In this document: piece by piece, positions 1 to 64,000 of the stretch | How the letters are laid out: each line of letters starts with the position of its first letter | Numbering within the stretch: position 1 is the first letter of the stretch | Assembly: GCA_964016885.1 (NCBI GenBank) | Contig: OZ024760.1 | Location: 2,108,001 to 2,172,000 of the forward strand | Length of the DNA: 64,000 nucleotides | From: Eledone cirrhosa | Taxonomy: Eukaryota | Direction: 5' to 3' | Position numbers and translations under genes: made by a program | The notes under the pieces: model-generated | Told to the model about the DNA's origin: nothing | Database searches by the model: none | Seen by the model: only the letters and a program-made list of their open reading frames with translations

Positions 1-104
1 TACAGGACTAGAACTGTTTCCTTCAAAAGAAATCACCAGGCAAGCAATAATATGTTTTTCCCCATGATTTTCTTCGAATGAAACAGTTCTAGTCCTGTAG
101 AAGC
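1..104. ncRNA. Fold-back with two degenerate hammerhead motifs, one per arm
   Basis: Arms TACAGGACTAGAACTGTTTC / GAAACAGTTCTAGTCCTGTA; stem III GAAACAG..CTGTA; cores decayed (CTGGTGA minus, CCCATGA plus). Confidence 0.5.
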
Positions 105-281
105 CATTGCTATATTAAATTTTGTTGTATACACTCTACTAATGTATTGAGTACCTTATTTACTGTGGTTAATCCCGATTGAACCCAGTGCAGAGTGATC
201 AAAATTGAGTCAGTAGGCACCTCTTAACTCAATATACATCCCGACCCACACACCCTACTCCATCCTCCCATTTTCATCTGC

Positions 282-563
282 TGTAAAGTGGTCATGTAAG
301 TGACACAACAAAAGGCACCCAGTCCACACTGTAAAATGGTCGTGTAGGTGACAACAAAAAGTACCCACTCCACACTGTAAAGTGGTCGTGTAGGTGACAA
401 CAAAAAGTACCCAGTCCACACTGTAAAGTGGTTGTGTAGGTGACAACAAAAAGTACCCAGTCCACACTGTAAAGTGGTCATGTATGTGACACAACAAAAA
501 GCACACAGTCCACACTGTAAAGTGGTCGTGTAGGTGACAACAAAAAGTACCCAGTCCACACTG
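282..563. repeat. 46-48 bp minisatellite, ~6 copies, SINE-internal
   Basis: CCAGTCCACACTGTAAAGTGGTCGTGTAGGTGACAACAAAAAGTAC units. Confidence 0.9.
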
Positions 564-777
564 AATGTTTAAATACCATATTACTTAAACCATTCAAATA
601 TTAACTGAATAGGTGTAAATATAGTGTACATTTTATTAATTGTGTGGAATACCAGCTCTGTATCTATTTTTTATATTTCTATACACATAAATCCTTTTGA
701 AGTTCAGTTCATGATATAATTCCAATTACATATGGTGAGCCCCAAAGTCTGACACCAAAAACCTCATTTTACAAATA

Positions 778-1003
778 TTAACCCTTTAGCATTTACATTA
801 CTCTATATTTACTATTGTATTTTCACACTAAAGGCTTCACCTGACATACTTATCTCACATAATATCGAATCTATGAGATATTTATATTATTTATTTTGAG
901 AACAATACCTTAACATCAGTATGAGTGGCCAGTTACAGCCAGTTTGAACAGAAAGGTGAGAATTTCTGGCCAGATACGGCCACTTTAAATGCTAAAGGGT
1001 TAA
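778..1003. mobile_element. TTAA-flanked MITE (piggyBac-like ends); many copies in window
   Basis: TTAACCCTTTAGCATTTA...TAAATGCTAAAGGGTTAA; further copies near 4130-4580, 23123-23563, 35546-35755 and tandem 180-bp copies at 59902-60411. Confidence 0.8.
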
Positions 1004-2378
1004 AATTCAGTTCATGATATAATTCCAATTGCATATGGTGAGCCCCAAAATCTGACACCAAAAACCTCATTTTACAAATAATAAAAGAAATGTTTAGATA
1101 GAAAACATGCAATTTTTCAGTGTGACACTATAGGCAAATACTTAAAATCAGAGACATTTTATTGCTGATAATGGTTTCTGATTTGGGCACAAGGCCAACA
1201 ATTTTGAGGGAGGGAAAAGTCAATTAAATTAACCCCATTACATTACTGGTACTTTATTTATTGACCCTGTAAGGATGAATGGCAAAGCTAACCTTGGCAA
1301 GATTTGAACATAAAGGAATGTAACTGCATGCCACAAAATATTGGTTTCTGATTTAGGCACAAAGCCAACAATTTTGGGGGAGATTCAGTATGACACAGTG
1401 TTTGACAGGTCTGGCTCATTGAATTACAGGTACCGTCCATCCAGTGGGCCTCCAAGCAGTTTCAGTCTACCAAATTTCACTCACAAAGGATGCCTTCACT
1501 ATGACTTACAGACTCCATGTCTCTACCATGTACTATTATTAATTGAAGTGACTGCTCTCCTAAGCGGGTTGCCTTCACTACAGTTTATGGAGCTCACATC
1601 TCAGCCATCATGTAGTTTTATATATTTAGTGTAACTGTTCTCGCAGGTGGATTGCCTTCATGACAACTTACAAACACCATGACTCCATTATATAGTCTAA
1701 TTTATTTGGAGTAACTGCTCTCCTAGACAGGTTGTCCTCATTACAGCTTACAGAGTATACATCTCCATCATGTAATTTCATTATTTGGAAACTAGATGGG
1801 TTGCCTTCACTGCGAATTAACAAACACTATGTCTCCCTCATGTAGGTTTATCTATTAGGGGTGACTGCTCTCGTAGGTAGGTTGCTTTCATTACAGTTAA
1901 CAGAGTCTACATCTCCCTGCAGTTTTTATATGAATTTATATCTTTCCCTGAAAGGTTGTCCTTTGTTCTAGCATTTGCTTGGAGTTACTGCTTTTCTAGA
2001 CAGGTTGCCTCCACTGGAGCTGACAGAGTCTACATCTCCCTGCAGTTTCTTATATGAATTTATATCTTTCCTTGACAGGTTGTGCTGTGTTCTAGTATTT
2101 GTTTGGAATTACTGCTCTCCCAGGAAGGTTGCCTTCACTACAATTTGCAAAGCCCACATATGTCCCATAATCCAAAATGATAATAATGGACCCCTCATCC
2201 CTCCACCAGCCCCAAAGACAATATCCCATCAAACAATGTCTTTCAGACTTTAAATATTTGCCAGCTAAACTAATCTACACTAAAATGACAATAACATGTT
2301 TACATGGTTTCAGGTAAACACATTTTTACTTCTAATGAAAAGAGTATGAAATATCTGTACATACCAGTATACAGTCAA

Positions 2379-2466
<88 letters not shown>

Positions 2467-2471
2467 GTATA

Positions 2472-2568
<97 letters not shown>

Positions 2569-2620
2569 TTATGTGTGAGTGTATATATATATATATATAA
2601 TGTATATATATATATATATA

Positions 2621-2678
<58 letters not shown>

Positions 2679-2834
2679 TGTATATATATAAATATATATA
2701 ACAATGTATATAGTTAGTTCCACAATAAGTTATCACACCAGGTTGGTAATTCGTTGTGGAACCAACTCTATACCGAACTCGTCCTCTGGACTGAGTGCTC
2801 TACTTACTACAGATATAACCTCCTGTTTTTTTTA

Positions 2835-2880
<46 letters not shown>

Positions 2881-2905
2881 CACACATACAGACACAAATA
2901 CTAAC

Positions 2906-3099
2906 CTTTAGTTGTGAAGTGGCACTCAGAAGTTTGTCCTTCTTCCTTTGTGTCTTTGGAGAGAGTTTTGAAGACAAAGAGGTGGCTTTGCCAGCAGTGC
3001 GGAAACCCGTCTTCCCTGATAAAGCTGCTTCTCTCTTCTCCATCTTTTTCAGTTCCTTTTCCATTTTTTTAGCATGCTTAGCATCATATTCTGGATCAT
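2906..3099 (-). CDS. OTOF: Otoferlin-like linker exon, last exon visible in window
   Basis: cag|AT...AAG|gttagt; 194 nt, phase 1/0; DPEYDAKHAKKMEKELKKMEKREAALSGKTGFRTAGK...LLSATSQLK. Confidence 0.87.
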
Positions 3100-3156
3100 C
3101 TGAAGATAACAGAAGCAAAAGAAAGAAACAAACAAAATATCAATAAATAAATACAT

Positions 3157-3227
3157 AAATCGATGGTTCAGTGGTAGAATGCTCGCCTGCCATGTGGGCG
3201 GCCCGGGTTCGATTCCCGGTCGATGCA
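3157..3227 (+). tRNA. tRNA-Gly(GCC)-derived copy, probably a pseudogene or SINE head
   Basis: TGGTTCAGTGGTAGAATGCTCGCCTGCCATGTGGGCGGCCCGGGTTCGATTCCCGGTCGATGCA; A and B boxes intact, anticodon GCC at 3189-3191; first two acceptor-stem bases unpaired (AA for GC); CACGCG changed to CATGTG. Confidence 0.8.
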
Positions 3228-4619
3228 ACCATTTTCAAAGGGCGGTGCCCCGGCATGGCCTCAGCCGGATGGCTGGAACAAGCAAAAGAGTAAATTAATT
3301 AATTAATAAATAATTCTAATAATTGTTTCTATTTTAGGCACAAGGCCAGCAATTACCCAGTACATTACTGGTACTTTATTTTATCGACCCCGTAAGGATG
3401 AAAGGCAAAGTTAACCTCGGCGGGATTTGAACTCAGATCATAAAGGGACGTAACTATGCTTCAAAGCATGGTGTCCGACTCTCTACCGATACTGCCCTAA
3501 TAATGATTTCTACTTTAGGCACAAGGTTAGGGGGTTGAAGGGAGAGTCAATTAAATCAACCCCCAGAGCGTTACTAGTACTTTATTTTATTGACTTCGAA
3601 AGGATGAATGGCAAAGCTAACCTCAGAACTCAAAGGGCCATAACTCTATGCCACGAAGCATGTTGTCTGATGCTCTACCAAATCTGCCAATAATAATAAT
3701 AATAATTGTTTCTACTTTTGGGACAAAGCCAGCAATTATCCCAGTGCATTACTGGTACTTTATTTTATCGACCCCGTGAGGATGAATTGCAAAGTTAACC
3801 TCGGAGGGATTTGAATTCAGACCGTAAAGGGGCGTAACTCTATGCTACAAATCATGGCGTCTGACCGTCTACCGATACTGCCAATCCACTAATAATAATA
3901 AAACACCTAACATAGGCACAAGCCCATAAAAATTGATTATTTTTCTGAAAAATATAATTGAAACACAGACAATTAGATATTTCATTAGAAATAAGGTTTC
4001 ATAAGAATTAACCTTCTTGGTGCTGTCAGCGACATAAGTCACCGATAGAGTAATCCTCCCTTAATACATAATTCTGTGTCAAGGAAAGCTATTCATAAAA
4101 AATTCAGCGTCCTAAAGCTTAATATTCTCTACCATTTAGTATTTAAACTGGTCACATCTGGCCAGAACTCTCTCACCTCTTTCTATTCAAACCAACTGTA
4201 ACTGCTCACTCATACTGATGTTAATCCTTCAGCATTTACATTACTCTATATTTACGATTGTATTTTCAAGGTAAACACTTTATTTCACATACATATCTCG
4301 TATAATATCGAATCTATGAGATTTTGATATTATTTATTTGGGAACAATACCTTAACATCAGTATCAGTGGCCAGTTACAGCCGGTTTGAACAGAAAAAAG
4401 TGAGAGAACTCTGGCCAGATATGGCTGGTTTAAATGCTAAAAGGTCAAGGTATTGTTCTCAAAATAAATAACATCAAAATCTCATAGATTTGATATTATT
4501 TGAGACAATTATGTAAGATAAAGCCTTTACCGTGAAAATACAATAGTAAATATAGAGTAATGTAAATGCTAAAGGGCTAAATAAAAAAGAAATTACTATA
4601 TTATAAAAATCTTTCTTAC

Positions 4620-4743
4620 CTGAACTCGGTTTGCCATTTGGTATGGCACCGTACGGAGTGGTCTCTTCAGATGGCTTGATCTTGTGACTTGGAGAATCTC
4701 TGGTATCACCTTCACCAGTTAAATCGTCTTTCTTGTAGTGTTC
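4620..4743 (-). CDS. OTOF: Otoferlin-like linker exon
   Basis: cag|GAA...TCAG|gtaaga; 124 nt, phase 0/1; [41 protein letters not shown]. Confidence 0.85.
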
Positions 4744-4881
4744 CTGCAATTATACAAAAGTATGGAAACATGTTTGGACACATTTTTTACCATTTCCAGT
4801 TTTTACCATCATCACATTACAGTCTATTTCTACAGTATATATTATATGGTATTAAGATGATGATGATGATGATGAAGATGA

Positions 4882-4918
<37 letters not shown>

Positions 4919-4953
4919 TATATATATATATCATCATCATATTAATATATATA

Positions 4954-5061
<108 letters not shown>

Positions 5062-5174
5062 GTATACACATACATACAATTATACACACACAAACACACA
5101 GATATACATATTTATATACATACATGATGACATTAAGGTTTATGTATTATAATGTAAACCAATGTAAAATTATT

Positions 5175-5251
<77 letters not shown>

Positions 5252-6138
5252 CATTTTATACATACATACATGTATACATGTATACATTCAATTATACACA
5301 CACACACAAACGCACACACACACATATATATATACAGGTATATATGTATGTATGTATAAATATATTTATATATATATTCATATTATATATATATATATAT
5401 TATATATATTATATATGTATAATATATATATATAATATATATATATATATAATATATATTATATATATATATATATATATACATATATATATACACACAC
5501 AAGGTTTTCTCTCTCAATGAAGCAAAGCAAATAATTAAGCAGTATTTGTTAGATGGTTTATTTGACAAAGTTATGTTGGGATATTTCAAAAATAAACTTT
5601 CTGTTAGTTGCTTCTTGAGATCTAAATATAGTAAAGAGCACAAATCATAATATATATATGAACAGACAAACAGACAAATGCATGACTGAACAGATAGATA
5701 GATATATAGATACACACAGCAATAGACAAACAGATATATTAATAAGCTAACAGACATGCATGTTGGTATGTAGATTTATGTACATATTCCCATTTTCATT
5801 TCCATTCACAAGGATGGGGATCAACCCTAAGCTATTGTTAAAACATTTTTCTAAGGTGCCATACAGTAGGTTTGAACATGGAATCCTGTGATTGTAAAAT
5901 AAATTACTTCATCACACAACTATCAGATCTTCTGATACAGTTTGGGGATTTCAGGGCCTTAAGAATTAGGAACCATGAGAGGAGAATAAATATTTTAGAA
6001 TTTGATCATTCTTGTTTCCAGTCTTTGAAAAAATTAAGTATTCTTACATTGGTAAATATTCTACTGTGCTGAAGTATGGAACAAACTACTTACATCAGTT
6101 GTTAGCTGTCGAGATACTACATACTTTAAAACCTCCAT

Positions 6139-6478
6139 CATCATCATCATTTTACGTCCACTTTTCCCTGCTTGCAAGGGTGGGACGGGAACTGATTCTG
6201 GCTTGAGTTCTACAGCTGGATGCCCTTCCTAACACCAACCTCATTTACAGTGAGTGCTGGGTGCTTTTTTTTGCCGTGGCACCTCCACGACCACTTTGCA
6301 GTGGAATGATATGGACCCGTGTCCCTATCATCTCATTTCTACAGCTGAGTAAACTGGAGCAATGTGAAATAAAGTGTCTTGCTCAAGGAAACAACACATC
6401 ACCCGGTCTGAGAATTCAACACACAACCTTTTGATTGCAAGGCCAATGCTCCACTAACCACTAAGCCATGTGCCTCCA
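6139..6478 (-). mobile_element. Second tRNA-derived SINE family with (GAT)n tail, nested in a LINE 3' remnant
   Basis: GGAGGCACATGGCTTAGTGGTTAG head, TCCTTGAGCAAGACACTT core, CCTCCAT TSD; other copies ~34255-34612 (+), 40900-41225, 50575-50902, 51125-51582 (-). Confidence 0.82.
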
Positions 6479-6971
6479 TGCTTCCTGAAATTCACCAACA
6501 CTACACTTGATATTCCCCCCCCATACACATGCACACATGTATTTCATGACTCATACACTGTTCATTTTCCTGACATTTGAACATTATTCTATGTACTATA
6601 CATGCACCTTTGATGAGTTGTAATGCCCCTTAGCACTGTACACAATAATTTCATTATTATTATTATGACTAAAGATAGAAAAGGTGAACTAGTTAAATTA
6701 GGTAATGTAAATGTTGAAGCCAAGTTATTTAACCCTTTAGCCTTTATATTACTCTATATTTACTATTATATCTTTGTGGTAAGCTTTTGTGACTATTTAT
6801 AATGAAATATAGTCTCTTTCAATTAATTAATGCAGAATTTTGAAGGATTTACTCAAATGATTAATTATATATATATGCACATATCATTTATATATATATA
6901 ATTAATCTAATAATATATATTTCATCTTTTTTTCTATATATATAATTTTTTTTTTCTTATAGAATTTTAAA

Positions 6972-7058
6972 GGGTCCGTCAAGCTGCCGGTCATTGAGTC
7001 GGGTAAGATTGATACAGATCGAACCTTGAGCTGATCAGTGGCGAAACGCGCGTCACCT
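6972..7058 (+). ncRNA. Hammerhead-like fold with aberrant core
   Basis: GGGT-CCGTCAA-GCTGCCGGTCA...TGATCAGTGGC-GAAACGCGCGTC-ACCT then AATAAA; stems I-III pair but the core is CCGTCAA rather than CTGANGA. Confidence 0.5.
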
Positions 7059-7105
7059 ACCAATAAATGTAATGAAGGAGTAACCAATCGTCCTTGTTAT
7101 CCTTT

Positions 7106-7157
<52 letters not shown>

Positions 7158-7384
7158 CTCTAGACATAGCTATTGACCAGTTAATTTTATTGTTCATTTT
7201 TTGTCGATTCTATTAAGTGATGAATAGCTCCTGTTTATTTTAACATGTCTATTGAGCACTTTTATTCGATATGTGTATTTCCACATTTTCCCGAATAGTT
7301 TTCGCGGATGTAGAGGTTATCTCCCTTGCCGAATTCCATGTGCGTATTTAGCTTGGGTTATGCCATTTCATCTGTTTGGACAAA

Positions 7385-7521
7385 GCTCGTTGAAGAAGTA
7401 AATTTCCTGTCCGCTGAATTCTAGAAGTCTTATATATTTTTATGTGAGCTGATAGAGAGCAGTTTAAGGATTTACAGAAACCCAAGAAGCTAGATTTAAC
7501 ATCTTCCTAGCGGGTCCGGGT
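7385..7521 (+). ncRNA. Type I hammerhead motif with extended stems (C3U)
   Basis: GCTCG-TTGAAGA-AGTAAATTTCCT...AAGGATTTACA-GAAACCC...GGGTC-CGGGT; GUC triplet. Confidence 0.6.
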
Positions 7522-7759
7522 ATGCTTTTTACATTCATTTAATTTATTGATTTATTGAGATTTTTTATCAAGTGTCCCGAATCTTCCGGATCGCAAATTT
7601 TCGATCGTGCGGTTGATTATAGACTTGTTCTGCGTGTGACGGTATTTTAACGATAGTTATAGCTCTGATTTATCTAAATTATAGAGCACTCTGCTGCTCA
7701 TATCGAATTTTGTTTATCGTGAACTCGTGCGCCGATTTTTCGATACTCGATTATTCTAC

Positions 7760-7792
<33 letters not shown>

Positions 7793-8343
7793 GTGAGCAA
7801 GACAATCACTCTTGCCTCAAGTGGGACTACCCCCGTCCAAACCCATGCAAGCGTGGAACACGGACGTTAAACGTTGATGATGATGATGATGATGATATAC
7901 TTTGTTTTTGAATTTGTTTTCCAAGATTTCTTATCTTAAAATTGTTAACCATGTAGCCAACAACAACCCTGAGTACCTTTTTGATTTCCATGTGTCTAAC
8001 ACACGTGGAGATACCCACAAAGTAAGAAAATAGCACAGTTCCCATGACTTTCGGAAACATTTTTTCACGCTCAGAGTTGCTTAAGCATGGAACAAACTAC
8101 CTGCATCAGTTGTTAGCTGTCGAGACACTACATCCTTTAAGGCCTCCATGGAACAAACTACCTGCATCAGTTGTTAGCTGTCGAAACACTGCATCCTTTA
8201 AGGCCTCCATGCTTCCTGAGATCCGCCAACACTACAGCTAACACATACACACATGTACTTCCCTGACATTTGTATATTATTCTATGTACTATACATACAC
8301 CTTTGACGAGTTGTAGTGCACCTGAGCACTTTACACAATAATT

Positions 8344-8385
<42 letters not shown>

Positions 8386-8767
8386 TTGTTCCTAATATAA
8401 TAACTTAAAATTTGGTTCTTGTATTATATGATGGAAGATATAAATATATATAGTAATTGTTTGAAAGGGGTGGTTTCCTTTCATAGAACCAGGGCCGGTT
8501 TTGGCTGGGTTGGGCTGGTATCAAAAGGGTTAACATAGTCTTCAGGGAGATTTAACAAGACACAGTGTATGATAAGGCTGGCCCTTTTAATTACAGGCAC
8601 AACAGGTGCTGGTGACAGGATAAACAGCACCTGTGGCCCTCAGTAGAGTGTGGGGCTGTATGTAAAATAAGATATCCCTCCCTACACACACACACTGGCC
8701 TGTCTGTGAGATCAGGGGCTCCAGTTCAGTACTTTGCTAGTAGGGGAACAGGGTCATTAAAGGTTGG

Positions 8768-9427
8768 CGATGATGGCACAGATCATGATGGTGATGGTGA
8801 TGATGGTGATGATGGTGATGATGGTGATGATGATGATGACACTGATCATGGTGGTGATGATGACACTGATCATGATGGTGATGATAATGGTGATGATGAT
8901 AATGGTGATGATGAACCTGACCATGATGATGATGATGATGATGATGATGGTGATGATGACACTGACCATGATGGTGATGGTGATGATGATGATGGTGATG
9001 GTGATGATGACACTGACCATGATGGTGATGATGATGGTGATGGTGACACTGACCATGATGATGACACTGACCATGATGATGACACTGACCATGATGGTGA
9101 TAATGATGGTGATGTTGATGATGGTGATGTTGATGATGGTGATGATGACACTGACCATGATGGTGATGCTGATAATGGTGATGATGATGGTGATGATGAC
9201 ACTGACCATGGTGGTGATGATGATGATGATGATGATGATGACAATAACGACATTGACGATGATGAGGGTGATGATGATGATGGTGACGACGACGACAATG
9301 GCGACATTGATGATGATGATGATGATGAGGGTGATGGTGATGATCACAATGATGATGATGGTGATGTTGTTGATGGTGATGACGACTGTGATGATGACTG
9401 TGATGATAAGGACAACGAGAGAAGGAC

Positions 9428-9464
<37 letters not shown>

Positions 9465-9501
9465 CGATGATGATGACGATGATGACGATGATGATGATGA
9501 T
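8768..9501. repeat. (GAT)n/(GGT)n compound microsatellite
   Basis: Direct reading; similar tracts at 15654-16660 and 61128-61580. Confidence 0.95.
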
Positions 9502-9967
9502 TGAACCCACCACTTTTACTAACTGAATTAACAGGAGCAACAACATGAAATAAGGGTCTTTTCTTGCTGAAGGACCTACCATGCTGCCAGAAAGGGAACT
9601 CATAACCTTACGATCATAAATCAAACACCTGAACCCCTAGGCCACACTTTTCTTGCTTCTCAGTAGATAATTTAAAGGGATTAATCTAATCTAAGATCAA
9701 ACTACTGTCAACCATAACTGGGAAACCCCGGGTAGTCAGGTAGTATATATATATATATATATATATATTTTGTTGGTTTAGTTTCATTATGGAGATCAAG
9801 CTAGGCTCAACCCCAAATATTTAAATACTTCACTAATTAGATGCACCGCGGTGCATCACACAGCACTCTTATGCAATTCAGTGCAGTGTGTATATAGTAT
9901 CTGTATTCCAGCGTGGGTGTATAGTACAGTAGAACTATATGTATATACACATACATATCTACATACC

Positions 9968-10008
<41 letters not shown>

Positions 10009-10310
10009 TCATTATATATATCATATATATCATCATATATATATGTATATATATACATGTATGCATAACCCACATTTTCACATACACACATATACACACA
10101 TATATATCTCGATGCATATACTTATAACACAGATATAAGCATGCATATACATACATACATAGATATATATATATATATATATGCATGTATATATACATTC
10201 ATATGCATATAATATATATTTATAATAGTTTGACTTAAATCCACACTACCAATGTATATATACAAATTATTATTATTATTATTATTATTATTATTTATAT
10301 ATTTGCATTC

Positions 10311-10347
<37 letters not shown>

Positions 10348-10364
10348 TATATATATATATACAC

Positions 10365-10443
<79 letters not shown>

Positions 10444-10571
10444 TATATATATACATGCAGAGAAGTACACCAATACATGCAAACAGACACATGCACACTC
10501 ATGTAAATACAATACATGCTTATATATTCATAAATATACAAACATATCCGTGTATCCATATATATACATAC

Positions 10572-10607
<36 letters not shown>

Positions 10608-10725
10608 GTACTCGTATACATATGTATATATATATATATGTATATATATATGTATATATATATATATGTATAAACATACATAAATATATATATATGTATA
10701 AACATACATAAATATATATATATAA

Positions 10726-10758
<33 letters not shown>

Positions 10759-11321
10759 GTATACATATATATATATATATAAACACAAACATCTTACGTA
10801 CATACATATATATATATACCATACAATACTGACAATGAGATAATGGAAAAGCTCCCTCCGACCTCACCCCCACCCTACCCCACTCTTCCATGTTCTCCAT
10901 GCCAAAATTTGAAATGTCTTTAATGCTACAGTTACACAATGGTAATGAGTAAAGATGTGTCATATAGATGTGGTGGTGGTGGTGGTGGATGGTGAAAGGG
11001 TTATGGTGGTGGTGGAGGTGGTGGTGGTGGTGGTAGTGGAGGAGGATTGTGTGTGAGGGTGGGGGTGGGGTGGGGGGTGTATGTTGGAAGGTAACTATGT
11101 GTGGTGGTGGTAGTGGTGGTTATGGTGGTGGTGGTGGTGGTGGTGGTGGTGGTGGTGGTGGTGGTGGTGATGCCGGTGGTGGTGATAGTGGAGAATTGTG
11201 GGGGAGTATGTTGGAAGGTGAATATATGTATGGTGATGGTGGTGGTGGTGGTGGTGGTGGTGACATGTACTCTGGTGTCAGTGTGATGTTGCAAGTAATT
11301 GGCAACGGAGAGAATATTGCT

Positions 11322-11373
<52 letters not shown>

Positions 11374-11472
11374 TTATATAACGAAGGAAATGTGGTAAGG
11401 AACCAGATGGACCATAACGCATCAAAGTACTCAATACTTAGGGTAGTAGAGTGGGTAATAGGAACGAGTAGG

Positions 11473-11568
11473 ACCCCGACGGCTGAGCTCAAGCCGTTTC
11501 GACGGCTAATTCTGGACTAAATGAAAATTTTTATCCTGGTACATGAATAGCCGAGCTTCTCAGGGGGT
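11473..11568 (-). ncRNA. Type I hammerhead motif (core 1 nt short)
   Basis: ACCCC-CTGAGAA-GCTCGGCTATTC...GAATTAGCCGTC-GAAACGGCT-TGAGCTC-AGCCGTC-GGGGT; GUC triplet. Confidence 0.7.
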
Positions 11569-12856
11569 AATTCCATATATGGTAAAAGTGATTGTCACAA
11601 GGATTGGTCAAAAGTTTGTTGTTGAGACACATAATTCTATCATGGCAATTTGTGGAAGGAAGGGGTAGCTGAACTTGCCAGTAGAAGAAAGAGGGAGAAG
11701 GAGTCGTGCGTTGATAGTGCCAACTACAGCGGGATCCTAAGGGCAGGAGGTCAAGAAAGTATACTACGGAGGCGGAGGAAGTTGAAACGGTAAGTAAATC
11801 AATATGGAGTAAAAATATAGAAGGATAATAAGAATGTTAAAAATATAAAAAAACAATTTCTGGTTACTATTCCCCTACCCCCATCATCAAGTCTCTCACT
11901 GGTATTGCCAAACTATAGAGAAGTTTAATAGGTGGGATGGAATTGTAGTGAAAGAATTTTATGAGTTAGTAGTAATCATCTGAATCTATCTTACAGTGAC
12001 AGGTCAACAAGTATTAAAGAAACTACTACGAGATAATAATTCAGAGTCCCAAACTAATGCGAAATAATAATTCAGAATCCCGAAAATGAATATTAATACG
12101 ATATATAAGGGTTCCATTACGATCCAGAAATTCTAATACAAACTACATAAATGCTCATACGGTATATATGAAAAATTTGATACGAAAAAATTAATTCAGA
12201 GTCGCCCCGCACCCACCCAAAATTAAATAAATAAATAAATAAATACTGATATATGAGAAACTAAGGCGGAGATACCGCTAAGAAATCTAGAAAGCACGGA
12301 AATGGGGCAGCCATCGGATAAGAAAGAAAGTATCTGGGGTCTATCGCATCTGCTATAAAAAGCGGAGTCGGCCAATTCTATCATAGAATAGGGGATGGGG
12401 GTGGGGGTACTTAGGCTACAAAGGACCAAAGGGCTGACTCGGGGTGGGCGAGAAAGTGAAAAGGAAGACGACAAAGAAGGAGAACTGGGGTGGAAGGACT
12501 AGGAAGGGATGGGGGGGAAAGAGGGAAATATAGAGGAAACGATAAAAAGATATATAAGAAAATCTTACGTCTACCTTTGCAAGCAGGGGTTACCTATTAC
12601 AAAGTCGGCAAGTGGGGTGTTACAGCCCTTGTCTACCCCCCCCCCCCCGGGTCATTATGGGGTTTGAGGGCGAGGTAAGTCCTACGCTTAGGATCCCGCT
12701 GTAGTTGGCACTATCAACGCACAACTCCCTCTCCCTCTTTCTATTGGCAAGTTCAGCTACCCCTTCCTTCCACAAATTGCCATGATAGAATTATGTGTCT
12801 CAACAACAAACTTTTGACCAATCCTTGTGACAATCACTTTTACCATATATGGAATT

Positions 12857-12952
12857 ACCCCCTGAGAAGCTCAGCTATTCATGTACCAGGATAAAAATGT
12901 TCATTTAGTCCAGAATTAGCTATTGAAACGGCTTGAGCTCAGCCGTCGGAGT
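12857..12952 (+). ncRNA. Type I hammerhead motif, inverted copy of 11473-11568
   Basis: ACCCC-CTGAGAA...GAAACGGCTTGAGCTCAGCCGTC-GGAGT. Confidence 0.62.
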
Positions 12953-12979
12953 CCTACTCATTCCTATATATATACATAA

Positions 12980-13016
<37 letters not shown>

Positions 13017-13336
13017 TATATATATATATATATATGTAATATATATATATAAATAATATATATATATATATATTACATATATATATATATCATACATATA
13101 TATATTATATATATACATATATATATTATATATATATATACACACACACACACATGTATACATTTGACTTCTGTATCTTTGTCCAATGAAATTTCAAACA
13201 CCACACACGCACACATTCATACATACTTATAACTACATATATACATACTTGCATGCATACATACATACATTCATGCACATACATACACCCATAAACACAA
13301 ACTCACTCTCCCTTACATCCAGAGATAGATAGATAA

Positions 13337-13410
<74 letters not shown>

Positions 13411-13430
13411 AGAGTGAGAGAGAGAGAGAG

Positions 13431-13504
<74 letters not shown>

Positions 13505-13736
13505 TAGAGACTAATGGAAAGTTGAAATAGTACATGCAGGATGTGTGTGTGTGTATGTATATATATATATATACACACACACACATATATATATATACAT
13601 ATATATTATATATATATACACACATATATATATGTAAACACACACACACATATATATACACACACACATATATATATACATATTTTATACACACATATAT
13701 ATATACATATATATCTATACATCTATACACACACAC

Positions 13737-13772
<36 letters not shown>

Positions 13773-14329
13773 AAGTGGGAATCCCAAATGCAAAATATAA
13801 CTGTAAGAACAGCTAATCAGTATTTATGATAGCTTAGAAAATTGGGTAAAATAGCCTTAAAGATGGCAGCCAGAAGCTATAACAGAGAAGCAACTGCTGA
13901 CCACATTGTTCTGTATCTAGAGATATTTTACTGACTTTCTAAGTTATTATTTATAGCTATTGACTGATGTTACACTTATTTTCTGTGTTTGGGACTCTCA
14001 CAGTTTCATATTTTAAATTCACTCAAACACTTCTATAATTCATTAATATATATATACATACATACAAGTATATCTATCTCTCACTATATATATATATATA
14101 TATACTTGTACATATATATAGACATATATTCATACATATATAGACTTGTACATACATATATATACTTATTTATATATATATACTTATTTATATATATATA
14201 CATATATAGACTTATATATACATATAGACATATATATATATATATACTTATTTATATATATATATTAATTTATATAGATATATACATATATATATACATA
14301 TACATATATATACTATATACATACATGGA

Positions 14330-15037
14330 CACACATATATATGTACGTATGGATTCACCGAACATTTATTATAATGCTCGGTGTGTTTGTAAACAAACAT
14401 CCCGTATTAAGCCGTAGTGTCCAGCAACCATTGTTGCTCGTTTGTTCAACACTGACAAAGGAATCCATTCGTACATATATATATGTGTGCATGTATGTAT
14501 ATATACATACTACTGTACGTCTGTATACATATATGTATGTACGTGTACATACTTATATTTAAGTAACAACCGTACTAAGAGTGGGAAAGGAAATTTTGTT
14601 TCATATTTTCCGTTTATCGTTTTCGGTGCACCCGGCCGATTAACCCACTCGATATGCAAATTGGGCTACTCAGCCGTTAATATGCATAAGGTAAGTATAT
14701 ACGTTCAACAATCTGGCAGGAAGGTATACGTTGCTGACGATAGCTAATAAGCTTGAAACTAGTACAGCGTTCCTTTGTCAGTGTTGAACAAACGAGCAAC
14801 AATGGTTGCTGGACACTACGGCTTAATACGGGATGTTTGTTTACAAACACACCGAGCATTATAATAAATGTTCGGTGAATCCATACGTACATATATATGT
14901 GTGCATGTATGTATATATATATACATACTACTGTACGTCTGTATACATATATATATGTACGTGTACATACTTATATTTAAGTAACAGCTGTACTAAGAGT
15001 GGGAAATGAAATTTTGTTTCATTTTTTCTGTTTATCA
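14330..15037 (+). mobile_element. Hammerhead-bearing element: inverted segment plus permuted ~416-bp unit
   Basis: 14330-14463 inverted versus 14770-14902; 14462-14620 directly repeated at 14878-15037. Confidence 0.75.
14728..14770 (+). ncRNA. Minimal type I hammerhead ribozyme
   Basis: ACGTTG-CTGACGA-TAGC taataa GCTT-GAAACTAGTA-CAGCGT; 6-bp stem I, palindromic stem III ACTAGT, GUA triplet. Confidence 0.85.
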
Positions 15038-15304
15038 TATATATACTGATTTAAATATATATGGTGATGGTAGATGCAAATTCATATGACATAAGCATTG
15101 TGATCAGAAAAAGTGTAAAAAAATATCAGAGAAAAATTAGTTTAAAATATATGAAAATTACTTCAGAGGGAGGAAAAAAATGAATAAAAAACATAAATAA
15201 ATAAAAAAGAAAAAAAAGTGTGTTTGAAATTTTTTCATTTTTTTTTATGCTATCACCTCACAATTTTACGTGATGTTGCATTTTTTTTATTTAAAATGTT
15301 TTAC

Positions 15305-15328
15305 CTGATTCATTCCAAGTCTGGGTTC
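15305..15328 (-). CDS. OTOF: Candidate 24-nt frame-preserving microexon (EPRLGMNQ)
   Basis: tctcatctgtttctggacag|GAACCCAGACTTGGAATGAATCAG|gtaaaa; phase 0/0, lies in non-repetitive intron sequence. Confidence 0.55.
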
Positions 15329-15684
15329 CTGTCCAGAAACAGATGAGATATCACTATTTTGACCATAAAATAAGGGTTTTTATTCATATACAACTAATAA
15401 GGCAATTAAAATGTCCCCACAACCCGAAAAATAAAATGTTTTAATGAAAGAAAATTAATCTAAACAAAAAAGGAAAAAAAGAAACAGCTAAAATTACTTT
15501 GTGATTGAAAACCAAAAATTTTGTTATTACAAGTTTTTTTTAGTCTTTTGTATATATATATATATATTCTTTTACTGGTTGAAATTGTTAGACTGCGGTC
15601 AAGCTGGAGCACTACCACCTCACATTTTCGCTGCTGACAGAGTAGATTGTGAATCATCATTGTCATCATCAAAACTGCTATCAA

Positions 15685-15737
<53 letters not shown>

Positions 15738-16894
15738 CCACGAAAATCACAACCACCATCATTATAACCACCACCACCACCACCACCATCTTCACCACAA
15801 TCACCACCATCTTCTCCACTATCATTATCATCATCATCATCATCACCACTGCCACCACCACCACCACCACCACCATCTTCACCACAACCACCACCATCTT
15901 CTTCACTATCATTATCATCATCATCATCATCACCACTGCCACCACCACCACCACCACCACCATCTTCACCACAACCACCACCATCTTCTCCACTATCATA
16001 ATCATCATCATCATCATCACCACTGTCGCCACCACTACCACCCACCACCATCTTCACCACAACCACCACCATCTTCTCCACTATCATTATCATCATCATC
16101 ATCATCATCACCACCGCCACCACCACCACCACCACCGCCATCTTCACCACCACCACCACCATCTTCTCCACTATCATTATCATCATCATCATCATCACCA
16201 CCACCGCCACCACCACCACCACCACCACCGCCATCTTCACCACCACCACCACCATCTTCTCCACTATCATTATCATCATCATCATCATCATCACCACTGC
16301 CGCCGCCACCACCACCACCATCTTCCCCACAACCACCACCATCTTCTCCACTATCATCATCACCATCATCATCACCACTGCCACCACCACCACCACCACC
16401 ACTACCACCATCTTCACCACAACCACCACCATCTTCTCCACTATCATTATCATCATCATCATCATCATCATCATCACCACTGCCGCCACCACCACCACCA
16501 CCACCACCACCACCATCTTCACCACAGCCACCACCATCTTCTCCACTATCATTATCATCATCATCATCATCATCATCACCACAACTGCCGCCACCACCAC
16601 CACCACCACCACCACCACTACCATCATCCCCACAGCCACCCCTATCACTATCATCACTGCCTACATTCTCACCCTCACAACCTTCATAACCCCATTGTTG
16701 GTTTCATGCCCATCTTTACGTACATGTACAGGTTCAATGATCGATGGGGATTTATCCAAATTTAAAGAGGGATTAGATTAATCAAATGAGAGTACATGAT
16801 TGTCATCCTCCATGGATGGGATGCTAGCCCCTCACACTATTCATTCTCCTCATTTGCAGCTGATGCTTAAATTCTTATTTTAGCTGAGAGAACA

Positions 16895-17446
16895 TTAACT
16901 CTTAACATCCTATAATGATTTAGAAAAATATCTTTAAAAATTGGTTTATTGATTTAAATATTTATGATACCATTAGTAGTGGAGAGATCACTGTGAAAAT
17001 TTACAATATTAGAGTAAATAATTTAATTATTAATGTGATGCAGCCATAGTGTTTGTTTGTTGTTTTATTTTGTAGTTTTCAAGAATGTCTTGCTAATGTA
17101 GTTTCATGTGGTTTGTTAATTCAAATGTTTATAGTATCTTTACTAGCGGACAGATTGTTATGAAAATTTGCAATAATAAAGTAAATAAAGACTTTGATTT
17201 TTAATGGGATGCAGCCATAGGGTTGTTTTGTACTTTTCAAGAATGTCTTCTAATGTAGTTTCATGTGGTTTGTTAATTCAAATGTTTATAGTATCTTTAC
17301 TAGCGGACAGATTGTTATGAAAATTTGCAATAATAAAGTAAATAAAGACTTTGATTTTTAATGGGATGCAGCCATAGGGTTGTTTTGTACTTTTCAAGAA
17401 TGTCTTTCTAATGTAGTTTCATGGGATACAAGATGTTAAGAGTTAA
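16895..17446. mobile_element. TTAA-flanked MITE with internal tandem duplication
   Basis: TTAACTCTTAACATC...GATGTTAAGAGTTAA termini; internal direct repeats. Confidence 0.65.
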
Positions 17447-17566
17447 GCAACTGAGAGCATGAGACATTCATCTTCTTAGGATAGGATGCCAGTCCCTCAC
17501 AAAGTTTACTCCCCAATGTACCACCCCCTGTTAAGTGAACTTTAAATAAATGAAATCATGACTTAC

Positions 17567-17698
17567 CCTTATCATGGTCTCCACTGAAGCAAAATACTTG
17601 CTCCACCAATCCAAACTTTCCAAATCTGGTTCTTCTTCGTCAATACCAGCTTTACGTCTTCTCTTATTCTCTGATGTCTTGTGTTCTTTTCGGTCCAT
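17567..17698 (-). CDS. OTOF: Otoferlin-like exon (DWWSKYFAS motif)
   Basis: cag|ATG...AGG|gtaagt; 132 nt; MDRKEHKTSENKRRRKAGIDEEEPDLESLDWWSKYFASVETMIR. Confidence 0.94.
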
Positions 17699-17724
17699 CT
17701 GTGGAAAATTTATTATTATTATTA

Positions 17725-18271
17725 TTAGGAGGAAGGGCAGGCGGTTTTCATCTGCCTGGTGGCCATGGCAAAAGAGATTGTGTGGTGGACAAGGTTAAAA
17801 GGATTAAAGACAAACACTTTCCTCTTCGGCGAATCCCTGATTAACTTTTTCAAGTTTCACTTGAAGAGGAAAATCAGGGTGGAGAGGCAAGTGCTGCCCT
17901 CTAGCAAGTTTGTTGAAAGGTGGGTGAATGTAGCGAGAATGGTCCGAGTGAACGGGACCGCTCTGAATATACACCTGTAGTTTGAGAGATGGAAAAATTG
18001 AGAGAGGGCGCTTGCCCTGGTGGTCAGGGTGGCCGTGGTCTTTTGTGTGGTTTTCGCCACGAGTAACCCTCGGAGGTTTCCCCCCTATTGGGGAATTTTT
18101 CATTGTTTCAATTTTCATTTTATTGTTTATATATATATATATATGTTTTATGTCTTTTTTCTTTTCTTATATAAATAATAAAAATATTTACACGCACAAA
18201 ACCCACATCGTACCGTCCTGTTCCATCTGTGATGTTTTTCTTGATGTCAGCCCTTGTGGCCAATAAAGAAA

Positions 18272-18305
<34 letters not shown>
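17725..18305 (+). mobile_element. 5'-truncated LINE 3' end (Tx1-like) with AATAAA and (ATT)n tail
   Basis: AKEIVWWTRLK...LINFFKFHLKRKIRVER...FVERW; related copy at ~36530-36972 ending CAGCCCTTGTGGCCAATAAA. Confidence 0.65.
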
Positions 18306-18306
<1 letters not shown>

Positions 18307-18612
18307 TTGTTGGTGTCTCAGTCATTGATGTTATTGAATTAGAAAGTTTGTTCAAATGAACATCAAGCTGCTACCTGCAGCCTCAGATATTCAGGATGTA
18401 TCGGAGCTTTGATCATTGCTCTACCCAACCAAAGGCTGACCTGGGGCTAAACAACAACAACAACAACAACAACGGCTATATCTTTAATAATTGCTCTACT
18501 CTATCAGAACTGTCCTGAGGATAAACAACAATAACTTCAACCATAACTTTGATCATTGCTCTATCTAAACAGAACTGACCTGGGGTTAAACAACAACAAT
18601 AACCATACTTAC

Positions 18613-18734
18613 AGCATCAATAGTGATCATTTGGTCCCTAGAAATAAGGGGCTGTTTTTCATCAATATTTATGGCAACATCTTCAGATTTCGTGGAATAT
18701 TCTGAAACAACTTTAGGAGCATCAAGATCTCTTC
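18613..18734 (-). CDS. OTOF: Otoferlin-like linker exon
   Basis: tag|GA...GCT|gtaagt; 122 nt, phase 1/0 restores frame; RDLDAPKVVSEYSTKSEDVAINIDEKQPLISRDQMITIDA. Confidence 0.85.
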
Positions 18735-18784
18735 CTACAAATAAAACATTAAAAATATAATTGATTAATTCAACCTTTCATTAA

Positions 18785-19885
18785 AATATTTCTAAAGACA
18801 CTGTCTATGTCATTAACCTCCATCATTACCATATTTCTATTAAAGACACTGTCTATGTCATTAACCTCCATCATTAAAATATTTCTAAACACACTGTCGA
18901 TGTCATTAACCTCCATCATTACAATATTTCTAGTGAAAGACACTGTCTATGTCATTAACCCTTTTATTACCATATTTCTAATGAAAGACACTGTCTATGT
19001 CATTAACCCTTTTATTACCATATTTCTAATAAAAGACACTGTCTGTGTCATTAACCCTTTTATTACCATATTTCTAATGAAAGACACTGTCTATGTCATT
19101 AACCCTTTTATTACCATATTTCTAATGAAAGACACTGTCTATGTCATTAACCCATTTATTACCATATTTCTAATGAAAGACACTGTCTATGTCATCAACC
19201 CTTTTATTACCATATTTCTAATAAAAAACACTGTCTATGTCATTAACCCTTTCATTACCATATTTCTAATAAAAGACACTGTCTATGTCATTAACCCTTT
19301 CATTACCATATTTCTAATGAAAGACACTGCCTATGTCATTAACCCTTTCATTACCATATTTCTAATGAAAGACACTGTCTATGTCATTAACCCTTTCATT
19401 ACCATATTTCTAATGAAAGACACTGTCTATGTCATTAACCCTTTTATTACCATATTTCTAATAAAAGACACAGTCCATGCCATTAACCCTTTCATTACCA
19501 TATTTCTAATGAAAGACACTGTCCATGTCATTAACCCTTTCATTACCATATTTCTAATAAAAGACACTGTCTATGTCTTTAACCCTTTTATTACCATATT
19601 TCTAATAAAAGACACTGTCTATGTCATTAACCCTTTTATTACCATATTTCTAATGAAAGACACTGTCTATGTCATTAACCCTTTCATTACCATATTTCTA
19701 ATGAAAGACACTGTCTATGTAATTAACCCTTTTATTACCATATTTCTAATAAAAGACACAGTCCATGTCATTAACCCTTTCATTACCATATTTCTAATAA
19801 AAGACACTGTCTATGTCATTAACCCTTTCATTACCATATTTCTAATGAAAGACACTGTCTATACCATTAACCCTTTCATTACCAC
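18785..19885. repeat. 48-bp minisatellite, ~22 copies, from a MITE terminus
   Basis: AAAGACACTGTCTATGTCATTAACCCTTTTATTACCATATTTCTAATG units. Confidence 0.95.
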
Positions 19886-19992
19886 AGGTCCTTATGAGCA
19901 AGAGGTGGTCTCCCGACCTGACTTGTCACATAACATGACGATCTAGCTAATACATGCAACCATGGAAATGGACGTTAAACAATGACGACGAC

Positions 19993-20039
<47 letters not shown>

Positions 20040-21534
20040 CTACTGAAAGACACTGTCTATGGCTTTCAATTAACTTTGATAATAATCTACAATTTGGAGG
20101 CATTTAATCATTATTTAAACTTTCTCATTATTAAGCTGGTGTTTGAAACATAATTTAATAAAAGTTCTTACTTAAAATTATGATGGAAAGTTTTTAGATA
20201 AATATAAACACTTTAACCCCTTCATTACCATATTCTATACTGTAGAACCAGGGATGGTGTCAGGTGGTTTGGTAGCAAAAGGTTTAAGCTGGTGTTTGGA
20301 ACATAACCAAAGTTTTTACATAAATTTATGATGGAAAGTTTTTAGATAAATATAAACACTTCAACCCTTTCATTACCATAAGTAAGATGCTGTCCCTTGA
20401 CCTGGCATCTCACATAATGTGGAAACCTGTCAAACCCTTGCAAGCGTGGTGGAAAATGGATGTTAAATGATGATGATGATGATGATTACGTTTCTAATAA
20501 AAGACACCGCCTATGGGTTTCAATTAACTTTGAAAATAATCTAGAATGATCAATAATAATCTCATTTGGTAGAATTGGTAGAGCCTCGGACGCCATGCTT
20601 TGCAGCAAAGAGCTACACCCCTTTATGATCTGAGTTCAAATCCCGCCGAGATTAACTTTGCCTTTCATCCTTACGGGGTCGATAAAATAAAGTACCAGGA
20701 TAATTGCTGGCCTTGTGCCAAAAGTAGAAACAATTATTTATTTGGTGTTTGGAAGATAAATTAACCAAAATTTTACATGAAACTATGATGGAAAGTTTTT
20801 AGACAAATATAAACAATTTAACCCTTTCTTTACTATATTTCTAATAAAAGACAATGAAAATAAAGAATTTATAGTAGGTCTGGATCATAGCTCCGATACT
20901 ATGAACATGTGGTTAGAATGTCTCAGGAAAGAATTACTGGACAGATATTACAGGCAAAACCAACCGGCAAGAGACCCAGGGGTAGACCCCAAGCAAGATG
21001 GTTGGATAACATCCATGAGCTTGGCTGGTCTCACTTGGGGATCCAGCTGGACCAAAGTTCTAACATAAAATTATAATGGAAAATTTTTAGATAAATATTT
21101 AATCCTCTCACTACCATATGAAAGACACTGTTTATGGTTTATCAAATCATTTTGGAAATAAGAATTTGGAGGGATTTAGTAATATAACTAATTTTCTCAT
21201 TATTAAGTTGGTGTTTGGAATATTAAAATTATAATGGAAAGTTTTTAGATAAATATAGACATTTTAACCCCTTCATTACCATATTTCTAAAGAAAGATAC
21301 TGACTGCCTATGGTTTTCAAATAATTTTGAAAATAAAGAATTTATTTATAAAGTTGGTGTTTGGAACATAACATAACAAAGATACTTTCCATAGAATTAT
21401 GTTGGAAAGTTTTTAGGTAATTTATGAACAATTTTTTTCAGTAAAAATGACTTTTTTTAAAACAAACATTTATTAACAACACATATCTGAATGATTGACA
21501 AACATCACATCAATAAACTAGTAACCCCATCTAG

Positions 21535-22070
21535 CTTTGAAGTTATGAACTGCTGGAAATGATTTCATAACTTTGAAGTTATGAACTGTTGGAAACAAGT
21601 TCATAACTTTGAAGTTATGAACTGTTGGAAAAGAGTTCTTAACTTTGAAATTATGAACTGTTGGAAACGATTTCATAACTCTGAAGTTATGAACTGTTGG
21701 AAAAGAGTTCTTAACTTTGAAGTTATGAACTGTTGGAAACGATTTCATAACTCTGAAGTTATGAACTGTTGGAAAAGAGTTCTTAACTTTGAAGTTATGA
21801 ACTGTTGGAAATGAGTTCATAACTTTGAAGTTATGAACTGTTGGAAAAGAGTTCTTAACTTTGAAGTTATGAACTGTTGGAAAAGAGCTCTTAACTTTGA
21901 AGTTATGAACTGTTGGAAAAGAGTTCTTAACTTTGAAGTTATGAACTGTTGGAAATGATTTCATAACTTTGAAGTTATGAACTGTTGGAAAAGAGTTCTT
22001 AACTTTGAAGTTATGAACTGTTGGAAAAGAGTTCTTAACTTTGAAATTATGAACTGTTGGAAAAGAGTTC
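21535..22070. repeat. 36-bp minisatellite, ~15 copies, inside a MITE
   Basis: AACTTTGAAGTTATGAACTGTTGGAAAAGAGTTCTT units. Confidence 0.95.
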
Positions 22071-22197
22071 AAACATGTTAGGATGAGTTATCTCATCCTT
22101 GGCACTGGAATGCATACATGTTAGGACAAGTTATATCATCTACGGCACTGAAGAGGTGAAAACCCTAAAACATTTTGAAAATAAAATCCCTACTTAC

Positions 22198-22369
22198 CGG
22201 GAAACAGCTTTTTCAAAGCATCTTTTGCTCTTTTAGTCGTAGGAACATACATAAACTTGGATAAAGATTTGATAATATGACTTCCAACTAATACAAATCT
22301 CCCAAAACTGCGGCAGTCCACACAACGTATTGTGATTGGTGGACAGTAGAGCTCATTTTCTGGCAGTTC
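22198..22369 (-). CDS. OTOF: Otoferlin-like exon (C2de end)
   Basis: cag|GAA...CCCG|gtaagt; 172 nt, phase 0/1; ELPENELYCPPITIRCVDCRSFGRFVLVGSHIIKSLSKFMYVP. Confidence 0.95.
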
Positions 22370-23603
22370 CTGGATATGACAGGAAGAAGAACAACAAAAG
22401 TGGAAATATTAATAAATTATAGATAATGACAACAATAATAATTGTTTCTACTTTAGGCACAAGGCCAACAATTTGAAGGGGGAGGGGATAGTCGATTAAA
22501 TTGACCCCAGTGCATTACTAGTATTTTATTTTATTGACCTGTAAGGATGAAAGGCAAAGTTAACCTCGGCAAGATTTGAACTAAGAACGTAAAGGGCCAT
22601 GACTCTATGCCGCAAAGCATGGTGTCTCACGCTCTACCGATACTGCCAATCCACCGCCCTGAACAACAACAACAATAATAATAATAATAAGGTTTTCTGA
22701 TTTAGGCACAGGCCAACAACTTTGGGGGAGGGGAAAAGTTTATTAAATTTGCCCCAGTGCATGACTGATACTTTATTTTATTGACCCTGTGAGAATGAAA
22801 GGCAAAGCTAACCCCGAGGGGATTTGAATAAAATAGTGTAGTTAATACAAAGCATTGTGAGATACATAATATACTTATATATACTAGACCTGCCAAACTC
22901 TAAAAACCCAAACGGAGAGAACCATGAAAAAAGTGCCCCAAAATGTGGAGAAATGAGGCAAAATGGAGAGATCTCGTTGGATGGGGAGAGTTGACAGGTC
23001 TGATATACAAATACATACACACAAACACACACACATATGCACACTCACAAACATACACATATACACACAAACACATACATGCAAAGCTGGTGTAGTCTAG
23101 TTTAATTGAAAACAAAAGCAACTTTAACCCTTTAGCATTTATATTAATCTATATTTACTAGTGTATTTTTTTTTATAAAGGCTTTATCTTACATAATTAT
23201 CTCACATAATATCGAATCTTTGAGATTTTGATATTATTTATTTTGAGAACAATACCTTAATGTCAGCAGTATGAGTGGCCAGTCATGGTTGGTTTGAAGA
23301 GAAAGAAGTGAGAGAATTCTGACTGTATACAGCTGGTTTAACCCTTTAGTGTTTACATTACTCTATATATACTATTATATTTTCATGGTAAAGGCTTTAT
23401 TTCACACAATATCTCACATAATATCAATCTATGAGATTTTGATGATATTTATTTTGAGAAGAATACCTTAACATAAGTATGAGAAGCCATTTACAGCCAG
23501 TTTGAACAGAAAGAGGTGAGAGAATTCCGGCCGGATATGGCTGGTTTGAATGCTAAGGGGTTAAGAAAAATAGAAAATAGAACATTCCAAAACAAACACT
23601 TAC

Positions 23604-23765
23604 AACATCGAAGAACTTCACCAGGATGCTGAAATTTGGGTTTTTCTTTGCATTAGCAATGACTGAAGATTGTAGGATGTGCCCAGCACATTCTATATCG
23701 ATACGGGGTCGATCAACATGTGTCAGTTGTAACCTTTTAAGGTCTCTTACACCCCAGAAAAGAAC
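23604..23765 (-). CDS. OTOF: Otoferlin-like exon (C2de)
   Basis: cag|GTT...GTT|gtaagt; 162 nt; [54 protein letters not shown]. Confidence 0.95.
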
Positions 23766-23873
23766 CTGTGAAGTAAAAAGATAAACGGAAAATACACAGC
23801 AAAGAATTAAATGAATTATTGACTGGCACATTTGAATACATACACACATATATATGTTTATATCCATACCTAC

Positions 23874-23904
<31 letters not shown>

Positions 23905-23906
<2 letters not shown>

Positions 23907-24014
23907 ATAATTGTTTCTACTTTAGGCACAAGGCCAGCAATTACCCAGTGCATTACTGGTACTTTATGCACTGGGTAATTGCTGGCCTTGTGCCTAAAGT
24001 AGAAACAATTATTA
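23905..24014. repeat. Fold-back of a SINE 3' end inside (TA)n
   Basis: TAATAATTGTTTCTACTTTAGGCACAAGGCCAGCAATTACCCAGTGCAT and its reverse complement, 12-nt loop. Confidence 0.9.
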
Positions 24015-24103
24015 TATATATATATATATATATATATAGAGATTTATATATATATAATAATAAAAACATTAAGAAAAAAGCTGATGTTACATAAATCATT
24101 TAT

Positions 24104-24192
24104 TCATAATAATTATTTCAACGGTTCTCTCATGCAATCCAAGATGTAATTCATACATTTGTTGTTGTTTTGAGAATGGTATCCTCAAATGA
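24104..24192 (-). ncRNA. Degenerate hammerhead, same family as 51782-51870
   Basis: TCAT-TTGAGGA-TACCATTCTC...GAGAACCGTT-GAAATAATTATT-ATGA. Confidence 0.55.
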
Positions 24193-24470
24193 AAATCTGA
24201 TTTTATTATATGCCGCAAGCAAAAAAAACACGTCCTTCTGTTTGTGCACTTGGTGGACATATGTCTCCATTGTAACTATAAACGACGAACGTAGAGAGCT
24301 TTCTCCTGCATGCTCCTGTTTTTACTAAAACAATCTCTACTGAACATATATATATATCATCATTATCATCGTTTAACGTCCATCTTCCACGCTAGCATGC
24401 GGGAATGGTCAGGAGACCATGTCTCTGGCAGGTTTTCTACGGCCGGATGCCCTTCCTAACACCAACCACA

Positions 24471-26705
24471 TTTACAGTGTGGACTGGGAGCCTTTTTACT
24501 GTGTCTCCTACATGACCACTTTACAGTATGGACTAGGAGCCTTTTTACTGTGTCTCCTACATGACCACTTTACAGTGTGGACTGGGAGCCTTTTTACTGT
24601 GTCTCCTACATGACCACTTTACAGTGTGGACTGGGTGTTTTTTTACTGTGTCTCCTACATGACCACTTTACAGTGTGGACTAGGAGCCTTTTTACTGTGT
24701 CTCCTACATGACCACTTTACAGTGTGGACTGGGAGCCTTTTTACTGTGTCTCCTACATGACCACTTTACAGTGTGGACTGGGTGCCTTTTTACTGTGTCT
24801 CCTACATGACCACTTTACAGTGTGGACTGGGAGCCTTTTTACTGTGTCTCCTACATGACCACTTTACAGTGTGGACTGGGAGCCTTTTTACTGTGTCTCC
24901 TACATGACCACTTTACAGTGTGGACTGGGAGCCTTTTTACTGTGTCTCCTACATGACCACTTTACAGTGTGGACTGGGAGCCTTTTTACTGTGTCTCCTA
25001 CATGACCACTTTAGAGTGTGGACTAGGAGCCTTTTTACCATGTCTCCTACATGACCACTTTACAGTGTGGACTGGGAGCCTTTTTACCATGTCTCCTACA
25101 TGACCACTTTACAGTGTGGACTAGGAGCCTTTTTACTGTGTCTCCTACATGACCACTTTACAGTGTGAACTAGGAGCCTTTTTACTGTGTCTCCTACATG
25201 ACCACTTTACAGTGTGGACTAGGAGCCTTTTTACTGTGTCTCCTACATGACCACTTTACAGTGTGGACTAGGAGCCTTTTTACTGTGTCTCCTACATGAC
25301 CACTTTACAGTGTGGACTAGGAGCCTTTTTACTGTGTCTCCTACATGACCACTTTACAGTGTGGACTAGGAGCCTTTTTACTGTGTCTCCTACATGACCA
25401 CTTTACAGTGTGGACTAGGAGCCTTTTTACTGTGTCTCCTACATGACCACTTTACAGTGTGAACTAGGAGCCTTTTTACTGTGTCTCCTACATGACCACT
25501 TTACAGTGTGGACTAGGAGCCTTTTTACTGTGTCTCCTACATGACTACTTTACAGTGTGGACTAGGAGCCTTTTTACTGTGTCTCCTACATGACCACTTT
25601 ACAGTGTGGACTAGGAGCCTTTTTACTGTGTCTCCTACATGACCACTTTACAGTGTGGACTAGGAGCCTTTTTACCATGTCTCCTACATGACCACTTTAC
25701 AGTGTGGACTAGGAGCCTTTTTACTGTGTCTCCTACATGACCACTTTACAGTGTGGACTAGGAGCCTTTTTACTGTGTCTCCTACATGACCACTTTACAG
25801 TGTGAACTAGGAGCCTTTTTACCATGTCTCCTACATGACCACTTTACAGTGTGGACTGGGAGCCTTTTTACTGTGTCTCCTACATGACCACTTTACAGTG
25901 TGGACTAGGAGCCTTTTTACCATGTCTCCTACTGGGAGCCTTTTTACTATGTCTCCTACATGACCACTTTACAGTGTGGACTGGGAGCCTTTTTACTATG
26001 TCTCCTACATGACCACTTTACAGTGTGGACTAGGAGCCTTTTTACCATGTCTCCTACTGGGAGCCTTTTTACTATGTCTCCTACATGACCACTTTACAGT
26101 GTGGACTGGGAGCCTTTTTACTGTGTCTCCTACATGACCACTTTACAGTGTGGACTGGGAGCCTTTTTACTATGTCTCCTACATGACCACTTTACAGTGT
26201 GGACTAGGAGCCTTTTTACTGTGTCTCCTACATGACCACCTTACAGTGTGGACTGGGAGCCTTTTTACTGTGTCTCCTACATGACCACTTTACAGTGTGG
26301 ACTGGGTGCCTTTTTACTGTGTCTCCTACACGACCACTTTACAGTGTGGACTAGGAGCCTTTTTACTGTGTCTCCTACATGACCACCTTACAGTGTGGAC
26401 TGGGAGCCTTTTTACTGTGTCTCCTACATGACCACCTTACAGTGTGGACTGGGAGCCTTTTTACTGTGTCTCCTACATGACCACTTTACAGTGTGGACTG
26501 GGTGCCTTTTTACTGTGTCTCCTACATGACCACTTTACAGTGTGGACTGGGTGCCTTTTTACTGTGTCTCCTACATGACCACTTTAGAGTGTGGACTGGG
26601 TGCCTTTTTACTGTGTCTCCTACATGACCACCTTACAGTGTGGACTGGGAGCCTTTTTACTGTGTCTCCTACATGACCACTTTAGAGTGTGGACTGGGTG
26701 CTTTT
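24471..26705. repeat. 49-bp minisatellite, ~45 copies, SINE-internal
   Basis: TTACAGTGTGGACTAGGAGCCTTTTTACTGTGTCTCCTACATGACCACT units. Confidence 0.95.
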
Positions 26706-26975
26706 TGTTGTGGACGGAAATAGGAGGATGGGGTAGGGTGTGTGGAATGGGGTGTATATTGGGTTAAGAGGTGCCTACTGACTGTAGGTTTGTATGCAAG
26801 GGGAGGTGGGTCTTCTGTACAACTGCATGGTGCCAAAGATCTCGATCCAGTGACATTGTCTTGGAGAGGTGTAAGTGAGCAAGGGCAGTTTTTATCACCT
26901 CGTCCCAGGTTTTTCTTGTATATATTGACGAGGTTATAGTATAATCCGGATTGCTCACATTTACTCACTCAATGA

Positions 26976-27021
<46 letters not shown>

Positions 27022-27111
27022 CACATACACACACAAACACACCTATATATATATATCTCCAGAAGAGAGAAAACAATAGTGGTTAGAAAGATGGGATAAC
27101 ATAAGACTCAC

Positions 27112-27246
27112 CTCAACTCTATGTTTGCTGAGAATTGGCCGAATTCCTTTTGGCACTGGCATTAGTGTTCCCCGGTCGGAATCCATTGCTTCCGGCATCT
27201 CCATTGGAGGAAGATCTTGTCCACTTAGGTCTCCAAACGGAGCAAG
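27112..27246 (-). CDS. OTOF: Otoferlin-like exon following a ~22 kb intron
   Basis: cag|CTT...GAG|gtgagt; 135 nt; LAPFGDLSGQDLPPMEMPEAMDSDRGTLMPVPKGIRPILSKHRVE. Confidence 0.93.
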
Positions 27247-27651
27247 CTGAAAAGGAGAACATTTTCAGGAGTTTTTAACAAAATACTTTAAATATATGAG
27301 AAGATGTGCTTAAGATTGAAAAATAATTTTGTTTTGATGTTTACATTTTTTATTGTTTAAGAATTTCAATACCAAACTGCCTGAAACTGGCCTGATTCTA
27401 CACTACAAACATTCTTTATATATGTGTACACATACATTTAATAATATGTAATTAAATATGTATATGATGCAATATTGATTATTTGTTCCTTAATTATTAT
27501 ATATATCTACTATAGGCACCCGTTTTACATGTGTTGTATTGAAGCGAATAACTATGTGTATTCTCTGGGAATGTATCTTACATTGCCCATGGAGTACGCT
27601 GAGATACAACTGGTCCTGGCATTGGTAAATATGCTGGGTCCGTCAACTCCT

Positions 27652-27688
<37 letters not shown>

Positions 27689-27875
27689 ATCAAAAGATAG
27701 TTAAATGAGTTCCATGTATTTTATTATGCGCATTTCAAAAACAAATATCATCATGCAATAATATTTGTGTTTTCATCAGATAAAATAGGAAGACATGATA
27801 TGAAGGTTAAAAAACACTTGTGGATAGTGCAGTTTTAAATCAACATATTATTGTACTACAATAAAACTCACCTCC

Positions 27876-27910
<35 letters not shown>

Positions 27911-28203
27911 GTAGGGTTACTGTGCAGTAAATGCATCCATAGGTGGTATGCCGGTTGAGCACTCGATGCTCGCGCAGAGCAGAGTATAATATTATAAAGA
28001 ACGAGGATTCAGTGTTGCATCATATCACATTTATTAACATATTACATATGTTTCTCTATCGATCAGCTCGATATAAATATATATATATATATTTATATAT
28101 ATATATATGTATGTATTTAAAAGGTAAACAGAAATAACAACACAATCAGTACAGTATATGGAAGGAATATATTAGGTTAACACTTGAAATAGCAGGAAGA
28201 GGG

Positions 28204-28239
28204 TCTTAACGTTTCGGACGCTAGTCCTTCATCAGAAGA
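28204..28239 (-). ncRNA. Minimal type I hammerhead ribozyme
   Basis: TCTT-CTGATGA-A-GGAC tagc GTCC-GAAACGTT-AAGA; loop-less palindromic stem III (ACGT), GUU triplet. Confidence 0.82.
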
Positions 28240-28497
28240 AAGAATGAGAAATAAAATAGATTGAATGGACAGGTGGAGTGGAATTGGAAAAAATGTCTTT
28301 AGATAAAAATAACAGGTCGTCCATTCATGTTGCCATCTGGAAAACTGTTGATACTGGCGTTTTGTGTATGATATATTTTTTTAGAAAAGTGGATATATAT
28401 TATATATATATATATATCTTATAAAAAAATAATGAAAACTATTGTGTAAAGTGATTAGGTGCTCTACAATATATATAATATATCATATTCATCTCTT

Positions 28498-28529
<32 letters not shown>

Positions 28530-29741
28530 ACCCATGCTAGCGTGGAAGAACGGACGTAAAACGGTGATGATGATGATATATATATATACAGATATATGTA
28601 TTATATAAAACATATGACAAACTTGCATACCCCTTCCTGGGTACTCAGTGTTTCCTTAAGCTAGCTGATGTTATTGAAGCTCTGTTTGTCAGTATTAAAA
28701 TTTTAAGCCCGTTTTTGCCTTCATTTAACCCTTTTGTTACCATATTTCTAAAGAAAAGACACCGACTATGATTTTCAAATAAACTTTTAGAATAATCAAT
28801 AATTCAAAAGGTTGTAGTAAAAATAACTAACTTTTTCATTATTGAGCTGGAATATAATGTAACACATGTTCTTGCATAAAATTATGATGTAAGGTTTTTA
28901 GATAAATAGAAACAGTTTTATACATGCAGTTTTATATCATAGAACCAGGGCTAGTTTCAGGCAGTTTCGTATCAAAAGGGTGACCTCTGGCCTCCAAATG
29001 CCTAACTACCAATGTAGTATACAAATGTGAGGTCACCCACACTATGCAGAGAAAAGCATACATAAGTATGATGGCTAACACCTTCAAATCCCTTAGTCAG
29101 CACCAAGGACTATTTATATATATTTTTTCAGGGTTTACAACAGAGTGAACGATGCTAAGGTACGGAAGGTCTCTTAGCTGAATCCTTTCTTACAAAAAAA
29201 TCTAACAGAAACAAAGAGTTTAGTAAAAAATAATGTCGTAGAAATATTTCTTAACCCTAAGTCAAATCTGATCAAGCATACTTATGATCAAAAGCATTCT
29301 AACCATGACCATCCTGATTTTTTGTATATAAAGGGTTATATTGTCTCGTGTATCTTTTCTAATAATATCATATTTGCTATGTAAAGGGTTGACACTAGGA
29401 AGGGGTTTCTTCTGTAAAAGATTGATTTGTAAACCGTTGCTTTAACAGAGACTATGACGTCAACCTTTCCTTTATCATATTACTAATTATATTCTTCTTC
29501 TTCTTCTTCTGTGGCTGCTGCTGGAAGGAGTGTTTGTGGACTCTGTCCCCACAACCCTTCCAAGAAGAAGAAGAAGAAGAAGACGACGACAACAACAACA
29601 AAGAAGATATGTGTTGTCGGTGAGAGGTTTTTTATGGGTTTATAACAAGTAAGTATGACAAGGGATTGTCTGTAAAAGTTGGGTGGAGTAAATACCACAA
29701 AGGATTTTTTTTTTGAAAGCAGTGTATGTATATATATATAT

Positions 29742-29867
29742 ATTTCTGAGGACGGCATGTATATGTGAAGGTATGTATATTTCCTCTGATAATTTGTAAT
29801 ATTTGTACATAGATCTATATGATATACATACCAATACACATATACATCCCAGAAACGATCGTAAAAT
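29742..29867 (+). ncRNA. Type I hammerhead with long stem II
   Basis: ATTT-CTGAGGA-CGGCATGTATATGTG...CACATATACATCCCA-GAAACGATCGTA-AAAT; palindromic stem III, GUA triplet. Confidence 0.78.
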
Positions 29868-30200
29868 GATGAATTTTTTAATATAAAGAACTTGTTCTTT
29901 GTGTTTATTTCATTGTTTTTATTAATTTATATATATATATATTATACTTTCTTTTCTACAGATAGTCACAGTTGGAATGTCTTTAATGATAGACTTGCTT
30001 GATCAGAGCTGACTTAGGTTACAACAACAACAATACCAACAGTAAAAACAACAACATTGACAACAATGTGTTTACAGAATTAAAGAACACATGAGCTCAT
30101 ATAAGAAAAGAGATGTGTAACTTTGTTAATAATTATAATTATCACTGGAAGCAAAATCAATTCCTGTATGGAAGAATGGTAAAAAAAGCAGGGAAGTGTA

Positions 30201-30239
<39 letters not shown>

Positions 30240-30267
30240 CATATATATATATATATATATATATAAA

Positions 30268-30304
<37 letters not shown>

Positions 30305-30524
30305 ATATATATACACACACATATATATATATAAATCATATATATATATATATATATGATATTAGTATTGGTACTCGGAAATAGCGATGTATACATGAAT
30401 GTATGTATAGTATATTTGACAATACACTGTATGTTTAATTAAAATCATTTGGAAGACCATTCGCTATGAGTTTTAAAGCAGTGACTATGTCACTTACTAA
30501 TTCTCGACAAAAACAAAGAAGAGT

Positions 30525-30567
30525 GATCAACAGTCCTGTTTCTCGCTCATTAGTGTTTATCAAGACC
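30525..30567 (-). ncRNA. Degenerate hammerhead motif
   Basis: GGTC-TTGATAA...GAAACAGGACTGTT-GATC; stem I extends as an imperfect rod over 30503-30591. Confidence 0.4.
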
Positions 30568-30658
30568 TCTTACTTCTTCGGTTCTGTCGAGAGTTTTAGA
30601 AGCTGGATTCTTATAGAATTCCAGTAATATTTAAGAGCAATACTAATACCTAATTATT

Positions 30659-30840
30659 TGTTTCTACTTTAGGCACAAGGCCAGCAATTACCCAGTTCAT
30701 TACTGGTACTTTATTTTATTGACCCCGTAAGGATGAAAGGCAAAGTCAACCTCGGCGGGATTTGAACTCAGATCGTAAAGGGACGTAACTATGCTGGAAA
30801 GCATGGCGTCCGACCCTCTACCGATACTGCCAATCCACCT
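30659..30840 (-). mobile_element. SINE with 17-bp target-site duplication
   Basis: ACTAATACCTAATTATT at 30642-30658 and 30841-30857. Confidence 0.85.
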
Positions 30841-30984
30841 ACTAATACCTAATTATTGCTGGACTGGCAACCATTCTGTTTAATCAGCTCTTAAATATTA
30901 CTGGAATTCTATAAGAATCCATAACAATATTTATTTCAACACATGATTTCATATAAAAAACTTTGCAAAACAAATTCATCGCCG

Positions 30985-31059
<75 letters not shown>

Positions 31060-31132
31060 TACTTATATATATATACATATATACATATATATATATATAT
31101 GTATATATGTATATATATATATATATATATAC

Positions 31133-31222
<90 letters not shown>

Positions 31223-31251
31223 TGGACTTTTCCGACGGAATTACTTCATAT

Positions 31252-31397
<146 letters not shown>

Positions 31398-31426
31398 TGG
31401 ACTTTTCCGACGGAATTACTTCATAT

Positions 31427-31636
<210 letters not shown>

Positions 31637-31665
31637 TGGACTTTTCCGACGGAATTACTTCATAT

Positions 31666-32053
<388 letters not shown>

Positions 32054-32088
32054 TATATAATAACTTGTGTGTTACACCTCTATTCTTT

Positions 32089-32134
<46 letters not shown>

Positions 32135-32587
32135 CAGTCATACTAAGTGGGCTATAATTAGCTTGCTATATTATACAATACATCAATACATAGGTAATTC
32201 TTGTATATTTAGTTCCAGTAAATACACATAATCTTGCCAGTTGTCATTAATGCAAGCTTACCATTCTTATGATTCTTTGTTATCAGTAAGCTAATTATGG
32301 CTCACCCTGTCCCTGTATATGTGTATATATATATATATACACACACACATATATAAATATATGTATATATATATATATATAGTATTAGGGATACTATTTA
32401 TGGTTATGTATATACTAAAACCTTTTATGGTTATATATTTTTTATACAAACCCCAAATAGTGAAAGACAGTAATTTATTACTATCTTATTACCAGTAAGA
32501 TAAATAGCTCAATGTAATAACATCGGTTGTTTTACAGAGCAGTTATATAGAGATTACAATAATCAAAGTTCAGTTTAAATCATTTAT

Positions 32588-32636
32588 TTGCTTACAATTG
32601 TTTCCCCCAAACCGAGGTTTGGATTCTTCGGAGCAA
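32588..32636 (-). ncRNA. Type I hammerhead, U4C variant (left arm of inverted repeat)
   Basis: TTGCT-CCGAAGA-ATCCAAACC tc GGTTTGGGG-GAAACAATTGTA-AGCAA then ATAAA. Confidence 0.7.
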
Positions 32637-32850
32637 CTATTTAGTGATCTATAACATACTTGACCTCCTTTTCAACACCCAATGTTTCATTTTTATTTTT
32701 ATTTTTATTTTATCCTTTAACCTTTATATGTAAATTGCCATGCTATATCATTATGATGGATGTCATCCCACTGTGGGTCAATATATGCATATGTTTTATA
32801 TGTCTCTTGTGTTGAAAAGGAGGTCAAGTATGTTATAGATCACTAAATAG

Positions 32851-32899
32851 TTGCTCCGAAGAATCCAAACCTCGGTTTGGAGGAAACAATTGTAAGCAA
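32851..32899 (+). ncRNA. Type I hammerhead, U4C variant (right arm of inverted repeat)
   Basis: TTGCT-CCGAAGA-ATCCAAACCTCGGTTTGGAG-GAAACAATTGTA-AGCAA, overlapping an AATAAA. Confidence 0.72.
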
Positions 32900-32930
32900 A
32901 TAAATGATTTAAACTGGACTTTGATTATTG

Positions 32931-33000
<70 letters not shown>

Positions 33001-33320
33001 CAAAGCAATTGTGGTAAGGAACCAGATGGACCATAACGCACCAGAGTACTCAATACTTAGGGTAGTAGAGTGGGTAATAGGAAAAAGTATGACCCCGACG
33101 GCAGAGCTCAAGCCGTTTCGACGGATATTTCTGGACTAGAAATAGCCATCGAAACAGCTTGAGCTCTGCCGTTGGGGTCATACTTTTCCTATATATATAT
33201 ATATATATATACATATATATATGTGTGTGTATATATATATGTATATTAGTTTCATGATATATATATACATATATATATATATACACACATATATATATAC
33301 ATATATACATATATACACAC

Positions 33321-33389
<69 letters not shown>

Positions 33390-33397
33390 CATGTGTG

Positions 33398-33428
<31 letters not shown>

Positions 33429-33720
33429 CATGAAACTAATACTAACATTTGTACTGCCTCCTTCGCTTCCACATTGTTTTTTTTTTTGTTTTTTGTTTAC
33501 TGTCTCAACTATATATATATATATATATATATATAACAAAGAAGGTGTGGTAAGATACAAGGTGGACCATAACACACCAGAGTACTCGATACTTAGGGTA
33601 GTAGAGTGGGTAATAGGAAAAGAGTCAGGACCCCAACGGCTGAGCTCCGGCTAGATCTGGACTGTTTAGATCTAGCTGTTGAAATGGCTGGAGCTCAGCT
33701 GTTGGGGTCTTGACTCTTTG

Positions 33721-33763
<43 letters not shown>

Positions 33764-35184
33764 TGCAAACATTGTAAGAGAAAAATGAGAAAATGCATAG
33801 AATCTTTGAAAAAAAGCACACACATACACCCACAACAATGTGATGAAATATTAAGAAGTGAATATGTATTGGGTCGTCAAGTATGAAATTTGTAGAAATT
33901 TGTTTTATTTCTACAAATTTCATACTTTATACTCAATATAATTCAGTGTGAGAAAAATATATAAATGGTGGAATTAAAATGAGAAATATGTTAAGTGAAT
34001 GATAAAAAATAATGATAGCAGTTGGTATAAGATGCAGTTGAAATAAAGGTAAGCATTTTTTGAATTTTTTTTAAAGTCTTTCTGGACTGTATTTCTAATT
34101 AAATATATATTATTTTATTTAATTTATTGAATAATTTTGATGGATTTACTAAAAAAAAATTAAGTTGGAAGATATAAATCTAAATAAGAACCCTGTATTT
34201 CAAGTAAGGAATGAAAAATTTTGAGGGATTTACTTAAATTATTAATTAATTACTAAGATTGTGAGGTTGTGAGTTCAATTCTCAGACCGGGTGATGTGTT
34301 GTTTCCTTGAGCAAGACACTTTATTTCACATTGCTCCAGTTTACTCAGCTGTAGAAATGAGATGATAGGACTGGGGTCCCTATCATTCCACTGCAAAGTG
34401 GTCGTGGAGGTGCCACGGGAAAAAGCACCCAGCACTCACTGTAAATGAGGTTGGTGTTAGGAAGGGCATCCAGCTGTAGAAATCAAGCCAGAATCAGTTC
34501 CCGTATGAGCAAGACAAGGTCAGTCGACCAGACACTGCCCACAACAGGACAACCTGCCTAACCCATGCTAGTGTGGAAGAACGGACGTAAAACGGTGATG
34601 ATGATGCTGATGATAGTAACTTAACATTTAATTCTTATATAATAATTGTTTCTACTTTTGGCACAAGGCCAGCAATTACTCCAGTGCATTACTGGTACTC
34701 CACTGATACTGCCAATCCACTGCCCTTATGATAGTAGTAATAACGGATTCTGATTTAGGCCAAAAGTTTTTGGGAGAGAGGCAAGTCGATTATATTGACC
34801 CCAGTGTATTACGACCTCGTAAGGATTAAAGGCAAAGTTAACCTCAGCAGGATTTGAACTCAGAACGTAAAAGGCCGTAACTCTATGCTCCAAAGCATGG
34901 CATTCGACCCTCTACCGATACTGCCAATCCACCGCCGTTTCTTATATGATTCTTATTTCAACTAACGAATGAAACATTTTGAGGAATTTACTTACATTAT
35001 TAATCAAGTCATTATTAAGATAGTAACTTAACATTTAATTATTATATAATAATATTACGTTGGAAGAGTTTAATTTAAGTAAGAACCCTTTAACCTTTAA
35101 CAGGCTAGAAATTTTTATGAATTACTTCCCTTGCATTATGTATTAAGGAGAGATTATTCCATCAGCACTTTATGTTGCATAGAG

Positions 35185-35386
35185 CAGGCATATCAAACAT
35201 GCGCCCTGTGGGCCACACGCAGCCCTTTACAAGCACACCTGCGGCTTGCAGAAAGGTTTTTACAGCGCGAGCCTGTTTTATCTTGGTAAAATTAGTTGTA
35301 ATGTGCGCAATTAGTTGTCATGTGTGGCCCTCAGACAACACATGTGACCAATGTGGCCCTTGGGGCACCCTAATTTGACATGCCTG
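35185..35386. mobile_element. hAT-type MITE
   Basis: TIR CAGGCATATCAAA / TTTGACATGCCTG with perfect 8-bp TSD GCATAGAG. Confidence 0.85.
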
Positions 35387-35871
35387 GCATAGAGCATGCT
35401 AAAGTTTAAAATATGTATCTTTATTTCATAGAACCAGAGCCAATTTTGGCTAGGTTGGTATCAAAAGGGTTAATGAAGAATTTTGAAGGATTTACTCAAT
35501 TTTGTTAATAATTGTATTTCATTAACACGATAGTAACTTATAACTTTAACTCTTTAGCATTTACATTACTCTATATTTACTATTGTATTTTCGCAGCAAA
35601 GGCTTTATCTCACATAATATCAAATCTATGAGATTTTGATATTATTCATGTTGAGGATAATACCTTAATATCAGTGGCTGGTTACCGCCAGTGTGAACAG
35701 AAAAAAGTGAGAGAATTCTGGCCGGACATAGCCAGTTTAAATGCTAAAGGATTAACAAAATGATCCTTATGTAAAATTAGGTTGGTATCAAACGTGTTAA
35801 GCCATTTTAGATTAAGCAGATCAAAGTTATAGTGTTCTGTTCTGTTCTGACTGTTATTCACTATAATAATG

Positions 35872-35913
<42 letters not shown>

Positions 35914-36919
35914 GTAATAATAATAATAATAATAAAGAATTCGAAGTTTGAAAGCCACGACAATGCAAAATTTACAAATAAACAAGTCGGACGAACAAGA
36001 TGTTATGTTTTTTTTAACTTAATTTAATTAAATGTCCTGATATTTTTAGATTAAGATCTCCTCTTCCGAGGACAATAAAAGAGACTAATCCAGTGTCTGA
36101 TGAAAACCACGCTATACCAGAAGAAGAGATCTTAATCTTGAAATATTAGGACATATAAATAAAATAAGATAAAAAAACACATAACATCATATTCATCTGA
36201 CTTGTTTATCCGTCCATTTTGCATTGTCATGGCTTTCAAAATTCGAATTCTTTATACCATATACAATGCTTCAAGTAAACTACAAATTCCTCCAATAATA
36301 ATAATGGTTTCTGATTCAGGCACAAGGCCAGCAATTGTTATTATTTTTTGGGGGGGGGGGGGGGCAATTAAACTGACCCCAGTGCAAAGCTAACCTCGGT
36401 CGTATTTAAACTCATTATGTTCTGAGTTCCAATGTCGCTGAGATTGGTAAAATAAAGTACCAGTAATGCACTGGGTTGATTTAATCAACTTTCGCCTCCC
36501 TCAAAAATGTTGGCCTTTTGCCATTATTCAACTTTTTCAAGTTTCACCTGGAAAAGAAGGTGAGGGTGAGTACATTTGCTAAAAGGTAGATGAATGTGGC
36601 GAGAATGGCCTGTGCGAGTGGGCCTACTCTGACCATGCGCCTGTAGGCTGGTTAATTTGAGGAGGAGAGGGGTGGCCTCCCTGGGTGCCATAGAAACATC
36701 GAGTGGTTCAGGATTGGTGGGGTACCTGAGTCACCCCTGGGTCCCTTCCCTCCTCCTATTAGGGAATTTATTTTGTTATGTTTATACATAGTTTATTTTA
36801 TATCTTCATTGTTCAATTGGTTTTGCTATTGTGCACTTTTACTAGAGCTTATTCTAAACCCCGCTGTCCCTGTCTTTGTATTGTACCTACATGTCAGCCC
36901 TTGTGGCCAATAAAGGAAA

Positions 36920-36951
<32 letters not shown>

Positions 36952-37111
36952 GTTATTATTATTATTATTATTGCTATTAGGATGTAATTTGCACCAAGAC
37001 CTAGGAGAAGGCACGTGTCTTTGGTGTGCCAGGTTTTTGTGTGGTGTTGCCCTGAATTTCTCTCCGTTATTCTCTTTTGACTAAAACAACTTCTTTCATT
37101 TAATATAAGAA

Positions 37112-37146
<35 letters not shown>

Positions 37147-37700
37147 TTATATATATATTTATATAGCAAAAAACAAAACAAAATCATGCTGGTATATAGC
37201 AACAGTAGTTTCCTAGTTTAAGCTCATTTTTTTTAGTTGTTGTATTTAAAAGGGAGCGGGAAGGGGTGAGGTTTGAATAAAGGTTTCAATTAACATTGCA
37301 TGAATTTTTTTTTATTATACCAACCTCATCTGATGGGGGAGTGTTCTGAAATTCAAAAAATGCAAAAAAATAAAAAATAAATAAAATTAAATTTATAAAA
37401 TCACATGATTTAAATTTCCCTTCAGTTTCTTATATATTGATCTCCAAAACAAATATACATTTAAATATATAAAAGACCCCTTTGGTCACAAATGATGATG
37501 GAATATACACCTAGAAAATTTCCCCTCTGAGCTCCAAGTCTGGGCAAGGTGTTTTTGTAGAAAACCAGTAGTGGCCCATGCATACTAGTTTCTTCTGTCC
37601 ATGCCACCAATGTTGTCCAAGACAAATACAGCTTGGCACTAGTGATGTCACAACTCATATATACACCAAATATATACAAATCTTATATACATAACATAAA

Positions 37701-37774
37701 TATTTCATCTGATGAGCATACTGGATGTTTCTGTTATGATCGTCTAGTATCCTGAAACCTTTGGTAATGGAATA
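37701..37774 (+). ncRNA. Type I hammerhead ribozyme
   Basis: TATTTCAT-CTGATGA-GCATACTGGATG...CGTCTAGTATCCT-GAAACC ttt GGTA-ATGGAATA; 8-bp stem I, GUA triplet. Confidence 0.8.
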
Positions 37775-37941
37775 ATGGAATAATTATATTGTGTTGTTTA
37801 TTATGTAATTAAATACTATATATATATATATAGTAATAATAATAAAATTGAAGACTAAAATCCAAAGAGGGCTCGATAAGGAAAATATATATCAAATATA
37901 TAAGAACCGTAGAGCAAATATTTATTAAAATAACAGATTAA

Positions 37942-37992
37942 AGTTTAGGCAAAGAATCGCTGCTTTCACCCTTAACGGGATCTTCTGAAACT
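37942..37992 (-). ncRNA. Hammerhead U4A variant with mutated triplet
   Basis: AGTTT-CAGAAGA-TCCC gttaa GGGT-GAAAGCAG...TTGCCT-AAACT. Confidence 0.55.
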
Positions 37993-38217
37993 AAAAAAAT
38001 CAATCTGTGAACGCAGAACTGGATATTTCAAAAAACCTTGCAAGTTCTTTGTAGAAATATTCAGATGTTGTTTCTGCATGATGAATATAAGTCAGTAGAG
38101 TGCTCAACCGAAGGAGCCAAATAGTAATAATAATAAAATTGAAGACTAAAATCCAAAGAGGGCTCGATAAGGAAAATATATATCAAATATATAAGAACCG
38201 TACAGATTGACTTTGTT

Positions 38218-38268
38218 AGTTTCAGAAGATCCCGTTAAGGGTGAAAGCAGCGATTCTTTGCTTAAACT
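38218..38268 (+). ncRNA. Hammerhead U4A variant
   Basis: AGTTT-CAGAAGA-TCCCGTTAAGGGT-GAAAGCAGCGATTCTTTGCTT-AAACT; stems I and III pair, CUU triplet. Confidence 0.65.
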
Positions 38269-38513
38269 TTAATCTGTTATTTTAATAAATATATATATAT
38301 ATGTATATTGTAAATAGTCAGGACCCCAATGGCTGAGCTCTTGCCATTTCAACAGCTATTTCCAGACTCAGTCTGGAACTAGCTGTTGAAATGGCAAGAG
38401 CTCCGCTGTCGGGGTCCTGACTCTTTATAATATAACCATACTCTACTACCCCAAGTATCAAGTACTCTGGTAAGTAATGGTCTAACCAGTTTCAAACTGA
38501 ATAAATCCTGATT

Positions 38514-38545
<32 letters not shown>

Positions 38546-39027
38546 TATATATACATATGTATATATATATACGTATATATACACACTATATATGATGTTA
38601 CCCAAGGGAAAGGCATAGGCCCACACAATTTGCCACCAGTGATGTCACAACTCATTTCTACAGCTGAGAGAACTGGAGCAACATGAAATAATGTGTCTTA
38701 CTCAAGGATACAACACATCATTTGGCCCGAGAATCAAACTCACAATCTCATGATTGTAAGCCCAACACTCTAGCCACTAAGTCACATACCTTCACACATT
38801 TAAATATATAAATTGATAAATTAACACCAAATAATTTCCTTGCAAGGATTCTTCTTTAAATAAAATATGTATTTCAGATGTTCTGAAGCATCCAAAAGAA
38901 TGGGTTCTGATTTAGGCACAAGGCCAGCAATTTTGGAGAAGGGAAACGTTGCTAAAATCGACTCCAGTGCATTACTGGTACTTTATTTTATCAACATTTT
39001 GTAGACATGCAAGAATGTGTGCCTACT

Positions 39028-39405
39028 CTGAGCCAGACCAGACCAAGCCAAATCAAATGGAGCCATGTTGAGCTAAACTCAATCAAGCCAAATTGAACTG
39101 CACCAAACTACATTGAACCAAGCTGAGCTGAGCTGAGCTAAGTTCTGCTGACCTGAGCCAAGCCAAACTGAGCTGAGCTAAGTTGAGCTGAGTTAAACTA
39201 CAATGAGCAGAGTTAATCTGAGCTGAGCCAAGCCAAGCTCTTCTTACTTAAGCCATGTTAAGCCATGCCAGGCTAAGCAAAGCCAAACCAATTCAAATTG
39301 ATCTAAACTAAACCAAGCGAAGCCAAGCTGAGCTAATCTGAGACAAATTGAGCCAAGCTAGGTTGAGTTGAGGCAGGTCAAATCAAGCAATGCTGAGCTA
39401 AACAA
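39028..39405. repeat. Degenerate pentamer satellite (GAGCT/AAGCC)
   Basis: AGCTGAGCTGAGCTAAGCCAAGCC periodicity. Confidence 0.8.
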
Positions 39406-40498
39406 AACATGTTTGCTTTCTTTTGTTATTGCATTAGCCTGAATACTTCAGTAAGGCAATGCAGAGATTTTTGTCAAGTTCATACTATATCTTGCCAGCA
39501 CAATATTCTAGTCCTGACTATGTTTGTCTCTATCAGTATTGTATTCTTAACCATACTTCCTATTTAAACCACTTTCTTAAAAAATTAGAGATAGTTTTAA
39601 CTCATTGATTTAGTCTGAGGTCTTGGGGAAGGGATTGCTATGATTTTTGTCAAGTTCATACATTTCTTCTTCACCAACTTATTTATTCCTGTGAAGATTA
39701 TTCTCAGACATGCCTTCCAGAAGGTTCCATCTGAAGCTCTTGCCTCTAATTGATCCAGCTGGATCCCCAAGCGAGACTAACCGAGCTCATCAATTCAATT
39801 TTCATGCCTACATTTACCTATGGTCATTAATCTTGAGTAATTACCAAAAGAATATGATCAAGAATACAAGGGCTTCTTCCAAAGTTTCCAAGGAGTACTG
39901 TTCCTTGAGAGAGTGTGTAGCTCACACATTTATTAATTTATATATTTTGAACAACCAGTTGATATATGAAACATTGAAATTTATAATGTAGTCATCCCAG
40001 CGTAAATGACTATAATAATAGCTAATAACTATAAATAATTGTTTCTACGTTAGGCACAAGGCCAGCAATTACCCAGTGTATTACTGGTACTTTATTTTAT
40101 CGACCCCGTAAGGATGAAAGGCAAAGTTAACCTCAGCGGGATTTGAACTCAGAATGGCAAGGGCCGTAACTCTATGCTAATAACTATAAATAATATTTGA
40201 GAAAATTGGATAAAGTATCCCTGGATGTGGAAAAAAGTGGACAGACATGCCAGGTTTTTCAGGCTTAATTGAAAAATATAATTTTTTAAAGTGGCAAGGG
40301 GTCAGTTGTTAGTTGTTATTTCCAGCAGGTTGAATGGGGGCTCCCTCATAGGCTAGCTGTGGTATATATATATATATTCATTCTTTTTTCTTCAAGGTTT
40401 CTGACTAAATGAACTCGTGCTTTTTCTCAAAAAAACTTTTTTCCGTTCCTTTTTCTTCTCATTCTCTACCTTTCTATTTCATCTTTTATTCCTCATTT

Positions 40499-40539
40499 GT
40501 CTTCTGATGAAGGACTAGTGTCTGAAACAACATAAAGAC
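40499..40539 (+). ncRNA. Hammerhead, same family as 28204-28239, with altered stem III
   Basis: GTCTT-CTGATGA-AGGACTAGTGTCT-GAAACAACATA-AAGAC; downstream flank similar to reverse complement of 28110-28200. Confidence 0.68.
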
Positions 40540-40696
40540 TCTTTTCCTACTATATCAAACATTAAACTAATATATTTCTTCATTATACTACGTTTGCTGC
40601 TTACTTCCTTCTGTTTACTTTTCTCAAATATGTGTATACATATATATATAAAATAAAATAAATAAGTCAAATATTTAAAATTTGGCTTTGTTTAAT

Positions 40697-55051: not shown

Positions 55052-55393
55052 ATATACACTCTGCTCTGCATTGAGTGCTGACATTGGTACTCTCACCAGT
55101 TTGCTTCAGACTTACTGAAGTTCTCTTCAGACTTACTGAACCTTTTACATGTATATATATATACACACATATATATATATATTAAAATAACAGATTAAAG
55201 TTTAAGCAAAGAATCGCTGCTTTCACCCTTTACAGGATCTTCCCGTTAAGGGTGAAAGCAGCGATTCTTTGCTTAAACTTTAATCTGTTATTTTAATAAA
55301 TATTTGATCTTCGGGTTTTATATATATTTATATATATATTTATCCTTATCGAGCCCTCTTCAAAATTTTAGTCGTCACATATATTATTATTAC

Positions 55394-55426
<33 letters not shown>

Positions 55427-55680
55427 GCATATATAGAAGTGTTTAGATGAGATAATACAACCATATAAAGACAAAAAACATTTTAAAGCTCAATGTAATT
55501 TTATAGTCCACAGCAAGGTAGCTAAGAGACAGTTCAAAGTTTAAGCCAATCGGTAAATTTCCAATCATGGTATTTTTACAATTTTACAGAGATTAAGGAT
55601 TAACAAGGATTTAAATGTAATCATTTAATTGATTGATAATAGTTTTGTTAAAATAACCTTTTACACAAATATTTGTATTT

Positions 55681-55751
55681 AATTGATTCTGATGAGATTA
55701 TAAAAAACTGGAATGGAATATTCCAGTTTTTTTAATAATTGACAATCAATT
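55681..55751 (+). ncRNA. Hammerhead with GAAA/stem III deleted
   Basis: AATTGATT-CTGATGA-long stem II (AAAAAACTGGAAT/ATTCCAGTTTTTT)-GAC-AATCAATT. Confidence 0.55.
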
Positions 55752-55864
55752 AAATGATTTAACTTAAATCCTTGTTAATTCCAAGCAAAGTAATAAAGCC
55801 ACTAAAATGCAAGAGGTTACTGAGAAGAGAGAAAGACAAGACAGAGAGGATATGATCTCAAGCA

Positions 55865-56129
55865 CAGGGCCAGATTTAGACTTGATGAGGCAGGCCCTAA
55901 GCTATTTGAGATAATGGGGCCCTTTATATGTTATAAAAAATGTTATAAAAACTGCAAAACGTTCAATATTAAAGCAGAAAACTGTTTAAAACTATTGCAT
56001 TATTTTAGTTCTTTTTTATCTTATATTTTGGAAATGTACACACCATTTTTTTTTCAATTTTTTCGGGGCCCCAAGAAAGTGGGGGCCCTAAGCTATAGCT
56101 TGTTTAGCTTATACATAAATCCCACTCTG
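55865..56129. mobile_element. hAT-type MITE
   Basis: CAGGGCCAGATTTA...TAAATCCCACTCTG with 8-bp TSD CTCAAGCA/CTCAAGTA. Confidence 0.72.
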
Positions 56130-56351
56130 CTCAAGTAAGGCAATAAAACCACTAAAATACAAGGGATTACTGAGAATGGTAAAAGACAAGTCAGAGGACA
56201 TAATCTCAAGCAAAGTAATAAAGCCACTAAAATACAAGGGGTTATTGAGAAGAGAGGACAAGACTGAGAGGACATAACCCCAAGAAAAGCAACAAAGCCA
56301 CTAAAATTCAAGGGGTTATTGAGAAGGGTAAAAGACTTGATAAAGAGGACA

Positions 56352-56624
56352 TACTGTATATACTTGAATATAAGCCGAGAGAAATGTGACCCCAAAATCA
56401 ATGATCAAAATGTGGGTGTCAGCTTATATATACTGTATATATTTGAATATCAGCTAAGGGATATATGACCTAATAATCAATGATAGAATAGTGGGGTTGG
56501 CTTATATACACCATCTAAACAATGTGTTGATTAGCTACTTTGGTTTGGTTTATAAAGGGGGTTTGGATTTTTGCCCATTTCTCAGACATAGAATAGGGGA
56601 ATGGCTTATATTCGAGTATATACG
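56352..56624. mobile_element. Tc1/pogo-type MITE remnant
   Basis: TACTGTATATACTTGAATATAAGCC...GGCTTATATTCGAGTATATACG inverted termini. Confidence 0.65.
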
Positions 56625-56748
56625 ATAAATACTGAGGCCTGAGGGCTGGCTTATATTCGAGAATATTCAAGGAGATAGATGACAATTAATTAAAATAAAT
56701 AAATAAATAAATAAATAAATTAATGAATTAATTATATATTATACTGAC

Positions 56749-56941
56749 CTTTGTAAATCAAAGATAAAGGTGGCATCGAGTTAATTCGGTTAGCTTGTTT
56801 GATGACCTTGGTTTCTTCATAACCCTTTGGTAAGCCGTTTAAAAAGTCCTTCTTGTGTTTTGAAAGTCCCAACCACAGATAGATCTGAAGTTTTGCCTGT
56901 ATAGACCATCCTGCTTGACCACTTGCTTTTTTGCCTGGTAA
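56749..56941 (-). CDS. OTOF: Otoferlin-like exon (FerB end)
   Basis: tag|TTA...AAAG|gtcagt; 193 nt, phase 0/1; LPGKKASGQAGWSIQAKLQIYLWLGLSKHKKDFLNGLPKGYEE...PPLSLIYK. Confidence 0.93.
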
Positions 56942-56975
56942 CTACATTAATAGAGAAAGTTCCAGAACTTAAGGG

Positions 56976-57007
<32 letters not shown>

Positions 57008-57534
57008 ATGCATGTGTGTATGTATATATGTATGTATGTATGTATGTTCTTCTGGTTTTATAATTTAACAAATTTTTGCCAATAGAGAGAGAGTCGGTTT
57101 CTAACACAGACACAAGACTCTCTCATTGGAATTTACACAACAACATCAACTAGGTAGATATGTATGCATGTCTGCATGCATGCATGTGTGTGCAGATATG
57201 GATGTTATTGTATGTGTGGATGTTTTGAGTTATGTGTGCATGTGCATGTTTTGTACCTGTACAAGTGTATATGCAGTTATTAGATGCAACATTTTTGGAA
57301 TGTTTTACATATTTTTACTGTTCCATTAATGGATTGCACTTGTAATTTCCTAACTAGTCATGTTCTTTCTGTTTCTGTGAAGCCCAGCTTCTCAAGATTT
57401 GTACTGAGGCATGTATGTATGTATGTATGTATGTATGTATGTATGTATGTATGTATGTATGTATGTATGTGTGTATATATGTTATTCTGACTTCATAAAT
57501 TTATAAACACCATGCAATAAAAAAGAAGACTTAC

Positions 57535-57687
57535 CCTTAGAAATAACGTCTGCATTTTGCCACAGTCTTTTCCTTTCTCTTCATCAACAATGGAATATAT
57601 AATGGCTTCTGCAGGAATACGTTGATAGGCTACTCTTTTGCTACCACTGATCATCCAGATGAACACATCAGGCAAGGCATGTTGAGG
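57535..57687 (-). CDS. OTOF: Otoferlin-like exon (FerB)
   Basis: cag|CCT...AGG|gtaagt; 153 nt; PQHALPDVFIWMISGSKRVAYQRIPAEAIIYSIVDEEKGKDCGKMQTLFLR is the FerB signature. Confidence 0.95.
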
Positions 57688-58414
57688 CTGTGAACATTTA
57701 ACAAGGAGAAAACAAATGAAATACAATAAGGGTTTTTAATTTAGGCACAAGACTAACAATTTATTCAATAAGGGGCTTTAATATAGGGACAAGGCTAACA
57801 ATTTATTCCATAATAAAGGGTTTAATATAGGGACAAAGCTAACAATTTATTCCATAATAAGGGGTTTAATTTAGGGACAAGGCTAACAATTTATTCCATA
57901 ATAAGGGTTTTTAATTTAGGTACAAGACTAGCAATTTATTCCATAATAATGATTTCAACTATAGGCACAAGGCTAGCAATTTTGGGGGAAGGAAAAGTCG
58001 ATTATATCGACCTCAGTGCATTACTGGTGTTTTATTTTATCAACCCTGCAAGGATGAAAAGCAAAGCTAACCTCGGCGGGATTTGAACTTAGAGCGTAAA
58101 GGGCCATAACTCTATGCAGCAAAGCATAGTGTCCAACGCTCTACCAATATTGCCAATTATTCCATAATAATAAGGGTTTTTAATTTAAGCACAAGACCAG
58201 TAATGTACCTGATAATAATAAAGGTTTCTAATTTAGGCACAATACACAGAATTTTGGGTAAAGGGAAAGTTGATTGAATTTACCCTAGAAGGATAAAAAG
58301 TAAAGCTGACCTCAGTGAAAATTGATATCAAAATGTAAAGAACTGGAAAGAATACTTCAAAGCATGCCCTTATAACAACAACAGTAACAATAGGGAAAAG
58401 ACTAGAATGCTCAC

Positions 58415-58531
58415 CTCTTCAACTAACTTTTGTAACTTCTGTAAATATGATGTGGTTGATCGTAATTTTTCCTTCATGTTGCCTTTGGTCACAGTTGCTT
58501 TTATAGTCCGGGCCATGGTTGACATTTGGTC
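58415..58531 (-). CDS. OTOF: Otoferlin-like exon (FerA C-terminal part)
   Basis: cag|GAC...GAG|gtgagc; 117 nt; DQMSTMARTIKATVTKGNMKEKLRSTTSYLQKLQKLVEE, in frame with both neighbours. Confidence 0.9.
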
Positions 58532-58606
58532 CTGTGAAAAAGAAAATTGATAAAATTTTTAATCAATAAAATAAATAGAAAGTACCAGTCAAATACTGGG
58601 ATCAAG

Positions 58607-58881
58607 TTAACCTCTTCAGTGCCATAGATGAGATAACTCGTCCTGACATATTTGACTTCTTCTTCTCCAACGGTTCATAACTTCAAAGTTATGAAATCGT
58701 TATGAATCGTTCATAACTTCAAAGCTAGATGAGTTACTAGTTTATTTATGTGACATTTGTCAACCATTCAGATATGTGTCGTTAATAAATGTTTGTTTAA
58801 AAAAATAGTCATTTTACTGAAAAAAAAAACCAGCACAGCAACTGCAGCTATGTAAAGTATACATGGCAGTCAACAGGTTAA
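58607..58881. mobile_element. TTAA-flanked MITE, second family
   Basis: TTAACCTCTTCAGTGCCAT...ATGGCAGTCAACAGGTTAA; reverse copy at ~21435-22160. Confidence 0.7.
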
Positions 58882-61617
58882 TAAACTAGACACTCTTCAT
58901 CCTAAATTTCTAGTTTTGTGCCTAAATTATGAAGAAGACCATGAATGATATGGGCAGAAGTGGCGAAAACTAATCTCAAGAACTTGTCTAACCCATGCAA
59001 GCATGGAAAAATAAAGGAAAAGGGAAGGAAAGGAACAATTGAAAAGATCCCAGACCTCATTCTCTTACTGAATCAGGGGAACTCATCAAATTGGACCAAG
59101 GAAACAATGTTTCCAGTGGTCTGTCCATCACTGATACTATCTACTGGTCGCAATAACTGGTAGAAAGAGCAGTGTGAAAATAAAGTGACATGTTCAAGAC
59201 CATACACAACACTCTGTCCAGGGATTGAACCGGCATCTTCATAATTGTGTATCTAGTTATCTAACCACTAAATCATGCACGTTCATTTTAAATTAACAAA
59301 CCACTTGAAACCAGATTATTTTTAACATGATCAACAAGATTCCAAGCCTCATTCGCTTACTCAGTGAGGTAGAACTTGTCAAATCGGACCAAGGAAACAA
59401 TGTTTCCATTTGTCTTTCCATTGCTGATACTATCTACGAGTTGCAACACCTGACAGACAGAACAATGTGAAATAAAATGTCTTGCTCAAGAACATAATAC
59501 ATGCCCAGTCCAGGAATTGAATTCATACCCTCATGATTGTGAATCCAATTCTCTAACCACTAAGCCGATGTTACAACAATGATGATGATGATTCATTTAA
59601 ACTCCATTTTCTTCCAATATATTCATCTTATGACAAGATCCTAGACGTCATTCATTCATCAAGTGGGATGAAACTCATCAAATCGGACCAAGGAAATAAT
59701 GACTTCATTGGTCTTTCCATTGCTGATACTATCTACCAGTTACTACACCTGGCAGAAAGAACAACATGAAATAAAGTGTCTTGCTGAAGGACATAACACA
59801 TGACCCAGTCCTGGAATCAAACTCGCAACCTCATGATTGCGAATCCAATTCTCTAACTACTATGTTAAAACCAATGTTAAAACAACAATGATGTTGATTG
59901 ATTTAACCTTTTAGCATTTACATTATTCTATATTTACTATTATATTTTCATGGTAAGAACATAAGTATGAGCAGCCAGTTCAGCCATTTTGAACAGAAAG
60001 AGGTGAGAGAATTCTGACCAGATATGACCAGTTTAAATGCTAAAGGGTTAAGGCCTTTCACCACAACAAACACTTTAGCTCACATAATATCGAATCTATG
60101 AGATTTTGATGTTATTTATGTTGATAACAATACCTTAACATAAGTATGAGGAGCCAATAACAACCAGTTTGAACAGAAAGAGGTGAGAGAATTCTGACCA
60201 GATATGACCAGTTTAAATGCTAAAGGGTTAAGGCATTTCACCACAACAAACACTTTAGCTCACATAATATCGAATCTATGAGATTTTGATGTTATTTATT
60301 TTGATAACAATACCTTAACATAAGTATGAGGAGCCAATAACAACCAGTTTGAACAGAAAGAGGTGAGAGAATTCTGACCAGATATGTCTGGTTTAAATGC
60401 TAAAGGGTTAAATAAACTCCATGTTCTTTTAATATATTCATTTTATTCTTATCAGTAAGCCAATCAAATTCTATCAGTTTTGTGAATGCAATCTTTCTCA
60501 ATAATTCCTCACAGAATATACTCTTGCAGAGCATTTCAATTCATGACTAGTTTCAGTCTTTTCTTCCCAAAGGTTGAATAACTTTATAGAAGAAAAAGAT
60601 TTCTTAACTTATTCATACAGCAGCAAATAAATTCTATGACATCTTTTCTCCTGACTGTAACTACGGTAACTGAATAAATTAAGGAACTGGAATAATAACT
60701 GTTTCTACTTTTGGCACAAGACCAGCAATTATCTCAGTGTATTACTGGTACTTTATTTTATCGACTCCGTAAGGATGAAAGGCAAAGTTAACCTCGACAG
60801 GATTTGAACTCAGACCATAAAGGGCCGTAACTCTTTGCTGCAAAGCATGGCGTCCGACCCTCTACCGATACTGCCAATAATATTAGTAATAATGGCTTCT
60901 ACTTTAGGCACAAGGCCAGCAATTTGGGGGGGGGGGGGGAAACCAATTAAATCGACCCCAGTATACTACTGGTACTCTATTTTATCGACTCCGTAAAGGT
61001 GAAAGGCAAAGTGAACCTAGGCAGGATTTGAACTCAGACCATAAAGGGCAGTAACTCTATGCTGCAAAGCAAGGTGTCTGATGCTCTATCATAATGGTTT
61101 CTAATTTAGGCACAAGGCCAGTAATTTGTGATGATGATGGGGATTTTGATGATGGTGATGGTGATGATAATGGTGATGATGGTGATGGTAGTGATGAGAT
61201 GATGGTAGTGATGATGATGATGATGATGATGATGATGGTGCTGGTAATGGTGATGATGATGATGATTGTGATGATGATGAGGATGATGGTGCTGGTTATG
61301 ATGATGTGATGATGATGACGGTAGTGATGATGATGATGATGATTATGATGATGATTATGATGATGATGATTGTGATGAGGATGAGGTTGCTGGTGAAGAT
61401 GATGATAGTGACGATAATGGTGATGATGATGATAGTGATGGCAATGGTGGTGATGATGATGATGATGATTGTGATGATGATGATGATGATTGTGATGATG
61501 ATGGTGGTGGTGGTGGTGGTGGTAATGGTGATGATGATGATGGTGGTGGTGGTGGTGGTGGTAATGGTGGTGATGATGTTCCCAGATAGACAACAGCAAT
61601 GGTCAACTTATACTCAC

Positions 61618-61818
61618 TATTTCTCTGACCAAAAGCTTGTATCTTTCTTTATCCAGTTTAGTTTTATTAAATGATCCTCCTCCGCTGCCAGAGCTCTTTA
61701 CCAAAGTAATATACTTGGAACAACCGAGCCCTAATTCCTCTAGGACACCCCTCAATCTTCTCTCAGGAAATGGTAACTCCTGGTTTATTAAGTCCTGGAC
61801 TTCATTGATGCCATTTTC
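61618..61818 (-). CDS. OTOF: Otoferlin-like exon (FerA region), first exon visible in window
   Basis: cag|GAA...ATA|gtgagt; 201 nt, phase 0/0; ENGINEVQDLINQELPFPERRLRGVLEELGLGCSKY...KTKLDKERYKLLVREI resembles otoferlin PERRLRGVLEEL. Confidence 0.93.
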
Positions 61819-62395
61819 CTGGACATTGATAAAACCAAAAGAGTGGAGTGGGACAAAAAAAAAATTAAAAAAAAAGGAAAAAAAGAAAGAAAAAAGAAGA
61901 AAAAGAAAGAGATTTTAAAAAGGCATTATTATAGTCACAGAGGAAAATAGAGAAAAGATCACGGAAAGAGTTATCTTACAGCTGATTAGGGACCAAATTA
62001 ACCTTGATGAAATGTATTAATGTATTGAATCTTGGTGATTTTTTCATTTAAATATAAATATAAATATATATATATTTATATAGTAATAATAAATGTGAAG
62101 ACTAAAATCCGATAAGGGCTCGATAAGGATTATATATATATACATTTGCCAATACTGTTTGTTTTTATTGATTTATTATTTTAAATCGAGATAGGCAAAC
62201 TGTAATATTATAATTAGTATATTTCATTCTAGCTAAGTTAATTTCTTTTACAATATAAACACAGATATGTTGGTATTTGTGTTTCATCATATATATTAAT
62301 TTATATTTACTTGTATTATACGGCTCAGAAATATTTTTTTTCTTTGAGCTATTTCATTGTAAAGGAATGCTTGAGTTTTGAACTCAATACACTTA

Positions 62396-62427
<32 letters not shown>

Positions 62428-63002
62428 AAAATCCATAGAGCAAATATTTATTAAAAAAAACAGATTAAAGTTTAAGCAAAGAATTGTTGCTTTCACTCTT
62501 AAACTTTAATCTGTTATTTTAATAAATATATATATTTATTTATCGACAGTCGATCAACAAGATCCCAGACCTCATTCGGTTAACGAGTGGGGTGGAGCTC
62601 ATCAAATTGGACCGAGGAAAGAATGTTTCCGTTGGTCTTTCCAATTGCTAATACTGTCTGTCGGTCGCAAATCCAGGCAGAAGGAGCAATGTGAAATAAA
62701 GTGTCTTGCTGAAGGACATAACGCATCGCCCGATCCAGGAATCAAAATCACAACCTCACGATTGTGAATCCAGCTCTCTAACTACTCAGCCACACACCTT
62801 CACTATTTTAAATATATAAATATATATATTTTTTTTTTTTTTAGGTCAAATACCAACCCTACTACCATCTACAAACTGACCAATGAGAATCAAGACTATT
62901 GCTGCTGACAACATTAAATTATTCCTAACAAGCTCATATGTCCCAAGGCTCTGATACAATCAACACTATAAACACAGAGCTGGCATATCTAAGAACTGAC
63001 TA

Positions 63003-63060
63003 ACTCCCTGATGAGGTCATAGCCATTCAATGGCTATCATCGAAATATATATATAGCAGT
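63003..63060 (+). ncRNA. Hammerhead, same family as 40697-40751
   Basis: ACTCC-CTGATGA-GGTCATAGCCA ttcaa TGGCTATCATC-GAAATATATATATA-GCAGT. Confidence 0.8.
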
Positions 63061-63326
63061 AAATAAAGGATTATGAGTTCATGCAATTGACTTATGTTTC
63101 GTCACTATATATATATAAATAAGCAAAAGGGATATTTAATTTGTTGGTAATTCAACAAATATATATGTTTATAACTGATTCGAAGCACTCGACAGGTTTC
63201 TGGAGTGTAATATCAATGATATTAAATAAATGGAAGCTATCTTTATAAAACCATATTTATTCTATTATATATATTTCAATGGTAGCTTGAAATATATATA
63301 TTGCCTGGAAATTTAAACGAGAATAG

Positions 63327-63408
63327 ACTTCCCTGACGATGGAATGTTTCTCTATATCTTCTTTGGAAAATATATTTACTCCATTCCAGAAACTAATTAG
63401 TTGGAAGT
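63327..63408 (+). ncRNA. Type I hammerhead ribozyme
   Basis: ACTTCC-CTGACGA-TGGAATG...CATTCCA-GAAACTAATTAGTT-GGAAGT; 6-bp stem I, 7-bp stem II, palindromic stem III, GUU triplet. Confidence 0.87.
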
Positions 63409-63453
63409 GATATTTTAGTAAGTAAGTTAATTTTATAATTTTCTTATTTTACG

Positions 63454-63493
<40 letters not shown>

Positions 63494-63749
63494 ATAATAA
63501 TAAATTTGAAGACTAAAATCCAAAGAGGGTTCGATAAGGATAAATATATATCAAATAAGAACCGTAGAGCAAATATTTTAATATATATATATATATATAT
63601 ATATAACTACAACAGTGACATAAACAGATACTTAAGTTTATTTGGGTTCTTGACCCAACGAAACACTTAAGTACCTGTTGTAGTTATTTATGCCAAACTC
63701 GTCCTATGGACTGAGTGCTCTTACCCATGGATATTTATATCAAACTTTT

Positions 63750-63792
<43 letters not shown>

Positions 63793-63797
<5 letters not shown>

Positions 63798-63967
63798 AGG
63801 ATGAATATAAAATGAAAGTGCTTTTGTTAAAAAAGGAATTTATTAGGTATTGACATATGTTTCTGTAACAGACCGAATAATATTCGGTCTGTTACAGAAA
63901 CATATGTCAATACCTAATAAATTCCTTTTTTAACAAAAGCACTTTCATTTTATATTCATCCTTTCTA
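63793..63967. repeat. Perfect palindrome (centre 63880) carrying a hammerhead 3' half
   Basis: 87-bp arms; GAAACATATGTC followed by AATAAA in each arm; (TA)n on the left. Confidence 0.9.
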
Positions 63968-64000
63968 CATTTCTCCGGAATATAATTTATACTCGTTGAG

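Follow-up and report, generated by a model that had tools for sequence, protein, structure and literature searches.

The repeat that spans positions 14314-15036 of the window, by which is meant the whole 64,000-nt stretch of Eledone cirrhosa DNA that was analysed and to which all positions refer, is one copy of an abundant, protein-free family of non-LTR retrozymes. It is very probably a non-autonomous, hammerhead-bearing retrozyme inserted in trans by a Penelope-like reverse transcriptase/GIY-YIG protein. The retrozyme ends share the signature of Penelope-like elements (PLEs), with tails, random 5' ends and pairs of one long and one short end, and this points to Penelope-type integration. Fixed 3' ends, 5' truncation, an inverted copy joined at the 5' end and an AT-rich or microsatellite target are all PLE-type traits found in the retrozyme, which lacks the ORF with reverse transcriptase (RT) and GIY-YIG domains that marks an autonomous PLE. 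The first-pass annotation had set a retrozyme and a Penelope element against each other as alternatives, an opposition that these ends dissolve, as they show a retrozyme integrated in the Penelope manner.

Anatomy of the element and its repeat families

The element consists of an inverted arm and, after it, 1.38 copies of a hammerhead-bearing unit of 416-418 nt, the whole lying within (TA)n. The left part of the target is a degenerate (TA)n microsatellite (14046-14313, within a tandem repeat read at 14046-14326), and the right part is a TA-rich stretch (15037-15062) that is 93% like the unit of the left microsatellite (repeat comparison, family D7). With unit positions counted from the hammerhead cut, the main arm (14461-15036, plus strand) runs from position 113 through the cut to 272, and the left arm (14314-14463, minus strand), whose end is not canonical, covers positions 6 to ~155; the two meet 5' to 5' with a 3-nt overlap (14461-14463; gap -3). 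The inverted arm of the first-pass annotation is borne out: 14330-14463 and 14770-14903 are perfect reverse complements over 134 nt. The left edge, placed in that annotation at 14330, lies about 16 nt further out, the match being prolonged through a small indel to ~14314 (arms 14314-14463 and 14770-14919).

Along the plus strand the main arm comprises B (14461-14618), in which both end sites lie and are read through, C (14619-14764), which ends at the hammerhead cut, A (14765-14876), the first 112 nt past the cut, and B again at 14877-15036 (92.5% identical over 160 nt, E ~1e-64 in self-comparison). Toward the 3' end lie a TA/TG-rich, self-complementary block whose length varies within the unit (14882-14978) and a 59-nt tail (14977-15035), which reaches from the short end site (~14976) to the long end site (15035). 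The order first proposed, an inverted A' followed by B-C-A-B with a recurrence of B 416 bp on, is borne out by the coordinates of both repeats, with an offset that grows from 416 to 418 because of a 2-nt microsatellite indel. Stop-to-stop frames across the element reach at most 149 aa and are mostly of low complexity, the longest beginning in the upstream TA tract, and the earlier judgement that there is no credible ORF holds. Being a permuted overlap whose 5' ends vary, the direct repeat is not an LTR. Plant LTR retrozymes are likewise non-coding, processed by a hammerhead and moved in trans, but in the available text of PMC7229834 and bioRxiv 10.64898/2026.07.22.740005 their hammerhead is of type III and lies in true LTRs that come with PBS/PPT and 4-bp duplications, in contrast to the type I hammerhead and permuted overlap of the Eledone element.

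A 326-nt query against the 3.0-Gb genome returned 1,211 search candidates, a figure that is not a copy number; 40 were scored, and full-length matches are 97-98% identical. A DNA search limited to segment C with the hammerhead gave 0 candidates, probably an effect of the filter on common words. Family 1 was mapped at 69 loci (121 arms) after removal of 8 duplicate loci and the rearranged array L009, the mapped loci being the top-scoring matches and not a random sample. All 69 are built of head-to-tail units, in arrays of up to ~7, and divergence from the majority letter has a median of 1.8% over 148 unit pieces. Family 2 is 84% identical to family 1 (1,221 candidates, unit 470-572 nt), and family 3 is ~64% identical to it (3,397 candidates, copies 87-91% identical to the query). 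Related units also occur on contigs of two other organisms, one of them near family 2, so the family is not limited to the Eledone cirrhosa genome. The window copy has one hammerhead, and thus falls short of the two consecutive units with complete hammerheads by which the preprint (bioRxiv 10.64898/2026.07.22.740005) defines an active copy; arms with two or more units are found at other loci (17 of 121), so the retrozyme family qualifies and the window copy is a daughter insertion.

It could be supposed that such copies are mere truncated pseudo-LTR stumps of an autonomous PLE and that no separate non-coding element exists, given that their end signature is the same as that of PLEs and that the genome is rich in PLE fragments and minimal hammerheads. 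This is very improbable: the units follow one another head to tail, up to ~7 of them with no ORF in between, which largely refutes it; no coding flank is common to the copies among the first 30 family-1 loci or among 30 family-3 loci; and stops close the tail region in the frames listed. The situation that would have counted against the first-pass reading, copies that are always the termini of ORF-containing Penelope elements, was thus not encountered in these 60 loci.

The family of protein-free non-LTR retrozymes has close counterparts in other Metazoa. In the available text of PMC7229834 and bioRxiv 10.64898/2026.07.22.740005, the non-LTR retrozymes of coral, mussel and axolotl and newt satellite 2 are likewise short AT-rich tandem units with one type I hammerhead, no ORF and a highly self-paired predicted circle, in genomes that also contain PLEs. 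Unlike these, the Eledone copies, known from DNA alone, are mostly dispersed insertions of 0.2-3 units, whose ends are fixed and paired and which have an inverted arm; the available text describes no such ends and leaves the integration mechanism open.

Two minus-strand exons in the window match otoferlin (residues 807-892 at 51981-52340 and residues 1131-1171 of 1767 at 17531-17794), and the retrozyme copy therefore probably sits in an intron of an otoferlin-like gene, and its hammerhead would then be antisense to the transcript of that gene; in itself the copy is an ordinary insertion. Further otoferlin-like exon candidates at 4474-4749 and 2807-3139 (minus strand) are guesses. The window also holds a tRNA-like gene (3157-3227, plus) and two partial tRNA-like heads (41157-41214 and 51515-51572, both minus), probably SINEs, a LINE fragment at 41204-41719 that we take to be RTE-like, and minisatellites at 18794-19884 (48 bp), 21535-22070 (36 bp), 24465-26706 (49 bp) and 48168-49004 (23 bp).

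The predicted hammerhead

The minimal type I hammerhead is predicted at 14728-14770 on the plus strand. As read from the sequence, stem I is formed by 14728-14733 and 14765-14770, the core CUGACGA lies at 14734-14740, stem II has 4 bp on a U.U mismatch, GAAA occupies 14755-14758, stem III is a 2-bp palindrome and the GUA cut falls after 14764. Rfam returned no hammerhead family at gathering score or at E<=10 (68 matches, none a hammerhead); its microRNA-family matches lie on the TA-like block and were dismissed as noise. The 51-nt motif alone folds no better than shuffles (z -0.47), and a 101-nt form with a long stem I outfolds them (z -2.86, with 3 of 200 shuffles as low; extended stem I at 14703-14789). 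With no Rfam match and a weak fold of the bare motif, the hammerhead call rests on the motif together with covariation across the three families; its limits and cut site are those first assigned to it. In 7 rows from these families, five of them from family 3 and so representing few independent events, the core does not vary, pairing holds in 83 of 84 cells and 5 of 12 pairs have changed on both sides, as against 23-44% pairing in slid controls. Across 86 hammerhead instances, 74 retain the core together with no fewer than 5 of the 6 stem I pairs. Minimal type I hammerhead-like motifs from unrelated repeat families are also present in the window (+40504, -53906, -40746, -28235 and -27779), as are sites of a looser motif (+63008, -53704 and +22148); many more hammerhead-like motifs occur in the flanks of the mapped loci.

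Stem III remains palindromic across the families, with a different centre, which suits cleavage as a dimer of the kind described for newt hammerheads (PMC6155905, in the text available). The predicted hammerhead probably cuts in this way, through its palindromic stem III, and probably does not fix the insertion ends. In the same partial literature, axolotl HHR_Amex2 has a U.U at the base of stem II and HHR_Amex1 a weak palindromic stem III, both as here, and eight of nine Xenopus retrozyme dimers are given as uncut in vitro (bioRxiv 10.64898/2026.07.22.740005). The circle predicted for the Eledone unit is strongly self-paired (z -7.6, or -5.2 without the TA block), and outside the TA block 15 of the 22 pairs that changed between families 1 and 2 are kept and 7 are broken.

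Insertion ends shared with a resident Penelope-like element

Among the 121 arms at the 69 loci, 54 end at the long site (unit positions 269-272) and 40 at the short site (204-216), with 27 ending elsewhere, some of these because of locus edges or later insertions. There are therefore two fixed 3' end sites, 59 nt apart and distant from the cut, and families 2 and 3 end at homologous sites as read by eye. The 5' ends are spread evenly along the unit (KS p 0.22), so that copies do begin at different permutation points, a check that had been called for. Only 3 of 121 lie near the cut, where 6.9 are expected, and the start of the inverted arm 5 nt past the ribozyme cut, which the first-pass annotation had remarked on, is chance-like. 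Canonical 3' ends adjoin TA-rich sequence, in keeping with the insertion into (TA)n first reported for the window copy; a target duplication is unreadable inside (TA)n.

Arms are paired 5' to 5' (diverging) in 41 cases and converge in 2. Of the diverging pairs, 22 are scorable and comprise 20 long/short, 2 long/long and no short/short combinations (p 5e-5), and the other 19 have a non-canonical end. The window copy is among the latter: its right end is at the long site, and its left arm halts at an internal TA-like tract near unit position 155, a stop also seen at loci L013 and L105, which reflects either priming at that tract or later loss between TA tracts. Forty partner arms were not themselves picked by the query, and 24 of them reach the cut, 22 going well beyond it and 2, one of them in the window copy, stopping within 15 nt of it. 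Since the cut is read through, a cut linear monomer cannot be the usual template without template jumps, and the earlier proposal of a retrozyme-like template that continues through the ribozyme site stands. The cut site as a boundary of the cDNA is ruled out by the 5'-end distribution and by these partner arms. Classical twin priming, in which one arm stops where the other starts, was discarded as well, since it fits about 4 of 16 pairs by eye, which is near chance.

A resident autonomous PLE provides the comparison. A GIY-YIG-like fragment next to one retrozyme copy gave 40,088 candidates, and all 150 scored are listed at 100% identity over 235 aa, which cover the C-terminal part; this PLE is very young. 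The copy L100:1356-5159 (plus) has a 4,282-nt unit and a 1,268-aa ORF. This ORF carries an asparagine-rich insert together with a YVDD motif and a C-X4-C-X2-C linker, the last of which suggests a Neptune or Nematis affiliation by comparison with the available text of PMC8557442. By features the ORF is nearest to RT, HTH_animal and GIY-YIG clusters (0.96-0.98); Pfam gave no match for the PLE fragments or for the full ORF. Many of the scored PLE copies are whole-unit tandems or diverging pairs, and 19 diverging pairs with spans below 10 kb were picked from them. Their ends lie in (TA)n, 164 and 224 nt past the element's own hammerhead (60 nt apart), and the 16 scorable pairs are 15 long/short and 1 long/long, with 3 unscored. 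The two arms of one PLE insertion share private variants (1.06 differences per 1,200 nt, against 5.70 between loci; 18 pairs), which traces both to a single RNA or a single source locus.

Both inverted copies and tails on one side are already established for PLEs (PMC8557442 and PMC3846280, in the text available). Endonuclease-containing PLEs, including Poseidon of Anolis (PMC11167929), Adineta Penelope (PMC3846280) and Neptune/Naiad (PMC8557442), resemble the retrozyme, in the parts of those papers at hand, in their partial tandems, inverted 5'-truncated copy and one-ended tail, in two start sites downstream of a minimal hammerhead and in AT-rich or (TA)n targets. They differ in that the retrozyme has no ORF and that the tail is 59 nt here as against 30-40 in PLEs; the same accounts call the tail optional or often one-sided, whereas here the long/short pairing has been counted (20 of 22 retrozyme pairs, 15 of 16 for the resident PLE). 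Non-autonomous elements of Chlamys, MRC1 among them, also depend on PLEs and form multicopy head-to-tail insertions, but their 3' ends are like those of their autonomous partners, and the available text of PMC8557442 places them in a clade reported to be without canonical hammerheads. By blastn the Eledone unit has no similarity to the young PLE or to the ends of an older subfamily, the two related subfamilies examined, and so the driver of the retrozyme is not pinned to either; the older one, at 2.3% pairwise divergence, is close to family 1 in age. In the available text on Xenopus, by contrast, 21 of 57 retrozyme families have a matching PLE pseudo-LTR.

Some loci bear on how retrozymes and PLEs meet. 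At L020:1971-2130 and at L173 a retrozyme end faces a PLE end across one (TA)n tract, and these are separate insertions into one shared target. A hybrid PLE/retrozyme insertion was sought among 26 single-armed loci and rejected, the sole candidate, L010, being an insertion into the inverted end of another PLE. At L037:1350-2911 the short end of one arm, with ~130 nt of flank, appears to be duplicated in inverted orientation inside the other arm.

Joining of the arms and the template RNA

The first-pass annotation had explained the inverted arm by fold-back. In its developed form, one cDNA made round a circular or tandem RNA folds on itself, the hairpin is integrated and the endonuclease trims one tail. 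The window copy taken alone is compatible with this, as its inverted arm falls within the span of the main arm and is the same in sequence (no differences at 112 sites, where the B copies differ at 5 of 63). Nesting is possible in 13 of the 20 long/short pairs, 8 fitting one way and 5 the other, and self-priming with endonuclease-made tails has been proposed (PMC3846280 and PMC8557442, in the text available). As a general rule fold-back is nonetheless improbable. Neither nesting fits the other 7 pairs (one complex, one borderline), and in 2 PLE pairs the short-ended arm is the longer one, by 0.2 and 1.9 kb. Opposite arms of a retrozyme insertion are as divergent as unrelated copies (4.42% vs 4.35%), and retrozyme junctions are palindromic no more often than chance (within 30 nt in 6 of 41, where 6.0 are expected). 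Near-palindromic junctions do occur in the PLE, where the 5' ends lie within 12 nt of each other in 6 of 18 pairs (L081-L099), some with short repeated junction filler; these suit self-priming, for which PMC3846280 argues in the text available, or one shared broken RNA end, and they count against a reading of two strands.

Penelope-type integration in trans, the preferred reading, would be by target-primed reverse transcription on both strands of the target, and would proceed as follows. The PLE protein, probably a dimer, would nick a (TA)n tract on either strand; reverse transcription would be primed at the long site from one nick and at the short site from the other; each cDNA would halt at a random point, and the two 5' ends would be joined through short microhomology. 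There would then be one start site per target strand. The PLE protein of Anolis, in the available text of PMC11167929, cuts and extends both strands of AT-rich DNA in vitro and starts at two internal positions in agreement with the genomic tail, hammerhead cleavage being unnecessary.

The template RNA would run through the cut site and would not be a cut linear monomer. That it is an uncut multimer has nearly an even chance, a ligated circle is a serious candidate that falls somewhat short of that, and monomers with template jumps are unlikely. As the private variants do in the PLE, a non-CpG marker of the retrozyme, at unit position 47, agrees between opposite arms (20 of 22) and also within arms (21 of 25; chance 0.49), and its disagreement in 4 of the 25 was counted against a circle. 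Divergence within insertions is lower than between them (3.07% vs 4.35% in family 1, 0.96% vs 1.23% in family 2), which may fit a circle and is confounded by later DNA duplication and by a few misaligned pieces (L033, L037 and L039). In the arrays L060, L130 and L138 unit variants alternate, a pattern that a two-unit circle or duplication of a dimer could give. Such array-private variants and two-unit periodicity would fit a circle, and DNA duplication explains them equally; purely linear templates with truncation would be expected only to shorten arrays over the generations.

Identical units or two-unit periodicity, seen in L041, L060, L130 and L138, could also be taken to mean that the family is a satellite spread at the DNA level, by unequal exchange, rolling-circle DNA or a Helitron-like process, with the hammerhead a relic. 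Against this speak the fixed 3' ends, the 5' truncation at random points, the TA targets, the pairing of long with short ends and the compensatory changes in RNA stems, and it is most implausible as the origin of the insertions.

Mobilisation of non-LTR retrozymes by PLEs through circles has been proposed (PMC7229834), and vertebrate retrozymes have been derived from PLE termini (bioRxiv 10.64898/2026.07.22.740005), both according to the text available. A more specific version may be put forward for Eledone, tentatively and with a modest chance of being right: a circle made by the hammerhead would be read twice by one PLE dimer, from two starts 59 nt apart, one per strand, and the resident PLE would recognise the spacing or shape of the sites and not their sequence.

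Animal retrozymes were already known, and a PLE partner had been proposed for them from co-occurrence and terminal similarity. In the open literature, with most subscription journals outside its scope and sources in part, no account was found of the Eledone family or of paired long/short retrozyme ends. In Eledone, retrozyme ends carry the PLE signature, with a countable rule of one long and one short end that is also followed by a resident PLE, both intact and very young. This is unusually direct evidence on how retrozymes integrate, and the end-pairing rule ties the pair of starts known from in vitro work to the two strands of the target. Retrozyme and live PLE together make a ready test system for circular RNA as a template of retrotransposition. 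If the double-read circle is true, the insertions would be genomic records of reverse transcription round a circular RNA, and the long/short rule would be a readout of the PLE integration complex.

What the first reader, a model, noticed from the sequence alone, without database searches (positions are those of the whole stretch)
37831..38292. An unrelated family shows the same inverted-plus-permuted architecture (~291-bp unit)
Seen: A(37831)-B(hammerhead on minus)-C-A(38122)-inverted B. Read on the ribozyme strand this mirrors the 14330 element although the sequences are unrelated. Inference: a shared integration mechanism acting on small ribozyme RNAs of different families.
Basis: partly seen in the sequence, partly recalled or inferred. 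Interest (0 to 1): 0.78.

Follow-up and report, generated by a model that had tools for sequence, protein, structure and literature searches.

The report
Penelope mini-copies: retrozymes being born
This 461-base insert is a cut-down copy of a full-length Penelope-type jumping gene, one of dozens of short copies in this genome whose mostly different join points line up along a predicted RNA stem, which suggests how small ribozyme-carrying repeats (retrozymes) likely arise from their parent elements.

Summary
The repeats are real, but 291 bp is not a family unit. The element maps in full to an autonomous 3,261-bp Hydra-clade Penelope-like element (PLE; 709-aa RT plus GIY-YIG; reference copy L068, positions written r): 3' end, junction r79|r3050, first 79 bases, second 3' end, then an inverted arm. 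Partial tandem plus inverted arm is published PLE anatomy (PMC8557442). Here 53 of 62 two-armed inserts pair one arm ending at r3175 with one at r3261. New: 74 loci hold such mini-units, 280-554 bp long, with 61 different junctions; the window's is unique. Junctions track a predicted stem between the ORF start and the 3' UTR (48 of 74 against 24±3 permuted), and both arms or all tandem units of one insert usually share the junction. So the short RNA likely exists before integration, a candidate birth route for retrozymes. Against: no covariation, no RNA data, one mini-unit only in a sister family, and a non-canonical ribozyme core (U4 to A). The 14330 element is a true fixed-unit family with the same PLE footprint.

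The parts
37817..37831 (.). (TA)n target, left side; it is itself the end of an older hammerhead-bearing remnant at about 37695-37817
   Evidence: sequence; hammerhead-like motif at 37709
37832..37917 (-).
37918..38043 (-).
   Evidence: 97% to L068 over 37832-38043
37934..38008 (-). type-I hammerhead-shaped motif, U4 to A family-wide, U16.1 to C at 37948 in this copy; predicted cut between 37947 and 37946; activity untested
38011..38036 (-). 3' UTR strand (r3082 to r3057) of the predicted long-range stem
   Evidence: pair probabilities mostly 0.8-1.0 in three natural tandem copies; circular fold of this unit
38043..38044 (-). locus-unique junction r79|r3050 that removes about 2,970 bp (ORF and most of the 3' UTR); lies in the loop capping the predicted stem
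38044..38122 (-).
   Evidence: 100% to L068; followed by the ORF in full copies
38123..38200 (-). second, 5'-truncated 3' end (r3261 to r3184) forming the partial tandem; 0 mismatches in 78 nt to the first
38201..38292 (+). inverted arm r3084-r3175 ending at the inner fixed site; 100% to L068, 4 differences from the direct arm; 2-nt microhomology at the centre
38293..38303 (.). (TA)n target, right side

Best explanation
The element is an internally deleted copy of an autonomous Hydra-clade Penelope-like retroelement, likely inserted when the parent's enzyme cut a (TA)n tract and reverse transcription started from both DNA ends, and its short unit likely came from an RNA whose ends were held together by a predicted stem. 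Shown: every base maps to the 3,261-bp parent; 3' ends fall at r3175 or r3261; two-armed inserts pair one of each; junctions are many, track the predicted stem, and are shared within an insert. Inferred: (1) the GIY-YIG domain cuts (TA)n and each end primes internally on element RNA, one at r3261 and one at r3175, and the two cDNAs join head to head by microhomology; (2) r44-106 pairs with r3025-3083, so the RNA domain 3' UTR-hammerhead-tail-ORF start has its free ends side by side; trimming and ligation, or an RT jump across the open end of the stem in an earlier round, fixes a junction; (3) the resulting 280-550-nt unit keeps the initiation sites and the start of the ORF and is copied in trans more than once round, giving partial tandems and arrays. 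At this locus the two arms differ at 4 of 92 bases, so two RNA molecules were probably used. Identity as a deleted PLE about 0.97; two-ended priming about 0.75; stem-guided, RNA-borne junction about 0.5.
For: Map to L068 at 97-100%. Four open 709-aa ORFs; model pLDDT 92, best PDB match TERT, E 1.4e-8; a 41%-identical homologue hits Pfam GIY-YIG above cut-off. 126 of 134 mapped 3' ends at r3174/5 or r3259/61, some of the latter internal; 53 of 62 two-armed chains inner plus outer, 1 outer-outer, 8 interrupted or unclassifiable; both ends seen as (TA)n loose ends in raw DNA reads of other samples. 95 mini-unit pattern matches (16 + 79) against 857 matches of the head 22-mer. 61 junctions in 74 loci, 52 seen once. 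Duplex -34.3 kcal/mol against -16.1±3.2 shuffled, 0 of 2,000. Same junction in both arms at 15 of 16 loci (13 exact, 2 within 3 nt) plus 3 more with 6-9 nt of head; same junction in all tandem units of L143, L152, L160, L172.
Against: The stem is a prediction only: no covariation among 70 haplotypes (19 changed cells keep a pair, 92 break it); 2 of 307 other windows of the element pair better with the head and the tail ties with another window among 294. The diagonal centre (3133) and tolerance (12) were set after seeing fold and data. A sister Hydra family (44% identity) has a different predicted fold and 1 mini-unit in 30 loci, 1 match genome-wide against 46 head-tail joins. Three loci have the other arm running intact through the breakpoint and one has different junctions in its arms. 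Nine junctions are shared by 22 loci, which fits DNA parents. The ribozyme core is non-canonical and may be slow or dead. Loci came from exact-match patterns, which favour young copies.
Confidence: 0.7

Rival explanations
1. Each junction arose once as a DNA-level or RT-skip deletion in a full-length copy (the same stem would loop out the 2.9 kb between r107 and r3024); the short parent was then transcribed and copied, with no ligated RNA circle needed.
For: Junction data cannot tell the two topologies apart; 9 junctions are shared by 2-4 loci and most have 0-3 nt microhomology; L015, L159 and L171 carry the junction in one arm only, as first-round RT skips would.
Against: 52 of 74 loci have a junction seen nowhere else in the assembly, so most parents would have to be missing; both arms share the junction at 18 loci. 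Parents could be absent from a single-haplotype assembly, so this is not excluded.
Confidence: 0.4
2. The inverted arm is a fold-back copy of the first cDNA, later cut by the endonuclease at r3175, rather than a second priming event.
For: Would explain shared junctions in both arms without a circle; PMC8557442 ascribes the tail to EN-mediated resolution; microhomology at centres.
Against: At this locus the arms differ at 4 of 92 bases while the two tails differ at 0 of 78, and three of the four are variants seen in other copies; several inverted arms hold sequence absent from the direct arm (e.g. L021, L032, L033); two internal RT start sites bounding the tail were measured in vitro for a Poseidon PLE (PMC11167929).
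Confidence: 0.15
3. One reading: a self-standing small ribozyme RNA family with a constant ~291-nt monomer.
For: Real direct and inverted repeats; 13 loci have units of 280-300 bp; the 14330 family does behave this way.
Against: The junction is 1 of 16 matches; the modal unit is about 340-365 bp and the range 280-554; all sequence maps to an autonomous PLE.
Confidence: 0.03

Closest known systems
Hydra-clade EN+ Penelope-like elements (Craig et al. 2021, PMC8557442; passages, section 11 and supplement rows read; Hydra-1_Obim listed)
   Same: Single RT-EN ORF with RWK-like, DKT, CxCx5C, CxxC and CxH motifs; (TA)n targets; partial tandem plus inverted 5'-truncated copy; tail; hammerhead with U on both sides of stem II as in Hydra-1_aJap.
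   Different: 3,261 bp (most listed are under 3 kb); tail 86 nt against the 30-40 bp stated; hammerhead core U4 to A; hammerhead row differs from Hydra-1_oBim's; the passages read describe no population of mini-units.
Metazoan non-LTR retrozymes (Cervera and de la Pena 2020, PMC7229834, passages; Li, Clavereau and Pollet 2026, 10.64898/2026.07.22.740005, parts 1-3 of 5)
   Same: Non-coding 170-400-nt units with a type-I hammerhead, tandem copies, kinship with PLE terminal sequence.
   Different: Those are families with a consensus monomer; here the parent is present and nearly every locus has its own junction. The preprint proposes local tandem amplification of a PLE end and says the mechanism is open; a stem-set boundary and shared junctions in two arms are not in the parts read.
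Poseidon PAc of the green anole (Frangieh et al. 2024, PMC11167929, parts 1-2 of 4)
   Same: Two internal RT start sites that bound the tail; both target strands cut and extended; template needs sequence downstream of the start sites; hammerhead cleavage not needed in vitro.
   Different: Other clade; start sites lie inside the ORF there, upstream of the 5' UTR here; no mini-units reported in the parts read.
L1 twin priming (recalled; only search listings seen)
   Same: Head-to-head inversion joined by microhomology after priming from both target ends.
   Different: In L1 the second primer anneals at a variable internal site of one RNA; here both starts are fixed and the centre varies.

Membership tests
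EN+ Penelope-like element (parent) | Single ORF with telomerase-related RT and C-terminal GIY-YIG | tested here: met
   709-aa ORF; TERT top fold match; homologue hits PF01541. The protein itself had no Pfam, NCBIfam or PDB sequence hit.
EN+ Penelope-like element (parent) | Partial tandem pLTR, inverted 5'-truncated copy and tail | tested here: met
Hydra clade | RWK, DKT, CxCx5C linker, CxxC and CxH flanking E/N, no CCHH inside the GIY-YIG core | tested here: met
   RWR, DKT, CxCx5C (3 of 4 ORFs), CxxC (3 of 4), CxH (4 of 4); conserved in 92-103 of 103 aligned proteins, K of RWK in 76; criteria
Hydra clade | Insertion into (TA)n | tested here: met
Hydra clade | RT phylogeny with reference Hydra proteins | not tested
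   No reference sequences were in hand as loci or proteins
Hydra clade | Canonical hammerhead core | tested here: not met
   U4 is A in the family (0 of 248 cores with U); no Rfam match. Described as common in the clade, not as the clade's diagnostic.
Naiad/Chlamys | N-terminal EN | tested here: not met
   EN motifs at residues 564-692, after the RT
Non-LTR retrozyme family (this element) | Constant monomer shared by many loci | tested here: not met
   61 junctions in 74 loci; this one unique
Non-LTR retrozyme family (this element) | Non-coding 170-400-nt unit with type-I hammerhead, in tandem | tested here: met
   291-nt unit, 1.27 copies here; arrays at L143, L152, L160, L172
Non-LTR retrozyme family (this element) | Self-cleavage and circular monomer RNA | not testable with these tools
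   No RNA holder listed
Non-LTR retrozyme family (14330 element) | Constant monomer, high copy number, canonical core | tested here: met
   ~418-430-bp unit in 24 best and 29 of 30 unselected loci mapped; 11,409 exact ribozyme 26-mers

The most novel reading that the evidence does not exclude
An active Hydra-clade PLE keeps shedding retrozyme-sized RNAs: the folded domain 3' UTR-hammerhead-tail-ORF start is closed into a circle at the open end of a long-range stem, not at the ribozyme cut site, and the parent enzyme copies that circle from both ends of a (TA)n break. About a tenth of the head-bearing copies in the genome would be such newborn retrozymes, each from its own circle, and fixed-unit families like the 14330 one would be the rare winners of this process.
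Probability: 0.35. Interest if true: 0.72.

Novelty: new variant of a known kind. Interest (0 to 1): 0.5.

Why it matters
What matters is the population around it. Retrozymes are proposed to derive from PLE ends, but the papers read leave open how a monomer's boundaries are set and how it is mobilised. This family shows parent and dozens of independent short derivatives side by side, with junctions that follow a predicted RNA stem and are shared between the two arms of an insert. That gives a direct test: sequence circular RNA, probe the stem, and run the PLE enzyme on linear and circular mini-templates. The inner-plus-outer end rule (53 of 62) is also a genome-scale readout of the two start sites measured in vitro for another PLE.

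Tried and rejected
Rfam: no hammerhead match. Pfam, NCBIfam and PDB sequence searches of the ORF: no informative hit; identity came from motifs, homologues and fold. First guess Naiad: rejected, EN is C-terminal. Splicing or back-splicing as source of the junctions: rejected by inspection, junctions spread over about 200 nt of head and 125 nt of tail and those looked at show no GT-AG; not scored formally. Systematic base differences between direct and inverted arms (editing): none; apparent ones were private changes in the query or the reference. 'One arm stops exactly at the junction' (L087, L127, L148): rejected, those arms carry 6-9 nt of head beyond it. Covariation of the stem: no support. 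Generality in a sister family: one mini-unit; one search found none because the known case had a mismatch in one anchor. One strand was folded in the wrong orientation and is ignored; unconstrained folds of the hammerhead region are not better than shuffles (z 0.78 and -0.25) and the three-stem form needs the core held open. RNA evidence: no RNA holder listed. An autonomous parent of the 14330 family was not found; two neighbouring ORFs were unrelated insertions and no dedicated search was made. Literature searches without a matching description: (open-access library only); supplements of the bioRxiv preprint were not seen. Scan-note look-ups were empty.

Full report
Observation. The window lies in a 3.0-Gb AT-rich animal genome; a cephalopod is my guess and was not tested. 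The repeats are as described: 85 nt direct at 37830/38121, 99%, spacing 291, and 91-nt inverted arms at 37918-38008/38202-38292, 97%, with (TA)n on both sides. Rfam gave no hammerhead match. By inspection and a fold with the core held unpaired, the minus strand at 37934-38008 has type-I topology: extended stem I, 3-bp stem II flanked by U and U, GAAA, stem III. The core has A at position 4 in the family (0 of 248 matched cores have U, overlapping loci included), where the Hydra hammerheads in PMC8557442 File S2 have U. The sense copy here also has U16.1 changed to C; 2413 of 2418 reads of one run have the family base. Self-cleavage is untested, and this copy is probably impaired.

What it is. 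A search of the genome with the unit gave 1,695 candidates, 40 scored. In many copies B ran on into a 3' UTR and an endonuclease ORF, and C ran on into an RT ORF. Locus L068 holds a natural full copy of 3,261 bp with a 709-aa ORF. On it the window element maps in full: 37832-38043 = r3261 to r3050, 38044-38122 = r79 to r1, 38123-38200 = r3261 to r3184, all minus, and 38201-38292 = r3084-3175, plus. The protein has no Pfam, NCBIfam or PDB sequence hit. It has 476 homologues at E<=1e-20 among 7,996 scored; one at 41% identity hits GIY-YIG. A model from 103 sequences (pLDDT 92) matches TERT best. RWR, DKT, CxCx5C, CxxC and CxH are present and conserved, the motifs given for the Hydra clade (PMC8557442 section 11). 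No tree was built.

The architecture is the known PLE footprint. PMC8557442 describes partial tandems, an adjacent inverted 5'-truncated copy and a tail. L068, L070, L071 and L074 show it on full-length copies. 126 of 134 mapped 3' ends fall at r3174/5 or r3259/61, some of the latter being internal tandem joins. Of 62 two-armed chains in 114 loci, 53 pair an inner with an outer end, 1 is outer-outer and 8 are interrupted or unclassifiable. Raw DNA reads of other samples show (TA)n loose ends at both sites. PMC11167929 measured two internal RT start sites bounding the tail, with both target strands cut and extended. I infer priming from both target ends and head-to-head joining by microhomology. 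At this locus the arms differ at 4 of 92 bases while the two tails differ at 0 of 78, so two RNA molecules were probably used.

The 291-bp unit is not a family unit. A pattern that spans the junction with up to 30 bases matched 16 places, and the window's junction is 1 of the 16. A gap of 31-300 gave 79 more; the head 22-mer alone matches 857 places. After merging repeated places, all 74 loci were mapped: units of 280-554 bp, most often 340-365, 61 junctions, 52 seen once, 9 shared by 22 loci, mostly 0-3 nt microhomology (one search prints 63 because small indels split L168). Exact-match anchors favour young copies and cap the unit near 580 bp.

The junctions are not random. Folding three natural tandem joins predicts a stem between r44-106 and r3025-3083, with pair probabilities mostly 0.8-1.0 and 0.5-0.9 at the outer end. 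The duplex scores -34.3 kcal/mol against -16.1±3.2 for shuffles, 0 of 2,000. 48 of 74 junctions lie within 12 nt of its diagonal against 24.2±3.3 when partners are permuted, 0 of 20,000; centre and tolerance were chosen after seeing the data. The commonest junctions (r110-114 with r3016-3018) lie just beyond the open end of the stem, and the window's junction caps the stem in a circular fold. Where both arms cross a junction it is the same at 15 of 16 loci, and at 3 more with short heads; tandem units share it too (L143, L152, L160, L172). Since junctions differ between loci but not within one, the junction was most likely already in the RNA that was copied. It is not the ribozyme cut site (after r3146).

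Results against this reading. No covariation among 70 haplotypes (19 changes keep a pair, 92 break one), which close, decaying copies may not be able to show. Two of 307 other windows pair better with the head. Three loci have one arm intact through the breakpoint and one has two junctions. A sister family, 44% identical over 474 aa, has the same two-end rule but a different predicted fold and a single mini-unit genome-wide against 46 head-tail joins. No RNA run was listed. A deletion in a parent copy that is missing from this assembly remains a strong rival, because the same stem would loop out the 2.9 kb in a linear monomer.

The 14330 element. Its ~418-bp unit has no significant similarity to this family. 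It recurs intact in the 24 best loci and in tandem, ends mostly at two sites about 56 nt apart and forms inverted arms (29 of 30 unselected loci mapped), and its ribozyme 26-mer occurs 11,409 times. It fits a non-LTR retrozyme moved by PLE enzymes; no parent was found.

Comparison and novelty. The parent is a new member of the Hydra clade, which already has an octopus member. Retrozymes as PLE derivatives are proposed in PMC7229834 (passages) and in preprint 10.64898/2026.07.22.740005 (parts 1-3 of 5), which leaves the mechanism open. I found no description of stem-aligned, locus-unique mini-units in searches, which cover open-access papers only; the preprint's supplements were not seen. Earlier scan notes on this genome report two-armed fixed-unit families; they are unchecked AI notes and not counted as support. 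Verdict: ordinary architecture, no fixed 291-bp family, but a testable view of retrozyme birth. Interest 0.5.

Noticed in passing
window 55175-55394, 62081-62139, 62410-62529, 63490-63578: Four more short copies of the same PLE 3' end; 55175-55394 and 62410-62529 are two-armed.
   Followed up: partly
window 37695-37817: A different hammerhead-bearing remnant with a canonical core, ending in the (TA)n into which this element inserted: nested PLE-type insertions.
   Followed up: no
window 38304-38434: A 65-nt-arm palindrome (89% complementary), MITE-like; a similar sequence lies near L096:1250-1390.
   Followed up: no
window 14734, 22148, 36097, 40504, 63008, 63333 (+); 53906, 53704, 40746, 28235, 27779 (-): Further hammerhead-core-like motifs from a loose pattern; several likely mark other PLE or retrozyme families.
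   Followed up: no
L072 (G000:C2:273375860-273383324): A two-armed array of about eleven 406-bp mini-units with one junction (r123|r2978), split by a later LINE-type insertion.
   Followed up: partly
L069:5276 and window 37919: About 660-740 reads per RAD run leave the element at the inner end into one constant foreign sequence ending in CTAG-like letters: another repeat joined at this site, possibly Helitron-type (recalled resemblance).
   Followed up: no
L068:1547 and L245 head position 46: In two Hydra families the start codon lies 44-46 nt after the outer end and is predicted to be paired with upstream pLTR sequence, a possible translation control.
   Followed up: partly
window 3157-3227 (+): tRNA match above the Rfam gathering score (48.1 bits); weaker tRNA-like matches at 41157 and 51515.
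   Followed up: no
window 31899-31989 and 4142-4434: A perfect 45-bp-arm hairpin and a long imperfect inverted repeat picked up by miRNA models below threshold.
   Followed up: no
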